Assembly (NCBI GenBank): GCA_015063685.1
Contig: SVTR01000008.1
Span: 1,451 to 65,450 of the forward strand
Source of the DNA: Oscillospiraceae bacterium
GTDB taxonomy: Bacteria; Bacillota; Clostridia; Oscillospirales; CAG-272
Length of the DNA stretch: 64,000 bases
Reading direction: 5' to 3'
The stretch's first letter is position 1. Every line of letters begins with the position of its first letter. Positions 1 to 64,000 of this stretch are shown piece by piece. Under the pieces are notes generated by a model, which saw nothing but the letters and a program-made list of their open reading frames with translations, was not told the DNA's origin and made no database searches. Made by a program: the position numbers and the translations under genes.

Positions 1-1
1 T

Positions 2-3000
2 GAGTCTGAGGAGGATCATGAAAGATTGCTGGCAGCCATTGAGGCAGCTTTGGCCGCAGCCGGTCTGCCCACCGACTCCGAGGTATCTCTGTATACCGCC
101 CGTACGGTTATGACTCCTGCGGAGATCGAGGCCGTATTCGGTGATCGCTTCGACGACGTACAGGTCAACGCCATTTACAAGTATGATATCTCCTTCAAGG
201 CCGGCGATACCGTTCTGTCTGTTGAGGGTCTGGAAAACAACATTCACCGTGTAAATGTGGACTATGATCCTGATTCCGACAGCCAGTTCAAGGTCGTCAC
301 CGAGGACGAGGATGAGGTTATCGATTCTACGGTAACCGAAGGCGGAGACAAGGGTGCCGAGGTCGAATTCCCCACTACCCACTATTCCAGCTTCTATGTA
401 GTAGACTATTCCGAGATCTACTCCGTCAGCGTTGCCGACGATACCATCAGGGTTTCTCCCGCAAAGGGTGTTAAGAATACCAATGTTACTGTAAGCGTAA
501 CTCTTGCAGAGGGTTATGAGCTGGTCCGTCTCTACTATGTGAACGCCGCAGGAATTGAGACCGAGATCACCGGAAACAGCTTTACTCTTACCGAGGACGT
601 CACCGTGAAGGCGGAGATCGTCAGAAAGTATACCGTAACCTGGATCGTGGATGGCAAGACCACCACCGAATCTTACAGGCAAGGTGAGACGCCTACCTTC
701 AAGGGCTCTACCGACAAGGCGCCTACCGTACAGTTCACCTACACCTTCAAGGGTTGGGATAAGGACATTGTTCCTGTCAGTGGTGACGCAACCTACACCG
801 CCACCTACACCGAAACCACTAGAAAGTATACTGTAACCTGGATCGTGGATGGTGTGTCCACCCCCGAGACCTATGAATATGGCAAGATGCCTGCCTTCAA
901 GGGCTCTACCGACAAGGCATCTACCGTACAGTTCACCTACAGCTTCGATGGTTGGGATAAGACCATTGAGACTGTGAAGGGTGACGCAACCTACACCGCA
1001 ACCTATACCGAAGCCCTCAGAGAGTATACCGTAACCTGGATCGTGGATGGCAAGACCACCACCGAATCCTACAAGTACGGCGCTACACCTACCTTCAAGG
1101 GCTCTACCGACAAGGCGTCTACCGCTCAGTATGATTACACCTTCAAGGGTTGGGATAAGACCATTGAGACTGTGAAGGGTGACGCAACCTACACCGCAAC
1201 CTATACCGAAGCCCCCAGAGAGTATACCGTAACCTGGATCGTGGATGGCAAGACCACCACCGAATCCTACAAGTATGGCGCTACACCTACCTTCAAGGGC
1301 TCTACCGACAAGGCGTCTACCGCTCAGTATGATTACACCTTCAAGGGTTGGGATAAGACCATTGAGACTGTGAAGGGTGACGCAACCTACACCGCAACCT
1401 ACACCGAAGCCCTCAGAGAGTATACCGTAACCTGGATCGTGGATGGCAAGACCACCACCGAATCCTACAAGTATGGCGCTACACCTACCTTCAAGGGCTC
1501 TACCGACAAGGCATCTACCGTACAGTTCACCTACACCTTCGATGGTTGGGATAAGACCATTGAGACTGTGACCGGTGACGCAACCTACACCGCAACCTAC
1601 ACCGAAACCGCTCGTTATCCTGAGGATGGTGACGTGGACGTTACCATTGATCCCGAGAACGAGAATCAGATTGATATCAAGGGCGATGCCACCGCGGATG
1701 ACGAAGGCAACACCGACGTTGAGATCCCCATGGGTCCCATCTTCGAGGAAGCTGAAAAGAATCCCGAGCTGAACCTGGATATCACCGTCGACTTTGGCGA
1801 CGGCTACACCGCTGACATCGACGTCTCCGACGAGGAGCTGCAGAAGATCATGGAGCAGCTTGACGAGATCCTGAAGGATACCGACAAGACCCTGGACGAT
1901 GTGGACTTCTACGTTTCCCGTGAGGAGATCACCACCGAGGACGGTGACAAGACTTACGTCTATGACATCACCTTCCGTGTGGACGGCGAAGATGTAGATC
2001 TTGAGGCTACTCCCGGTGAAAACAAGATCACCGTGAATCTGCCCGAGGTCGAGGAAGGCCACGAGTATATCGTTGAGGTTTGGGATCCCACCGCTAATGA
2101 GGGCGAGGGCGGCTACGTTGAGCTTCCCGAGGATGCCTACACCCTGACCGTTGCCGATAACGGCAACACTACGCTGGAAGTCACGGTTCCTTACTACACC
2201 GAGCTCCGTGTGGTAGAGAAGATCCTGTCCTTCACCGTTACCTTCAAGGATTGGGATGATTCCGTATGGTACGAGGCTGTGTACGAGTACGGTACTGTCA
2301 TCACCCTGGCCGAAACACCTTATCGCCAGAGCACCCTGACGACCTCTTATGAGTTCGCAGGCTGGACACCCGAATTGGCACCCGTAACCGCAGATGCGGT
2401 CTACACCGCCACCTACACCCAGAAGCCCTCCTATCCTGAGGATGGAGACATCGACGTCGGAAAGGATCCCGAGGACGGCTCCATCGACGTGAACGTCAAT
2501 ATCAAGGATGATGAAGAGGACGGCAAGACCGAAGTGGAGATCCCCTTGGGTCCCATCATTCCCGAAATCGAGAACGGTCTTGATAAGCCCATCAACATCA
2601 GCGTCAACTTTGGCAGCACCTACTATCTGAAGGCAGACATTCTGCCCGAAGATCAGGCGGCTATCCTTGAGACCATCAAGGGTATCATCGAAGCCAAGGG
2701 TCTTACCAATGATGACGTGAAGCTTATTGTCTCCCGTGAGAGCATCACCGTGGACGGCAATTCTGCTTACGTTTACGATCTCTCCTTCAAGGTGGGTGAC
2801 GTGCTGGTGAGCGTAGCCGGTAAGGGCGCGAACACCATCACCGTTAACGTGCCTTTGACCGACGGCGGTCAGGCTGCCTTCGAGGTCTATGTCAAGAACA
2901 TGGATGGAGAGCTTGAAAAGCTGGATGCTCAGCTTTCCACCGCAGAGAAGGATGGATTCGCAATCGTGACCTTCTCCGTGCCTTGCTACACCCAGATCCG

Positions 3001-3739
3001 TGTGATCGACGTTACGACGATCGAGACCACGCCTGCCGATACGGAGAAGGAGTCTGAGCCCATCGTGGTTCCTGACACTGAGCCCGACACCACCCTCGAT
3101 ACGGAACCCGATACCGAGACCGAAACCGAGGCTGAAACCGAGGAGCCTGCAGGCTGCGACGGATCCAACGCATGGTGGATCATCCTGCTTGTGGTCGTTC
3201 TCCTTGTGATCCTGGCGCTCATTGGCTTCGTGCTCTACCAGAAGGGTATTCTGTTCAAGCAGATCCAGGCTAAGCTGGACGATGCTGAGGATGAGAGCAA
3301 CGGCTCGCCTCTGTTCATTCCTCTGGGTGAAGAATTACCTGAGGATGAGCCTGAGGAAATCCATATCGTACATGAAGTTTCTGTTGAAGAGGTTGATCAG
3401 CTCATGAGCGACAAGACCGCTGAGCATGCTTTGGAGGAATCCGACAAGCTGGGCGGCACAGGCAAACTGGGCATCATCAACATCGGCGTTCTCCACGATA
3501 CCTTCGAGGATGGCGATACCGTCAATCTTGAGGTGCTCAAGGAGAAGGATATGATCGCAGACAGTACCGGTCGACTCAAGGTGCTGGCCAGCGGTTCTCT
3601 TGATAAGGCTTTGACCGTGGAAGCAGATGCATTCTCGGTTCAGGCAATCAAGATGATTACCCTGACGGGCGGTCATGCCGTGAAGCTCCGTGTGAATACT
3701 GACAGTGCTTCCCAAAATCAGAAGAAGCGCAAGAAGTAA
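2..3739 (+). CDS. Cell-surface protein, 5'-truncated by the window edge: Listeria-Bacteroides-type (Flg_new-like) repeats, acidic TE/TD-rich stalk, one C-terminal TM helix, cytoplasmic uL15-like tail
   Basis: The frame is open from nt 2, and the track start at 26 is only the first TTG. It carries five 66-aa YTVTWIVDG...GWD...GDATYTATYTE repeats plus a sixth degenerate copy. A ~200-aa module (YPEDGD...YVYD..F.V) recurs three times. The stalk reads TEPDTTLDTEPDTETETEAETEEP. The TM helix is WWIILLVVVLLVILALIGFVLY. The tail GKLGIINIGVL..GDTVNLEVLKEKDMI...LKVLASGSLDKALTVEADAFSVQAIKMITLTGGHAVKL resembles the C-terminal half of ribosomal protein uL15. Confidence 0.85.
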   Translation, partial: ESEEDHERLLAAIEAALAAAGLPTDSEVSLYTARTVMTPAEIEAVFGDRFDDVQVNAIYKYDISFKAGDTVLSVEGLENNIHRVNVDYDPDSDSQFKVVTEDEDEVIDSTVTEGGDKGAEVEFPTTHYSSFYVVDYSEIYSVSVADDTIRVSPAKGVKNTNVTVSVTLAEGYELVRLYYVNAAGIETEITGNSFTLTEDVTVKAEIVRKYTVTWIVDGKTTTESYRQGETPTFKGSTDKAPTVQFTYTFKGWDKDIVPVSGDATYTATYTETTRKYTVTWIVDGVSTPETYEYGKMPAFKGSTDKASTVQFTYSFDGWDKTIETVKGDATYTATYTEALREYTVTWIVDGKTTTESYKYGATPTFKGSTDKASTAQYDYTFKGWDKTIETVKGDATYTATYTEAPREYTVTWIVDGKTTTESYKYGATPTFKGSTDKASTAQYDYTFKGWDKTIETVKGDATYTATYTEALREYTVTWIVDGKTTTESYKYGATPTFKGSTDKASTVQFTYTFDGWDKTIETVTGDATYTATYTETARYPEDGDVDVTIDPENENQIDIKGDATADDEGNTDVEIPMGPIFEEAEKNPELNLDITVDFGDGYTADIDVSDEELQKIMEQLDEILKDTDKTLDDVDFYVSREEITTEDGDKTYVYDITFRVDGEDVDLEATPGENKITVNLPEVEEGHEYIVEVWDPTANEGEGGYVELPEDAYTLTVADNGNTTLEVTVPYYTELRVVEKILSFTVTFKDWDDSVWYEAVYEYGTVITLAETPYRQSTLTTSYEFAGWTPELAPVTADAVYTATYTQKPSYPEDGDIDVGKDPEDGSIDVNVNIKDDEEDGKTEVEIPLGPIIPEIENGLDKPINISVNFGSTYYLKADILPEDQAAILETIKGIIEAKGLTNDDVKLIVSRESITVDGNSAYVYDLSFKVGDVLVSVAGKGANTITVNVPLTDGGQAAFEVYVKNMDGELEKLDAQLSTAEKDGFAIVTFSVPCYTQIRVIDVTTIETTPADTEKESEPIVVPDTEPDTTLDTEPDTETETEAETEEPAGCDGSNAWWIILLVVVLLVILALIGFVLYQKGILFKQIQAKLDDAEDESNGSPLFIPLGEELPEDEPEEIHIVHEVSVEEVDQLMSDKTAEHALEESDKLGGTGKLGIINIGVLHDTFEDGDTVNLEVLKEKDMIADSTGRLKVLASGSLDKALTVEADAFSVQAIKMITLTGGHAVKLRVNTDSASQNQKKRKK
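626..1615 (+). repeat. Five in-frame tandem 198-bp coding repeats (66 aa each) inside the surface-protein gene
   Basis: Units start at 626, 824, 1022, 1220 and 1418. Units 3 and 4 differ at only 3 of 198 nt. Confidence 0.9.
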
Positions 3740-3751
3740 CTAAAAATGATA

Positions 3752-3788
3752 CCCCCTCGCGGTGAAAGCCGTGAGGGGGTGTTTTTTT
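3752..3788 (+). terminator. Rho-independent terminator of the surface-protein gene
   Basis: Stem CCCCCTCGCGG / CCGTGAGGGGG with a 6-nt loop, followed by GTTTTTTT, 13 nt after the stop codon. Confidence 0.8.
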
Positions 3789-3943
3789 ATCTGTGAAACA
3801 ACCCTCAAGCCCCAAGTGGGGGATCTTTAAGGTGACAACGGTATGGCCGATAGCGTGATTTTATGGCACCCATCGACAAATTCCTACATATACTGTCATG
3901 ACCCGCCCTGCGGGTATCATGCTATCGTAAAGGAGGAACACCC

Positions 3944-4291
3944 ATGGATTATGTAAACGAAAACCCCATGACCGTCAGAGATATCTCGCCGGCACAGGCA
4001 GGACGGCAGAATATCCTTGAGGATCACGAGGAGAGCATGGGAGGATGCGGCTGCACTCCCGGTTGCCCTTGGTCAAATCAGTGTGCTGACGGCTGGGGGC
4101 TGACAGACCACCCTCTGGCTATGGTCTACTCGCCCTGTCAGGGCTTTCACGGGCTGTATGATTTGGAAACGGCCCTCAAGCGAGGCACCTTGTTTTCCGA
4201 ATTGGATCTTCCCTTGGAGGTCGTAGGAGACCGAGACACCATTTCCGCTTGCGGCAGATGCGGCAGAGCATCCCGCTCCAAAACAGTATAA
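3944..4291 (+). CDS. cotJA: Spore coat-associated protein CotJA
   Basis: Carries the CotJA-family motif PLAMVYSPCQGFHGLYDLETALKRGTLFSELDLPL. AGGAGG lies upstream of the ATG, and cotJB and cotJC follow directly. Confidence 0.8.
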   Translation: MDYVNENPMTVRDISPAQAGRQNILEDHEESMGGCGCTPGCPWSNQCADGWGLTDHPLAMVYSPCQGFHGLYDLETALKRGTLFSELDLPLEVVGDRDTISACGRCGRASRSKTV

Positions 4292-4306
4292 GGAGGTGTA
4301 TCATCC

Positions 4307-4906
4307 ATGATGAATCATAAATACGTTCGCGCGCCATACGCGCACGGCTTGAACTATGGTGGCTATACAGGCCTGCAACGCTTGGAACGGAAAGGCTATG
4401 ATCATGGCTTTGCCACTCGCCCGGATTTCGGACAGCCGTCCCAGAACGGAAACGCTTGCCCCTTGAACCGTAACCGTCGGGCAGGGCATAGTATGCCTTT
4501 CGGTGACAGTGCACGCTCCTCAGAACGATTTGGCCGAGGTAGCATTTGCGGTTGTGGCCGATCCTCCCATGGAAATCAGACCGTGCCCGCCCAGTCCGTG
4601 GATATTCCTTCCATTGAGGAAGGCTGCGGATGCGGTTGTGGGGAACAAAACGGAACCAACTGCGACAAGCTTTTGAAGCAGATCCAGACCGTGGATTTTG
4701 CCTTGTACGAGGTGATTCTTTATCTGGACGCCTATCCCGACCATTGTGAAGCCCTGGAGCTTTACCACAAGCTGGTGGCCCGCCGCAAGGGACTTTGGGC
4801 ATCTTATGAGGAGGCTTGCGGCCCCTTGACTGCCATGGGTAACGTCAGCACCACCTCCTGGGATTGGGTAAAGTCTCCCGCCCCTTGGGAATATTCCCAA
4901 AACTAA
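4307..4906 (+). CDS. cotJB: Spore coat protein CotJB with a ~110-aa N-terminal extension
   Basis: The C-terminal ~85 aa (LLKQIQTVDFALYEVILYLDAYPDHCEALELYHKLVARRKGLWASYEEACGPL) match the CotJB pattern. GGAGG lies 9 nt before the ATG at 4307. The true start could be internal. Confidence 0.7.
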   Translation: MMNHKYVRAPYAHGLNYGGYTGLQRLERKGYDHGFATRPDFGQPSQNGNACPLNRNRRAGHSMPFGDSARSSERFGRGSICGCGRSSHGNQTVPAQSVDIPSIEEGCGCGCGEQNGTNCDKLLKQIQTVDFALYEVILYLDAYPDHCEALELYHKLVARRKGLWASYEEACGPLTAMGNVSTTSWDWVKSPAPWEYSQN

Positions 4907-4939
4907 TGCCGTACGCGCAAGAAAGGAAAGGTATATTTT

Positions 4940-5551
4940 ATGTGGATCTATGAGAAGAAGCTCCAATACCCCGTGAAAATAAAAAATCCTGACCCGCAAG
5001 CGGCTCAGATCATTATTTCACAACTCGGCGGGCCGGATGGTGAGCTAGCGGCCTCTATGCGCTATCTCCACCAGCGATACAGTATGCCCGATAAAAAGGT
5101 GGTGGGATTGCTCACGGACATCGGTACCGAGGAGCTTGCCCATCTGGAGATCATCGCGGCCATCCTCTATCAGCTCACCCGCAACCTCAAGGAGGAGGAT
5201 ATCGCCGGCACGCCCTTTGCCACCTATTTTGTGGATCACACCACAGGTCTGTATCCCGTTGCTGCCTCCGGTGTGCCCTTTGACATGAAATACGTGGGGA
5301 TCAAGGGGGATGTGATCGCGGATCTGAACGAGGACCTGGCGGCAGAGCAAAAGGCCCGTGTGACCTACGACAACATCCTGCGCCTGGTGGATGATCCTGA
5401 TATTAAGGATCCTATCAAGTTCCTGCGCGAGCGGGAGCTGGTGCACTATCAGCGCTTCGCCGACGCCCTCCGCATGACCCAGGACACCTTGAACGCCAAG
5501 AATTTTTACGCCTACAATCCCGCCTTTGATACCGCGCGCCTCAAAGGCTGA
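4940..5551 (+). CDS. cotJC: Spore coat protein CotJC (manganese-catalase family)
   Basis: YPVKIKNPDPQAAQIIISQLGGPDGELAASMRYLHQRYSMP...GTEELAHLEII is the Mn-catalase/CotJC signature. Gene order is cotJA-cotJB-cotJC. Confidence 0.9.
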   Translation: MWIYEKKLQYPVKIKNPDPQAAQIIISQLGGPDGELAASMRYLHQRYSMPDKKVVGLLTDIGTEELAHLEIIAAILYQLTRNLKEEDIAGTPFATYFVDHTTGLYPVAASGVPFDMKYVGIKGDVIADLNEDLAAEQKARVTYDNILRLVDDPDIKDPIKFLRERELVHYQRFADALRMTQDTLNAKNFYAYNPAFDTARLKG

Positions 5552-5588
5552 GAGTTCCGGGGCGGGGAAGAAAGCCCACCGTAAAATC

Positions 5589-5614
5589 AAGGCCGAGTCA
5601 ATGGACTCGGCCTT
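5589..5614. terminator. Bidirectional hairpin between the convergent cotJC and sigma-factor genes
   Basis: An 11-bp stem AAGGCCGAGTC/GACTCGGCCTT with a 4-nt loop and modest T-runs on both strands. Confidence 0.5.
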
Positions 5615-5641
5615 GTGGATTTTATCAGTTCTTCGGGAATA

Positions 5642-7330
5642 TCAAGTCTTGGGAAGGGTATCCGCAAAGACCACCGTCATGATGCCGCCGCGGCGGTCAT
5701 CCTCGGGGAGGGTGAGGACACCGTTGTCCAGCATCCAGCGGTAGAAGTACATATACAGAGAATCACCGTAGCCGTTGTCACACGCACGAATGTAGGATTG
5801 AACGTGAGGCGGATAGAGGTCGCATTTGATCTCAAGAATCTTTTTGGCGTAATCGTGATATATGGCGCTGACAGCCTGCATATCCGCGCCTGCATACATA
5901 TCGAGCCCCCAACATCTGCAAACGGGAACATTGACGGAAATACCGTTATCGCGTTTCACGATCAGACCTCGATCATACAGGCGTTGATACTTGCTGACAT
6001 TGACTTGTGTTTCGGGAAGCTGACCCGTGATGTACTCGTAAAGTGCCTCGTAATCTGTGCTTTTGTTGTCTCCCCATCCGTCAGGTCGGGAATCATAGAC
6101 GGTGCTCATCTGGCAGGAAAAGAGTTTTTCATAAATTTCCGACCCACGGATCATCATGCCACAGGCCGTGTAAAGAGAGCCGTCGTAGCTGACGCTGTAT
6201 CCGTCATCGATATAGGCAAGGGCAACGTAGTCACCGCCGTCGGGACGTTTGATGCGGAGCTGTGTAGCCGGCTCTTGGGGATTGGGATTTTGGCTGTCTA
6301 TCGTTTCTCGGAAGGACATATCGCCCATCATAAACCCGCTCCAACGCCAAAGGTTTATATCTTCGTCGGGCACATAAAGATCCTGCTTGTGCTCCTCATA
6401 GAAGCGATCCAAGTTGGATGTCCAAACAGGAGCCAAAAGCTCGCACAAGCGTGCGGCAGTCTCGGTCTTCAGCGCGTGAATGGCTTCATCGATCTCCTTC
6501 GTTCCGCGGTGAATCATCATGTCAGTACGGAGCTTTCCTCCATCCACACGGGACATATAGCCGTATTCCTCCAAATGGGCGATAATATCGGCCATAAAGA
6601 CCGGAGTGATACCCAGTTCTTCTGCGATCTCCTCCTCTGTTTTGGGTGTCCAGTAGGCGGCATAGGCAATGTTCTGCGCCAGCATCGTGTTCAAATGGTT
6701 GGCGGTATCTCCTGTGCTGCCGCAGTAGCCGCTGTGTCCCATACTGCAAAAGCGAATGGGGTTGATCCCCAGTGTTCCTTTATTTCTTTCCATATTCATA
6801 CCCTCCTTGATGGTTTTTCTTGCATCAAACAGATGCCATTTCACCGTCCCCACGGGAATGTCTAAGCCTTCGGCAATCTCCTTGACAGTCTGCCCGCCGT
6901 AGTAGTGGGCTACGATGATCCGTCGTTGGGTCTCACCGAGATAGGCGATCTCCCGCCGCAGGAGCTTGAGGCTGTCCTCATGGGCGGCGCGCTCTGCCCG
7001 TTCGGTATCCTCGTTATCAATCAGCGCGAGAGGCATCCTCGCTCCCGTCTCAGCGACCTGCTCCATCACCTCGTCCACCGATATGCCGCCGCGCTCCCTC
7101 ACTCGGCTCCTTTTTTCGACCCAACGGGCAAAGACAAAGGAGGAAATGCGCCAGATATAGGAATTGACGTTGTAGATCATCCCGTCGCGGAGCAGAGACA
7201 GGTAGACCTCGTAGGTGATATCCGAGGCCAGCTCCTCGGCCTCGTAGGAATCTCGGGTCTTGGACAAGGCAAAGCCGTAGATCCTTTGGAGATATTCGGT
7301 GATGATGCGATCGGCGTTCTGCTTGTCCAT
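5642..7330 (-). CDS. Sigma-70 family (ECF-like) RNA polymerase sigma factor with a ~370-aa non-membrane C-terminal extension
   Basis: The N-terminus has region 2 (RIYGFALSKTRDSYEAEELASDITYEVYL) and region 4 (RRIIVAHYYGGQTVKEIAEGLDIPVGTVKWHLFDARKTIK). A second HTH-like stretch (EEIAEELGITPVFMADIIAHLEEYGYM) and a long unique domain follow. I trimmed the start to the ATG at 7330, which has AAAGGAG 6 nt upstream; the track start at 7486 lacks an RBS. Confidence 0.75.
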   Translation of the reverse strand: MDKQNADRIITEYLQRIYGFALSKTRDSYEAEELASDITYEVYLSLLRDGMIYNVNSYIWRISSFVFARWVEKRSRVRERGGISVDEVMEQVAETGARMPLALIDNEDTERAERAAHEDSLKLLRREIAYLGETQRRIIVAHYYGGQTVKEIAEGLDIPVGTVKWHLFDARKTIKEGMNMERNKGTLGINPIRFCSMGHSGYCGSTGDTANHLNTMLAQNIAYAAYWTPKTEEEIAEELGITPVFMADIIAHLEEYGYMSRVDGGKLRTDMMIHRGTKEIDEAIHALKTETAARLCELLAPVWTSNLDRFYEEHKQDLYVPDEDINLWRWSGFMMGDMSFRETIDSQNPNPQEPATQLRIKRPDGGDYVALAYIDDGYSVSYDGSLYTACGMMIRGSEIYEKLFSCQMSTVYDSRPDGWGDNKSTDYEALYEYITGQLPETQVNVSKYQRLYDRGLIVKRDNGISVNVPVCRCWGLDMYAGADMQAVSAIYHDYAKKILEIKCDLYPPHVQSYIRACDNGYGDSLYMYFYRWMLDNGVLTLPEDDRRGGIMTVVFADTLPKT

Positions 7331-7469
7331 GACGGCTCCTTTCGGTTGTGGGGTGGTTTCATCCATATAAGTGGAGGGAATAAGGGAAAGGTTGGTGGAA
7401 ATGAAAAAAATTTTGGGGTGGAGGAAAAATTTTAAAAAGTATTTTGGTTTTATAATGAGGAAGAATGCC

Positions 7470-7559
7470 GTAGGGGCGCATTCCATATGCGCCCGAGAAT
7501 GCTCAAAAAGCGGAGAGGCTTGCTTTTTTGCAACTGGCGGATATGGAATCCGCCCCTAC
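7470..7559. repeat. REPIN-like inverted doublet (G family, GTAGGGGCG...CGCCCCTAC)
   Basis: Left unit GTAGGGGCGCATtccatATGCGCCC and right unit GGCGGATatggaATCCGCCCCTAC are separated by a ~40-nt spacer. Each unit folds into its own hairpin. Confidence 0.8.
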
Positions 7560-7613
7560 GGTACATATGGAATCCACTCATATTTGAACAGCTTCCGTAT
7601 GGTGAATCATGAT

Positions 7614-7645
7614 TTTGAAAAACCCCGCCCAAACGGGCGGGGTTA
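7614..7645 (-). terminator. Rho-independent terminator of alaS
   Basis: On the minus strand, AACCCCGCCCgtttGGGCGGGGTT is followed by TTTTCAAAA, 13 nt after the stop codon. Confidence 0.8.
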
Positions 7646-7657
7646 TCAGGATATCAA

Positions 7658-10288
7658 TTATTTCAGCATAGAAGCCAGCGTGGCAGAAGCAGAAGCCAAA
7701 GCCTCGTTCAGCTTGGAGAATTCCTTGCCGCCTGCCATGGCAGAGTCGGGACGTCCGCCGCCCTTACCGCCGGTGACAGCCGCAACGGCACCCACCAGCT
7801 TGCCTGCGTGTGCGCCGTGAGCCACGGCATCCTTGCCTGCGCAGGACAGGAACTTGACGCTCTCGCCGTCGGAGATGGCAATGACAGCCACCACGTCAGC
7901 GTAGGTGTCCTTGATCTTGTCGGTCATGGAGCGGGCAATATCCACAGCCAGACCGGGCATATGAACGGTGACCAGCTTGAAATCACCCACGGAAACCGCA
8001 TTCTTGATGAGATCGCTGACCTGGGAAGCGGCGATCTTGCCGTTCAAAGACTCGATCTCCTTGTGGGCGGCGTTCAGCTCGGACTGAAGCTGGGTCGCCT
8101 TGTGGGCGATGTCGGCGGGATTGTTGACCTTCAACTCCTTGGCGGTGCTGTGGATCAGCGCGTCCTTCTGACCCAGCAGAGCCAGCACGCCGGTACCGGT
8201 GACGGCCTCGATACGGCGCACGCCTGCGGCCACCGAGGACTCGGAGATAATCTTGAAGAGACCGATCTTACCCGTGTTGTCCACGTGAGTACCGCCGCAA
8301 AGCTCAATGGAGCTGGAGCCCATGCGGACCACGCGGACGGTCTTGCCGTACTTCTCACCGAACAGAGCCATAGCCCCCAGAGCCTTGGCCTCGTCGATGC
8401 CCATCTCGGTCATGGAGCCCTCGCCGGCGGCCAGGATCTCGGTGTTGACGATGGCTTCCACCTTGGAAATCTCCTCGGCGGTCATAGCGGCGAAGTGGGT
8501 GAAGTCGAAGCGGCAAACCGTGTCGGAGACGTAGGAGCCTGCCTGCTCAACGTGGGTACCCAACACCTGACGCAGAGCGTTCTGCAAGAGGTGAGCGGCG
8601 GAGTGGTTACGCATGATGGACTGACGGCGCTCGGAATTGTACTGTACCTTCAGGGTGTCACCCACACGGATGATACCTGCGTTGGCATTACACAAATGCA
8701 GATAAATGCCATCGCTCTTTTTGGTGTCCAGAATGAGTGCCATGGTGTCGGGACCGAAAACCGAGCCATCGTCACCTACCTGGCCACCACCCTCGCCATA
8801 GCAAACGGTCTTGTCCAGAATCAAGGTGAATTCGCCTTCGGAAACCTCGTCCACCAAACCTTCGTCTACGATAATGGCGAGAACCTTGGCATCACAAACC
8901 TGCTCGGTGTAACCGACGAACTCGGTCTTGGGCAGATCCGCCAACATAGAGCCGGATGCGTTTGCCCAACCGCTGATGTTGGCGCGTGCGGCGCGTGCGC
9001 GCACCTTCTGCTCCTGCATCAGCTCCAGGAAACGGTCGTTATCGTAGGTCATACCTGCTTCTTCGATGATCTCACGGGTGAGGTCGATGGGGAAGCCGAA
9101 GGTATCGTACAGCTTGAAGGCATCCTCGCCCGAGACCTCGGTCTTGCCCTCGGCGCGGGCGGTGTCGATGACGCTATTCAGAATGGACAGACCCGCGTCG
9201 ATGGTGGCGTCGAATCTCTCCTCCTCCAGGGTCAGCACCTTGAGGATGTAGTCGTACTTCTCGGAAAGCTCGGGGTACGCGCCGCAGTTCTGCTCCATGG
9301 CCACCTTGCACAGGTCAGTCAGGAAGGGATGGTCAATGCCCAGGAGCTTACCGTGACGGCAAGCGCGGCGGATGATGCGGCGCAGGACGTAGCCGCGGCC
9401 CTCGTTGGAGGGAATGACGCCGTCGGCGATCATGAACATAGCCGACTTGATGTGGTCGGTGCAGACGCGGATGGAGATATCGTCGTTCTTGTCGGCACCG
9501 TACTCCTTGCCCGCAATCTGACAGACGGTGTCCAGGATCTTGCGGTTGGTGTCCACCAGGAACATATTGTCCACGTCCTGCATGACGCAGGCCAGACGCT
9601 CCAGACCCATGCCCGTGTCGATATTCTTCTGTGCCAGCTCGGTGTAGTTGCCGTTGCCGTCGTTGTTGAACTGAGAGAAGACGTTGTTCCAGATCTCCAT
9701 GAAACGGTCGCAGTCACAGCCGGGCTTACAGTCGGGAGAGCCGCAGCCGCGAGCCTCGCCGCGGTCAAAGTAGATCTCGGAGCAGGGGCCGCAGGGGCCG
9801 GAGCCGTGCTCCCAGAAGTTGTCGGCCTTGCCCAGACGGACGATGCGCTCGGCGGGAACGCCCACCACGTCAGCCCACAGGTGGTAGGCCTCCTCGTCCT
9901 TCTCGTAGATGGAGGGCCAGAGCAGGTTCTCGGGGATCTCCAGAGTCACGGTGAGGAACTCCCAGGCCCACGGAATGGCCTCGTTCTTGAAGTAATCGCC
10001 GAAGGAGAAGTTACCCAGCATCTCAAAGAAGGTGCCGTGGCGGGCGGTGTGGCCCACGCGCTCCAGGTCGGGGGTACGGATGCACTTCTGGCAGGTGCAA
10101 ACGCGGTTGCGGGGAGGGATCTCCTCACCCGTGAAGAACTTCTTCATGGGGGCCATGCCCGAGTTGATGAGGAGCAGGGAAGGATCGTTGATGGGGACCA
10201 GGGGGTAGGAGGGGAGACGAAGGTGACCCTTCGACTCGAAGAATGCGAGATATTTCTCGCGCAGATCGTTAAGAGATGTCCACTGCAT
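7658..10288 (-). CDS. alaS: Alanine--tRNA ligase
   Basis: An 876-aa ORF whose N-terminus MQWTSLNDLREKYLAFFESKGHLRLPSYPLVP and overall class II AlaRS layout are unmistakable. Confidence 0.97.
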   Translation of the reverse strand: MQWTSLNDLREKYLAFFESKGHLRLPSYPLVPINDPSLLLINSGMAPMKKFFTGEEIPPRNRVCTCQKCIRTPDLERVGHTARHGTFFEMLGNFSFGDYFKNEAIPWAWEFLTVTLEIPENLLWPSIYEKDEEAYHLWADVVGVPAERIVRLGKADNFWEHGSGPCGPCSEIYFDRGEARGCGSPDCKPGCDCDRFMEIWNNVFSQFNNDGNGNYTELAQKNIDTGMGLERLACVMQDVDNMFLVDTNRKILDTVCQIAGKEYGADKNDDISIRVCTDHIKSAMFMIADGVIPSNEGRGYVLRRIIRRACRHGKLLGIDHPFLTDLCKVAMEQNCGAYPELSEKYDYILKVLTLEEERFDATIDAGLSILNSVIDTARAEGKTEVSGEDAFKLYDTFGFPIDLTREIIEEAGMTYDNDRFLELMQEQKVRARAARANISGWANASGSMLADLPKTEFVGYTEQVCDAKVLAIIVDEGLVDEVSEGEFTLILDKTVCYGEGGGQVGDDGSVFGPDTMALILDTKKSDGIYLHLCNANAGIIRVGDTLKVQYNSERRQSIMRNHSAAHLLQNALRQVLGTHVEQAGSYVSDTVCRFDFTHFAAMTAEEISKVEAIVNTEILAAGEGSMTEMGIDEAKALGAMALFGEKYGKTVRVVRMGSSSIELCGGTHVDNTGKIGLFKIISESSVAAGVRRIEAVTGTGVLALLGQKDALIHSTAKELKVNNPADIAHKATQLQSELNAAHKEIESLNGKIAASQVSDLIKNAVSVGDFKLVTVHMPGLAVDIARSMTDKIKDTYADVVAVIAISDGESVKFLSCAGKDAVAHGAHAGKLVGAVAAVTGGKGGGRPDSAMAGGKEFSKLNEALASASATLASMLK

Positions 10289-10337
10289 GATGGTGTTGCC
10301 TTTCTTTTATATGTGTTTAATTTTTTTATTGTTACCG

Positions 10338-10448
10338 GTCATCCTGAGCAGAACGGAGCGTGTGCGAAGCATCGCGAAGTGAAGTCGAAGGATCTCCTCA
10401 GGGGGCGAGATCCTTCGACTTCGGGCTTCGCCCTTCGCTCAGGATGAC
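10338..10448. repeat. Long imperfect hairpin element (H family: GTCATCCTGAGC...CGAAGGATC / GATCCTTCG...GCTCAGGATGAC)
   Basis: It has an outer 12-bp and an inner 14-bp inverted repeat. Related copies lie at 17983-18109 and 29758-29884. Confidence 0.85.
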
Positions 10449-10465
10449 TGTTTATTGTATGGAAC

Positions 10466-11338
10466 TTATCCCTCGTACAACGCCGCCCCGATGACGGTGC
10501 CGAAGCTGGAATTCTCGGGGATGATGAACCGCACCCCGAAATGGGAGGCCAGACCCTCGAAGACCTTGCGGATGGGGGCGATGGTGGTGAGATTGCCCGT
10601 AAGAACAATGTCCGCGATGCCCTTGCTCCGCGCCGCGAAGATGGACATCATGAAGATGGTCTCGGCCACCATGTTGGCGATGCCCAGGGCGATATCGTGG
10701 CTGTCGGCCATGTCGCTGAGGTTACCGAAATTGGAGGCGGTGAGGTTGATGCTCATCTCGGGGAACTGCCCCTGCTGGGTGATGTCCTTGATGGTCAGGT
10801 CGATCTTCCCAAGATCGCCGCCCTCGCAGAGCTGCTCGATGTGGGCGATGGTGTCCACGCCCAGCATTTTTTTGGTCAGACCCAGAAGGGTACCGCCGCC
10901 CACGCCCGTACCGCCCAGATAGTCAATGGCGGTGGTGCCGTCGGGGTTCCGCTTGGCGTGTACCAGAGCCGTACCCGTGCCCATGCTGACGATGATGGCC
11001 TCGTTAAGCCCCGACAGATACAGACCGCCCAGACCCACGCCCGAGAACTCGGGGACGGATTTGCATTCCAAATTGTAAATGGGGCCTGACAGGTAGGAGG
11101 AGCCTACGCCCGTGGTCATGACCCGCTTGATGTCTGAGAGGGCTAGACCGTTCTCAGCGGTGTAGCGCCCCAGGGCGCCGTAGATGGAGGTGATGGGGTC
11201 GGTGGCTCGCACGAAGAGGGGAGGCATCAGGGTGCGGGTGCCGTCGGCGTTTTGCCGGAAGCCTACGATCTTGGTGGTGCTGCCGCCCACGTCGATGCCC
11301 AGAACCACAGAGCCGCTTGTATGTAGGTTCTCTGTCAT
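10466..11338 (-). CDS. coaW: Type II pantothenate kinase
   Basis: GIDVGGSTTKIVGF, SMGTGTALV, LGGTGVGGGTLLGL, GDLGKIDLTIKDI, LTASNFGN and ENSSFGTVIGAALYE parallel Staphylococcus CoaW. The start is trimmed to the ATG at 11338 (AAGGAG upstream). Confidence 0.8.
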   Translation of the reverse strand: MTENLHTSGSVVLGIDVGGSTTKIVGFRQNADGTRTLMPPLFVRATDPITSIYGALGRYTAENGLALSDIKRVMTTGVGSSYLSGPIYNLECKSVPEFSGVGLGGLYLSGLNEAIIVSMGTGTALVHAKRNPDGTTAIDYLGGTGVGGGTLLGLTKKMLGVDTIAHIEQLCEGGDLGKIDLTIKDITQQGQFPEMSINLTASNFGNLSDMADSHDIALGIANMVAETIFMMSIFAARSKGIADIVLTGNLTTIAPIRKVFEGLASHFGVRFIIPENSSFGTVIGAALYEG

Positions 11339-11407
11339 GACGAAAGAACTCCTTTCCACGGAGCGGCCTGCACGCGCAGACCTATCCATTATTCATACAG
11401 ATAAAAT

Positions 11408-11436
11408 ATTATACCACACTCTTGCAAAAAAATCAA
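11408..11436 (-). promoter_or_regulatory. Putative sigma-A promoter for coaW-alaS
   Basis: On the minus strand: TTGATT, 17 nt, then TGgTATAAT (extended -10). Confidence 0.45.
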
Positions 11437-11450
11437 GAATATGGTATACT
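11422..11450 (+). promoter_or_regulatory. Putative sigma-A promoter for the SGNH hydrolase gene
   Basis: TTGCAA, 17 nt, then TGgTATACT (extended -10), 77 nt upstream of the ATG at 11527. Confidence 0.45.
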
Positions 11451-11526
11451 AATATCAGCAAAATTTTTGGATTTTTTTGTGCTTTTGTGCGAAAAACACT
11501 ATCTTACTATATTAAGGAGGCGTCCC

Positions 11527-12612
11527 ATGTCCAAGTCCATCTTCGAAATTGATCAGAATTTAGCCGTTGAAACGGTGGCCAATCTCCCCGTTCAGTTTGT
11601 CAACGTCCTTGACGCGCCCTTCAACCTCTACGGTCTCTGCGACCCCCACGGCGGCGGAGCCTTCCACCGCATCCCCCAGGAGGTGGCCGACGCCACCAAC
11701 GAGGGGGTGAAGTTTCTCAACCTCCACACCTCGGGCGGCCGCGTGCGCTTTAAGACCGATTCCCCCCACCTGGCGGTGAAGGTCAAGCTCTCGGGTGTGG
11801 GCATGATGCCCCATATGACTCTCGTGGGTACGGCAGGAATTGACGTATATCTTGGCTACGACGGCGAGTATCGCTACTACGGCTCCTGCTTGACCGAGAT
11901 GGGTAACGACGCCGCCATCAAGATGACCGAGAATAAGGGGTATACCAACATGGTCTGGCTCCCCGCAGAAGGGATGCAGGACGTCCTCCTGAACCTTCCC
12001 CTCTACGGCGGGATCGACGAGCTGTGGCTGGGACTAGCCCCAGGCTCCAAGATAGAACCCGCCGCTCCCTACCGTGACCTGCTTCCCACGGTCTACTATG
12101 GCTCCTCCATCACCCAAGGGGGATGTGCCTCCCGCCCCGGCAATCATTATCCAAACATCCTTTCTCGCAAATACAACGTGGACTTTCGCAACCTGGGCTT
12201 CTCGGGGAGCGCCCGCGGTGAGCAGGCCATATCCGACTACATCGCAAGCCAACCCATGTCGGCCTTCGTCTACGCCTATGACCACAACGCCCCCACCGTG
12301 GAGCATCTGGCCGCCACCCATGAGCCTATGTACCTGAATATCCGCGCCACCCATCCCGACACCCCCGTCGTCTTCATCACTCGCCCCGGCATCCGCTACA
12401 ACGCCGAGGAAAGAGCCCGCCGCGAGGTGGTCAAGGCCACCTATGAGAACGCTAAGGCCAGAGGGGAGAACGTCTACTTCGTGGACGGCGAGACTATCTT
12501 CGCCATCTTCGGCGGCGACGGCGGCAGCGTGGACGGATGCCACCCCAACGATCTGGGCTTTGCCTGCGTGGCGGCGGCCCTCGACCCCATTTTTGCGGAG
12601 ATTTACGGATAA
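11527..12612 (+). CDS. SGNH/GDSL-type hydrolase (esterase-like)
   Basis: Carries YYGSSITQGGCASRPG (block I Ser), GFSGSARGE, and DGCHPNDLGF (block V D..H). The start is trimmed to the ATG at 11527 after AAGGAGG. Confidence 0.75.
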   Translation: MSKSIFEIDQNLAVETVANLPVQFVNVLDAPFNLYGLCDPHGGGAFHRIPQEVADATNEGVKFLNLHTSGGRVRFKTDSPHLAVKVKLSGVGMMPHMTLVGTAGIDVYLGYDGEYRYYGSCLTEMGNDAAIKMTENKGYTNMVWLPAEGMQDVLLNLPLYGGIDELWLGLAPGSKIEPAAPYRDLLPTVYYGSSITQGGCASRPGNHYPNILSRKYNVDFRNLGFSGSARGEQAISDYIASQPMSAFVYAYDHNAPTVEHLAATHEPMYLNIRATHPDTPVVFITRPGIRYNAEERARREVVKATYENAKARGENVYFVDGETIFAIFGGDGGSVDGCHPNDLGFACVAAALDPIFAEIYG

Positions 12613-12829
12613 ATTGTAGTTTATCGGTCGGTTCGTTCCCCGCTCCCCGACCTTCCCCTTTGGGGAAGGTGGCGCGCCCGTAGGGCGTGACGGATGAGGT
12701 GATAACGCTGGCACATCAAGATGTTTTGGCCCATACGTCTTACCTCATCCACCACCTTCGGTGGTCCCCCTTCCCCAAAGGGGAAGGTTCGGAAACGTTG
12801 GTTGCAACCCACCGATAAACCCAAATTTG
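12610..12829. repeat. Palindromic element, P family, bounded by junction-motif variants
   Basis: The ends are TAAATTGTAGTTTATCGGT and ACCGATAAACCCAAATTT. Inside are two CCTTCCCCTTTGGGGAAGG-type palindromes and a GGATGAGGT/ACCTCATCC pair. The first 3 nt are the upstream gene's stop codon. Confidence 0.85.
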
Positions 12830-12852
12830 AACACAAATGAAAGGATACACCC

Positions 12853-13674
12853 ATGACCCACCAGAATCCCCCCATCCAAATTCTCAAGGACAAAGAGCTG
12901 TACGTCTTCGACATGGACGGCACCATTTACCTGGGAAAGATCGTCTTCGATTTCGCTATCCGTTTCATTGAGAATCTCCGCGCCGCGGGCAAGCGGGTGC
13001 TGTTCTTCACCAACAACGCCTCCCGCTCCACCGACGTCTACCTGGAAAAGCTCACCCGCCTGGGCTTCTCCCCCACGGCGGACGAGATCATGTCCTCCGC
13101 CGACGTGACGGTGGCCTATCTCAACACCTATCATAAGGATCAGACCGTCTATCTCATCGGCACGAAGCAGCTGGAGTCCCAGTTCCGCGCGGGGGGCATC
13201 CGTCTGGCCACGGGGAAGGAGGACTCCGTGGATGTGGTGGTGTCCAGCTTTGATACCGAGCTGACCTACGAAAAGCTGGACGACGGTTGCCGTCTCATCC
13301 GAAACGGGGCTACCTACCTATGCACTCACCCCGATTTCAATTGCCCCACCGACACGGGCTTCATGCCCGACAGCGGTGCCATCGCCGCCCTCATCACCGC
13401 CTCCACCGGCGTCATCCCCCGTTACCTGGGCAAGCCTTACCCCGAGGTGGTGGAGATGATCGAGCAGGTCACGGGAATCTCCCGCGACAAGACCTGCATT
13501 TTCGGCGACCGCCTCTACACCGACATCGCCTTGGGCGCGAAGAACGGCGTCACCTCCATCCTCGTTCTGACGGGGGAGGGAACCTATGAGGAGGCTATGG
13601 AGCTGTCCGAGGGGGAGAAGCCCGCCTTCATCTTCCCGTCGCTCGCGGAAGTGGACGAGTCCATCTTCTGCTGA
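12853..13674 (+). CDS. HAD-superfamily hydrolase, subfamily IIA (NagD-like)
   Basis: Carries FDMDGTIY, FFTNNASRS, and C-terminal GDRLYTDI. Confidence 0.8.
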   Translation: MTHQNPPIQILKDKELYVFDMDGTIYLGKIVFDFAIRFIENLRAAGKRVLFFTNNASRSTDVYLEKLTRLGFSPTADEIMSSADVTVAYLNTYHKDQTVYLIGTKQLESQFRAGGIRLATGKEDSVDVVVSSFDTELTYEKLDDGCRLIRNGATYLCTHPDFNCPTDTGFMPDSGAIAALITASTGVIPRYLGKPYPEVVEMIEQVTGISRDKTCIFGDRLYTDIALGAKNGVTSILVLTGEGTYEEAMELSEGEKPAFIFPSLAEVDESIFC

Positions 13675-13709
13675 AATCGTGAGAATTATCACATCCGACC
13701 AAAAATCGA

Positions 13710-13748
13710 AACGCCGTGAAGCCTTTGTAAGCTCACGGCGTTCTTTTT
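13710..13748 (+). terminator. Rho-independent terminator
   Basis: Stem AACGCCGTGA / TCACGGCGTT followed by CTTTTT. Confidence 0.75.
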
Positions 13749-13939
13749 GACGGCAGAGTCATGATTTATATTGGTTGTCTTCCGGGCAGGATTCTGCTTG
13801 TGGACACGGCCATTTCTCGCGGATGCCACCGTATATTCATACGGAGTTCATAAACATATGATACAATCAAACCAATTATGTACAGTCCCCGAATGGGTGT
13901 TGAAATGCTCAAAAAATGGGGAAACAGGAAGGATTATTT

Positions 13940-15121
13940 ATGCCAAAGAATAAAAGTAAGAAAGCGGAGCAAGGGGCTTGCCCCATCCGCAAAACCTCCA
14001 TCGGCGGCCAGGCCTTGATGGAAGGTATCATGATGCGGGGGCCGCAGATGACCGCCATGGCTGTCCGCAACACGCAGGGAGAGGTGGTCGTTGAAAAATT
14101 CCCCACAACCACAAAAAAGCGCGCTAAGATCTTAAAGCTCCCGATCATTCGCGGCGTTTTGGGCTTCGTGGATTCCATGACGCTGGGCTATAAGTGCCTT
14201 ATGCGCTCGGCTGAGATCTCGGGTCTTGAAGAACTTGAAGAAGAGATGGCCAAGGAAAAGGCTGAGAAGAAGGCCGCCAAGGCCGCCGCTAAAGCCGCCA
14301 AAAAGGGAAAAGAATCCCCCGAACAGATCAAAATTGCCGAGACTTCTGCCGTGAACGAAAATGCTGAAGCAACGGCCGCCGACGTAACGGCCGCCGACGT
14401 AACGGCCGCCGAAGAGGGAACTGCTACCGACGCAACGACCCAAAAGACAGATTCCAAGCCCGAAAAGAAGAAGGAAAGCTCCGCTTTTATGAATTTCTTT
14501 ATGGCCATCTCTTTGGTGCTTGCCATCGGGCTGATGATCCTGCTGTTTTTCTGGCTGCCCTCCTTCCTCTACAAGGACGTGCTGGAAAAATATGTGGGCG
14601 GTATTTTCAAGGAAAACCGTTTTCTGCAATCTGTTTGCGAAACCTCTCTCCGTCTCCTGCTGCTCGTGGGCTATATGTTCCTTATGCGTCTCATGAAGGA
14701 TACCCGCCGCACCTTCCAGTACCACGGTGCCGAGCACAAGACCATTTTCTGCTATGAGCACGGACTTGAGCTGACTGTGGAGAATGTCCGCAAGGAACGC
14801 CGCTTCCATCCCAGATGCGGTACCTCCTTCCTGGTGCTCATGCTCCTGGTGGGTATCGTCATCGGCTTCTTCATTCCTACGAGCTTGAACAAATGGCTTC
14901 GCACCGCGGTCAAGCTGCTGCTTTTGCCGATCACCATGGGGCTTGGCTATGAGCTCATCAAAATTTGCGGCAAGCACGACAACTGGCTGACCCGTATCAT
15001 CGCCGCCCCCGGTCTTTGGTTCCAGCGCCTCACCGTCCTGGAGCCTGACGATGACATGATTGAGTGCGCTATTGCCTCCATCAAGGAGGTTATTCCCGAA
15101 GACGGGAGCGATCAGATCTGA
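13940..15121 (+). CDS. DUF1385-family membrane protein with a ~90-aa low-complexity insert
   Basis: IGGQALMEGIMMRGP and HGAEHKTI/RFHPRCGTSF are typical of DUF1385. The Lys/Ala/Thr-rich insert contains a 15-bp tandem duplication at 14371-14400. The start (13916 or 13940) is uncertain. Confidence 0.75.
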   Translation: MPKNKSKKAEQGACPIRKTSIGGQALMEGIMMRGPQMTAMAVRNTQGEVVVEKFPTTTKKRAKILKLPIIRGVLGFVDSMTLGYKCLMRSAEISGLEELEEEMAKEKAEKKAAKAAAKAAKKGKESPEQIKIAETSAVNENAEATAADVTAADVTAAEEGTATDATTQKTDSKPEKKKESSAFMNFFMAISLVLAIGLMILLFFWLPSFLYKDVLEKYVGGIFKENRFLQSVCETSLRLLLLVGYMFLMRLMKDTRRTFQYHGAEHKTIFCYEHGLELTVENVRKERRFHPRCGTSFLVLMLLVGIVIGFFIPTSLNKWLRTAVKLLLLPITMGLGYELIKICGKHDNWLTRIIAAPGLWFQRLTVLEPDDDMIECAIASIKEVIPEDGSDQI

Positions 15122-15251
15122 GCGGGATAAGGATAACGGGGTGAAACTTCTAAAAAGGCCCGTTGATATTTCTACTGTTTACTCACGCCGCGGCTCTGAC
15201 CGCCGTTGAAAGTCATTTGCTTTATCCAATCCAAACCGAAAGGAACTGACC

Positions 15252-15971
15252 ATGAAAACCATCATCTGCAAGAACTATGAAGAAATGTCGGCTCGTGCTG
15301 CCGAGATTGTGGCCGACGTTATGAAAGCCGACCCTGCCTGCGTGCTGGGTCTTGCTACCGGCTCCACCCCCGTGGGGATGTATAAGAAGCTCATCGATAT
15401 GAACAAGGCCGGCGAGATCGACTTTTCTAAGGTCACTACCGTCAATTTGGACGAATATTATCCCATCGCCCCCGACAATGACCAGTCCTACCGTTACTTT
15501 ATGAATGAAAATCTCTTCAACCACGTCAATATCGACAAGACGAAGACCTACGTTCCCGACGGTATGGCCGCCGATCCCGACGAGGCTTGCGCCGCCTACG
15601 AGGCTCTGGTGAAGAAGGTGGGTCCCGCGGATATCCAGGTGCTGGGTATCGGACAGAACGGTCACATCGGCTTCAACGAGCCTGCCGACGCCCTGGAGGT
15701 CGCTACCCACGTGACAGGACTCACCGAATCCACCATCAAGGCCAACGCCCGTTTCTTTGCCTCCGAGTCTGACGTGCCCACCAAGGCCTTGACCATGGGT
15801 ATCGGTACGATTCTGTCCGCCAAAAAAATCATCATTCTGGCCAACGGCGCCGCCAAGGCCGAGGCTGTGAAGAAAATGCTGGCAGGCAAGCTGGATACAT
15901 CCTGCCCCGCCTCTATGCTCAATCTCCACGCAGACGTCACCGTCATTTGTGACGAGGCGGCTGTGATCTAA
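15252..15971 (+). CDS. nagB: Glucosamine-6-phosphate deaminase
   Basis: Carries LGLATGSTPVGMYKKLI, VNLDEYY and GIGQNGHIGFNEP. Confidence 0.92.
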   Translation: MKTIICKNYEEMSARAAEIVADVMKADPACVLGLATGSTPVGMYKKLIDMNKAGEIDFSKVTTVNLDEYYPIAPDNDQSYRYFMNENLFNHVNIDKTKTYVPDGMAADPDEACAAYEALVKKVGPADIQVLGIGQNGHIGFNEPADALEVATHVTGLTESTIKANARFFASESDVPTKALTMGIGTILSAKKIIILANGAAKAEAVKKMLAGKLDTSCPASMLNLHADVTVICDEAAVI

Positions 15972-15995
15972 CAAAATCTCCCATCCTCTCCCGAT

Positions 15996-16025
15996 GCATA
16001 CACCTCTTGTGCAGTGGTAAATACT
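15996..16025 (+). promoter_or_regulatory. Putative forespore (sigma-F/sigma-G type) promoter of sigG
   Basis: GCATA, 15 nt, then GGTAAATACT. This resembles my recollection of the Bacillus sigma-F consensus GCATA-N15-GGnnAnAnTn. Confidence 0.4.
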
Positions 16026-16074
16026 TCTCTTGAAGTACGGAAGCGTCGATCGCTTCCCCATCAGGAGCTTTACC

Positions 16075-16857
16075 ATGTACAACAACCATAAAGTTGTCAT
16101 CTGTGGTGTAAATACGGCAAACCTCAAGGTACTGACCGAGAAAGAAAAACAGGACCTCATGGTGCGTGTCAGAGGAGGAGATACCCAAGCCCGTCAGGAA
16201 ATGATCTGCGGGAATCTGCGACTGGTGCTGTCTTTGGTACAGCGGTTTGCAGGACGAAAAGAAAATCTGGATGACCTCTTTCAGGTGGGTTGCATCGGCC
16301 TTGTGAAGGCGGTTGACAATTTTGACATCACGAAAGAGGTCATGTTTTCCACTTACGCCGTTCCAATGATCATCGGAGAGATGCGGCGCTATCTCAGAGA
16401 TAACGCCACCGTGCGGATCAGTCGCTCGGTTCGAGATCTGGCTTACCGTGCCCTCCAGGTGAGAGAGGAGCTTTCCGCCGAGCTGTCCCGCGACCCCACC
16501 CCCGACGAGATCGCCGAAAGACTGGGGGTGCCCCGACAGCGGGTGGTGGCGGCTATGGATGCCATCGTGGAGCCCATCTCTCTCTACGAGCCCGTGTTCA
16601 GCGAGAACGGGGATTCCCTCTATGTCATCGATCAACTCTCGGACACCTCACGCGACGCCAGCGACGAGTCCTGGCTGGAGAACATCGCCCTCCGCGAGGC
16701 GGTGGCGACCCTGTCTCCTCGAGAACAGAATATTATCAAGCTCCGCTATTTCAAGGATAAGACCCAGATGGAGATCGCCTCTGAGATCGGCATCTCGCAG
16801 GCCCAGGTGTCGAGGATTGAAAAGGCGGCGCTGCAGAAGCTTAAAAAACAGTTGTAA
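16075..16857 (+). CDS. sigG: Sporulation sigma factor SigG
   Basis: Near-colinear with B. subtilis SigG: KVVICGVNT, GNLRLVLSLVQRF, DDLFQVGCIGLVKAVDNFD, FSTYAVPMIIGEMRRYLRDN, GISQAQVSRIEKAAL. The ATG at 16075 has AGGAG upstream. Confidence 0.9.
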   Translation: MYNNHKVVICGVNTANLKVLTEKEKQDLMVRVRGGDTQARQEMICGNLRLVLSLVQRFAGRKENLDDLFQVGCIGLVKAVDNFDITKEVMFSTYAVPMIIGEMRRYLRDNATVRISRSVRDLAYRALQVREELSAELSRDPTPDEIAERLGVPRQRVVAAMDAIVEPISLYEPVFSENGDSLYVIDQLSDTSRDASDESWLENIALREAVATLSPREQNIIKLRYFKDKTQMEIASEIGISQAQVSRIEKAALQKLKKQL

Positions 16858-17054
16858 ATGGTTGTTTAGCGTGGCGACCGCCGCATTTTTGACCTTCCCC
16901 TTTGGGGAAGGGGGACCATCCGAAGGATGGTGGATGAGGTAAAAAACTATGGCCGCAATATGTTTTCGGTTTTAGCCTCACCCACCGCAAGCGGTTCCCC
17001 CTCCCCAAAGGGGAGGGTATAGGGCGCGTGTCTCCTCCGCTAAATAACAATTTA
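16855..17054. repeat. Palindromic element, P family, bounded by junction-motif variants
   Basis: The ends are TAAATGGTTGTTTAGCG and CGCTAAATAACAATTTA. The interior is related to 12610-12829. It starts on the sigG TAA stop codon. Confidence 0.85.
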
Positions 17055-17099
17055 TACCCAAACATACAGAAAGGCTCGGCTTGTGCCGTGTACATATCC

Positions 17100-17945
17100 A
17101 TGAAAACGTATCATCTTACGAAAGAATTTATCACCGCCACCACGAACGCCATGCGTGAGGCTGGACGTATCATGCTCTCCGCCCATCGGGACGGTCAGGG
17201 TGGCGAGGTTACCTCTGACGAGATCAACGACAAGGACACCGCCCATGCCCAGGTCAACTTCGTTACGGTTTACGATAAAAAGGTTCAAGCCCTGCTGATC
17301 GAAAAATTACATATAGCCCTCCCAGAGGCCAAGTTTATGGCCGAGGAGGACGGTGCCGATCAGACCGACCCCACCGAAGGACTGTGTTTTGTCATCGACC
17401 CCATCGACGGTACCGCCAATTTTATTCGCGACTTGGCTTGCTCGGCCATATCTGTGGCGCTTTTGTCTGAGGGTATGCCCGTTTTCGGCGCGGTCTACCA
17501 GCCCTATGCCGACGAGTTGTTCCTGGCTGTCCGAGGGCAGGGAACGGTCTGCTACCGCCATGGTAATCCTCCCGAGAGGGTCACCGTCAGCACCCGCCCT
17601 TTGAAGGAGGCCATTGCCCTCCTCGGCACCTCCCCTTACTATAAAGACGAGTTGGGGGAAACTACCGTATCTCTCTTCAAAAATTGTCTCTACCATGCCG
17701 CCGACGTCCGCAGAAGCGGCTCTGCCGCCTATGATTTCTGCAATATTGCCATGGGGCGCACCGACCTTTTCTGCGAAGCCCGACTGTCCCCTTGGGACTA
17801 CGCCGCAGGCTGTCTGATTGTCACCGAGGCGGGTGGACAGGTCACTTGCCTTGATGGCACCCCTCTGCGCTTTGATCAGCCCTGCTCCGTCCTCGCGGCA
17901 GGATGCGGATGCTATGACGAGGCGGTGGAGATATTTCAACGGTAA
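17100..17945 (+). CDS. Inositol monophosphatase family protein
   Basis: Carries FMAEEDG, VIDPIDGTANF and WDYAAGCLIVTEAGG. The start is trimmed to the ATG at 17100. Confidence 0.85.
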   Translation: MKTYHLTKEFITATTNAMREAGRIMLSAHRDGQGGEVTSDEINDKDTAHAQVNFVTVYDKKVQALLIEKLHIALPEAKFMAEEDGADQTDPTEGLCFVIDPIDGTANFIRDLACSAISVALLSEGMPVFGAVYQPYADELFLAVRGQGTVCYRHGNPPERVTVSTRPLKEAIALLGTSPYYKDELGETTVSLFKNCLYHAADVRRSGSAAYDFCNIAMGRTDLFCEARLSPWDYAAGCLIVTEAGGQVTCLDGTPLRFDQPCSVLAAGCGCYDEAVEIFQR

Positions 17946-18234
17946 ATTGTTGTTTAGCGTTGTTGTGCCCCGCCTTGAAACAGTCATCCTGAGCGAGGGC
18001 GATGCCCGAGTCGAAGGATCCCACAGGAAGCAAAACCTTTTTATGACAATGGTTTTTTACAGGTATAAAGAGATCCTTCGGCGCGGCCAGCGGCCTTGTT
18101 CAGGATGACCGCGTTGGTCAGTAAACGCCCATAAACAACAATTTATCAGCCTAACCATCCATCGCGTGATGTATCTAGCACAGGATGCACTACCCCGAGC
18201 CAGAGCCCCACCGCAGGTGGTAAACAACAATTTA
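17943..18234. repeat. Composite element: junction motif - H cassette - junction motif - Xa arm - junction motif
   Basis: Exact TAAATTGTTGTTTA at 17943, and exact TAAACAACAATTTA at 18132 and 18221. Nearly identical to 29722-29999 except that the inner cassette is inverted. Confidence 0.9.
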
Positions 18235-18278
18235 TATGATTATCTCTGAACTATATCCTAAAACAAAGGAACGCACAT

Positions 18279-19010
18279 ATGAAAACCATTCTCCAATGGC
18301 TCCGCCGTGAGCGCGAGGATATGAAGCTCCTCCTCCGCTCCATCCCCGCTACCGTGGTGACCCTTTTCGTGGTCTCGGTCATCTGCATGAACCTGTTGGC
18401 CAATAAGACCCTCCTCCAACTGGATTGGATCGCCCTGGACGGCGGTATCCTCATCTCCTGGCTGTCCTTCATGTGCATGGACATCATCACTAAGCACTTT
18501 GGCCCGAGGGCATCCAACCGCATCTCCCTTTTGGCCTGCGGCATCAACCTGCTCACCTGCGCCATCTTTTTTGTCGCCGCCGCCATCCCCTCAAACGCGG
18601 AGGACTACACCGCCTTCAACGGCATCTTCGGCGGCACCTGGTTCATCCTTTTGGGCAGTACCGTGGCCTTCCTTGCCTCGGCCGTCATCAATAATACCCT
18701 CAACTGGATGATTGGCAAGGGCTTTAAAAAGAACCCTGACGGCAAGCTGGCCTACGCCATGCGAACATACGTCTCCACCTTCATCGGCCAGTTTTTGGAT
18801 AATTTCATTTTCTCTGTCATTGTCTTCGTCATCTTCGCCCCCATCTTCTGGAACGGCTTCTGCTGGACGGTGCTCCAATGCGCCATGTGCGCCCTGACGG
18901 GAGCCGCGGCCGAGCTTGTCATGGAAATCCTCTTTTCCCCCATCGGCTACCGTATGGTGCAAAAGTGGAAGCAGGAGCGGGTGGGACAGGCGTATTTGGA
19001 TAACAGATAA
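18279..19010 (+). CDS. Queuosine-precursor transporter family (YhhQ/DUF165, VUT family)
   Basis: A multi-pass membrane protein with the pattern NLLANKTLLQLDWIALDGGILISWLSFMCMDIITKHFG typical of YhhQ-like proteins. Confidence 0.7.
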   Translation: MKTILQWLRREREDMKLLLRSIPATVVTLFVVSVICMNLLANKTLLQLDWIALDGGILISWLSFMCMDIITKHFGPRASNRISLLACGINLLTCAIFFVAAAIPSNAEDYTAFNGIFGGTWFILLGSTVAFLASAVINNTLNWMIGKGFKKNPDGKLAYAMRTYVSTFIGQFLDNFIFSVIVFVIFAPIFWNGFCWTVLQCAMCALTGAAAELVMEILFSPIGYRMVQKWKQERVGQAYLDNR

Positions 19011-19160
19011 ATTTTTGTTTATCGAAGAGATACAAGATACGGCCGAGCAAGCTCGGCAGATACAAGATACAAGATAGGGAACTTTTGAAAAAATATGTCG
19101 CCGTATGGGTTTAGGAATATCTTGTATCTCGTATCTCGTATCTCGTATCTCCGTATCTCT
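19008..19160. repeat. K-family element: junction-motif variant, GATACAA heptamer runs, GCCGAGCAAGCTCGGC hairpin, inverted heptamer run
   Basis: TAAATTTTTGTTTATCG lies on the stop codon at 19008. The hairpin is at 19042-19057. The inverted run TATCTTGTATCTCGTATCTCGTATCTCGTATCTCCGTATCTC lies at 19117-19160. Confidence 0.8.
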
Positions 19161-19206
19161 CCGCAACGCCGCATTTTGCTCATATCATCTTGAAAGGAGA
19201 CTCCAT

Positions 19207-19860
19207 ATGAAGATCCTCATCACGGGCACCACCCAAGGCATCGGCCGCGCCATCGCCGTGAAATTTCTCAGCGAGGGACATACCGTTATCGGCATCGACC
19301 GCCAACCCTCCAGCATTGAACATACAAGCTATACCCACCATACCTGCGACATCCGCGACTATGACCGCCTCCCCGCCGTAGAAGGGGTGGAGATCCTTAT
19401 CAACAACGCGGGCACCCAAAACGAAAAGGATATTGATACCAACCTCAAAGCCCTCATCCATATGACCGAGACCTACGGCGTCACCCCCGCCATCAAGTCT
19501 GTCCTGCATATCGGCTCGGCCAGCGCACACACGGGCGCGGAATTTCCCGAATACTGCGCCTCCAAGGGCGGCGTTCTGGCCTATACCAAGAACGTGGCCA
19601 TGCGGGTGGCCAAATACGGCGCCACCTGCAACAGCCTGGACCCCGGCGGCGTGCTGACCCCCCTCAACGAGTGCGTCATGAACGATCCCGAGCTGTGGGC
19701 TGAGATCATGAACGAGACCCCCCTCCGCCGCTGGGCGACCCCCGAAGAGATCGCCGAGTGGGCGTATTTCCTCACCGTCGTGAATACCTTCTGCACGGGA
19801 CAGAGCATCCTCGTGGACGGCGGCGAGGCCATCAATTATCACTTTGTGTGGAAGGACTAA
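19207..19860 (+). CDS. SDR-family oxidoreductase
   Basis: Carries ILITGTTQGIGRAIA (TGxxxGxG), NNAG and the YCASK catalytic motif. The ATG at 19207 follows AAGGAG. Confidence 0.85.
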   Translation: MKILITGTTQGIGRAIAVKFLSEGHTVIGIDRQPSSIEHTSYTHHTCDIRDYDRLPAVEGVEILINNAGTQNEKDIDTNLKALIHMTETYGVTPAIKSVLHIGSASAHTGAEFPEYCASKGGVLAYTKNVAMRVAKYGATCNSLDPGGVLTPLNECVMNDPELWAEIMNETPLRRWATPEEIAEWAYFLTVVNTFCTGQSILVDGGEAINYHFVWKD

Positions 19861-19878
19861 AGAAAAGTTATAGGTAAT

Positions 19879-19995
19879 AGTGAAGAGTGAATAGGTGTGG
19901 ATGGAAACCTTCGGTTTCCCACATTCAAGTAAAAAATGGACAAATCCGAAGGATTTGCACCTCCACTTTTCACTCTTCACTCTTCACTCTTCACT
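19879..19995. repeat. S-family inverted doublet flanked by TTCACTC heptamer runs
   Basis: AGTGAAGAGTGAA on the left and (CTTCACT)x4 on the right enclose the hairpins GGAAACCttcGGTTTCC and CAAATCCgaaGGATTTG. Confidence 0.75.
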
Positions 19996-20020
19996 AAAAA
20001 ACGAAAGGCAGGTACATACC

Positions 20021-21658
20021 ATGAAAAGCCACTTCAAACTCCTCCTCCCCGACTCCGGCCGCGACATCTACATGCCCCGCAAGTCCCAGTCCTGGGGCTA
20101 CCGCTACGGCCCCACCATCATGGTGGAGAACGGGGTCTGCCACGCCTGGTTTGCCTCTCCCGGTGACTGCTACGAGGCAGACTGGTTCACCTACCGTAAG
20201 TCCACCGACGGCGGCAAGACCTGGACGGATGAAAAGGTGGTCATGTACCCCGTCCCCGATTCCATGGACTGGTTCTCGGTCTGTGATCCCGCCGTCATCA
20301 AGTACGGCGAGTACTACTACATCGGCTATACCTCCACCGTCTTCGCCAACGGCGGCGGTGTCTGCAACAACGGCTTCATCGGCCGCTCCAAGTCCCCCGA
20401 GGGCCCCTTTGAGCGGTGGTGCGGCGACGGCTGGGGCGAGACCCGCGAGACGGCCGACGGCACCCTGAGCTGGATGGGCAAGCCCGCCCCCGTCATCTAC
20501 TACGACGAGGACTGGCACAACTGGGGCGCGGGTGAATTCTCCTTTGTTATCAAGGATGAAACCATCTACATCTACTACACCTGGATGTCCAAGGACAGAG
20601 ACGGCAACCCCATCCATGAGACCCGCGTAGCCACCGCCGATATCACCGACGAGAACTGGCCGGGTAAGGTGATCCGGCAGGGCGTGGCGGTCAAGCGTCC
20701 CCGCGGCGGCAACGATTCCTACGACGTGGTCTACTGCGAGGATCTGCAAAAATTCATCGCCCTCTCCACCGACCACCGCTTCTCCGAGAACAGCGTGCTG
20801 GCGGTCTACGAGTCGGATGACGGTCTCCGCTATACCCGTGTCAATAACATCAAGGTCAATACCGGCTGGATGTGCCACAACTGCGGCATTTCCGGCGACG
20901 CACAGCACCACATCAAGTCGGGGGACACCCTGCTCCTGGCCTACGCCTACGGCAACAAGTGGGGCTGCTGGGGCACCCGCATCCACGATTACTCCTTCGA
21001 GGCCATGGAGGAGGACTTCTACGATGAGAGCGAGCTTCAGAACCTCCACCACGAGATCGAGAAGATCGACGATCCCACCGAGTTCAGCCCCTCCATGCTC
21101 TATTTGAGAAAGCCCCACTTCCGCCGCCTCGCCGTGGGGGAGACCCTGGAGATTCCCATGATGACGGGCAACGTCACCTATTCCATGCGCCCCGTGGAGG
21201 GAGAGGTCACCTTCTACGATTACGATCCCGCCATCCTCTCCATCGAGAACGGCAAGGCCACGGGTATCTCCGAGGGCTACACCTACGTCCGCGCCGCGTA
21301 CAACGGTCTGTTCTGCGAATTCCTCGCCTACGTGGACAATACCCGTCCCCACGTGGATCCCGACTGGAAGCCCCACCCCGAAAAGACCGTCACCTCCTTC
21401 ACCCCCCTCATCACCGAGTACGCCGCCTCCCTCGAAAAGCGGGAGATGAAGCAGCTCCGCGGTCTGGCGGTCTACGAAGACGGCACCTGGTTCGAGGTCT
21501 GCGGCGACGACGGCGTGACCTACGAGAACCACAGCCCCGAGCTGTTCCGCATGAGAGCGGACGGACATGTGGAGCCTACGGGCAAAACGGGGAAGGGAAC
21601 CGTCACCCTCATCTGTGGCGGGCATAGCTTTGACGTGACTGTTACCGTGGTGGATTGA
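20021..21658 (+). CDS. Cytoplasmic beta-propeller glycoside-hydrolase-like protein (GH43/BNR-like) with C-terminal Ig-like domains
   Basis: Carries an Asp-box STDGGKTW and a DPAVIKYGEYYYIGYT-type blade motif. The C-terminal ATGISEGYTYVRA / GKGTVTLICGGHSFDVTV resemble Big_2 domains. No signal peptide. The function is tentative. Confidence 0.6.
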   Translation: MKSHFKLLLPDSGRDIYMPRKSQSWGYRYGPTIMVENGVCHAWFASPGDCYEADWFTYRKSTDGGKTWTDEKVVMYPVPDSMDWFSVCDPAVIKYGEYYYIGYTSTVFANGGGVCNNGFIGRSKSPEGPFERWCGDGWGETRETADGTLSWMGKPAPVIYYDEDWHNWGAGEFSFVIKDETIYIYYTWMSKDRDGNPIHETRVATADITDENWPGKVIRQGVAVKRPRGGNDSYDVVYCEDLQKFIALSTDHRFSENSVLAVYESDDGLRYTRVNNIKVNTGWMCHNCGISGDAQHHIKSGDTLLLAYAYGNKWGCWGTRIHDYSFEAMEEDFYDESELQNLHHEIEKIDDPTEFSPSMLYLRKPHFRRLAVGETLEIPMMTGNVTYSMRPVEGEVTFYDYDPAILSIENGKATGISEGYTYVRAAYNGLFCEFLAYVDNTRPHVDPDWKPHPEKTVTSFTPLITEYAASLEKREMKQLRGLAVYEDGTWFEVCGDDGVTYENHSPELFRMRADGHVEPTGKTGKGTVTLICGGHSFDVTVTVVD

Positions 21659-21760
21659 TAAAAAATTTTTCTCCGTCGCATAATGTTTACAAAAAACCTC
21701 TTATATTGAAGCGAAGATTGTAGTAAAATAAAGAGAATAAATATCATGCGAGGTGGCAGT

Positions 21761-22483
21761 ATGAATCAACAACCCAGATATAAAAGGATCTTGCTGAAAT
21801 TGTCGGGCGAAGCCCTCTCTCCCAAGTGTCGTGAGGACGGCATTTTGGACTTCGCTTTCATGGATACCATTGCCGAGGTGCTGAAGAAGTGTCGTGATGC
21901 CGGCGTAGAGATCGGCGTTGTGGTAGGCGCAGGCAACATCTGGCGCGGCGTGACCGGTTCTGTTAAGATGGAACGGGCTCGGGCAGATCACATGGGTATG
22001 CTGGGCACCTGCATCAACGCCCTGGCGCTTCAGGATGTGTTCATCCGTCACGGTATGGACACCGTGGTTATGTCTGCGGTGGAGATGGACACCTTTGCTG
22101 ACCACTACAGCGCGAGAAACGCCAATCGCGTACTGGCGGCAGGAAAGATCGCCATTTTCTCCTGCGGTACGGGCGCGCCTTACTTCTCTACTGACACGGG
22201 CGCGGCTCTTCGCGCGGCAGAGATCCACGCCGATGCCATGCTCATGGCGAAAAATATTGATTTCGTCTATGATTCCGACCCTCGCAAAAATCCCGACGCC
22301 AAGCCCCTGTATGATCTTACCTATGCTGAGATCATTGAGAAAAACCTCAGAGCCTTTGATATGTCGGCGGTCATCTTCTGCCAGGACAACAACATCGAGG
22401 CCTACGGCTTCGGTCTGGCAGATCCCGAGAATATCTACCGTGTCGTCATGGGCGAGTCCGTAGGCACGCGGATGCATAATTGA
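21761..22483 (+). CDS. pyrH: UMP kinase
   Basis: Carries YKRILLKLSGEAL and GAGNIWRG. The ATG at 21761 follows GAGGTG. Confidence 0.93.
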   Translation: MNQQPRYKRILLKLSGEALSPKCREDGILDFAFMDTIAEVLKKCRDAGVEIGVVVGAGNIWRGVTGSVKMERARADHMGMLGTCINALALQDVFIRHGMDTVVMSAVEMDTFADHYSARNANRVLAAGKIAIFSCGTGAPYFSTDTGAALRAAEIHADAMLMAKNIDFVYDSDPRKNPDAKPLYDLTYAEIIEKNLRAFDMSAVIFCQDNNIEAYGFGLADPENIYRVVMGESVGTRMHN

Positions 22484-22593
22484 GCAGACGTTGTCTCTGC
22501 ATCCGGATTGCCGCGGATGCGCGATGATTTTGCTCCTTCCGTATCAAAACTCAAACAGAAAAACAATCCAAAACATAGAAAGGAAATACCACC

Positions 22594-23148
22594 ATGAAGT
22601 ACAATACCAAAGCACTTGAAGGCAGAATGGACAAGGCCATTGTCGCCTACGAAAACAACCTGGCCGATGTGCGCGCCAGTCAGGCAAACCCCGCCGTCCT
22701 CAACCGTGTGACCTTCGATTATTACGGTTCCGCTACCCCTATCAAGGATATGGCCGCTATCTCGGTTTCCGATGCTCGCACCCTGGTGATCCAGCCCTAT
22801 GACAAGTCCACCTTGAAGGCTATGGAAAAAGCCATTCAGATGTCCGACGTTGGCATCAATCCCCAGAATGACGGTACTGTTCTCCGCCTGCTGTTCCCTC
22901 AGCTGACCGAGGAGCGCCGTAAGGCTCTGGCAAAGCAGGTCAAGGGCATGGGCGAAGAGGCAAAAGTCGCCGTTCGTAACATCCGTCGCGATGCTATGGA
23001 CGAGACTAAAAAAGCCAAGAAGGATGGCACCATGACCGAAGATGAGGTTAAGGACGCAGAGAAGGCTATCCAGGATGTCACCGACAAGTATGTGAAAAAG
23101 GTAGATACACTTACCGCCGCCAAGGAAAAGGAACTGATGGCTATCTGA
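22594..23148 (+). CDS. frr: Ribosome recycling factor
   Basis: A 184-aa ORF carrying RASQANPAVLNRVTFDYYG, LVIQPYDKS, NPQNDGTVLRLLFPQLTEERR and VRNIRRDA. Confidence 0.95.
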   Translation: MKYNTKALEGRMDKAIVAYENNLADVRASQANPAVLNRVTFDYYGSATPIKDMAAISVSDARTLVIQPYDKSTLKAMEKAIQMSDVGINPQNDGTVLRLLFPQLTEERRKALAKQVKGMGEEAKVAVRNIRRDAMDETKKAKKDGTMTEDEVKDAEKAIQDVTDKYVKKVDTLTAAKEKELMAI

Positions 23149-23453
23149 GCCGCCCTTGCTGGTTCATAGATTTTGGGCTACCTCCCAAAGCTCTCTCGCC
23201 GATGGATCGGCGGCACTTTCTTCGGCATTTTTGCACAAAATTTCTTTGCGTAGCCCCACTAACGTCCACTACGCATGCGAATTTTTACATGAATTGCCAA
23301 ACAAATTGCTCGCCCCGCTTTCAGCGACAGAGTTTTAGAGATGCCCTTTGAATCCTCGCGGGTGGACAGAGATGTCCACCCGTTCATGTATCTAAATAAA
23401 AGGTACAAGATGAGTTTATCTTGTATCTTCCATTGTAGTGTAAGGAGAATCCT

Positions 23454-24200
23454 ATGGCCCTTTTTAAGAAAAGCACCCCTCAACCCGCCGAAGCTCCCGC
23501 AGCGGAGAAAAAGCTTCGTCCCGACGAAAACTTCAAGCACATTGCCTTTATCATGGACGGCAACGGCCGCTGGGCCAAAAAACGGGGTATGCCCCGTGAG
23601 TACGGCCACAAGGTTGGTGCCGCTACCTTCAAAAAGATTTGCATTTATTGCAGCGATATCGGCTTTCAGGCGGTGACGGTCTACGCCTTTTCCACCGAGA
23701 ACTGGAAGCGCCCCAAGCATGAGGTGGACGCCCTCATGATGATCCTTGATCAGTATCTTGATGAACTGAAAAGAGATCACGAGCAGTATAAGAGCCACTT
23801 CCGCTTCATTGGAGATCTGTCCTTTTTGACTCCCGAGCTGAAGGCCAAGATCGACGAGGTGGAAAAGTTGAATATGCACCATCCCCAGGTGCTGAACGTG
23901 GCCATCAATTACGGAGGAAGAGCCGAGCTGACCCATGCTGTCAATACCCTTATGGCTGAGGGCAAGACCTCGGTCACCGAGGAGGATATTTCCGGAGCGC
24001 TTTACACGGCCGAAGCGGGAGATCCCGATATGATCGTCCGAACCGGCGGCGATTTGCGCATTTCCAATTTCCTCTTGTGGCAGGCGGCCTATGCCGAGCT
24101 GTACTTTACCGATAAGCTCTGGCCTGACCTGAACAGTGACGATATCGACGAGATCGTCCGTGCCTTTTATTCCAGAAAACGCCGTTTCGGCGGACTTTGA
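23454..24200 (+). CDS. uppS: Isoprenyl transferase (undecaprenyl-diphosphate synthase)
   Basis: Carries HIAFIMDGNGRWAK, YAFSTENWKRP and RISNFLLWQAAYAELYF. Confidence 0.93.
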   Translation: MALFKKSTPQPAEAPAAEKKLRPDENFKHIAFIMDGNGRWAKKRGMPREYGHKVGAATFKKICIYCSDIGFQAVTVYAFSTENWKRPKHEVDALMMILDQYLDELKRDHEQYKSHFRFIGDLSFLTPELKAKIDEVEKLNMHHPQVLNVAINYGGRAELTHAVNTLMAEGKTSVTEEDISGALYTAEAGDPDMIVRTGGDLRISNFLLWQAAYAELYFTDKLWPDLNSDDIDEIVRAFYSRKRRFGGL

Positions 24201-24386
24201 TCGTATCAAAGAAGGTACTTAGCGTGAAGATTTAGAGGTGACCTTCAATGATCTCAAGCCCCAAGATACTGCTTCGCGCAGGATTCTCCCTAAAATGGGA
24301 CTTACCCCCTTATGTCGCTGACGAGCGACACGGTCGAATTTCAAGGTATATTTGTGCCGCCGCATAGCGGTGGAATGGAGATAATT

Positions 24387-25238
24387 ATGTTGAAACGTGT
24401 GATCACAGGCATCGTTGCCTTTTTGGTTTTTCTGCCTTTTATCATATTTTCAGATACGGTGGCGTTGCCCATCGGTCTTGGCTTGTGTGCCGCCATTGCC
24501 ATGTGGGAGGCCTTCCATTGTGTAGGACTTCACAAAAACCTTTGGCTGTCCCTGCCCTTGTACCCTATAGCCGCAGCCGCACCCATTTGTATGAGATGTC
24601 TGGGCATTGACACCACTCTGACCATGGCGGTTGTGGCAATCTTCGTGCTGATGCTGTATACATATGCGGTGTGCGTTTTCTCCAAGGGCAAGGTGGATAT
24701 TTCCGCGGCCTGCACCGCTTTGGTAACGTGTCTGTATACTATGGGTGGCTTCGCTGCCATCATTTACCTGCACGATTTCCATGCGGGCGGCAGATTCCTT
24801 TATCTGCTCACCTTCATCGGCGCGTGGATCACCGATATTTTTGCCTATTTTTCCGGTCGTCTCTTTGGAAAGCACAAGCTGATCCCTGAGATCAGCCCCA
24901 AGAAGACGGTGGAGGGTAGTATCGGCGGCATTTTGTTCTGCGTATTGGCCTTCTTGGGCTTCACTTATATCTACAATACCTGGCTGGTGGGCTTCTTGCC
25001 CGATGCGACACTCCCTGAGGTGACTGTCACTCTTCCCTATGTACTCATGGCGGTGGTGGGATTCGTGGTGTCCATTGTCTCCCAGATAGGTGATCTTTCC
25101 ATGTCGGCAATCAAGCGGCACTATGGCGTGAAAGACTTCGGCAAGCTTTTCCCCGGTCACGGCGGTGTTTTGGATCGCTTTGACTCTGTGCTGGCGGTGG
25201 CCATCATTCTGGCCTGTGCCTTGGGGATGCTACTGTAA
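24387..25238 (+). CDS. cdsA: Phosphatidate cytidylyltransferase
   Basis: A multi-TM protein with the C-terminal signature SQIGDLSMSAIKRHYGVKDFGKLFPGHGGVLDRFDS. Confidence 0.9.
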   Translation: MLKRVITGIVAFLVFLPFIIFSDTVALPIGLGLCAAIAMWEAFHCVGLHKNLWLSLPLYPIAAAAPICMRCLGIDTTLTMAVVAIFVLMLYTYAVCVFSKGKVDISAACTALVTCLYTMGGFAAIIYLHDFHAGGRFLYLLTFIGAWITDIFAYFSGRLFGKHKLIPEISPKKTVEGSIGGILFCVLAFLGFTYIYNTWLVGFLPDATLPEVTVTLPYVLMAVVGFVVSIVSQIGDLSMSAIKRHYGVKDFGKLFPGHGGVLDRFDSVLAVAIILACALGMLL

Positions 25239-25268
25239 AAGTTGCTTGCCGGAGGTTAACACAAACCT

Positions 25269-25361
25269 GTAGGGGTGACCCTGTGTGGTCGCCCGCACGG
25301 CAGGAATCTATATTCAATAAGAATTTATTGCCAACGGACGACCACATAGGGTCGCCCCTGT
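25269..25361. repeat. REPIN-like inverted doublet (G family)
   Basis: GTAGGGGTGACCctgtgtGGTCGCCC and GGACGACCacatagGGTCGCCCCTG are separated by an AT-rich ~40-nt spacer. Confidence 0.8.
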
Positions 25362-25419
25362 CCTAATTCAATTTTCCGCTAAACAAACTCTCCACACCAA
25401 AACGAAAGGAGCCTGCGTC

Positions 25420-26661
25420 ATGGCAAAATATCCCATTGGATTCTGGAATTACCCCTCTGTCACCACCACCCCCGTATCCGAGGTGGCCCGCTGGGACAAC
25501 TGCGGCATCACCTGCAACCAAACTCCCACATTCAGCTACGCCCACCATGATCCTGCCCTCATGACCGCTTTCCTCGATGAGATGCACAAGTACGACATGA
25601 AGGCTTTCGTTTACATCAACGATCTGAATTTCCATAACTTCAAGGAGGATCCCGAATCCTTCCGTGCCGTTTACGAGCGCGCCTATGCTGACTTTGGCCA
25701 TCATCCCGCCACCCTGGGCTTCTTCATCGGTGACGAGCCCTTGCAGCCCAAGGAGTTTGCCGCCTGCATCCGAGCCTATCAGATCATGCGTGAGGTGTCC
25801 CCCGAGCTGACGCCCCTCCTCAACTTCAACCCCTACTGGTTGGGCATCGAGACCGACTTCCTGGGCGGCCAAAGATTCGAGGACTGGCTGGACAACTTCA
25901 TCGACGCCTCGGGCTGTCCCCTCATCTGCTACGATTGCTACTGGCAGATGAACCCTGAGGAGGAGGGCACCAATTCCTACTTCCTTGACCTCAATAAGTA
26001 CACCGCCGCAGGCAAGCGCAAGGGGGTCAAGGTGTGGAATACCCTTCTGTCGGTGGGTCATTTCCGCTATCGTGTCCCCTCGGAGGACGATCTGCGCTGG
26101 CAGCTCTCCACCACTGTGGCCAGCGGCTGTGACGGTATTCTGTGGTTCTACTACTACGGAAACAATAATGGCAACAACTACCGCGGCGCCCCCATCGACG
26201 AGCTGGGAGAGGAGTCCGAAACCTATACCCGTATGCGCCGTGTGCAGAAGCTCTTCCACCGCCGCTACGGCGAAATGATCACCCGACTGAACCACGGCAA
26301 GACCTGGCACTTCCAGAAGGCTTACGGCGACTATCCCACGTATATGTGCTACGATATTCCTCGTCTGCGTAAGATGGAAAGCGCCCACGGCATCCCCGGC
26401 ATCGTCAGCACCTTCTACGACGAGAACGGAGAGCAGTACCTCTGCCTCTGTAACAACTCCCCCTTTGAGTCGGGGCTGTTCTCCTTCATCTTCGATCCCG
26501 GCGTCACTTCTTGTACCCGATATTGGGACAACGGCCGTGAAATCGACTTCAAAGCCTACCACCACGACGCCGTCTATCAGGAGCACTCCTCCTTCACCAA
26601 GATCGGCGTGTACCTGGCCCCCGGACAAATGGAAATCTTCAAGGTGGGCTATGACAAGTAA
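25420..26661 (+). CDS. Hypothetical cytoplasmic protein, possibly a TIM-barrel glycoside-hydrolase-like enzyme
   Basis: Clean 413-aa ORF with the codon style of its neighbours. FIGDEPLQP resembles a clan GH-A acid/base strand. No family recognised with confidence. Confidence 0.6.
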   Translation: MAKYPIGFWNYPSVTTTPVSEVARWDNCGITCNQTPTFSYAHHDPALMTAFLDEMHKYDMKAFVYINDLNFHNFKEDPESFRAVYERAYADFGHHPATLGFFIGDEPLQPKEFAACIRAYQIMREVSPELTPLLNFNPYWLGIETDFLGGQRFEDWLDNFIDASGCPLICYDCYWQMNPEEEGTNSYFLDLNKYTAAGKRKGVKVWNTLLSVGHFRYRVPSEDDLRWQLSTTVASGCDGILWFYYYGNNNGNNYRGAPIDELGEESETYTRMRRVQKLFHRRYGEMITRLNHGKTWHFQKAYGDYPTYMCYDIPRLRKMESAHGIPGIVSTFYDENGEQYLCLCNNSPFESGLFSFIFDPGVTSCTRYWDNGREIDFKAYHHDAVYQEHSSFTKIGVYLAPGQMEIFKVGYDK

Positions 26662-26713
26662 GCCTGATCCTTCACCGTCTTGTTTTCATTTTTTGCATTG
26701 AAAGGAGCGCACC

Positions 26714-27541
26714 ATGTACAATGGGCCTTATAAACTTGGCATCAACCTCATGGGAGGCTCGGGTCTCTCAGTAGACGAACACGTCGCTCTCCTCAAGCGC
26801 ATCGGTTGGGACGGCTTCTTCACAGGCTGGAACCGAGAGAAGCTGGATGAATTTCAAGCCGCCGCCGAGAAATACGGCATGATCTGGCAGTCCATCCACG
26901 CCCCCTTTACCCAAGTCCGCTATCTGTGGAACGAGGGTGAGCTGGGGGAACAGATTACAGACGAGCTCATCGAATGTGTCCGAGATTGCGCCGCGCACAA
27001 CGTCCCTGTCATGGTCATCCACCCCTTCATAGGCTTTGAGGATCACGATCCTACCGAGGTGGGACTTGAAAATTTTGGCAAGATCATCACCGCGGCGGAT
27101 GAGCTGGGGGTGCGGCTCGGCTTTGAGAACGTGGAGGGCGAGGAGTACCTGAAGGCTATCTTTGAGCGCTACGCCAATCACCCTTCCCTGGGCTTCTGCT
27201 TCGACACGGGCCATGAGCTGTGCTACAACCGCGGCAAGGATATGCTGGCCGAGTACGGTCACGCCCTCTGCCACACCCACTTCAACGACAATATCGGTGT
27301 AACGGGCAAGGACATTTTCTGGACAGACGATCTCCATCTGGTCATGGGTGACGGTATAGCCGACTGGACAAGCATCATGGCTCGCATTCGGAAAACGGGC
27401 TACAACGGGCCTCTCATGTGCGAGTTGTCCTTCTCCAACAAGCCCGGAAAAAATACCCACGACGCCTATGCCGCTATGGGACATGAAAGCTTCTACGAAT
27501 TTGCTCTCAAGCGAATGAGGGAAATGACAAAAAATAATTAA
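26714..27541 (+). CDS. Sugar-phosphate isomerase/epimerase (xylose-isomerase-like TIM barrel)
   Basis: Carries VMVIHP, GFENVEGEEYL, FCFDTGHE and HFNDN, the pattern of the AP_endonuc_2 family. Confidence 0.75.
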   Translation: MYNGPYKLGINLMGGSGLSVDEHVALLKRIGWDGFFTGWNREKLDEFQAAAEKYGMIWQSIHAPFTQVRYLWNEGELGEQITDELIECVRDCAAHNVPVMVIHPFIGFEDHDPTEVGLENFGKIITAADELGVRLGFENVEGEEYLKAIFERYANHPSLGFCFDTGHELCYNRGKDMLAEYGHALCHTHFNDNIGVTGKDIFWTDDLHLVMGDGIADWTSIMARIRKTGYNGPLMCELSFSNKPGKNTHDAYAAMGHESFYEFALKRMREMTKNN

Positions 27542-27558
27542 AGGGAGAGATCTTTCCG

Positions 27559-29619
27559 ATGAAAAAGACGATCGCATGTTTATTGGCCGTCACGCTATTC
27601 TCTCTTTCTTTGGCTGCGTGTGCACAGGATAGCGGCGGTTCGGCAAAGGAAACCGACCCTGCTTCCACCACCGAAGCAAAGACAGATACCGAAACAGATA
27701 TGGAAACCGAATCGGAGGCCGAAGCTACAACCGAGATCAATACCGAATATACTACCGACGCAGCAACCGAGGCGGAAAGCAAGACCGAAACGGAAGCCGA
27801 GACCACCGGAGAGACCCAAGCTGAACTCTCAATGGATACCGAAGCGGTCACCAAAATTGAGTCCGAAGCAGTCACCGAAATCGAGCCCGAAACCGAAGCC
27901 CGTACCGAGGTTGACACAGAGGCCGCACCGGAAGTCGAAACCGTTGACTATGATGCTTATCTCACCCTTGAGCCCGAAGCACCTGCTGAGGGAGAGGGCA
28001 TGACCATCAGCGGCGTGGACATTTCCGAATTTTCCATCGTGCGATCGGCAGATATGCCTGAGGGGCAGATCACCGCTTTGGAGATGTTTGCGGCGCAGGT
28101 CCAAAAGGTTACCGGCGCGGCCTTACCTATCATCACGGACGATCAAACCGCCGATCATGAAATCGTCATTGGCGACACCAACCGTCAGAATACCGCCGTG
28201 ACGGCGGCCGTTTCAGAGATCGACGATGACGGCTATGCCATCGTTGTGGACAGTGGGGATCTATATATTTCTGCCACCACAGGCCGCGGCGTTGTGTACG
28301 GCATGTGCGATTTCCTTGAAAATTATATGGGCGTGCGCTTGTACGCCATCGACTTTATCTATCACCGCAACGTGGGTGCCATCACGCTGAACGAAGGCAT
28401 GAAGGTTGTCTTCAGCCCTGAATTTCACGCCCGTAGAACTTGGATCGATAAGCTCGTAGCGGATCCGCTGGATAACGTTATTTTCCTCAAAAACAATTCC
28501 GACGGGCTGAAAAAAGCCAAGGTGGGAGACCCTGTCGTTGTCCGCGCCAATTCTAATCACACCATTGATAAATTGGCCGACATGAAGGGCGCGAACCCCT
28601 GTCCCTCTGATGAGGCGGTTTATCAGACCGTGCTGGCCAACGTGATGGAAAAGCTGGAGGAGAACCTGCTTCAAAACACCATCCAGGTGGGACAGGTAGA
28701 CGGTAGTGAACCCTGCCGTTGCGCTAACTGCAAGGCGGTGAATGAGCCCTACGGCACCGAAAACGCCGCCTGGTTCCTCTTCATCAACCGCCTGGCCGAC
28801 GAGGCCAACGCAAAGTTCCCTGAGCGTGACGTGAAGATCATTACGTATTCCTATCAGTTTACCCATGGCGTCCCCGGCAACGGCTTCACCGTGTCTGATA
28901 ACGTCATTATCAACTTCTGCTTTGACGATGCTTGCTACAACCATGCCTTTGACGATCCCGGATGCGCCAAGAACGTGCCTGTGGTAGCCGAATTGAGAGA
29001 GTGGGCAAAGCTGTGCAAGGCGGATAATCTGTACGTTTACGAATACGCCTACAACTGCGGAGACGCAACCTTGCCCGACCCCAACATCCTCGTTATGTGG
29101 GATAATTTCCGGCTCTATCTGGAATGTGGGGTCAACGGTATACTGTCCGAGGGCATTCAAAGCAAGGGTGGCGACTTTGACTATCTGCGTGCCTATCTCA
29201 GAGCCAAGCTGGTCTGGAATCCTCATATGACCAGAGACGAGTATTTTACCCTGCTGAAACAGTTCATGGTGGATTACTACGGCGACGCGGCCCCCCTTAT
29301 GATCGAGTATCTGAAGATTCTCGGTGACGGTAAGCGCAACTATTGTACGGATATGTATACACCTATGTACACCTTCTACTGCGTTGAGGGCGGAACCGAG
29401 GAAAAAGATATTTCCCAAGATATTCTGCTTCAATGCCAAGCCCTCTTTGATGAGGCGTTGGCACTGGAAACGCTCACCGAAGAACAAAAAAATCACGTAG
29501 AGTATACCGCTATCCACCTGTTCCTCGTCCGTTGGAAGTACTTCCCCAAGGATGATCCCGATGGTAAGACGGCCTGCTACAAGACCATCTATCAGTTCCG
29601 TAATAAATACGGGGTTTGA
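27559..29619 (+). CDS. Lipoprotein with an acidic T/E-rich linker and a DUF4838-like (GH20/GH67-N-like) domain
   Basis: Lipobox MKKTIACLLAVTLFSLSLAAC, then a ~110-aa TE-rich linker. EIVIGDTNR...DDGYAIVVDSGDLYISATTGRGVVYGMCDFLENYMGVR is typical of DUF4838 proteins. Confidence 0.75.
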   Translation: MKKTIACLLAVTLFSLSLAACAQDSGGSAKETDPASTTEAKTDTETDMETESEAEATTEINTEYTTDAATEAESKTETEAETTGETQAELSMDTEAVTKIESEAVTEIEPETEARTEVDTEAAPEVETVDYDAYLTLEPEAPAEGEGMTISGVDISEFSIVRSADMPEGQITALEMFAAQVQKVTGAALPIITDDQTADHEIVIGDTNRQNTAVTAAVSEIDDDGYAIVVDSGDLYISATTGRGVVYGMCDFLENYMGVRLYAIDFIYHRNVGAITLNEGMKVVFSPEFHARRTWIDKLVADPLDNVIFLKNNSDGLKKAKVGDPVVVRANSNHTIDKLADMKGANPCPSDEAVYQTVLANVMEKLEENLLQNTIQVGQVDGSEPCRCANCKAVNEPYGTENAAWFLFINRLADEANAKFPERDVKIITYSYQFTHGVPGNGFTVSDNVIINFCFDDACYNHAFDDPGCAKNVPVVAELREWAKLCKADNLYVYEYAYNCGDATLPDPNILVMWDNFRLYLECGVNGILSEGIQSKGGDFDYLRAYLRAKLVWNPHMTRDEYFTLLKQFMVDYYGDAAPLMIEYLKILGDGKRNYCTDMYTPMYTFYCVEGGTEEKDISQDILLQCQALFDEALALETLTEEQKNHVEYTAIHLFLVRWKYFPKDDPDGKTACYKTIYQFRNKYGV

Positions 29620-29630
29620 GCTTACACCGA

Positions 29631-30016
29631 TAAATTGTTGTTTAGCGGGCAGTGCCCGCAGCCAACGCTCGGGAATGTTCAACCCATGTGAACTGCATCC
29701 CGCGATGGGCAGTTAGGCAGGTAAATTGTTGTTTATGGGCGTTTACTGACCAACGCGGTCATCCTGAGCAAGGCCGCTGGCCGCGCCGAAGGATCTCTTT
29801 ATACCTGTAAAAAACCATTGTCATAAAAAGGTTTTGCTTTCTGTGGGATCCTTCGACTCGGGCATCGCCCTCGCTCAGGATGACTGTTTCAAGGCGGGGC
29901 ACAACAACGCTAAACAACAATTTATCAGCCTAACCATCCATCGCGTGATGTATCTAGCATAGGATGCACTACCCCGAGCCAGAGCCCCACCGCAGGTGGC
30001 CGGCAAACACAATTTG
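29631..30016. repeat. Complete composite element: motif - Xb arm - motif - H cassette - motif - Xa arm - degenerate motif
   Basis: Exact motifs at 29631 and 29722 (forward) and 29911 (reverse), with degenerate CAAACACAATTTG at 30004. It fills the spacer between the lipoprotein gene and dxr. Confidence 0.9.
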
Positions 30017-30044
30017 CGTTCCAATTCAAATAAAAGAGGAAATT

Positions 30045-31259
30045 ATGTATCACACCAATTCCTACCCCGACCTGATCATTTTGGGTTCCACCGGTTCTGT
30101 GGGCACCCAGGCGGCGGATGTGGCACGGTGCCAGACGGCACAAGGCCGCAAAATTGCCGTCCGAGGGGTCACCGCCCACCGTGACGTGGCCACCATTGAG
30201 GCGCAGGTCAGAGAATTTCATCCCGATTTTGCGGTCATGACCGATGAGACCGCCGCCGATGATCTGAAAATCAGACTGGCGGACACCGATACCACGGTGC
30301 TTGGAGGCTTCGAGGGCATCCGTGAAATGCTGGGGACTGTCAAAACCGAAAATCCCATGGGTATCACCGTGGAAAACTCCATTTTGGGAGAGGCAGGGCT
30401 GGCGCCCACCCTCTACACCCTGGAGGCCGGCCACCGTCTTGCCCTTGCCAATAAAGAATCTCTGGTGGTGGGCGGCGAGCTGGTCATGGCTCTTTGCCGC
30501 GCTACCGGACAGGAAATTTTGCCTGTGGACAGCGAGCATTGCGCCATTTTCCAATGCATGCGGGCAGGACGCCCCGAGGAGGTCAGAAAAATCTGGCTCA
30601 CCGCGTCGGGGGGACCCTTCTTTGGCTACACCAGGGAGCAGCTCGCCACGGTTACCAAGGCACAAACCCTGGCCCATCCCACCTGGAAGATGGGTGCCAA
30701 GATCACCGTAGATTCAGCGACCCTGATGAACAAGGGCTTCGAGGTCATCGAGGCGGTGCATCTTTTCGGCGTCAAGCCCAAAGACGTGCAGGTAGTGGTG
30801 CATCGTGAGAGCATGATTCACTCCATGGTGGAATATACTGACTATAGCATCATCGCTCAGATGTCGGTGCCTGATATGCGGCATTGCGTCCAGTACGCCC
30901 TGACCCATCCCTGCCGCAGCTCCGCCGAGGGGATCATGAAGCCCCTGGATCTCTTTGAGGTGGGCAAGCTGACCTTCGCCCGCCCCGACACCGAGACCTT
31001 CCCCCTTTTGAAGCTGGCCATGGATGCCATCGCTTTGGGCGGTGCGGTGCCTGCCGTGCTGAATGCCGCCAACGAGGTGGTGGTAGCCGCCTTCCTCCAC
31101 GAGAAGATCAAATTCTGCGAGATCTCGGAGTACGTCACCCGCGTGGTGGAGGACATGAAGGGTGTCTCGGCATGGCACAGCTACGACAGCATCATGGAAG
31201 CTGACAGCCTGGCAAGACAAAGCGCTCGGGCGCTTCTCAACCATCATACGGAGGATTGA
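30045..31259 (+). CDS. dxr: 1-deoxy-D-xylulose-5-phosphate reductoisomerase
   Basis: Carries ILGSTGSVGTQAADV, LANKESLV, VDSEHCAIFQC and HPTWKMGAKITVDSATLMNKG. The start is trimmed to the ATG at 30045. Confidence 0.93.
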   Translation: MYHTNSYPDLIILGSTGSVGTQAADVARCQTAQGRKIAVRGVTAHRDVATIEAQVREFHPDFAVMTDETAADDLKIRLADTDTTVLGGFEGIREMLGTVKTENPMGITVENSILGEAGLAPTLYTLEAGHRLALANKESLVVGGELVMALCRATGQEILPVDSEHCAIFQCMRAGRPEEVRKIWLTASGGPFFGYTREQLATVTKAQTLAHPTWKMGAKITVDSATLMNKGFEVIEAVHLFGVKPKDVQVVVHRESMIHSMVEYTDYSIIAQMSVPDMRHCVQYALTHPCRSSAEGIMKPLDLFEVGKLTFARPDTETFPLLKLAMDAIALGGAVPAVLNAANEVVVAAFLHEKIKFCEISEYVTRVVEDMKGVSAWHSYDSIMEADSLARQSARALLNHHTED

Positions 31260-31267
31260 ATCCATTC

Positions 31268-32338
31268 ATGCAAATTTTTAAATTCGCACTCTATCTTTTG
31301 CTGACCTTCTTTCTTTTAGGCATTTTGATCTTTGTCCATGAGCTGGGCCACTACCTGACGGCTCGGGCCTGTAAGGTGACCATCCATGAGTTTGCCATCG
31401 GTATGGGCAAGCGCCTGGGGGGCTTTACCTCCAAGAAAACCGGCATCAAATACTCTTTCCGTCTTTTGCCCATCGGCGGCTATGTAGCCATGGCAGGCGA
31501 GGATGAGGGCGGGGAAGGATCGGAAGATCCCAATGCCTTCCACCGCAAAAACGTATTCCAAAAAATGCTGATCCTGGTTGCCGGCGCAGGCATGAACGTG
31601 CTGACGGGCTTTTTGGCTATGCTGATCCTGACTGTGGGTATGTCCGTGGCTGACTATCCCTTGCCGTCTACTGTGGTGGGTGAATTTGTCCTGGGCGCGC
31701 CCAGCGAGATCACCGGGCTTCAGGTGGGGGATGAGATCCTGCAAATCAACAACACCAAGGTTCATACGGGTTATGATCTTATTTATGAGATCACAAGCCA
31801 GGGCTACGAGCCTGTGGATCTGGTGGTCAAGCGGAATGGGAACAAGGTCCTTTTGCGGGACGTGCGTTTTCCTGTGACCAACGAAAGCGGATTGGCGGTA
31901 GGCAACCGCGATTTTAACGTGTTGGCCATGGAATCCACACCTGTAACTCTGCTGAAAACCACCTTCTACCGCTCAACCTCGGCCATCAAGATGGTCTTTG
32001 ACTCCATTGGAGGCATTATTTCGGGGCGATATAGCGTGAAGGATCTGTCAGGTCCTATCGGCGTGACCAATACTGTCTCTCAGGTAGCACAGCAGCCCAT
32101 GGCGGGATGGAACATTTTGTATTTGTTCGCCATCATCGCCATGAACCTGGGCGTCATGAATCTTTTGCCCATCCCCGCGCTGGACGGCGGACGTTTTGTG
32201 TTCCGCGTTATTGAGGCTCTGCGCTTTGGAAAACCTCTGAAACCGGAGTGGGAGGCGCGGATCCACGGCGTGGGCATGATGATCCTGCTGCTTTTGATGG
32301 TTGTCATTGCCTTTAAGGATGTATTTACTTTGTTCTGA
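31268..32338 (+). CDS. rseP: RIP zinc metalloprotease RseP/YluC family
   Basis: Carries the HELGHY motif in TM1, a PDZ-like middle region, and C-terminal NLLPIPALDGG. The start (31256 TTG or 31268 ATG) is uncertain. Confidence 0.88.
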   Translation: MQIFKFALYLLLTFFLLGILIFVHELGHYLTARACKVTIHEFAIGMGKRLGGFTSKKTGIKYSFRLLPIGGYVAMAGEDEGGEGSEDPNAFHRKNVFQKMLILVAGAGMNVLTGFLAMLILTVGMSVADYPLPSTVVGEFVLGAPSEITGLQVGDEILQINNTKVHTGYDLIYEITSQGYEPVDLVVKRNGNKVLLRDVRFPVTNESGLAVGNRDFNVLAMESTPVTLLKTTFYRSTSAIKMVFDSIGGIISGRYSVKDLSGPIGVTNTVSQVAQQPMAGWNILYLFAIIAMNLGVMNLLPIPALDGGRFVFRVIEALRFGKPLKPEWEARIHGVGMMILLLLMVVIAFKDVFTLF

Positions 32339-32340
32339 CC

Positions 32341-32367
32341 AAAAAGGGGACGGTGTGTCCCTTTTTT
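32341..32367 (+). terminator. Hairpin plus T-run after rseP
   Basis: AAAAAGGGGAC ggtgt GTCCCTTTTTT directly after the stop codon. Confidence 0.6.
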
Positions 32368-32434
32368 GGGATACAGCTTGTCGTATAATGAGGTAAATTG
32401 TTTTCTCCCGACATAAAATCAAGAGGAGGCTTCT

Positions 32435-33517
32435 ATGAATTACAACGCCATTCGCCGTGCGACGCGACCTGTCAAAGTTGGCCGCGTGGGCATTGGTGGG
32501 ACAAATCCCATCGTCATTCAATCCATGACCAATACCGACACTCACGACCTGTCGGCCACTATAGAGCAGATCAAGGCTTTGGCTTCGGCGGGGTGTGATA
32601 TTGTCCGTCTCACCGTGCCCGATCTGGAGGCCGCTGAGACCATTCGTGCCATTAAGGAGCAGGGACTCACCATCCCTCTGGTGGCAGATATCCATTTTAA
32701 CCACAAGATTGCCTTGCGTTGTGCCGAGTACGGGGTGGACAAAATCCGCATCAACCCCGGCAACATCGGGGCGGACGAGTACGTAAAGGAAGTGGCCGAC
32801 GCTTGTCGTCAGCGGAACATTCCCATCCGCATTGGTGTCAACAGCGGATCTCTTGAAAAACATATTTTGGCCAAGTACGGCGCACCTACCCCCGAAGCGC
32901 TGTGCGAAAGCGCACTCTATCACGCCGCCCTTTTGGAAAAGTTCGATTTTGAGGATACGGTGATCTCCATCAAGGCCTCCACCGTGCCGAGCATGATCAA
33001 AGCCAACCGTCTGCTGGCTGAGAGGTGCGCTTATCCTATTCACCTGGGCGTCACCGAGGCGGGAGGCGCCGAGATGGGACTGGTCAAGTCAGCCGTGGGC
33101 ATCGGTGCCATGCTTTGCGAAGGCATTGGTGACACCTTCCGCGTGTCCCTCACCGCATCTCCCGTGAAGGAGATCGACGCCGCCAGAAAGATCCTCAATG
33201 CCGTGGGCGTGGAGGGACAATGCGGCTTGCAGATCGTGTCCTGTCCCACCTGCGGACGCACTAAGATCGACCTGATTGACCTGCACACCCGCTTTGAGGC
33301 GGCGGTAAAGGCCGAGGGGCTTATGGATCTGCCTGTGAAGGTGGCTCTCATGGGGTGCATTGTCAACGGCCCAGGTGAGGCACGGGAGGCCGACATTGGT
33401 ATCGCCGGAGGCAAGGGTGAGGCTTTGCTTATCGCCCGGGGCGAGGTGCTTTGCAAGATCCGTGAGGATGAGATCATCCCCACGCTGATTGGGAAGCTTA
33501 AAGAAATGAAAGGTTAA
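32435..33517 (+). CDS. ispG: 4-hydroxy-3-methylbut-2-en-1-yl diphosphate synthase
   Basis: Carries VGGTNPIVIQSMTNT, RINPGNIG and SCPTCGRT...GCIVNGPGE. Confidence 0.93.
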   Translation: MNYNAIRRATRPVKVGRVGIGGTNPIVIQSMTNTDTHDLSATIEQIKALASAGCDIVRLTVPDLEAAETIRAIKEQGLTIPLVADIHFNHKIALRCAEYGVDKIRINPGNIGADEYVKEVADACRQRNIPIRIGVNSGSLEKHILAKYGAPTPEALCESALYHAALLEKFDFEDTVISIKASTVPSMIKANRLLAERCAYPIHLGVTEAGGAEMGLVKSAVGIGAMLCEGIGDTFRVSLTASPVKEIDAARKILNAVGVEGQCGLQIVSCPTCGRTKIDLIDLHTRFEAAVKAEGLMDLPVKVALMGCIVNGPGEAREADIGIAGGKGEALLIARGEVLCKIREDEIIPTLIGKLKEMKG

Positions 33518-34321
33518 ATTGTTGTTTACCACCTGCGGTGGGGCTTTGGCTCGGGGGAGTGCATCCCGTGTGAAACTCATACCGCAATGGGCAGTTAGGC
33601 AGATAAATTGTTGTTTATGTTCTTTTCCACTTTCTTTCCTCGGCGAAAGAAAGTGGAGTAAAGAGCGCCGCCAAAGACAGAACCTACGGTTCTCCTCTGG
33701 ACTCCAACTCCCTCGTGACGCACGCCGCTCCCCAATGGGGGAGTGGAGCGGCTATCGCGTGTTTTGTGTCAGCCAACGCCGATAGCCTGCCCCTGCGGCG
33801 GAGCGCCTTGAGGCTCATACCTCGCTGTTTAGAAAGCGTTAGTTGATTTGAAAAAATTCAATATTGAAAAATAGCATTGAATCCATAGTTCTCACGGCGA
33901 GAGGTGATTGTTTGATTGGAGAACAACAACATTTGTCCATTCGCCATCAGAACTGTAGCTTCGCCACCTGACTCTGACCATCCCTCTGTTCTACCAACAG
34001 AAACATATCAATTGGACTTTTGATGAGCCCCGAGGCGCTCCGCCGTGGGGGCGGGCCACCGCTGGTGGCTGACAAAATACACGCGATAGCAGACCACCTC
34101 TGTGGTCTGCGTGCGTCACGAGGGAGTTGGGTTCTTAGGGAGAACCGTAGGTTCTGCACTAAGCGGCGCTCTTTTGGAACTTTTCTGCCGCCGTGGGCAG
34201 AAAAGTGGAAAGAATGCTAAACAACAATTTACCTGCCCAACTACCCAGCGCGATATGTGGTGCGTACAGAATGCACTACCCCCAGCGATGGTAGCCAGCA
34301 CGGCCGGCAAATGACAATTTA
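33515..34321. repeat. 807-bp nested composite palindrome filling the ispG-polC spacer
   Basis: Forward motifs at 33515 and 33604, reverse at 34218, degenerate at 34308. The X arms are 33529-33603 and 34232-34307. The core consists of two ~200-bp inverted arms (33618-33820 and 34022-34217) around an AT-rich ~200-bp centre. Confidence 0.9.
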
Positions 34322-34382
34322 TACAACAAAAGAGAAAATCAAATAAAAGATAGATAACAGATAACAGAAAGAGAAGAACGAC

Positions 34383-37300
34383 ATGAAAACCCTACCGGAG
34401 ATACTTTACAAATACACCCCCGACAGGGACACTTACGATCTGCTCATGACGGCGGCGGACATAAAAGTCAGCGCGGAAAAGGAGCGGAGACTGCTACAGA
34501 TCAGCGCCGCCTTCCCCTATATCATTCCCAAGAGCACGCTGTACCGCATTGAGGAAGAGGTGCGCGTGGCTTACGGGCTTCAGTACGTCAAAATCCTCCC
34601 CCGATATGCGCCGGAGCTTTTTACCCGCGACTATATCCCGGAGCTTTTGCAGGAGACCGAGCGTGTGGGTGTGGTGGCTCGGGGCTTTTTCTCCCATTAC
34701 CGCGCGACCCTGGAAGAAAATCATCTGCTCATTGAGATCCCCTTCATCAAGGAAGGCGTCATGCTGCTGACCAATGCCCATACCCACGATATCATCAGTC
34801 GTATCATCTACAGTGAATTTGGCTTGACTGTGACGGTGGATATTCAGAACTCTGAAGATCTTCAGGACGTTGTCAGCGAGCGCATGCAGGAGCAACTGGC
34901 ATCCATGGACCGTGATCTTCAGGCGGCAGAGATGGCCTATGAACAGGGCTTGGCTGCCAGAAATCATACCCCCCGTGAGCCTGCGGCACCCGCCCCCAAG
35001 GAGGAGATCCTGCCCCGCGTGGCTACGCTATTTGAAAATGCGCCCGGAGTGTCCAATGAGGCCAAGCAGGAAAACGGCCTTTGCCACATTGGCTTCATGA
35101 CCTTCGATATTTCCGCTCCCGAATTTGCGTTGGGCGGGGAATTCGATATTGTGCCCACACCCCTGTCTGCCATTGACAAGCCCCAGAGAGGACTCGTGGT
35201 TTTGGGGGAGGTCTTTGGCTTTACCAAGGAGGCTAACCGGGCGGGAGATAAGTTCAATGTCACCTTCTCCCTCACCGACAACAGCGCCTCCATCGAGTGC
35301 CGTAGCTACGGCATGCTTCCTGAGGACGCGGACGAGCTTGGCGCCGTCATCAAAAACGGTGCAGTGCTTGCCATCAAGGGCTATACCAAGCGGGAGGTCA
35401 AGCGTGACCGCACCGAGGGGCCTGATCTTCTGTTCTACCACAACGCCGTGGCCAAGATCAAAAAGCTGGAGCGTAAGGACAACGCGGAGAAAAAGCGCGT
35501 AGAGCTCCATATCCATACCCAAATGTCCTCTATGGATGCCATCATTCCCCCCTCGGATCTGGTGAAGCAGGCCAACAAGTGGGGGCATCCCGCCGTGGCC
35601 ATTACCGACCACGGCAACGTCCAGGCCTATCAGGACGCCATGCTGACCGCTGAAAAGATCGGGCAGAAGGTGATCTGGGGCATGGAGGCCTACTTCGTCA
35701 ACAACACCGCGGGCGCCGTCTACGGAGATTGCCCCGGTGCCATTGATCAGGAGGCTGTGGTGTTTGATATCGAAACCACGGGTCTGTCGGTGCAGAACTG
35801 CCGCATTACCGAGATCGGTGCCGTCAAGATCAAGGATGGCGAGGTGATGGATCGCTTCAACATTTTCGTTGACCCCGAGGAGCCGATCCCCGAAGAGATC
35901 GTCAAGCTTACAGGCATCACTGACGAGATGGTGAAGGGTGCGCCCAAGGAGGCTGAGGCACTCCGTCAATTCTTTGATTTCGTAGGTAAGCGGGAGGATG
36001 GCGGCGAGATGCTGCTCATCGCCCACAATGCCGACTTCGATACGGGCTTTATCCGTGCCGCCGCTCTGCGTTCGGAGATGGCATTCAATAATCCCTATCT
36101 TGATACTCTGGCGCTGGCTCGCTTCCTCCTCCCCGACATGAAGAGCCACAAGCTGGACAAGGTGGCGGAGCGGTATGAGCTGGGGGATTTCAATCACCAC
36201 AGAGCCTGCGACGACGCCGAAATTCTGGCGCGAATCTATTTCTGTATGATCCGTGATCTGCACGACGCGGACGTGCGTACCTTTGACATGCTGACTCGTG
36301 AGATGGCGGAAAAGACCGATCCCTTGAAGCTCCCCACCTACCACCAGATCCTTTTGGTAAAGAATAAGGAGGGCTTGAAAAATCTCTATAAGTTGGTCTC
36401 CTTCAGCTATCTCAATTACTTCCGCAAGCAGCCCCGCATCCCCAAGACCGAGCTGGAAAAGCACCGTGAGGGTCTGATCGTGGGCTCGGCCTGCGAGGCG
36501 GGCGAGCTGATGCGGGCTATCATTGACAATAAGCCCGAGGCCGAGATCGAGGAGATCGCCAAGTTCTACGATTACCTGGAGATCCAGCCCATTGTGAACA
36601 ATCGCTTCCTCATTTCCGAGGGCAAGGCCAAGGACGATGAGGATCTCAAAAACCTCAACCGCCGCGTGGTGGCCCTGGGTGAGAAGCTGAATATCCCTGT
36701 GGTGGCCACCTGCGACGCTCACTTTATGAACCGCGAGGACGAGATTTACCGTCAGATCCTCATGGCCGGCCTGAAATTCAAGGATTACGACAGGGAAGTG
36801 GGGCTTTATTTCCGCACCACCGAGGAGATGCTCACGGAGTTCTCCTACTTGGGAGAAGAAAAGGCCTATGAGGTGGTGGTGGAGAACACCAACATGATCG
36901 CTGACATGATCGAAAATGACATCCGTCCCTTCCCCAAGGGCACCTTCAACCCCCACATGGACGGCGCGGACGAGGATCTGGAGCGCATCTGCTATGAAAC
37001 TGCCAAATCCCGCTACGGTGATCCTCTGCCCCACATCGTGCAGGACAGATTGGAGCGCGAGCTGCCCTCCATCATCAAAAACGGCTTTGCGGTGCTGTAT
37101 ATGATCGCCCAAAAGCTGGTGGCCTACTCTGAGTCTCAAGGCTATCTGGTGGGCTCCCGTGGTTCTGTGGGATCGTCGGTGGTCGCTAACCTGGCCGGCA
37201 TCTCTGAGGTAAACCCTCTGCCTCCTCACTACTGGTGCTCCAAGTGTAAATATTCTGATTTTGAGACCGCCAAGAAGCTGAACGTCTTCTCGGGCTTTGA

Positions 37301-38831
37301 CTTACCCGACGCCAACTGTCCCGTGTGCGGTGAAAAGCTGAACTACGACGGCCATGACATCCCCTTTGAGACCTTCCTTGGCTTCTACGGCGACAAGTCT
37401 CCCGATATCGACCTGAACTTCTCGGGCGAAGTGCAGGGACGGGTACATAAATATACCGAGGAGTTGTTCGGTGCGGAAAACGTGTTCCGCGCGGGCACCA
37501 TCGGTGCTTTGGCGGACAAGACCGCCTATGGCTTCGTCATGAAATACCTGGAGGGGAAGGGCATCAGCGTCAACCGTGCTGAGGTCAATCGCCTGACCTC
37601 CCATTGTGTAGGTGTCAAGCGCACCACGGGTCAGCATCCCGGCGGCATCGTGGTAGTGCCTAAGGAGTACGAAATTTACGATTTCTGTCCCGTCCAGCAC
37701 CCTGCCGACGATCCCAATTCGGATATTGTCACCACCCACTTTACCTTTGAATATCTCCACGATACCCTACTCAAGCTGGATGAGCTGGGACACGATATGC
37801 CCACCAAGTACAAATACTTGGAGAAGTATTCCGACACCTCGGTGTTGGACGTGCCCATGAACGACCGCTCCATTTACGACCTGTTCCTGGGTACCAAGCC
37901 CCTGGGCGCGTCTCCCGAGGAAATCGGCTGTCCCCTGGGCACCCTGGGTCTGCCTGAGCTGGGCACCAACTTCGTGGTGAAGATGCTGGAGGAATGTAAG
38001 CCCCAGACCTTCTCCGACCTGCTCCAAATCTCGGGTCTGTCCCACGGTACCGACGTGTGGACGAACAACGCCCAGGAATTGATTGCTGACGGGACCTGTA
38101 CCATTTCCGAGGTTATCGGTACCCGTGACGATATCATGCTGGCGCTGATCCGTTATGGGGTGGAAAAATCCCACGCCTTCAAGATCATGGAGATGGTGCG
38201 TAAGGGCAAGGGTCTGACCCCTGAGTTTGAAGCGGAGATGCGTGAGGCAGGTGTGCCTGACTGGTATATTGCCTCCTGTAAGAAGATCAAATACATGTTC
38301 CCCAAGGCTCACGCCGCGGCCTACGATATGTCAGCCATCCGTTTGGGATGGTACAAGGTACACATCCCCCTGGCTTTCTATTGCGCCATGTTTACGGTCA
38401 AGCCCCTGGGCTTTGACGGAGAGCTGGTCATGAAGGGCAAGGGCGCGGTGGCGGCCTATATCAAGGACATCAATGATCGCGCCAACAAGGGAGAGGCCTC
38501 CCCCAAGGAGCAGCAGAGCTTGCCCGTTTTGCAGCTTGTCAATGAGGCCTATGCCCGCGGCATCAAATTCCTTCCTGTGGATCTGGAAAAGTCCAGCGAC
38601 GTGGAGTATCTCCCCGAGGACGGCAAGATCCGTCTCCCCTTCTCGGCCTTGGCCGGTGTGGGTGAGAATGCCGCCGCCAACATCGCTGCCGCTCGTGCCG
38701 AGGAGCCCTTCTTCTCGGTGGAGGACCTCCAAAACCGCGCTAAACTCACCAAGGCCGTCGTCGAGACCCTCCGCGCAAATCACGTCCTTGACGGGGTCAA
38801 CGAGACGGATCAGATGACCATGCAGTTCTGA
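34383..38831 (+). CDS. polC: DNA polymerase III, PolC type
   Basis: A 1482-aa ORF with a PHP domain (VELHIHTQMSSMDA), a DnaQ-like exonuclease inserted (VVFDIETTGLS, HNADFDTGF, HRACDDA), and a polymerase core. Confidence 0.97.
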   Translation: MKTLPEILYKYTPDRDTYDLLMTAADIKVSAEKERRLLQISAAFPYIIPKSTLYRIEEEVRVAYGLQYVKILPRYAPELFTRDYIPELLQETERVGVVARGFFSHYRATLEENHLLIEIPFIKEGVMLLTNAHTHDIISRIIYSEFGLTVTVDIQNSEDLQDVVSERMQEQLASMDRDLQAAEMAYEQGLAARNHTPREPAAPAPKEEILPRVATLFENAPGVSNEAKQENGLCHIGFMTFDISAPEFALGGEFDIVPTPLSAIDKPQRGLVVLGEVFGFTKEANRAGDKFNVTFSLTDNSASIECRSYGMLPEDADELGAVIKNGAVLAIKGYTKREVKRDRTEGPDLLFYHNAVAKIKKLERKDNAEKKRVELHIHTQMSSMDAIIPPSDLVKQANKWGHPAVAITDHGNVQAYQDAMLTAEKIGQKVIWGMEAYFVNNTAGAVYGDCPGAIDQEAVVFDIETTGLSVQNCRITEIGAVKIKDGEVMDRFNIFVDPEEPIPEEIVKLTGITDEMVKGAPKEAEALRQFFDFVGKREDGGEMLLIAHNADFDTGFIRAAALRSEMAFNNPYLDTLALARFLLPDMKSHKLDKVAERYELGDFNHHRACDDAEILARIYFCMIRDLHDADVRTFDMLTREMAEKTDPLKLPTYHQILLVKNKEGLKNLYKLVSFSYLNYFRKQPRIPKTELEKHREGLIVGSACEAGELMRAIIDNKPEAEIEEIAKFYDYLEIQPIVNNRFLISEGKAKDDEDLKNLNRRVVALGEKLNIPVVATCDAHFMNREDEIYRQILMAGLKFKDYDREVGLYFRTTEEMLTEFSYLGEEKAYEVVVENTNMIADMIENDIRPFPKGTFNPHMDGADEDLERICYETAKSRYGDPLPHIVQDRLERELPSIIKNGFAVLYMIAQKLVAYSESQGYLVGSRGSVGSSVVANLAGISEVNPLPPHYWCSKCKYSDFETAKKLNVFSGFDLPDANCPVCGEKLNYDGHDIPFETFLGFYGDKSPDIDLNFSGEVQGRVHKYTEELFGAENVFRAGTIGALADKTAYGFVMKYLEGKGISVNRAEVNRLTSHCVGVKRTTGQHPGGIVVVPKEYEIYDFCPVQHPADDPNSDIVTTHFTFEYLHDTLLKLDELGHDMPTKYKYLEKYSDTSVLDVPMNDRSIYDLFLGTKPLGASPEEIGCPLGTLGLPELGTNFVVKMLEECKPQTFSDLLQISGLSHGTDVWTNNAQELIADGTCTISEVIGTRDDIMLALIRYGVEKSHAFKIMEMVRKGKGLTPEFEAEMREAGVPDWYIASCKKIKYMFPKAHAAAYDMSAIRLGWYKVHIPLAFYCAMFTVKPLGFDGELVMKGKGAVAAYIKDINDRANKGEASPKEQQSLPVLQLVNEAYARGIKFLPVDLEKSSDVEYLPEDGKIRLPFSALAGVGENAAANIAAARAEEPFFSVEDLQNRAKLTKAVVETLRANHVLDGVNETDQMTMQF

Positions 38832-38967
38832 TAAAGATACGGAGATACAAGATACAAAGATACAAGATACAAAGATACAAGATACAAAGATACAAAGATA
38901 CAAGATAGAACCCCTATCTCGTATCTTGTATCTGCCGAGCTTGCTCGGCGTGTATCTTGTATCTTAC
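38830..38967. repeat. K-family element: ~10 tandem GATACAA(A) units, inverted run and GCCGAGCTTGCTCGGC hairpin
   Basis: It starts on the polC stop codon. The hairpin is at 38934-38949. The element ends 18 nt before the next ATG. Confidence 0.85.
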
Positions 38968-38984
38968 CACGAAAGGAGTGCCCC

Positions 38985-39614
38985 ATGCACATTCCCACCT
39001 CCCCCACAACCTATATTGACGTTCTGCCTTTTGATGAGGCTTTGCAAGAAGGCCTTCGCCCCCATCCCGACTACGACGTGGCCAAATGGCTCTACGTCCC
39101 CAACCGCTACGACGAATACCGTTACATACTGGGCACGAGAGGGAAGCACCCTGTCATTTGTATCGGCATCAATCCCTCTACCGCCGCCCCTGACAACCTT
39201 GACCCCACCTTGAAGTCTGCCCAGCGGATCGCCCTTGCCAACGGGTACGATTCTTTCCTCATGTTCAACGTCTATGCCCAGCGTGCCACCCGCCCTGACG
39301 ATATGGAAAAGGCGCGCAACGAGTGGTTGCACAATGAAAACATGAAAGCCTTCCGCTATCTTTTATCCATCGCGGGAGAAAGGCCTGCCGTGTGGGCGGC
39401 CTGGGGCAGTATCATCGAAAAGCGGGGGTATCTCACCGATTGCGTCCGTGAGATGCTGGAGATCGGCCGTGAGGCGGATGCCGTATGGCTTCATGCGGGG
39501 CCTCTGTCGGTGAAGGGACATCCTCATCACCCGCTGTACTTGAAAAGCGACACTCCGCTGGAGATATTTGATACCGCCGCCTATCTCGATGGGCTGGCGA
39601 TTCTTCAAAAATGA
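38985..39614 (+). CDS. DUF1643 domain-containing protein
   Basis: VICIGINPSTAAPDNLDPTLKSAQRIALANGYDSFLMFNVYAQRATRP matches the DUF1643 pattern. Confidence 0.75.
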   Translation: MHIPTSPTTYIDVLPFDEALQEGLRPHPDYDVAKWLYVPNRYDEYRYILGTRGKHPVICIGINPSTAAPDNLDPTLKSAQRIALANGYDSFLMFNVYAQRATRPDDMEKARNEWLHNENMKAFRYLLSIAGERPAVWAAWGSIIEKRGYLTDCVREMLEIGREADAVWLHAGPLSVKGHPHHPLYLKSDTPLEIFDTAAYLDGLAILQK

Positions 39615-39660
39615 ATGCGGATAACTTCCAAAAATATCTCGTCTAAGAAGGTGCTTGCAT

Positions 39661-40362
39661 ATGAAACACATCACCGTTGCCACTTATAATATCCGACATG
39701 GACATGACGCGGGCTTCGACTGGAAGCAAATCGCGGAGATCGTGCATTGGTCGGGCGCGGATATCGTTGGCTTTCAGGAGGTCGATATGTATACCAACCG
39801 CATCGCGGGAAGGGATACCGTCGCAGGCCTTTCTGAAGCCTTGGGATTTTCATACAGCTTTTTTGTTCCTGCCATGGATTTCGACGGCGGACTGTACGGA
39901 ACGGCCATCTTGTCCCGTTTCCCCATGACGGCTTGTGAAAAGTACCCCTTGAACGCGGGAAAGTATGAGCCCCGCGCTTTCGGATGTGTCAATATTTCCC
40001 TCTGTGAAGGAGAAAATATTTGTTTTCTGAACACCCACCTCTCCTATGAATCCCGGGAACAGCAGACCATCCAGTTGGCAGAGTTGGCAGCTTATATGGA
40101 CAAGCAAATACCCGGGGACGTACCCGTCGTGCTGACGGGAGACTTTAACACGGAGGATTTTTCCATGTTTGAGCCTCTATGCGCCTTGGGCTACGGTCTC
40201 GTCAATAGTTATGCGCGCGTGTATAAAACCTTCCGCACAGAACCCTTAGCTATTGACAATATTCTGTACCGAAGAGCCTGTCTGATCCCAATAGCGCAGG
40301 GGATGATTGATAGCGATACGTCGGATCATAACCTCCTTTGGTGCCGCTTCGCTCTTTCCTGA
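39661..40362 (+). CDS. Endonuclease/exonuclease/phosphatase (EEP) family protein
   Basis: Carries VATYNIRHG, GFQEVD, LTGDFN and the C-terminal SDHNLL motif. Confidence 0.8.
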   Translation: MKHITVATYNIRHGHDAGFDWKQIAEIVHWSGADIVGFQEVDMYTNRIAGRDTVAGLSEALGFSYSFFVPAMDFDGGLYGTAILSRFPMTACEKYPLNAGKYEPRAFGCVNISLCEGENICFLNTHLSYESREQQTIQLAELAAYMDKQIPGDVPVVLTGDFNTEDFSMFEPLCALGYGLVNSYARVYKTFRTEPLAIDNILYRRACLIPIAQGMIDSDTSDHNLLWCRFALS

Positions 40363-40388
40363 GAAATTTCCCCGGAAAATGAATAAAC

Positions 40389-40416
40389 AAAAAGCCTTGA
40401 AATTCAAGGCTTTTTT
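40389..40416. terminator. Bidirectional terminator between the convergent EEP gene and ruvB
   Basis: AAAAAGCCTTGAAATTCAAGGCTTTTTT. Confidence 0.75.
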
Positions 40417-40432
40417 GCTTTAGGCATATTTT

Positions 40433-41530
40433 TTATTCTTCATCGAAAAACTGCAGTTGATCTCCGGGTGCTTGGGCGGGGACAGGGGGACGCATCCCCA
40501 AATGCTCGTAAGCCAGGCGGGTGACGCAACGGCCACGGGGGGTGCGCTGGATGAAGCCCAGCTGCATGAGGTAGGGCTCGTACACATCCTCGATGGTGAT
40601 GGCTTCCTCGCCGATGGTGGCCGCCAGGGTGTCCAGGCCCACGGGACCGCCGTTGTAGAACTTGATGATGGACTCCATCATGCGGCGGTCGGTGTTGTCC
40701 AGACCCAGCTCGTCGATCTCCAAGCGGTCAAGGGCGTAGCCTGCCGTGGCCGCGTCGATTTCGGTCTTGCGCTGAACCTGGGCGAAGTCACGGACACGCT
40801 TGAGAAGGCGGTTGGCGATACGGGGGGTACCGCGGGAGCGGGAGGCGATCTCGTAAGCGCCGTCATCCGAGATGGGAATGCCCAGAATGGCCGCGCTCCG
40901 CTTGACGATCAGGGCCAACTGCTCGGGGGTGTAAAGCTCCAGCTTGAGCAGTACGCCGAAACGGTCACGGAGAGGGGTGGTGAGCTGTCCCGCGCGGGTG
41001 GTGGCACCAATGAGGGTAAATTTGGGCAGATCAATGCGGATGGAGCGGGCAGAAGGACCCTTACCGATGATGATGTCCACAGCGTAGTCCTCCATGGCAG
41101 GGTAAAGGATCTCTTCCACGGTGCGGGGCATACGGTGGATCTCGTCGATAAACAGCACGTCGCCTTGGTTAAGGTTGGTGAGCAGCGCCACCAAGTCGCC
41201 GGGCTTTTCAATGGCTGGGCCCGAGGTAATGCGGATGCTCACCTCCATCTCGGCGGCGATGATGTTTGAGAGGGTGGTTTTACCCAAGCCGGGAGGGCCG
41301 TAGAGCAGGACATGATCCAAGGAATCCCCACGGAGCTTGGCGGCCTCGATATAGACCTTCAAGTTTTCCTTGGCTTTGTCCTGACCGATATAGTCCTCCA
41401 TGTGGCGAGGACGCAGGGAGACCTCAGCCTCGTCCGAGCCGGGGGTGTAGGCGGTGGAGACGATGCGGTTTTCAAAATCCATGTCGTCCCCGCCGTCAAA
41501 GCGGGAATCGTCAAAATAGGTTTCGTTCAT
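40433..41530 (-). CDS. ruvB: Holliday junction branch-migration helicase RuvB
   Basis: Carries [12 protein letters not shown], the Walker [12 protein letters not shown], and FIDEIHR. Confidence 0.96.
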
Positions 41531-41546
41531 GATGATACCTTTCTGT

Positions 41547-43529
41547 TTATTTCTTCTTCGGCACGTTCATGCGGAAATCGAATCGACGCGGCACGTCGAT
41601 GTCGGCGTCCTCCAAGGTCTCGCCCCGAGCTGCCGCTCTCGCCTTCTGGATGGAAATATAGAGGGAGGTGAGGGAGATCTCGCCCTCTCGGATATCGGTA
41701 ACCGACAAGCCGCCGTCACGGTACAGCACAGCCTCGGCCTCGTCGACCTTGCTGAGACGGAGGAGGGCAACGCCATAGGTCATGGCCACACGGCCGTCGG
41801 CCTGTACGTTTTGAGGAGCGCTTTCGTAAGCCGCCAAAATTTCGTCGTAGAGCTTTGCGCGAAGTGCCAGCGCCATGGATTGACGGGCAAGGGAAACGTC
41901 CGAAGGACACAGTCTGTGGGCTTTGAGGGCGGTCTCGGCAGCAGCGGTGTCGTCTCCCCTGAGACGATAGATCTGCGCCTTGAGGAATAGCGCCGTGGGG
42001 GTAGGCTCGGCGCGGTAAGACAGAGCGTTATTAATGGCCTCCTCAGCATCGCGGATACGGCGCTCGGCCAGACAGATAGCCGCAAGATGCAGGCAGTTTT
42101 CGTGGGTGGGAGCGGCTTTTTCCAAAAGACTTGTCCACTCCTTTTGAAGCATCCAGGAGACGGGGGCTTCGGTCTGTCCCAAGACGGGCAAACGCTCCGA
42201 CTCCAAAAGGGTTGCCCACGGCGTCTCGGCCTCGGTGAGCTCGCCAAAATCAAGGTGAGGACACATGGGGGGCTGTTCAGTCTTTTCCCGACGGAGATTT
42301 TCCAGCGTTCCCCAAGCAGAGCCATGGCAGATGCGCTTCTTTGCGGGGGAGGTGGCCATGGGCTTGGTAGCGGTGAGCATGTCCTCCAGCTCGGCCATGG
42401 GAACGAGACCTTCCAGCTTTTCTCCCACCTCGGCGCGGGCGTCTGCCCAATCACCGTGAACCTTTTGGGGATCTGTCGTGATAGCACCGTAGGTCTCCAG
42501 CCATTCCCAAGCGGTTTTTGGGGGCATGGGGATGCACTCGTACTGGGTGTGCGCGAGCCCTGCCTGGATCTCTACGTAACGGCCGTCGTGACCGTCCTGC
42601 GTGAGAAACTCCTGCCAGCGCTTGCCGCCCTCGCCCTGTCCCCACACAAAGAGCTTGCGTCCCTGGAGGCGGGCGGTGGAGGACTGGACGAAGCCATAGC
42701 CCTCCTTGTCGATATAGGCGGTATATTTGCGGGAAGATTTTGGGATCTTCCAAAAATAGTCAATGGCGATGGGGTTATTTGATGGGTAGGTGATGTCGAT
42801 GCCATGATCCATGGGGACGGGATTCTTGCCCACCATACCGCCCTTGTTGTTGTAGGTCTCGGTGGCGTCGATGACATCCCGCGCCTCGGGATTTTCACGG
42901 ACGGCCATATTGGTCCACCAGTACATGGGCACCGTCTCACGGGTGGGGTTGACGATACGCATACGGCCGTACAGCACACGGGAGCTTTCGGGGAGGAAGA
43001 AATCCATCTGATAGACCGCACCGCGGATGCGCTCGTATTCGTACATACGAAGCACGGGGGTGCCGTCCTCCAATGCGGTCTCTACGGCGTGGATGGGGGA
43101 GCAGGTGAAGGGGTGGTGGCCGATCATGCCGCAGTTGAACTCGATGCCTCCTGCCAGCCAGGCGTTGCGGACGGCCAGATTACAGGGGCGTACCATGGGG
43201 TTGTTGTAAAGCAACTCACGCCCCGCCACCTTGTCATACAGTGACCAGAGACGGCCGCCCAGCTCGGGCAGGAAAAGGGCTTTTAAGTATTGATTTTCCA
43301 GTATGACACCTATATACTCGGTGGGGGTGTCGGCGCGGTCGTATAGATCCTGCATCTTATAGGGGAAGATGGAGGGCAGACCGCCGTAGCCCACGAATAA
43401 CTCGTCGTCCTCGTCCAGGCGGCTCTCGGCCAGGTGTTGGACATTGGACATCTCATAGAGGGAGGGCAGGGTGGATTCGCCGTTGAAATTGGCGGAGGGA
43501 AGGATGACGGAGTGAACGGTGAGGGACAT
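41547..43529 (-). CDS. DUF5107 domain protein with C-terminal TPR-like repeats
   Basis: [25 protein letters not shown]...[21 protein letters not shown] matches my recollection of DUF5107. The C-terminal third is helical and repeat-like. The start is trimmed to the ATG at 43529 after AAGGAGG. Confidence 0.7.
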
Positions 43530-43555
43530 AGTGGCCTCCTTGGATGGGGTGGAAA

Positions 43556-43618
43556 GTAAGATTGAGATACAAAGATACACGCCGAGCAAGCTCGGCAGAT
43601 ACGAGATAAAAGATAAGA
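43556..43618. repeat. K-family unit (AGATAC repeats flanking the GCCGAGCAAGCTCGGC hairpin)
   Basis: The hairpin is at 43581-43596. It has the same ~55-bp unit as 19027-19079 and, inverted, 38915-38967. Confidence 0.8.
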
Positions 43619-43631
43619 ACGCAATGAAACC

Positions 43632-44270
43632 TTACGCCTTCATGAGCTTTTTGAGGGCTTCCTTGATGATATCCTCCACCGACAGCTTGGTGACGTCGAT
43701 GGTCTTGAGGGCGTTTTGCGCCTCGGCACGGGTGAAGCCCAACACCAACAGGGCATCCTGTGCCTCGGAAAGCTTACCTCTGGGGGGCGCGTCGGGGGCA
43801 TCGGCGGAGTGATCCAGCACGGCGGTGGAAAGATCCTCGTCAATGGAGGTCTCCTTCATGAGCTTGTCGCGGAGCTCCAGGATGATGCGGGCGGCGGTTT
43901 TGGGGCCGATGCCACTGGCCTTGGAGATGGACTTTTTGTCCTCGGTGCAGACGGCCAGGGCGAACTTTTCGGGGGTCAAGAGAGACAGAATGGACATGGC
44001 CGCCTTGGGGCCAACGCCGGATACCGACAGAAGCATCTTGAAGGAGGACAGCTCCCGCTCGTCCCCAAAGCCAAACAGCTCGATGCCGTCCTCACGCACC
44101 GACAGATGGGTGTAGAGGGTGACCAGGGGCGGGCGATCTGCGGTGTGACGGGGAGGGAGTCCGCGATAGGTGTTTTCGCTGACGGTCATCTTATATGCGA
44201 CGCCCGACGCTTCTACCACCGCCATGGAGGGAGTGGCGTGAACCAGGGGACCTTTGATATAGTAAAACAT
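43632..44270 (-). CDS. ruvA: Holliday junction DNA helicase RuvA
   Basis: Carries MFYYIKG, VSGVGPKAAMSILS (HhH) and GIGPKTAARIILELRDK. Confidence 0.93.
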   Translation of the reverse strand: MFYYIKGPLVHATPSMAVVEASGVAYKMTVSENTYRGLPPRHTADRPPLVTLYTHLSVREDGIELFGFGDERELSSFKMLLSVSGVGPKAAMSILSLLTPEKFALAVCTEDKKSISKASGIGPKTAARIILELRDKLMKETSIDEDLSTAVLDHSADAPDAPPRGKLSEAQDALLVLGFTRAEAQNALKTIDVTKLSVEDIIKEALKKLMKA

Positions 44271-44431
44271 AGGCTTTCCTTTCTTTGGATCGGAAAATGA
44301 GGAAGAGGAATTTCGGTATCATAAAGATCAGGGGCGGGGACTGCGTGTCACCGCCCCCGAAGGGTTCTTTTGGTCACCGCTAAAAACTCTCTTTCAGTTC
44401 GCTCGCCAATAGAGTTTTTAGAGGTTTTCTT

Positions 44432-47400
44432 TTATTTGTGTTTTTTCTTCTTAGCTTTTGGGGAGGATGCAGCTTTTTTGACTTCCGTTGTCTCCGGCTT
44501 TGTTTCACCGTTGGCACCAAGCTCCTCACGGTTCTTTTTTATTTCCGCAAGCTCCTTGGCGGAGGGGACACGAATGCCTTCCCTCACAGGGGGCGTATCG
44601 GCCTCCAGATAGCCGATGTCGCCGGGTTGAGCATCGCAAGGCTCCTTGGAAAGCAGAGGAAGATCAGGACGCTGGATGCCCATGACGTGCTTGAGGATGG
44701 GTAGCTTGTTGAGGTAGCGGTACAGGATCAGGATGAGCAGGAACAGAGCGCCGCAGAAGAAGGATACGATCAGACCCAGGGTGTACACAGAGGGCATGTA
44801 TTTCAGCTCTACGGTGTGCTTGCCCTCACCCTCCACGGTAAAGGACACCAACGCACCGGCGGATTCAAAAATCTCCACGGGCTTGCCGTCCACAGTCACG
44901 TTCCAGCCCTCGTCGTAGGGGATGGAGGTGTACATGACCTGGTTTTTCTTTGTGGTGGTCAGGGTGCCGGTCAGGTGATCGTCAGACCATTCCTCGTCAA
45001 AGATCATCTGGGTTTCAGCGAGACGCGCCATGGCATCCTCAAAGACAGCCCAGTCGATATAGTAAACGCAGGAGGTCCAGCTTTCCTTGATATACAGGTT
45101 GTTGGAGGAGTTTTCAATGCGAACTTCCAGCTTCATGTCCTCAGAGGTAACCGTGCCCAGGGACACAATGCGCTGGGTCTCGTTGCCGCCGAAGCCGTCC
45201 TTGGAGGAATTGTTGACCTTCAGCTTGACCTCACGGGGGTAATCGCTGGGGAAGTAGTAGTAAAGCTCGGTGTCCGTAGGAACCGTGTAGCTGTAGGTGA
45301 GCACGCCTGCCGTGTCGGTTTGAGTAACGGCATATTTTTTGTGCTCCGCAATGGAGGATACCTTGGCGTTTTGAAGCTCGGGGTCACCGTTTTGAGTAGT
45401 GGGAACGAAGACCTTGACTGTTTCCTCCTCACCCAGCATGGCGGTCACCATGGCGTTGAGTCGATCGAAGGGGTTGTCATACATATCGGTGTCGAAGTCT
45501 TCCCACTTGTCAGACACGCCGAAAATTACGGACAGGGCGTACTTGTTCTGATATACGCTGTAATCGCCGGAAACGTTGGCGCCTTCATCGTATTTATAAT
45601 CCTCTTTGGTGTAAATAGGCTCGCCGTAGTAGGGACTGAGATCCTTGTCGGAGATGATATACTTGATGCCCAGCAGGGAGTCGTTGACGGGAGTACCGCC
45701 CAGATACTTCGACCAGTGGGACTTGGAGGCGTAGCCTACCTCCCGAAGAAAATCAATGGTGGAGCGGTTGAGCAGGGAGGTGGAGGTGGAAAGACCGTTC
45801 ATGTTCAGGGCGTAGTTGTCGTTTGTTTTTCTGTGGTAGGTCTTTTCCATACGGTAGAAGCCGCTGTCATTTTCAATGACCAGATCCGTGATGGGACGGA
45901 AGGTATGGGTCAGAGCCGTGTAGCGGGAGTGCTTGGAATAGGTGACGTCCTTGTCAAAGGAGTTCATATCCATGAGTCCGCTGACGAACACCTCGATGCA
46001 TACGAGGAAGGCCAGCACGATGGCGAAGCTTTCTTTGCGCACGGGTCTCGCGCGACCCCAAAGGCAGATGATGATAAAGTAGGCCACCAGGCATCCCAGT
46101 GCCAGCCAGATAGAGGCGAAGGGACGAACCACCAGCTTTTCGTTGGCCTCGGTGATAAAATCGCCCAGCTCCTGGATGACAAGGATCACAAGCCCCAAAA
46201 ACGCGGTGATGCAAAGGAGAGACTTGCGGCTGATAAAGCGCAGATTCTCAAAGGCGCGGAAGGCCAGCACCAGCAGGAAGAAGCACAGCATGAAGCTGTA
46301 GCGGTAGTTGAGCCAGTTGGGCTTTTGGAAGCCGTGCCAGATGAGGTCCAGAGTGCTGGTGGCAAAGGAGCCGATGAAGAACAGAATGAGGAGCGCCGCG
46401 GCGATCTTTTCTCTGTTGGAGATTCTTCGGGAGATGAAGAAGGCTGGCACCAGTATCAGGGTCAGGACACCGCAGTACACGAAGGGGAGACCCTGGGGAC
46501 GGACGGTATCGTAAGAGGAGGGCAGGAACTTGATCAGCAGCTCAAAAAGATCAAACTTCTGGGTGATCTCCCAGCTGGGGTTGGAGAACTCGTCCTTACC
46601 GAGGGCCAGAGAGTAGCGGGCGGCCAGGATGATAAAGGCGGCAATACCCACGGCCAGGACAGCCCATCCGCCAACGCGGAGCACAGAGCGAACGAAGTGA
46701 TTCTTCTCGCCGGTGGGATTGTTTTCGTTATTCTGGTTGTGGGCGAAGTAATAGTAGAAGCAGTAGGCAACGGTGAAGATGCACACCATGTAGCCAATGT
46801 AGAAGTTGCTGAACAGGGTGATAGCCAGGGTGAAGACGAAGAGACGGAAGCGGCCGCGCTTGATCAGCTCTTCAATGCCGTACACCAAAAGGGGCAGCCA
46901 CAGAACCGCGTCGATCCACATGGAGTTGTGCTGCTGGATGATGCAGTAGGAGGTCATGGCATACAACACCGAGAAGGTGATGATGGTCAGCTTGTTGTGG
47001 GTCTCGGAATGCCTGTGGAGATAGAAGCCCATGGTGAGGGAGCAGAGACCTGCCTTCAAAAGGAAGATCATGAGCAGGGATTCCTGGATCCACTCTTTGG
47101 GGAAAAGACCGATGAGCAGGGCAAAGGGACTGGCTACGTAGTAGTCGAACATACCCATAAACTCGCCGCCCAGGTTTCGTGAGAAGCAGTAGAACAGGGA
47201 GCCCTCGCCATGGAGACAATCCCAAAGATACTCATAGAAATAGACGTACTGGCCGTTCAGATCCAGCACCAGCACGGTGCTGTCACCGAAGGGATAAATC
47301 CCACGAGCCAGGTACATGAGATACATAAGCACCACGGGGATGGTAAACGCCACCAAAAGGTAGCCGTATTCACGGTAAAGGGCGAGTAGGCGATGCTTAA

Positions 47401-47470
47401 GGGGGGCAAATGGTTTTTTCTTGGTTTCCGCAGGCCCTTGCTCCAAGGGTGGGAGTGTATGATCCATCAT
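44432..47470 (-). CDS. YfhO-family polytopic membrane protein (putative glycosyltransferase) with a Lys-rich tail
   Basis: Carries YPFGDSTVLVLDLNGQYVYFYEYL and DYYVASPF, with many TM helices, a large C-terminal extracytoplasmic domain and a final TM helix. Confidence 0.75.
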   Translation of the reverse strand: MMDHTLPPLEQGPAETKKKPFAPLKHRLLALYREYGYLLVAFTIPVVLMYLMYLARGIYPFGDSTVLVLDLNGQYVYFYEYLWDCLHGEGSLFYCFSRNLGGEFMGMFDYYVASPFALLIGLFPKEWIQESLLMIFLLKAGLCSLTMGFYLHRHSETHNKLTIITFSVLYAMTSYCIIQQHNSMWIDAVLWLPLLVYGIEELIKRGRFRLFVFTLAITLFSNFYIGYMVCIFTVAYCFYYYFAHNQNNENNPTGEKNHFVRSVLRVGGWAVLAVGIAAFIILAARYSLALGKDEFSNPSWEITQKFDLFELLIKFLPSSYDTVRPQGLPFVYCGVLTLILVPAFFISRRISNREKIAAALLILFFIGSFATSTLDLIWHGFQKPNWLNYRYSFMLCFFLLVLAFRAFENLRFISRKSLLCITAFLGLVILVIQELGDFITEANEKLVVRPFASIWLALGCLVAYFIIICLWGRARPVRKESFAIVLAFLVCIEVFVSGLMDMNSFDKDVTYSKHSRYTALTHTFRPITDLVIENDSGFYRMEKTYHRKTNDNYALNMNGLSTSTSLLNRSTIDFLREVGYASKSHWSKYLGGTPVNDSLLGIKYIISDKDLSPYYGEPIYTKEDYKYDEGANVSGDYSVYQNKYALSVIFGVSDKWEDFDTDMYDNPFDRLNAMVTAMLGEEETVKVFVPTTQNGDPELQNAKVSSIAEHKKYAVTQTDTAGVLTYSYTVPTDTELYYYFPSDYPREVKLKVNNSSKDGFGGNETQRIVSLGTVTSEDMKLEVRIENSSNNLYIKESWTSCVYYIDWAVFEDAMARLAETQMIFDEEWSDDHLTGTLTTTKKNQVMYTSIPYDEGWNVTVDGKPVEIFESAGALVSFTVEGEGKHTVELKYMPSVYTLGLIVSFFCGALFLLILILYRYLNKLPILKHVMGIQRPDLPLLSKEPCDAQPGDIGYLEADTPPVREGIRVPSAKELAEIKKNREELGANGETKPETTEVKKAASSPKAKKKKHK

Positions 47471-47509
47471 GAGATTCTGCCTTTCTTTGGGTGATGATCT
47501 TTGTATGAT

Positions 47510-47722
47510 TCAAATGTCAGGGGAAGTGTTATCGTCAGCGGGAATCACGCGTTTGATAGCCTTTTCCAGCTTGATACGCTCCAGAGTCATGTCACGGCCA
47601 CATCCTGCGCATAGGATGCGAACCTCACTCCCGGTGCGCATGACCTTGAAGCGTCGCTCACCACAGGGATGAGGCTTTTTCAGCTCTAATACGTCACCGA
47701 CGCGGATGGAAATGATGTTCAT
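47510..47722 (-). CDS. DUF951 family protein
   Basis: GDVLELKKPHPCGERRFKVMRTGSEVRILCAGCGRDMTLERIKLEKAIK is the DUF951 pattern. Confidence 0.8.
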   Translation of the reverse strand: MNIISIRVGDVLELKKPHPCGERRFKVMRTGSEVRILCAGCGRDMTLERIKLEKAIKRVIPADDNTSPDI

Positions 47723-47759
47723 GACAAGCTCTTCTTTCCTCAAAATAAGTATTCATATT

Positions 47760-47788
47760 ATTATAGCACATTTTTCCTGTCTTGTAAA
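47760..47788 (-). promoter_or_regulatory. Putative sigma-A promoter for the DUF951-yfhO-ruvA block
   Basis: On the minus strand: TTTACA, 17 nt, then TGcTATAAT (extended -10), ~35 nt upstream of the ATG at 47722. Confidence 0.5.
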
Positions 47789-47809
47789 CCCTTCCCGCTG
47801 ATTTTCTTT

Positions 47810-47840
47810 GAAAAAACGGCAACACCCGAAGGCGTTGCCG
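47810..47840 (-). terminator. Rho-independent terminator after the anti-sigma-like gene
   Basis: On the minus strand, CGGCAACGCCttcgGGTGTTGCCG is followed by TTTTTT. Confidence 0.8.
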
Positions 47841-47848
47841 CTAAAATA

Positions 47849-49222
47849 TCATTCCGGGATCCATACCTCTCCCGAATCTCCGATCCACACCTCGTGGAGA
47901 ACCGTGGCGGTTCTGACTACTGTTGGTTCGTTTGTGTAGATGCCCTTGTGAGACACCATGACCTCTCGTCCCACCGAGAGATAACCGCAGGCGAGATATT
48001 TTTTAATATTGGTGTTGCCTGCGTAGACTGTGAAGACTATGCCGTCTTCGGGATTCTCCATCATGATGGAGTCGTCGATCTTGATATAGTCCTCACCGAT
48101 CTCGGTGACCACACCCACCAGATGATAGGTCGTCTCCTTTTGAAGCTCGGTTTTATGCGCCAGGGTGTAAGCCATGATTTCAGCCGCCTCATCGGGACCC
48201 AGATAGTAATAGTAACCGTATCCCTCCACGTTGGTGACCAGCCAACCGTTCTCTCTCAGGGACCAGGACAGATTGTAAATCCCCAGCGCTTCCGAGGTCA
48301 GGGAGAAGGAGATCCGTTTTTTGCTCCACTGAGCCGCCGATTCTGCTTGTACGGCCGTATCGGCGTATTTTAAAAACATCGACCATAGCGTATCGCTGCT
48401 TTCCTTTGTGAGACCGAAGGATTCAAATTGCTGCTTGGAATAGTCGTTTACCGTGTCCAGTATACAGTTGTTTGTCAGATCCAGCTGGGAAATGAGCTCT
48501 CCCAAGGTCGCGGGGGGATTGTACGCGTCCGCGAACATTTTAAAATAGCCCTCGTGGTTACTGTATTTAATGGCGATATACCTGTCTTCGGGGATACCCT
48601 TGATGGTGTACACCTCACATTTCACCGTGCGTTTGACGGGTTCCCGGTCTGAGGCGGTCGAATATTCATAACCGTAGGCTTCACCGTCTGCCAGTTTTTC
48701 ACCGATAGTTTGGGGAGAGAGGCCGATGATATTACCGTTTACGGAAGCGCTCCCCATGCGATAGGTCACGCCCTCGTATTGAATATAAACGTATTGCTCC
48801 CAGATTTCCAGACAGTGCCAGGGCCATTCGATGGCATTTTCCCCCGTTGCTCCTTGCTTGTCGTTTCTCGGACGCTCATCCACCCACAGGGTGTGGTCAT
48901 CCTCGGGCAGAGATTCTGCGGGCAGAGATTCTGCGGGGATTGTCTCCGCAGGCGGGGTTGGGGCGGAAGCCCCGATGTCGGACGATTGATTTTCCTCAAG
49001 CGCCTCGGTGTTCTCCGTGATCGATGGGATAGGGGTATCTCCCTTCTGCATAAGGGAGAGCATGATCCCCAGGCTGCCAAGGATCAAGGCAAGACAGGCT
49101 GCGATGACGGCCCACCTGAGCAGGGTGCCTCTGTTTTTATGCGGATAAAATGGCTGACCCGCATCCTCCACCATATCAAAGTCGATGCCCTCCAGAGCAT
49201 CTGAGATGTGTTTGCTTTTCAT
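47849..49222 (-). CDS. Single-pass membrane protein, putative anti-sigma factor
   Basis: A short cytoplasmic N-terminus, the TM helix LLRWAVIAACLALILGSLGIML and a large extracytoplasmic domain. Its start overlaps the sigma-gene stop by 4 nt (ATGA). Confidence 0.6.
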   Translation of the reverse strand: MKSKHISDALEGIDFDMVEDAGQPFYPHKNRGTLLRWAVIAACLALILGSLGIMLSLMQKGDTPIPSITENTEALEENQSSDIGASAPTPPAETIPAESLPAESLPEDDHTLWVDERPRNDKQGATGENAIEWPWHCLEIWEQYVYIQYEGVTYRMGSASVNGNIIGLSPQTIGEKLADGEAYGYEYSTASDREPVKRTVKCEVYTIKGIPEDRYIAIKYSNHEGYFKMFADAYNPPATLGELISQLDLTNNCILDTVNDYSKQQFESFGLTKESSDTLWSMFLKYADTAVQAESAAQWSKKRISFSLTSEALGIYNLSWSLRENGWLVTNVEGYGYYYYLGPDEAAEIMAYTLAHKTELQKETTYHLVGVVTEIGEDYIKIDDSIMMENPEDGIVFTVYAGNTNIKKYLACGYLSVGREVMVSHKGIYTNEPTVVRTATVLHEVWIGDSGEVWIPE

Positions 49223-49779
49223 AGATCGTAACCCTCCTTTTCCAGTGTGTTTCTCAGCTTTTTCCGTGTACGGAGCAGGAGGGATTTCACCTTGCTCTCG
49301 CTCATGGAAAAATCCTTGGAGATCTCAGAAACCGAGGATGCGTACCAATACCGTCGGATAAACACCCGCCGCGCGTCCGCGGAAAGCCCTCGGAGAAAAC
49401 GGTTCAAGGTATCTGTCAGCGCCGCCATGTGGGGGATCTCCTCGCCGTTGTGATTCGAAGGGATGCACTCGGCAAGCTCCTCCAGCGTGAGGGCATACTG
49501 TCCTCCGCCCCGCTTTTGCGCCGTCAGGAGCTCCAGGCGATTGATGGACAATCTGCGGGTGATCTGCCCTAAAAAGCCCTTCAGAGGATTGGGCTTTTGC
49601 GGGGGGATGACCTGCCAGGCCTTCAGCCAGGTGTCGTTCACGATCTCCTCGGCATCCTCGTCGCAACGCAGGATGGTGTAGGCGATGTAGTGACAGTACC
49701 GTCCGTAGACTTTTTCGGTTTCTGCTATGGCCTGCTCTGAGCGCTCCAGATACAGGGCGAGGATCTTGTCGTCATTCAC
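49219..49779 (-). CDS. ECF-type sigma-70 family sigma factor
   Basis: Carries ILALYLERSEQAIAETEKVYGRYCHYIAYTIL...DAEEIVNDTWLKAW and a C-terminal region 4 (RRVFIRRYWYASSVSEISKDFSMSESKVKSLLLRTRKKL). The GTG at 49779 lies 8 nt after AAAGGAG. Confidence 0.8.
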   Translation of the reverse strand: MNDDKILALYLERSEQAIAETEKVYGRYCHYIAYTILRCDEDAEEIVNDTWLKAWQVIPPQKPNPLKGFLGQITRRLSINRLELLTAQKRGGGQYALTLEELAECIPSNHNGEEIPHMAALTDTLNRFLRGLSADARRVFIRRYWYASSVSEISKDFSMSESKVKSLLLRTRKKLRNTLEKEGYDL

Positions 49780-49896
49780 GTCAGGATCTCCTTTCTTCTT
49801 GATAAAGGCCTTCACACACATATACAGGAAAAAGGGGCGTCGGGTTGCGTCACGGCGGCAATTATATCGAAAAAACAAAAAATTTGCCGTCATAGG

Positions 49897-49931
49897 AGAA
49901 AAACGGGCCGGATCACTTGAGTGACCCGGCC
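49897..49931 (-). terminator. Rho-independent terminator after the 938-aa gene
   Basis: On the minus strand, GGCCGGGTCACTcaAGTGATCCGGCC is followed by CGTTTTT. Confidence 0.7.
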
Positions 49932-49970
49932 TGATCAAGATCAAAAAGCTTTAGAGATGCCCTTTAAATG

Positions 49971-52787
49971 TCAATCCTCGCGTCTCTTCTTCAGGGCGAT
50001 TCCCGCGACTGTCATGACAGAGAGGATCAAGACGGATACGGACAGGGCAGAAGCACAACCGCCGTCGGTCTCGCCGGTCTCTTCGGAGGTTCCAACCGAC
50101 GAATCGGGAACGGTCTCCTCCTTACCGTCGGTGACCGCGTCGGTGTCGGATGCCTTGGTTTCAGCGACGGTAGCAGCCTCGGTTTTTTCCTCTGCCTGGG
50201 TTGCAGGCTCGGTTTCTGCTACAGGCTCAGATACAGCCTCGGTTTCCTCCGCGGTCTCGGTTGCGGGCTCGGTCTCTACCGTGGGCTCTGTTTCAGGTTC
50301 GGTATCCGCTACGGGATCAGTCACAGGCTCGGTTTCGGGCTCTTCACCGGTAGCGTTAGCATTGGTGGAGATGTAGCTGTACTTGAAGCGGGCACCGGGA
50401 GCCACGTCGCCGGAAATGTAGAAGTCCATGATGTCGCCGGAAAACTGGGTGTACTGGTAATCTGCGTCACCGCGTTCACCTGCATCGGCCTCGTCGTGGA
50501 CGTTATCGGTCCAGGCGAAGTTGACGGTGAAGTCGTAGCCGCTGAGGCTCAGCATGGTCTTGGGCACCTTGACCTGCATATACTTGCCGTCCACGGTGTA
50601 CTCTACCTCGCCCACGACCTCGGTTTCGTAGCCGTTGCCGGTGAACTTCTCCAGGGTGGCCTTGTCGGCGGTGGGGGAGGTCTTGTTCAGGACGTAGTCG
50701 AAGGTCTCCCAGCCCTGATTCTCTTGGTCGGAGTCGATGTAGAGCACCATCCACAGAGGATCGGTGTAGGGGGTGATCTCCTCGTTGCACTCCACGTAGA
50801 AGTAGAGGTTGTCGGCGTCTCTGGCGACTCTCGCGCCGATGATGTCGTTACGGCCGGAATACTCGTGGTACTGAAGCTTGCCCCAGCCCTCGCCCTCACG
50901 GTCGCCGGTGTTGCCGATGTAGGCGGCGTAGTAGGGCTCCACGGCATTCCATTGAGTGTTATCTGCGGTGATGTCGATAGTGGTCTGGAGGCTGGGGGTG
51001 GGGATGGGACGTACACCCTTGTACTGCCGTACGAAGTTGACCATCTGGTAGTAGTAGTGATCCTTCAGGGCACCCTTGGTAGGCTCCAGATCTCGGGAGA
51101 ACTCGTCGTTGAACTGGTCGCAGAAGGCGTTGGGAACCTCGGACGCCCAGCCCGAGGGCCAGCCGTCGATGCGGGCCATGGCCCACTCGTTCCAGCCCGT
51201 GATAAAGATGATCTTGGGATCAACCTCAAGAGCATAGTTGAATTGCTCGGCGAAGTTGTAGCCCCACTTGGAGGCTTCTTTGCCTTCTTTATCATAGCGA
51301 TCCTGGTAATCGTGGGTGTAGGAGCGGCCCATGACGTAGTCACCGCTCATGGCTGAGAGCTGACCCAGCTTATAGTTGTGGTTCATGGCCACGCCCACAG
51401 TTATCTGCTCGGCAAGTCTGTCCTTAAAGGCGTAACGGTCAGCATAGTAAATGGCTTGAGGATAGGTGGAGAGCCAGCCCCACTCACCATAGGTGGTTCT
51501 TTCAACCACGTATGCAGACTGGCCACCGCGCCAGGTGAAGAAATCAACGATTTCCTTGCCCATATTGTCGGTGGTTTTGATGGCGTTTTGTCTGCCCATG
51601 AGGACGGGCTTGCCATCCCAGTAGAACCAGAGCTTGTGGTAGTCACCTGCGCGGTAGAAGTCCGTATACATATCCCGCACCTGGGTGTTGGTATCCGCGC
51701 CGCCCGCGAAGGGAAGCATGAAGGACACCTTGGGGGTCAGGACGCCGTCGTCCATGGCCTTGCCCCAGGACTCGAAGAGGGCGGTGTAGCCGGGCTTATG
51801 AGTGATGGTACCGTTGGTGTTATCGGTGAGGATGGCATCCACGCCCGCGGCGGCCAGCAGCTCTGCCTGGCGGCGGAGCACCCACTGGTCGTTACTCTCA
51901 TAGTGGCCGTAGATGGGCTCGTTCCAGGAGCCCTGGAAATTAGCGGGGGCCCAGACGGGGTGGTCGAAGTCGCGGACGGCCTCGGGGTATTTCTCGGCGG
52001 CGTCGTTGACGTTGATGACGGCGGGACGGCCGTTGTGCCACGTCCAGAAGAACATGGACACGGTTTTATCCTCTCGGGGATCTCCCACCTCGGCGTTGGT
52101 CAGGGACACACGACCCAGACCGTCGGTGAACACCCAGGTGTCGGGCATGACCTCATGGGTCTTGATGAGGCTGTCGTCGGGAATGACGTACTCAGCAGGG
52201 GCTTTGTTGTTGCCGTCGCTGGGCGTGATGATGGTCTCGCACTTGCCGAAGGGCTCTGCGATATCAGCGGTGAAGGTAATCTTCAGCTCGGGCAGGTCGT
52301 TTTTCTCCTGACCGTCTACATAGAGAAAGCCCAAGTTATCCGTGGCGCCCTCGTTGGTCCAGACACCTACCGAGCCGCGGGGCTCGATGACGGCAAAGAG
52401 ATATTCGCCGGCAGGCTGCGGATCGAAGGTGATCTTATTGGTGGCGTTGTCACTCATAGGGTCGAATCGTTGGGTGGCGATGGGCTCGGCCTTCATGGAA
52501 TCCTCGGGATCCCCCATCCACTTGTAGAGAGCGAGGGTGCAGGCCGCGTCCGTCTCTGTCCAGGTGGGCATGGCGAAGGAAAAAGCGGTGAATTCGCCGT
52601 TGACTATGGCTCGGTAGGCATAGCTGTTGCCGACCCGCGCGGCACCGCGGGTGCCCGTTCCGTTCAGCACGGAGACCTCGACCTCAGCCGCGCTGGCGGG
52701 CAGGATCAGGCAGGTCATGCAAGCGGAAAGCATCAGAACGCTCAGAACCAAGGAAATGATTCTTTTGAGAGTGTGTTTTTTCATCAT
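49971..52787 (-). CDS. Secreted, C-terminally anchored glycoside-hydrolase-like protein (paralog 1)
   Basis: It has a signal peptide, an N-terminal beta-sandwich-like region and a central barrel-like region carrying IYGHYESNDQWVLRRQAELLAAAGVDAILTDNTNG and IFITGWNEWAM. It ends in a TE-rich stalk, a GGCAS motif, a TM helix and KKRRED. The specific family is not recognised. Confidence 0.8.
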   Translation of the reverse strand: MMKKHTLKRIISLVLSVLMLSACMTCLILPASAAEVEVSVLNGTGTRGAARVGNSYAYRAIVNGEFTAFSFAMPTWTETDAACTLALYKWMGDPEDSMKAEPIATQRFDPMSDNATNKITFDPQPAGEYLFAVIEPRGSVGVWTNEGATDNLGFLYVDGQEKNDLPELKITFTADIAEPFGKCETIITPSDGNNKAPAEYVIPDDSLIKTHEVMPDTWVFTDGLGRVSLTNAEVGDPREDKTVSMFFWTWHNGRPAVINVNDAAEKYPEAVRDFDHPVWAPANFQGSWNEPIYGHYESNDQWVLRRQAELLAAAGVDAILTDNTNGTITHKPGYTALFESWGKAMDDGVLTPKVSFMLPFAGGADTNTQVRDMYTDFYRAGDYHKLWFYWDGKPVLMGRQNAIKTTDNMGKEIVDFFTWRGGQSAYVVERTTYGEWGWLSTYPQAIYYADRYAFKDRLAEQITVGVAMNHNYKLGQLSAMSGDYVMGRSYTHDYQDRYDKEGKEASKWGYNFAEQFNYALEVDPKIIFITGWNEWAMARIDGWPSGWASEVPNAFCDQFNDEFSRDLEPTKGALKDHYYYQMVNFVRQYKGVRPIPTPSLQTTIDITADNTQWNAVEPYYAAYIGNTGDREGEGWGKLQYHEYSGRNDIIGARVARDADNLYFYVECNEEITPYTDPLWMVLYIDSDQENQGWETFDYVLNKTSPTADKATLEKFTGNGYETEVVGEVEYTVDGKYMQVKVPKTMLSLSGYDFTVNFAWTDNVHDEADAGERGDADYQYTQFSGDIMDFYISGDVAPGARFKYSYISTNANATGEEPETEPVTDPVADTEPETEPTVETEPATETAEETEAVSEPVAETEPATQAEEKTEAATVAETKASDTDAVTDGKEETVPDSSVGTSEETGETDGGCASALSVSVLILSVMTVAGIALKKRRED

Positions 52788-52993
52788 TTCAAACCTCCGT
52801 GGGGTTATTGTTGAACATATTATAACATATCTTGGGATTTTTGTCTACAGTTTTTGAGTATTTTGCTTGAATCGGGTGTTGCTTTTTGTTAAAAGCGATG
52901 TGGGACACTTGCTCGAGAATGCGGAACCTGAAAGGGCGGAGTATAAAATCACCCCCGCGGACAACCGCGGGGGTGGAATAATAAAGAGGACGC

Positions 52994-55789
52994 TTATTCG
53001 TCTTTCTTCTTGACGTTCTTCTTGGCCAACGTCCAAGCAGCGGCGATGGTCAACAGACCCACAGAGGAAGAAATGACAGAACCGCAGCCTTGATCGGATA
53101 CAGTTTGGGTCTCTTCGCTTGTTGCGGCTTCAGTGCCGGTGGGAGCGATAGTACCATCGGTTGCACCTTCCGTAGCGGATTCGGTTACGGCTTCAACCTT
53201 GGTTTCAGCATCGGTGACAGCCTCGGTTTCCGCTTCCGTTTCTACAATATCCTCGGTGACAACCTCAGCTTCAGCATCGGTGGCAGCCTCGGTATCCTCA
53301 GAGGGCTCAGTCTCGGGCTCTGCGTCGGGGGTAGTCTCGGGCTCGGTTTCGGTATCGGTGACGTTACCGGTAGCGTTTGCCTCGGTGGAGATATAGCTGT
53401 ACTTGAAGCGTGCGCCGGGAGCTACGTCGCCGGAGATGTAGAAGTCCATGATATCGCCGGAGAACTTGGTGTTGTCACCCTCGTCGTGGACGTTGTCGGT
53501 CCAAGCGAAGTTGATGGTGTAGTCGTTGCCGGAAAGACCCAGATCGGACTTGGCCACCTTCACGGTCATGTAGCGGCCGTCCACCTTGTACTCGCAGTCA
53601 GCTACCTTTTCGGAAGCGTAACCCTCGCCGGTGAACTTCTCCAGCACAACGGTGCTCTCGGAAGCGGCGGACTTGTTGATGACATATTCAAAGGTCTCCC
53701 AGCCCTGATTGGCCTGGTCGGAGTCGATGTAGAGGGTCATCCACAGGTTGTCGGTATAGGGGGTGATGTCCTCGGCACACTCCACGTGGAAGTAGACGTA
53801 CTCGTCATCGCGGGCGATCTGCGCGCCGATGATATCATTACGACCGGAGGTTTCGGTGTAGTGGAGAGAACCGTAGCCGTCGGCGTCACGATCCTCAGTG
53901 TTGCCGATGTAGGCGGCGTAGTAGGGTTCAACGGATGCCCATTGATCCTGACCCGCGTTCAGGTCGATGGTGGCGTTCAGGCTGGGGGTAGGGATGGGAC
54001 TCACACCCTTGTACTTGCGGACGTAGTTGACGAGGAGGTAGTAGTAGTGATCCTTCAGCGCGCCCTTGGTGGGCTCGATGTCTCGGGAATACTCGTCATT
54101 GAACTGATCGGGGAAGGCGTTCTCACTGCCGCCCCATTCCTCATGGCGGCCTGCGGTCCACTCGTTCCAGCCCGTGATGAAGATCACCCGAGGATCTACA
54201 TCCAGGGCATAGTCGAACTGCTCCGAGAAGTTGTAGCCCCACTTGGAAGCATCGGCACCCTCGGTGAGGTAGCGGTTCTCAAACTTGGAGCTGTAGGAAC
54301 GTCCGATGACGAACTCGCCCTCGTTCATGGCGGCGATGTTGTGGGTTTTGTAGTTGTGGTTGACGGCTACGCCCACAGTCATTTGCTCAATGTTACCGCG
54401 CTTCAGATCTCCCTCTCGCACGGCGTAAAGAGCCTGGGGATAGGTGGACAGCCAGCCCCATTGTTTGGGACTTGTACCTTCCACCAGGTAGCCGGGCTGA
54501 CCCGGGCGCCAAGTGAAGAAGCGGTTGATCTCCTTGCCGAGGTTGGTGGTGGAGGGAATGTTGTTGGGGTAAGCCATCAGCATGGGCTTGCCGTCCCAGT
54601 AGAACCACAGGTTTTGGTACTTGTCTCTGCGGTAAATGTCCTGATAGATGGCCTCGATCTGCTCTTTGGAGCCGTCTGTGGGGCCGAAGGGCAGGAGGAA
54701 GGATACCTTGGGGACGTCCACGGCACCGTTGATCTGCGCGTCGCTCCAGGTCTCGTACAGAGGGATGTAGCTGGTGCGCCATGTGAAGTTGCCGTTGGTG
54801 TTGTCGGTGAAGATGGTGTCCACGCCTGCGTTGGCGAGTAGCTCGGCCTGCTTGCGCAGCACCCACGCATCGTTGGTTTTATAGTAGCCGTAAATGGGCT
54901 CATTCCAGAAGTAAGCTGTGCCCGAGGTAGGCCAGGCGGGATGGTCGTAGTCGTTCTTTGCGTCGGGATGCTCCTTGATAAAATCGTTGATGTTGAGGGG
55001 CTGGTTGCCGCCCAGATCGGCGTGCCAGGTCCAGTAGAACATGGCCACGGTCTTGTCGTCCTTGACTCCGCCCACGTCCTCGTAGGTGAGGGAGGTGCGG
55101 CCGAGACCGTCGGTAAATACCCAGGTGTCGGGCATGACCTTGTGGGTGTTCAGCAGGCTGCCCTCGGGGATAACGTACTCCTCGGGAGCGGTGTGATTGC
55201 CGTCAATGGCTGCAGAAACACTGGTCATCTCCAAAAAGGGTACCTTGGGGGTCTTTGTAAAGGAGACGTTGACCTCCCAGTCGAACTGGGATTCCACACC
55301 ACCCTCGTATACGTAGCCGTGGGCGGTGGCTGGGGACATCTGCCATACGCCTACCTGACCATCGACGTCCTTGATGACCAGCAGATACTCTCCTGCGGGC
55401 TGTGCGTCAAAGGTGAGGGCATTGTGGGCGTTGTCCACGAGGGGCTCGAATCGCTTGTCCGCGATGGGCTCGCCTGCGATGGTGGTCTCGTAGTCGGTGT
55501 TCCATTTGTAGAACGCCAAGGTAGCAGCGGAATCCTTCGTAGACCAGGTGGGCATACAGACAGTCACCTTGTTGAAGGGGGCGCCGTAGGACAGACGCAA
55601 ACCCATGCTGGAGCCTTCGCCCACCTGCTTGGGGGTGTGGGAGTTGATGGCGGAGGCCTCAAAGGCACCGATGGTCGCTGCCTTGTCGGAGGCGATGTTA
55701 TCCTCGCCTGCCGCGGTGAAGGGAACGGCGGTGATAAGCAGTATCAGGGCGAGGATCAGGGGGAGAATGCGAATACCAAAACGTTTCAT
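52994..55789 (-). CDS. Secreted, C-terminally anchored glycoside-hydrolase-like protein (paralog 2)
   Basis: Colinear with the 49971-52787 product (same motifs, for example IFITGWNEWTA and FPDQFNDEYSRDIEPTKGALKDHYYY). It has a signal peptide, a TE-rich stalk, QGCGS, a TM helix and a basic tail. Confidence 0.8.
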   Translation of the reverse strand: MKRFGIRILPLILALILLITAVPFTAAGEDNIASDKAATIGAFEASAINSHTPKQVGEGSSMGLRLSYGAPFNKVTVCMPTWSTKDSAATLAFYKWNTDYETTIAGEPIADKRFEPLVDNAHNALTFDAQPAGEYLLVIKDVDGQVGVWQMSPATAHGYVYEGGVESQFDWEVNVSFTKTPKVPFLEMTSVSAAIDGNHTAPEEYVIPEGSLLNTHKVMPDTWVFTDGLGRTSLTYEDVGGVKDDKTVAMFYWTWHADLGGNQPLNINDFIKEHPDAKNDYDHPAWPTSGTAYFWNEPIYGYYKTNDAWVLRKQAELLANAGVDTIFTDNTNGNFTWRTSYIPLYETWSDAQINGAVDVPKVSFLLPFGPTDGSKEQIEAIYQDIYRRDKYQNLWFYWDGKPMLMAYPNNIPSTTNLGKEINRFFTWRPGQPGYLVEGTSPKQWGWLSTYPQALYAVREGDLKRGNIEQMTVGVAVNHNYKTHNIAAMNEGEFVIGRSYSSKFENRYLTEGADASKWGYNFSEQFDYALDVDPRVIFITGWNEWTAGRHEEWGGSENAFPDQFNDEYSRDIEPTKGALKDHYYYLLVNYVRKYKGVSPIPTPSLNATIDLNAGQDQWASVEPYYAAYIGNTEDRDADGYGSLHYTETSGRNDIIGAQIARDDEYVYFHVECAEDITPYTDNLWMTLYIDSDQANQGWETFEYVINKSAASESTVVLEKFTGEGYASEKVADCEYKVDGRYMTVKVAKSDLGLSGNDYTINFAWTDNVHDEGDNTKFSGDIMDFYISGDVAPGARFKYSYISTEANATGNVTDTETEPETTPDAEPETEPSEDTEAATDAEAEVVTEDIVETEAETEAVTDAETKVEAVTESATEGATDGTIAPTGTEAATSEETQTVSDQGCGSVISSSVGLLTIAAAWTLAKKNVKKKDE

Positions 55790-55814
55790 GATGTTCTCCT
55801 TATTTTATTGAATT

Positions 55815-58694
55815 TCAGAAGGAATTCAGGATCTCCTGCAAGCTGTCCGCGATGACCTCATCGGCCACTTTCTTTTTCATAAAGATCTTGTTGCCCATGG
55901 GATTTTCGACGAAGCGGGTGGCGTCGGGCAGATCGGGGATCTCGGCGTAAAATTCCAGGTCACCGGGGACGTCGAGGTCATAGAGATCACAGATACCCAA
56001 CGCGGCGAACTGCACGGCGGTAAGGTCGTAGGAGGCGTTCTGACCCTTGACGGCACCCTCCCAGTTCCAATCCTTGGTGTAGAGATGATAGGACATGGGC
56101 AAGGGGTCGGCCATGATGGTCTCGGGATTGGTGATATGGCCGTAGCCTGTCTTGACGTTCACACCGATGTGGAAGTCGGAGAGATAAATGGCAGTAGGCC
56201 AGCTTGCAAAGACCTTCTCAGCGGACTTGTAGTCGCTGACCACGTTGCATTCTCGACCCTGGGGCAGGGTGGCGGCCATGCTCACCAAGGCGTAGACCTT
56301 GGCCTTTACCAGCTCCATGCCGGTGAGGGGGCTGATGTCGTCAGCGGGGCTATCCAGGAGGGCGGCCAGATTGTTGAACATACCGATGGAGATGACCATC
56401 ACCTCGCCGTCACGGGCGGCGGCGAGACGCTTGCGGTAGAAGGTGATCTCGTCGTCCACGGGGAGGGTGCCGTTTCTGTAGGCCTCGGAGTGGGCCTCGG
56501 CTACGGCAACGTTGTACTTACAATGCTCGGCGCTATCCATAAAGCCCTCGCCGTGCCATTGCCCCAGGGGAGGAGTCTCCATGCCGCAACGGCGGCAGAC
56601 AGCGTCGATGACACCGTTGCCCCCCTTATTGGAGGTGCAATTGCAAATACCGCCAATGGTGAAGTTGTACTTTTTGGCGTAATAGATGAGGACGGCCAAA
56701 GCGCCTACGTCATCACAATCTGGGCCGATATCGGTGTCCAGAAGGACGGTGCGAGGGACTTTGCACAGGGCTTCAAAGGCTTTGATTTTTTCCATGGCGA
56801 GAGTTTCCTTTCTTCTTTGGGATTCTTTGTTTTTAAGATTTTGCAGAGTGACAGCAGGGCAGGGAGCGACCCGCATCGTTTTCCCTGGGGACGGATGGTC
56901 GGTGTGCGGGAGAGATGCTTGCTCTCTTTGATAAGTGTGACCAATAGGCAACGCGCCCCGTGGAGGTATCCCCTCCGTTATAAACCCGAAGGGGAGAGGC
57001 TCTTCCAATAAAGCCTTGTGGGCTTCAAACAGTCCGGCGCACACGGCTGCGTGGGGGGTGTTAAGGTGGGATAAAAGCGCCAAGGTATTGCGGCCGTTCA
57101 GGCTGTGAACCGCGGTTTGTCCGTCGCGTGCTGCTGATGCCGCCACTTGGAGAAATCCGCGAATGTCTTCCCATGAGGGATTGGGCGCAAGGGTCATAAG
57201 ACTCAGCGGACGGTCGGGAGTAGCAAGGGTGTTTGCTGCGGGACAAGGTGAAACCTCAGTATACGCCGCCAGGGAAAGGATCACGGAGATGTCCTTGGAT
57301 GCCTCGGCGGTGCTCTTGAAAAGAATTTCGGGATAGGTCAGGGGAATGCCCAGCTCGGTGGCGGCGCGGTACAGACCGCAGAGAGCAGACAAAAGCAAGG
57401 GGGCGTCTGCGGTTCCGTCAACGTATAACACGGGAGACATTCTGATCCGATGATGAGGAATGCCTACGGCGGCCATCTCGCAGGCCAAAGCCAAAAGGCT
57501 TTGGGCGGTGGGGGTGAAGCCGTCAGAGGCGCGTCCCTTCAGATACAGCATAGAGGATGCGACGGTGCATCCCGTATGTTCTACGGTTTCGGGTAGTGAG
57601 ATGGGGGTGTGCTTGAGGGGGATACTGCCAAGAGGCGCGGGAACGGCCAATTCATAAGAGCGGGTGTCCGGGGGGAAATTTCGGATGACCGATAACGAAA
57701 GATGCACCGACACGCCTCCCTGCGACACCACCGTGAGATATGGTTTTTTTGTGACTGTTCCCAAAAGCACGGGGACAAAGCCGATCTGTGACAGCTCCGT
57801 CATCAGCGCGGTTTGCATAGAGGCGGGAACACAGAACAGGGCGTAAGCCGAGTGGCGAGGCGCGGGGGTTTCCCAGGCTTCTATGTACCTCGTGATTTGG
57901 CTATCCGAGGGAGCGAGGGCTCTGTCGTCGGAAAGCAACGTGTCCAACATGACGGATAGACCGCACTCGCCGCACATATCGAGGGCTGTTTGCAGCACCG
58001 AGTCATGGCTGACGGCACGGAAGGAGTGCAGATGAGATACCAGCGTATGCTCGCTCAAAAACGCGGCGAGGGCTTCATACTCGGTAGGCGGCAGGAGGAT
58101 GATCACGTCATCTGCGCGGGGTGCGGCATGGATGATCTCCTGTCTGCGGCTATCCTTGATCCAGAGCTGCCGAGAGGCACCTTGGTCAAAATGCAGGGCG
58201 GCATACGGACGATAACCTTGGGTAAGGGCTTGAGGGGCGCTGGTGTCGGTGACCAGACGGCAACGCTCAATCCCCCGCTCATACTCCCCTTGACGGATAT
58301 AGGCATCGGTCAGGGAAAGGATATTCGAAAGTGAGCAAAGCTCGGGGGTGGGGGCCTTCACGTCGTCCATGCCGGCCATGATATCAGCCCAGGTGTCCAT
58401 GAGCATTTCGCTGTCGGTATAGATCTCGCCGGGGGCGATCCGCTCCGCCAAGGGGACACGGCTATGCAAAAAGTCCAGGAGGCGCAGCTCTCCACGGGTG
58501 GGATTTCTGGCTTCTCCGCTGAAAAAATAGGCCTGCAGCATCCGATACTGCGACGGGCTCAGTTGGATGCCCAGAGATTCGTTGATCTGAATGAAGTTCA
58601 TCTCGCCGGCCAAGGCGAAGGAGGGGATCTGTAGCTGGTCCTCCGGTATCATATAGGTCGGTGGGACGAAGGGGGGGAATTGAGAATAGTTCAT
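55815..58694 (-). CDS. Fusion ORF: degenerate PurL/PurM-like domain (~630 aa) plus a nucleoside-hydrolase-like domain (~326 aa)
   Basis: N-terminal LGIQLSPSQYRMLQAYFFSGEARNPTRGELRLLDFLHS resembles the PurL N-terminus but lacks SEHC. The C-terminus carries VLLDTDIGPDCDDVGAL (an IUNH-like Asp cluster). An in-frame internal ATG at 56795 is preceded by AAAGGAA. Confidence 0.7.
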   Translation of the reverse strand: MNYSQFPPFVPPTYMIPEDQLQIPSFALAGEMNFIQINESLGIQLSPSQYRMLQAYFFSGEARNPTRGELRLLDFLHSRVPLAERIAPGEIYTDSEMLMDTWADIMAGMDDVKAPTPELCSLSNILSLTDAYIRQGEYERGIERCRLVTDTSAPQALTQGYRPYAALHFDQGASRQLWIKDSRRQEIIHAAPRADDVIILLPPTEYEALAAFLSEHTLVSHLHSFRAVSHDSVLQTALDMCGECGLSVMLDTLLSDDRALAPSDSQITRYIEAWETPAPRHSAYALFCVPASMQTALMTELSQIGFVPVLLGTVTKKPYLTVVSQGGVSVHLSLSVIRNFPPDTRSYELAVPAPLGSIPLKHTPISLPETVEHTGCTVASSMLYLKGRASDGFTPTAQSLLALACEMAAVGIPHHRIRMSPVLYVDGTADAPLLLSALCGLYRAATELGIPLTYPEILFKSTAEASKDISVILSLAAYTEVSPCPAANTLATPDRPLSLMTLAPNPSWEDIRGFLQVAASAARDGQTAVHSLNGRNTLALLSHLNTPHAAVCAGLFEAHKALLEEPLPFGFITEGIPPRGALPIGHTYQREQASLPHTDHPSPGKTMRVAPCPAVTLQNLKNKESQRRKETLAMEKIKAFEALCKVPRTVLLDTDIGPDCDDVGALAVLIYYAKKYNFTIGGICNCTSNKGGNGVIDAVCRRCGMETPPLGQWHGEGFMDSAEHCKYNVAVAEAHSEAYRNGTLPVDDEITFYRKRLAAARDGEVMVISIGMFNNLAALLDSPADDISPLTGMELVKAKVYALVSMAATLPQGRECNVVSDYKSAEKVFASWPTAIYLSDFHIGVNVKTGYGHITNPETIMADPLPMSYHLYTKDWNWEGAVKGQNASYDLTAVQFAALGICDLYDLDVPGDLEFYAEIPDLPDATRFVENPMGNKIFMKKKVADEVIADSLQEILNSF

Positions 58695-60067
58695 GAAAGC
58701 TCCTTGACCTGTGATTTCGTCGTTTCTGTGGGGTCAGTGAGAATCCGGCCAATGAGAACACCGTCGCCGATCTCCATGGGCACAACGATGACCTCTTGCC
58801 CTCGGACGTCCCACGACGCGGGGGCGGTCACCTCCATGAAATCGGGGGTGTGGCCGTGGTAAAGGGCCGTGTCGGCACGGTAGGTCTCGAACAGGACGGT
58901 CAACGGCCGCCCCATTGCGACTTCCCGGGATAGGAGGGCTTGGCAGGTGTCTCTTGAGACATCGTTCAAAAGGCGGACACGGCGGTGCTTGATCTCCTCG
59001 GGAACCTGCTCCTTCATGGTAGCGGCAGGCGTGCCCACCCGCTTGGAGTAGGGAAAGGCGTGGATATGAAGAAATCCGGCGCGACGGGCAAAGGCCAGCG
59101 TCTCGGCAAATTCTTCCTCGGTCTCCCCGGGAAATCCTGCGATGATGTCGGTGGTGAATTTGACCGACGGCAGACGGGTACGCAGTCTCTCCATGGCCCG
59201 CTCGGCCTGAGCGACATTATATTTTCGTTTCATGCGTGCCAAGGTGGCGGAGCAACCGCTTTGCATGGAGAGATGAAAATGAGGGGCAACACAGGGCAGA
59301 GCGGCTACCGTATCGGCAAAATCCTCGGTGATGACCGTGGGATCCAGAGAACCGAGACGGATGCGGCCCACGTTGGGAATATCTGCTACGGCACGGAGCA
59401 GGGCGGCCAGGGTGTATTCCTTGCCCAAATCCTTGCCCCAGGCACCTGTTTCAATACCTGTGAGCACCACCTCACGGCAACCGTCGTGGGTGAGTCTCGC
59501 AACCTCGCGAACCACGTCGCAAAGGGGCTTGGAGCGCTCACGGCCGCGGGCGGCGGGAATAGTGCAATAGGTGCATCTTGACTCGCAACCGTCCTGTATC
59601 TTGACGTAGGCACGGGTGCGGTCAAAGTGGGTGATGACCATGGGCTCAAAGGGGGCATCCTCAAGGGAGGGGACGTCGATCACGGGCTCGGCGGGCTTGC
59701 CGTTTTCCATAAAGGAAAGGGCGTATCGGACGGCTTTCAGCTTTTCCTTGTTACCAACCACGGCGTCAACGCCGCTGATGTCGGCCATGAGTTTGGCGTC
59801 GGTTTCTGCGGAGCACCCTGTGACGATCACCACGGCTTTAGGGTTCTGCTTGATCAATCGGCGCACTGCCTGCCGGGATTTCCGATCCGATTCGGCGGTG
59901 ACGGTGCAGGAATTGACGATGTAGAGGTCACAGATCTCGTGGGGAGGAAGGATAATAAAGCCCGCGTCAGCCAAAGTCTCGGCCAAAGCTTCGGATTCAT
60001 ATTGGTTGACCTTACACCCCAGGGTCAGTATGGCGGCGGTGGGGGCAGGGGAGTGGGTAGATAACAT
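58691..60067 (-). CDS. mtaB: tRNA threonylcarbamoyladenosine methylthiotransferase MtaB
   Basis: Carries LTLGCKVNQYESE, NSCTVT, the radical-SAM CESRCTYCTIP and a C-terminal TRAM-like region. The ATG at 60067 follows AAGGAG. Confidence 0.88.
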   Translation of the reverse strand: MLSTHSPAPTAAILTLGCKVNQYESEALAETLADAGFIILPPHEICDLYIVNSCTVTAESDRKSRQAVRRLIKQNPKAVVIVTGCSAETDAKLMADISGVDAVVGNKEKLKAVRYALSFMENGKPAEPVIDVPSLEDAPFEPMVITHFDRTRAYVKIQDGCESRCTYCTIPAARGRERSKPLCDVVREVARLTHDGCREVVLTGIETGAWGKDLGKEYTLAALLRAVADIPNVGRIRLGSLDPTVITEDFADTVAALPCVAPHFHLSMQSGCSATLARMKRKYNVAQAERAMERLRTRLPSVKFTTDIIAGFPGETEEEFAETLAFARRAGFLHIHAFPYSKRVGTPAATMKEQVPEEIKHRRVRLLNDVSRDTCQALLSREVAMGRPLTVLFETYRADTALYHGHTPDFMEVTAPASWDVRGQEVIVVPMEIGDGVLIGRILTDPTETTKSQVKELS

Positions 60068-60085
60068 AGGGACTCCTTGGGAATG

Positions 60086-60421
60086 TAAATTGTTGTTTAC
60101 CACCTGCGGTGGGGCTTTGGCTCGGGGTAGTACATCCTGTGCCTAATGCATCACACGATAGGGGATAGGCAGGTAAATTGTTGTTTACGGGCTTCTGACC
60201 AACGTGGTCGTAGGGGCGAACTGTGTTCGCCCGTAATAAAAAGTATATTGATAACAAGGTTTTTTGGGGAACGGCGGGCGAACGCAGTTCGCCCCTACGG
60301 GTTTTCATTAATCCTCCGCCAAACAACAATTTAACTGACCAACTACCCATCGCGGTATGCGGCCTGCATGGGTTGAACATCCCCGAGCGTTGGCTGCCGC
60401 ACGGCGGCAAACAACAATTTA
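60086..60421. repeat. Complete composite element: motif - Xa arm - motif - G-family doublet - motif - Xb arm - motif
   Basis: Exact TAAATTGTTGTTTA at 60086 and 60174, and CAAACAACAATTTA at 60320 and 60408. The core doublet GTAGGGGCGAACtgtGTTCGCCC ... GGGCGAACgcaGTTCGCCCCTAC spans 60210-60298. Confidence 0.9.
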
Positions 60422-60446
60422 CCCTCCATAAAACATATTCCCCTTC

Positions 60447-60475
60447 ATTTTACCACGATATCGTGAAAATGTAAA
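60447..60475 (-). promoter_or_regulatory. Putative sigma-A promoter reading through the composite element into mtaB
   Basis: On the minus strand: TTTACA, 17 nt, then TGgTAAAAT (extended -10). Confidence 0.5.
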
Positions 60476-60525
60476 GAAGAAATCTGAAAAATATCCTCGA
60501 TTACGGCTTTTTCTACAATTTGACC

Positions 60526-60565
60526 AAAAGAAAAAATACCGGGTGACCATAAGACCACCCGGTAT
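60526..60565 (-). terminator. Rho-independent terminator of the small lipoprotein gene
   Basis: On the minus strand, ATACCGGGTG...CACCCGGTAT is followed by TTTTTTCTTTT. Confidence 0.75.
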
Positions 60566-60583
60566 TTCTTGTTTAACAAACGA

Positions 60584-61015
60584 TCATGCGCCTGCGAAAA
60601 TTTCCTGTGCCTTCGTGGAGGTGATGGGAATGATGAAGCAATCGCCATTGATGTAGCCTTCCTCTTCAGCCTCTTCGTAAGCGGAATCATCCTTCTTGCC
60701 GTCTTTGTCCTCAACGGTGAGGAAGTCCTTCAGATCCTTAGCGGAGGAGCACTTGATGATCAATGCGGTCTCCAGACCCTTCTGAACCCAAATCAGCTCA
60801 TACTTTTCCATCTTCTCCTGCTGCTCCTCGGGCATAGCACTAATCATTGCCTTTACCAAGGTGTCGTCGGAATCAATGGTGGTAACCTCCCAGTCTTCCT
60901 TCTCGAAGGCCTTTTTGATTGCGTCGGCCTTGCTTCCACCAAAGCAAGAAGCCAGGGATACGGTCAGCATGAGAGCTGCCATTACGAGCGCTAAAATGCG
61001 TACAGACTTTTTCAT
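60584..61015 (-). CDS. Small lipoprotein of unknown function
   Basis: Has the lipobox MKKSVRILALVMAALMLTVSLASC and an acidic mature part. Confidence 0.75.
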   Translation of the reverse strand: MKKSVRILALVMAALMLTVSLASCFGGSKADAIKKAFEKEDWEVTTIDSDDTLVKAMISAMPEEQQEKMEKYELIWVQKGLETALIIKCSSAKDLKDFLTVEDKDGKKDDSAYEEAEEEGYINGDCFIIPITSTKAQEIFAGA

Positions 61016-61165
61016 TTTCGATCTCCTTGTTGATATAAATTATACGAGAACTATACGTCCCGCTTGTATAAATTGTACGCCTTCATCACAAATTTGTCAA
61101 GGGGTTTTCACAAAATTGTCAAAAATTAATAATTTTTAATATTTTTTCCCATGAAGCCATTTGGA

Positions 61166-62806
61166 TCAGATATCTTCGTCGAGGGTACGCTTTTTGCCGC
61201 GCGCCGAGAGCTTTTCAGTGACCTGCAGAAGGAGGCATCCGGCAACGGAAGCCATGCACAAATACACGAAGGTGTTGCCGATGACCGTGTATAGGGTTCT
61301 GCCGTTCAGCAGCTTGGCTTCCTGTAGGACATAGCCTGTCTTGAAGGTGCCCAGGTAATCTGTAACCTCACCCTTGTCGGTGATGACGGAGGACACACCT
61401 GTATTGGCGGCGCGCACCACGTATCTGCCGGTCTCAATGGCGCGGATCTGTGCCTGAGCGCTGTGCATCCACACGCCGCGGGAGTCCTTGAACCAGGAGT
61501 CGTTGGTGGGAATAGCCAGAAGCTCAGCGCCGTTCCGGACGCTTTCCAATGCGTTATCCTCGTAGATGGAGTCGAAGCAGATGAGCGGGCCGACTTTTCC
61601 ATTGGTGAAGGGGATGACCGAAGCTTCCTTCCCAAAGGCAAGATCGTGATCCAGGGTGTTGATATCCATGAGCATGGGGGCCACGACGGTGATCATATCC
61701 CGCAGAGGGACGAACTCTCCGAAGGGCACCAGGTTGCGCTTGTGATAAGCTGTTTCGGCGACAGTCCCGTCCGGCAAAACGGCAATCACGGAGTTATAGT
61801 CACCCTCCTCCTCGGGACAATCGGTGAAAATACCCACCAGAATGGTGATATTGCATTCGGTGGCCAATTCCGTGAGTGTGTCCCGTATATGACCGTTGCG
61901 GTCAATGCAGACGGGAATGGCGGTTTCCGGCCAAAGCACCACCCGGGCGCCCTCTGAGGCGGCTTGACGGGTAAGCTCACAGTAGGTCTCTATGGCGCGA
62001 CTTGTCGAGCCAACGGCACCCCATTCTTCGCCCGAGGCCAGATTGCCCTGGATGGCGCCTGCCTTTACCGTGGTGTCTCCCTTGGAGGGGATGGCCATAT
62101 AAACGGCACCAAAGCCCAAATTGACGGTGACCATGGACAACGCCAGCACCCCCGCCAGCCGACGCTTGTCAGCGTAAACAAAGCCATAGGCCAACAGCCC
62201 GTTGACGGCCACCAGAAGGAAGGTGATGAAATATGAGCCGAACAGGGAAGCGCTTTGCAGGGTCAGAAGCATTTCTGACTGCCCGATGGGTAACCGTCCC
62301 CACGGAACACCCGACCAACCGCTGTGAGCCTGAAACCATTCAAGGATCACCCACAAGGCGGCGAAAATGAAGGGGTGAAGCAAGGGGCGGCGTGAAAGAT
62401 ACTTTGATCGGCAGATCAGCCCGAGCAGGGGGAAGAGCAGCGCCGCGGTGACTGCTTGAAACCCACCCATGCCCACGGAGCCCAAGATGACTACGGCGGC
62501 CGAGGCGGGATTTGACAGCCCCGCGTAGTCCAAAGGGTACATCCAGAGGAACCAATGCCAGGCGATGATAAAGTACACCGCGAAAAAGCAAAAGCCCATG
62601 CCGTACATACGGCGGAAATTTACGCCGGGATCGGTCAGCCGCGTCAAAATGACCGCCATGGCGGGGATCAGGACGATCCATTGCAAGGCGCCCAGCTTGG
62701 GAAAGAGGACGACAAGGCCCATCAGGGCAGCACCTGTCAGTAGCAGGGGCCAACGAAATTTTGTGACAAAATCAATGGCCAAGGGCTCTTTTTGATCCTT
62801 GTACAT
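61166..62806 (-). CDS. lnt: Apolipoprotein N-acyltransferase
   Basis: It has a polytopic N-terminus and a C-terminal CN-hydrolase domain. The E-K-C triad context is intact: VVLWPETA, YHKRNLVPFGEFVP, LICFDSIYED. Confidence 0.8.
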   Translation of the reverse strand: MYKDQKEPLAIDFVTKFRWPLLLTGAALMGLVVLFPKLGALQWIVLIPAMAVILTRLTDPGVNFRRMYGMGFCFFAVYFIIAWHWFLWMYPLDYAGLSNPASAAVVILGSVGMGGFQAVTAALLFPLLGLICRSKYLSRRPLLHPFIFAALWVILEWFQAHSGWSGVPWGRLPIGQSEMLLTLQSASLFGSYFITFLLVAVNGLLAYGFVYADKRRLAGVLALSMVTVNLGFGAVYMAIPSKGDTTVKAGAIQGNLASGEEWGAVGSTSRAIETYCELTRQAASEGARVVLWPETAIPVCIDRNGHIRDTLTELATECNITILVGIFTDCPEEEGDYNSVIAVLPDGTVAETAYHKRNLVPFGEFVPLRDMITVVAPMLMDINTLDHDLAFGKEASVIPFTNGKVGPLICFDSIYEDNALESVRNGAELLAIPTNDSWFKDSRGVWMHSAQAQIRAIETGRYVVRAANTGVSSVITDKGEVTDYLGTFKTGYVLQEAKLLNGRTLYTVIGNTFVYLCMASVAGCLLLQVTEKLSARGKKRTLDEDI

Positions 62807-62820
62807 GAATTGAAAGCTCC

Positions 62821-63816
62821 TTATTTTTTGGATTCAAGGGAGGTGAGGTCATATCCCTCGGTAAACCAAATGCTGTCGGGGGAGATGCGGAAGGACTTGC
62901 CCTTGAGGTAAGCCAGGGCGCCTGCGTCGCAATCCAGCTTGAAAACCAGACGGTAAGCGTACAGGGCCTGGAATTTGAATCCTCGGCGGCGGTCGTCCCG
63001 ATTGATGCCGTATTTGCCGTCTCCCAGGAGAGGATAGCCGATATGGGCCAGGTGAGCGCGGATCTGGTGGGTGCGTCCCGTTACCAGCTCCACCTCAAGC
63101 AGGGACACGGGCGCTCCTGACACCACCTTGTCCGATACCACGCGGTATTTGGTGATGATCTCCTTGGCGTCCTTGAAGGGCGCGTCAGAAACGCGGACGG
63201 TGTTGGTGGCGCTGTCCTTTTTGAGATAGCCCGTGAGGGTGGCTTTCCTTGCCTTGGGTCTGCCGTGAACGAGGCAGAGATAGAACTTGGCCAGCTGATC
63301 GTCGCGGATGAATTCATTCATCAGCCGCAATGCCTCGGCGTTTTTAGCGGCAATGACGATGCCTCCCGTGTTGCGGTCGATACGGTTGCACAGGGCGGGG
63401 GCAAAGGATTGCTCGTTGGCTGGATCATACTCACCCTTTTCGTAAAGATATGCCTGAACGTGCATGATGAGGGTGTTCTCTCCTCCCTCTGCGTCCTCGT
63501 GCACCAACACGCCCGGCCGCTTGTGCAAGAGCATGATGTTATCGTCCTCGTAGACGATGTTCAGCTTGGGACGGATGGCGGAGAGTGCGCCCATATCCTT
63601 GGCGGGAGCGTCAAAAAACTCATCCTTGATGAAGAGCTGGATCTCGTCTCCCTCCCTGAGGATCTGATTCTGCTCGCACCGGGCGCGGTTGACCTTGATC
63701 TTTTTGGTTCGGATGAATTTATACATGAGAGACTGGGGCAGACCCTTGACAGCCTTGGTGAGAAACTTGTCAAGCCGCTGTCCCGCATCGTTTTTTTGAA
63801 TGGTCAGAATTCGCAT
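62821..63816 (-). CDS. RluA-family pseudouridine synthase with an N-terminal S4 domain
   Basis: Has an S4-like RLDKFLTKAV...IKVNRAR, the catalytic-loop context CNRIDRNTGGIVIAAK, and GRTHQIRAHLAHIGYPLLGDGKYG. Confidence 0.85.
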   Translation of the reverse strand: MRILTIQKNDAGQRLDKFLTKAVKGLPQSLMYKFIRTKKIKVNRARCEQNQILREGDEIQLFIKDEFFDAPAKDMGALSAIRPKLNIVYEDDNIMLLHKRPGVLVHEDAEGGENTLIMHVQAYLYEKGEYDPANEQSFAPALCNRIDRNTGGIVIAAKNAEALRLMNEFIRDDQLAKFYLCLVHGRPKARKATLTGYLKKDSATNTVRVSDAPFKDAKEIITKYRVVSDKVVSGAPVSLLEVELVTGRTHQIRAHLAHIGYPLLGDGKYGINRDDRRRGFKFQALYAYRLVFKLDCDAGALAYLKGKSFRISPDSIWFTEGYDLTSLESKK

Positions 63817-63917
63817 ATAAGGCTTCCTTTTCGGTTATTGCTTTTATTATACTCCTTTTTGCGGGATTTTTCAATAGGGTTATGAAGAATTCTTGTGGGG
63901 AGCGAACCCTTGTGTGA

Positions 63918-64000
63918 TCATTCCCCGAAGATTCTTTCGCAAAGGGCTGCATCGTGCTTTTCCTTGGCGTTGAAATCCATGGAGGAGGCGTACAGATCTT
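63918..64000 (-). CDS. 3' end (26 codons) of a gene running off the window, product unknown
   Basis: The minus-strand frame reads ...DLYASSMDFNAKEKHDAALCERIFGE-stop with GC3-rich codon use like its neighbours. It is too short for the ORF track. Confidence 0.35.
   Translation of the reverse strand, partial: DLYASSMDFNAKEKHDAALCERIFGE

Follow-up and report, generated by a model that had tools for sequence, protein, structure and literature searches.

The spacer between ispG and polC in the 64-kb window, that is, the whole stretch of Oscillospiraceae DNA analyzed here, is filled by an 807-bp palindrome far beyond chance expectation (Table 1). The arrangement of short motifs, X arms, core arms and a centre that had been proposed in a preliminary description was recovered part by part, and the hairpin pairs quoted there for the two core arms are correct, as is the retention of AGAACCtacGGTTCT in both of them. 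The element starts on the ispG stop codon, as described, the TAA triplet (33515-33517) being its first three bases; the distance from its other end to the polC start codon is 61 nt and not 62 nt. The position of the ispG stop is unchanged in relatives that lack the element.

Table 1. Genes and parts of the composite element in the ispG-polC region (window coordinates)
Feature	Position	Strand	Remarks
ispG	32435..33517	+	NCBIfam NF001540/TIGR00612, above cut-off
Junction motif copy 1, TAAATTGTTGTTTA, outer left end	33515..33528	+	Exact match
Left X module	33529..33603	+	H1 hairpin CCACCtgcGGTGG at 33529-33541, with a larger stem-loop after it
Junction motif copy 2, X/core boundary	33604..33617	+	Exact match
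Type-A core, left arm	33618..33820	+	From the 18-arm alignment
Left-arm hairpin a	33626-33657
Left-arm hairpin b	33671-33700		Contains AGAACC-tac-GGTTCT
Left-arm invariant box, CCAACTCCCTCGTGACGC	33704-33721
Left-arm hairpin c	33724-33752
Asymmetric AT-rich centre of type-A core	33821..34021	+	Aligns with centres in SIG684, RGIG3848 and RGIG8736/8715
Conserved blocks of the centre	33883-33904 and 33937-33966		ccattcgccatcAGAACtgtagcTTC...
Conserved junction, TTTTGATGAGCC	34015-34026		Spans the centre/right-arm boundary
Type-A core, right arm	34022..34217	-	Inverted diverged copy
Right-arm hairpin c'	34089-34110
Right-arm invariant box	34109-34130
Right-arm hairpin b'	34134-34163
Right-arm hairpin a'	34179-34206
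Junction motif copy 3, core/X' boundary	34218..34231	-	Exact match
Right X' module	34232..34307	-	Inverted and diverged
Degenerate junction motif copy 4, AAATGACAATTTA, outer right end	34308..34321	-	61 nt upstream of the polC ATG
polC	34383..38831	+	NCBIfam NF001688, 1640 bits

The type-A core consists of two arms of ~200 nt and a non-palindromic, asymmetric centre of about 205 nt. The arms are significantly inverted copies of each other, which align end to end with 71% identity when gaps are counted, and three inverted-repeat blocks can be delineated in the element: 33549-33633/34202-34286 (76% identity), 33660-33725/34109-34174 (83%), and 33751-33818/34023-34090 (82%). The composition of the centre stands out, as had been noticed, with a GC content of 0.36-0.46 versus 0.55-0.65 for the flanks. 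Folding of both strands, which had been suggested as a check, gave structures far better than those of shuffled sequence (z = -23 and -28). Other copies of the family do not share the further motif-like stretch pointed out in the centre (~33921-33937), which therefore is probably coincidental.

The 14-nt motif TAAATTGTTGTTTA occurs 17 times in the window, where 0.13 occurrences would be expected, and it delimits seven intergenic elements, all with one module order: the motif, an optional 75-nt X module or modules (from 0 to 2 copies per side), the palindromic core, and then the mirror image. Inverted copies of the motif end the ispG-polC element and at least six further elements of the window, forming terminal inverted repeats. 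X modules related to the left X of the ispG-polC element were found between motifs of the same orientation at positions 29645, 60100, 18146(-) and 60334(-), as well as at loci of the related metagenome-assembled genome RGIG8736. In the X modules the H1 hairpin directly follows the motif, and variants of its stem are fully compensated; the structure of these modules was derived from single-sequence folds, since indels were misaligned and RNAalifold for that reason gave no consensus. The X modules of the window end at the 3' side with GTTAGGC, and this box is missing from the X modules of RGIG8736. An integron attC site was considered for these modules and rejected: no R'' box (RYYYAAC) capable of pairing with R' (GTTRRRY) is present at the 5' end.

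Multiple copies of the type-A core are present in each of at least four related species, represented by the assemblies RGIG8736, RGIG8715, RGIG3848 and SIG684. Its arms and centre occur at no fewer than 16 loci of RGIG8736, at least six of RGIG3848 and at least nine of SIG684, and also in RGIG8715, and an invariant 22-mer of the core was found at 12 loci of RGIG8736/8715. Many of these copies sit at contig ends, and on one contig (L129) an element is present in every inter-ORF gap. Thus the palindrome is not specific to ispG-polC: the same element occupies unrelated loci in these species, and other cores are found in the ispG-polC spacer of relatives. Its treatment as a structure of this locus in which processing sites or a small transcript should be sought is not supported. 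Some further genomes bearing the motif are labelled Faecousia. Among the matches listed for a scan of the whole collection with the bare 14-mer, most are chance hits in unrelated AT-rich genomes.

No match pointing to a plasmid or phage origin was found in PLSDB, INPHARED or IMG/VR, and full-text searches of the literature returned no description of this family. The family is a previously undescribed, modular and hairpin-rich one, which fills many intergenic spacers in this group of gut Oscillospiraceae. The type-A element is small, dispersed and devoid of coding capacity, as expected of a MITE, with the 807-bp composite at the large end of the range. The best reading of the family is a non-autonomous mosaic repeat resembling MITE, BOX and BIME elements, and the ispG-polC palindrome is likely a fixed copy of such a composite non-autonomous interspersed repeat, the family being maintained at the DNA level.

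Comparison of orthologous sites shows that the sites are stable and that their cores are replaced. The ispG-polC spacer contains core A in the window, core D in RGIG8736, and core F in SIG684; a species with 81% IspG identity has other cores at this site, and in more distant relatives the spacer is short (50-150 nt) and empty. Two further spacers, those preceding ispG and mtaB, show the same core replacement between species. Against one and the same flank, core C and core F are each found in either orientation, both orientations being seen only between different loci. In the locus L013, a motif-GCTCCGC-motif scar with 7 nt between the two motifs is found where the window has core C. The motif-bearing "empty" sites found are deletion scars, still with motif remnants, and therefore the state before insertion was never seen. 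As for target-site duplications, the 3 nt outside both ends mismatch in every element inspected, and the TA inside the motif could be the sole possible duplication.

The outer motif ends are anchored at stop codons. A long ORF, of 100 codons or more, has its stop near 99 of these ends; among them offset 0 forms the single sharp peak with 18 cases, no other offset having more than five. The TAA of the motif often is the stop codon of the upstream gene, and one TGA variant of the motif also serves as a stop. Many more outer ends lie 3-15 nt past the stop.

Within the species the element appears fixed. Contigs retrieved by exact-protein look-up from seven metagenomes carry it at 100% identity and in one orientation only, unlike an invertible DNA segment, for which both orientations would be expected at one locus within a population. 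Five of these seven contigs end inside the element; two long contigs from different metagenomes span it completely at 100% identity, and thus it is not an assembly artefact. No insertion or inversion polymorphism was seen in the seven assemblies, so ongoing mobility can be deduced only from the turnover between species and from near-identical paralogous copies. When metagenomes were scanned for variants of the spacer at strain level, no close relatives were returned.

These patterns also bear on two readings that give the motif a more active role. The motif together with the adjacent DNA hairpins might be the recognition and crossover site of an undiscovered recombination system, with an HUH-type or other site-specific enzyme, that installs, flips, swaps and deletes palindromic cassettes. 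Its docking sites would be fixed, exactly at stop codons or shortly behind them, and it would act in intergenic regions chromosome-wide, unlike cut-and-paste MITEs; we regard such a system as unlikely. A related proposal, which we find rather improbable, is that the motif is the crossover site of a cassette-like or shufflon/inverton-like site-specific recombination, so that the elements are cassettes and not transposons, the cores between inverted motifs being inverted or exchanged and the X modules between direct motifs being gained or lost. The motif at every module boundary, the two orientations of cores C and F against the same flank, the variable X copy number, the empty site of two motifs separated by 7 nt, and the different cores at the same sites in different species are all consistent with this proposal. 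However, the surroundings of the elements yielded no recombinase gene, the seven assemblies of the same species show a single orientation with complete identity, and inversion would change little, because the cores themselves are palindromes. Moreover, homologous exchange via the 75-nt X flanks accounts for the same patterns.

Covariation of the hairpins was assessed in an alignment of 18 type-A arms from three genomes, comprising 31 pairs. The hairpins of the arms are 90.9% paired, compared to 38-50% in slid controls; 12 hairpin pairs are changed on both sides and none on one side; and the observed covariation score was attained in 0 of 500 shuffles. Thus the earlier suggestion that hairpins are retained in both arms although their sequences differ holds statistically over the 18 arms, and indeed the two arms of a single element bear different hairpin variants. 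The covarying stems are strictly Watson-Crick, with no G·U. Mismatches between arms comprise 131 transversions versus 55 and 53 wobble-compatible transitions on the top and bottom strands, respectively, and hence show neither wobble preference nor strand bias. The generic signs of a functional RNA, G·U intermediates among the 31 pairs and one favoured strand among the arm mismatches, were not found.

It is very unlikely, in the light of these data, that the element is a cis-acting RNA dedicated to ispG-polC and selected via polC expression, be it a site of RNase III processing, an attenuator or a small RNA embedded in the operon. The element does lie between co-oriented genes, and, since no intrinsic terminator was predicted and no U-tract follows its stems, it probably is inside an ispG-polC co-transcript, as had been anticipated. 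The predicted RNA fold is very stable on both strands, the centre and the right end contain promoter-like hexamers directed towards polC, and the centre has blocks conserved across the family. Nevertheless, the same element is found at many unrelated loci, relatives have other cores or none in this spacer, the covarying stems and arm mismatches lack the marks of RNA selection, and no Rfam family matches. The dispersal, the differing cores in the spacer, the absence of G·U and the unbiased mismatches together point to a repeat family maintained at the DNA level and not as a structured RNA. Replication could also produce compensation exclusively by Watson-Crick pairs, without selection or enzyme recognition, through templated "quasi-palindrome correction". 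Some function beyond the repeat explanation is hinted at by the conservation of the asymmetric centre and by the invariant boxes.

Database searches support the absence of coding capacity and of a known RNA. With Rfam 15, region 33000-34800 yielded only two miRNA hits at chance level (E about 0.4), nothing reached the gathering score in the whole window, and the copy at L006 gave no hit. Pfam gave no match for the centre or for the ORFs of the element in the window, and no ORF is conserved across copies, in agreement with the initial view that the centre has no credible ORF; likewise, no known gene or non-coding RNA was found to match the centre. An ORF-less group II intron was rejected, as Rfam gave no hit to an intron domain and an intron would not be expected to form a near-perfect palindrome. 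The sequence AGAAC-N5-GTTC, which in the window is confined to the ispG-polC element, has the wrong spacing for a LexA/Cheo box (GAAC-N4-GTTC). No transposase or recombinase domain was detected among the 44 ORFs of the window. The clade loci covered amount to 420 kb, a small fraction of each genome; no multi-copy ORF was found in them, and a cognate autonomous insertion sequence with the same ends was found neither there nor in the 64-kb window. A decayed autonomous insertion sequence, in which the centre is what remains of a transposase gene or a small accessory gene and the long terminal repeats are represented by the arms, is highly improbable: the centre of RGIG8736 copies does carry a ribosome-binding site and an ORF of 55 aa that includes a CxxC motif, but this ORF relies on a 54-nt insertion peculiar to RGIG8736/8715, is frameshifted in two of five copies, is missing from the copies in the window, SIG684 and RGIG3848, and has one homologue among 5.8 billion proteins and no Pfam family.

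For the composite non-autonomous repeat, we propose the following scheme. An element is built of modules bounded by TAAATTGTTGTTTA, here two inverted 75-nt X modules and a type-A foldback core with its enclosed centre, the arms of this core carrying three conserved local hairpins plus the invariant boxes. Elements occupy long-lived "docking" positions against the 3' end of the upstream gene, and at one docking position the core turns over, being lost by near-complete deletion of the palindrome, with other cores arriving in either orientation. The local hairpins are kept by Watson-Crick compensations on both strands, while the long-range pairing of the arms decays. The modules may be moved or exchanged by a trans-acting enzyme that recognizes the motif and the adjacent hairpins, a candidate being a transposase, HUH or other recombinase encoded elsewhere, and recombination between the inverted X/motif flanks may contribute. 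In the ispG-polC transcript the element would be carried passively as a long RNA hairpin, which may be cut or may alter mRNA stability, as reported for other bacterial MITEs.

Several known families share parts of this design. The REP/BIME repeats of proteobacteria and the REPINs, mobilized by the HUH/Y1 transposase RAYT, have GC-rich hairpins beside a short conserved sequence, alternate in orientation, and contain linker motifs; they occupy spacers just 3' of genes, where positions are kept and composition varies, and compensatory changes maintain their structure. The H1 hairpin after the motif, the compensated stems and the mirrored module order are similar in design only, the sequences being unrelated; moreover, the units here, X modules of 75 nt and cores of 130-600 nt, are much larger, a 14-mer takes the place of GTAG as the conserved sequence, and the host is a Firmicute. 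For IS200/IS605-derived PATEs and other hairpin-dependent single-stranded DNA elements, it is DNA hairpins, and not sequence, that define the substrates of mobility, and insertion proceeds without duplication beside a specific short target. Covariation restricted to Watson-Crick pairs and the absent target-site duplication fit such elements by analogy, but the ends of IS200/IS605 are not mutual inverted repeats, and no Y1 transposase or TnpB was found here.

BOX elements are modular composite intergenic repeats of up to ~640 bp with a variable number of internal modules, extensive stem-loops and no coding capacity, and in S. suis differing terminal modules surround the same internal ones (PMC3049150). 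The family described here resembles the pneumococcal and streptococcal BOX (boxA-boxB(n)-boxC) in its 0-2 X modules per side and its interchangeable cores. Unlike BOX, to which it has no sequence relationship, it has the 14-nt motif at every module boundary, forms a nested palindrome as a whole, abuts stop codons, and shows no visible target-site duplication, such duplications being reported for BOX. Terminal inverted repeats, an AT-rich interior, strong hairpin potential, and multi-copy, intergenic and co-transcribed occurrence are shared with the MITEs Correia of Neisseria, ERIC of enterobacteria, and RUP. RNase III cleaves the RNA of Correia elements at the terminal inverted repeats, and transcript levels are affected by ERIC copies located at the 3' ends of genes (PMC10969869). 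These MITEs differ in being single units of 100-200 bp with a defined target-site duplication (TA for Correia) and a cognate insertion sequence where known, whereas here heterogeneous cores share one 14-nt end, modules are nested, and no duplication is seen.

For the ispG-polC locus the result is deflationary, as the palindrome is best regarded as a passenger repeat and not as an operon-specific regulator. The family itself is dense, with seven elements in 64 kb; it disrupts metagenome assemblies, most copies being located at contig ends, and it lengthens the operon transcripts of essential genes by stable hairpins of hundreds of base pairs. One 14-nt junction serving unrelated cores, exact anchoring at stop codons, and core replacement at conserved sites make an unusual combination, and finding the responsible enzyme could expose a new mechanism for targeting gene 3' ends in uncultured gut Firmicutes.

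The 14-nt junction motif that bounds the modules of the ispG-polC palindrome occurs 17 times in the window, compared to 0.13 occurrences expected, and its copies form seven intergenic clusters of shared design, listed in the table. A motif is followed by zero or more X modules (75 nt, with a motif after each), by a palindromic core whose middle is AT-rich, and by the mirror image of this series. The cores of types A to E found in the window have unrelated sequences.

Motif copies, motif clusters and the reading frame of the type-A centre (window coordinates; L006, L009 and L010 are loci of a related metagenome-assembled genome, RGIG8736)
Feature	Position	Strand	Core or genome	Basis
Junction motif TAAATTGTTGTTTA, exact	33515, 33604	+		sequence match
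Junction motif TAAATTGTTGTTTA, exact	34218	-		sequence match
Junction motif, degenerate copy	34308-34321			repeat/motif comparison
Cluster	12610-12833		type B	
Cluster	16855-17054		type B'	
Cluster	17943-18234		type C, 17957-18131	
Cluster	19008-~19170		type E	
Cluster	29631-~30015		type C inverted, 29736-29910	
Cluster (ispG-polC)	33515-34321		type A	
Cluster	60086-60421		type D, 60188-60319	
54-nt insertion with 55-aa ORF (MYGRKLRVY...RCQNCGF...)	L006 4700-4870; L009 245-415; L010	reverse in L010	RGIG8736	

Type A is present in a single copy in the window. An invariant 22-mer of its arms was found in 12 contigs, mostly at contig ends, of the related genomes RGIG8736 and RGIG8715, and with a second arm probe at least nine further loci were found in SIG684 and at least six in RGIG3848; where copies are complete in these relatives, the arms are those of type A and the centre is homologous. 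The type D core also occurs in the ispG-polC spacer of RGIG8736 (L014). The motif is limited to one genus-level clade, where further carriers include genomes labelled Faecousia. Species with 81% IspG identity have the variant motif TAAATTGCAGTTTA ... TAAACCCAAATTTG, and this variant form is found at the right end of the window element at 12610. In the type E core (19022-19170), the arms are tandem heptamers, GATACAA repeats versus TCGTATC repeats, and those of an ispG-polC element in a relative (L020, ~4095-4380) are (CGTAATT)n, both palindromes being made of short tandem repeats rather than unique sequence. At 19876-19984, at the overlap of two crude ORFs, there is an inverted repeat without the junction motif (42-nt arms, 74% complementary, AGTGAAG-like repeats). 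A 4976-bp contig of the genome SRR7188233_bin.36 (L129) has seven motif matches in 5 kb and a motif-bounded element in every inter-ORF gap.

The ispG-polC element is flanked by ispG and polC in the gene row dxr-rseP-ispG-polC, and sequence inspection bore out the layout proposed in the preliminary description. The arms are indeed inverted copies, with three inverted-repeat blocks (76-83% complementary) over the X modules and core arms; the two halves could be aligned end to end, and as single strands both orientations folded much more stably than shuffled controls (z = -23 and -28). The distinct composition ascribed to the centre was confirmed (AT-rich, GC 0.36-0.46 versus 0.55-0.65 in the flanks), as was the start of the element on the ispG stop codon, which is its first TAA. 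The gap to the polC ATG measures 61 nt, not 62 as claimed, and the motif-like stretch reported at ~33921 is without conservation in other copies. Since an identical 865-nt spacer is present in two long contigs of different metagenomes, and in five shorter contigs of other samples the sequence is unchanged up to a break inside the element, the palindrome is real, fixed in this species, and causes assembly breaks. The element is invariant within the species in contigs from seven metagenomes.

Five of the seven window elements supply the in-frame stop codon of the upstream gene through the TAA of their motif. Among all outer motif ends of the clade loci with a nearby long-ORF stop (n = 99), offset 0 is the sole sharp peak (18 ends), every other offset accounting for at most five. 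Ends clustering at -84 to -89 are cases with a degenerated first motif, and many others follow a stop (TGA or TAG) at a distance of 3-15 nt; one variant of the motif, TGAATTG, still works as a stop. No direct repeats flanking the elements were found. We infer either that a target containing TAA is regenerated by the end of the element, or that selection strongly favours the position that does the least harm to the downstream gene. In the related genome T1900044586 (L016, ~4060-4110), the ispG frame continues beyond its usual stop and enters the remnant of a truncated element, resulting in a different, longer C-terminus.

The ispG-polC spacer of the four species whose IspG is 94-95% identical likewise opens at the ispG stop with an X module or a motif, and the cores (D in RGIG8736, F in SIG684, incomplete in the others) all differ from that of the window. 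The spacer of the 81% species holds variant-motif elements with further different cores, and in more distant relatives it is empty (50-150 nt), and ispG ends on a TAA at an unchanged codon position. Upstream of ispG, different cores are found in RGIG8736 and SIG684; the window, RGIG3848, and T1900044586 retain nothing more than a partial motif there, sometimes together with an X hairpin. Upstream of mtaB, the window has X-D-X and RGIG8736 has core G. Such differences between species at the same sites indicate that the element positions are old and that the cores turn over. The partial motif TAAATTGTT (window 32395-32403) has a terminator-like hairpin with a TATAAT box on one side and the ispG RBS on the other; at this spot, relatives have full elements or motif-hairpin remnants. 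A conserved gcggga(n)gaCaCCCCCCGCaaaaa, ~25-45 nt upstream of the polC ATG, is common to relatives (L017-L022) and absent from the window and SIG684, whose spacers hold exact-motif elements.

Cores C and F were seen in both orientations beside the same kind of flank; because each flank of a core is an inverted copy of the other, exchange via the flanks could insert a core in either direction. The site upstream of dxr is occupied by X-C-X in the window. In RGIG3848, it has an X module followed by a forward motif, the 7 nt GCTCCGC, which match the usual core termini, and a reverse motif (L013, 358-392 for the two motifs and the 7 nt). This arrangement looks like the scar of a nearly complete core deletion, or like an empty docking site. 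The main alternative reading, in which the motif is the site of a dedicated recombination system that shuffles cassettes at fixed docking sites, seems to us rather unlikely. A search of the window for transposases and recombinases was negative, and no such enzyme turned up among multi-copy ORFs in 420 kb of clade loci.

In an alignment of 18 type-A arms from the window, RGIG8736, and RGIG8715, the segments CAGAACCTACGGTTCTCC and CCAACTCCCTCGTGACGC are invariant, and GGAGCGCCTYGRGGCTCAT has an exact probe match in all four related species with type A. Three local hairpins exist in the 18 arms as discrete sequence variants. With a hand-specified structure, 90.9% of cells are paired, compared to 38-50% after a shift of the partners by 1-3 columns; 12 pairs changed on both sides, no pair had a one-sided change, and the observed covariation was not reached in any of 500 column shuffles. 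The earlier suggestion that the arms keep the same hairpins with different sequences is thus correct and general. No G·U intermediates were seen in the covarying pairs of these arms. The two arms of a single element usually have different hairpin variants, and arm-to-arm mismatches are mostly transversions (131), wobble-compatible transitions numbering 55 on one strand and 53 on the other. These observations argue that the long-range palindrome is a decaying descendant of an inverted duplication, and that the local hairpins are the maintained feature, equal on both strands and with Watson-Crick pairs only. Such a pattern would be expected for DNA hairpins, either substrates of DNA enzymes or products of templated quasi-palindrome correction, and would be unexpected for a selected RNA fold.

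The palindromic box AGAAC-N5-GTTC, a candidate protein-binding site, is invariant in both arms (33679-33693 and 34141-34155). Most type-A copies contain it in the centre as well (for instance, L006, L009, and L332); it is degenerated in the centre of the window copy, and within the window is confined to 33515-34321. The ~205-nt form of the centre is common to the window, SIG684, and RGIG3848, and its conserved blocks are TTCCATTCGCTGTCAGAACTGTGGGTTCAC, the upstream complement CAGTTCTGAC, and the junction TTTTGATGAGCC. In RGIG8736 and RGIG8715, 54 extra nucleotides yield an RBS and a 55-aa ORF. Because two of five copies have a frameshift in this ORF, and because it has one homologue among 5.8 billion proteins and matched no Pfam family, the centre is non-coding, in agreement with the initial view that it contains no credible ORF.

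In our view, the element probably belongs with the non-autonomous mosaic repeats of the MITE/BOX/BIME type. A putative trans-acting enzyme would maintain and move it as DNA via the motif and hairpins, recombination between modules might also contribute to its movement, and palindrome deletion would account for its loss. The closest analogues, modular BOX elements (PMC3049150), REP/BIME mosaics, and classical MITEs, share this design but not the sequence, size, TSD, or known mobilising enzyme. No intrinsic terminator was predicted for the element, and it is therefore probably co-transcribed with ispG and polC. Correia-containing transcripts are cut by RNase III (PMC10969869), and by analogy the transcript of the element may be processed; no sign of its selection for RNA processing was found. 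Tests for an Rfam family (no match in the region, the whole window, or the L006 copy), an attC site, and an invertible segment were negative, as were comparisons of the element with plasmid and phage collections. A limited literature search yielded no description of the motif-bounded family.
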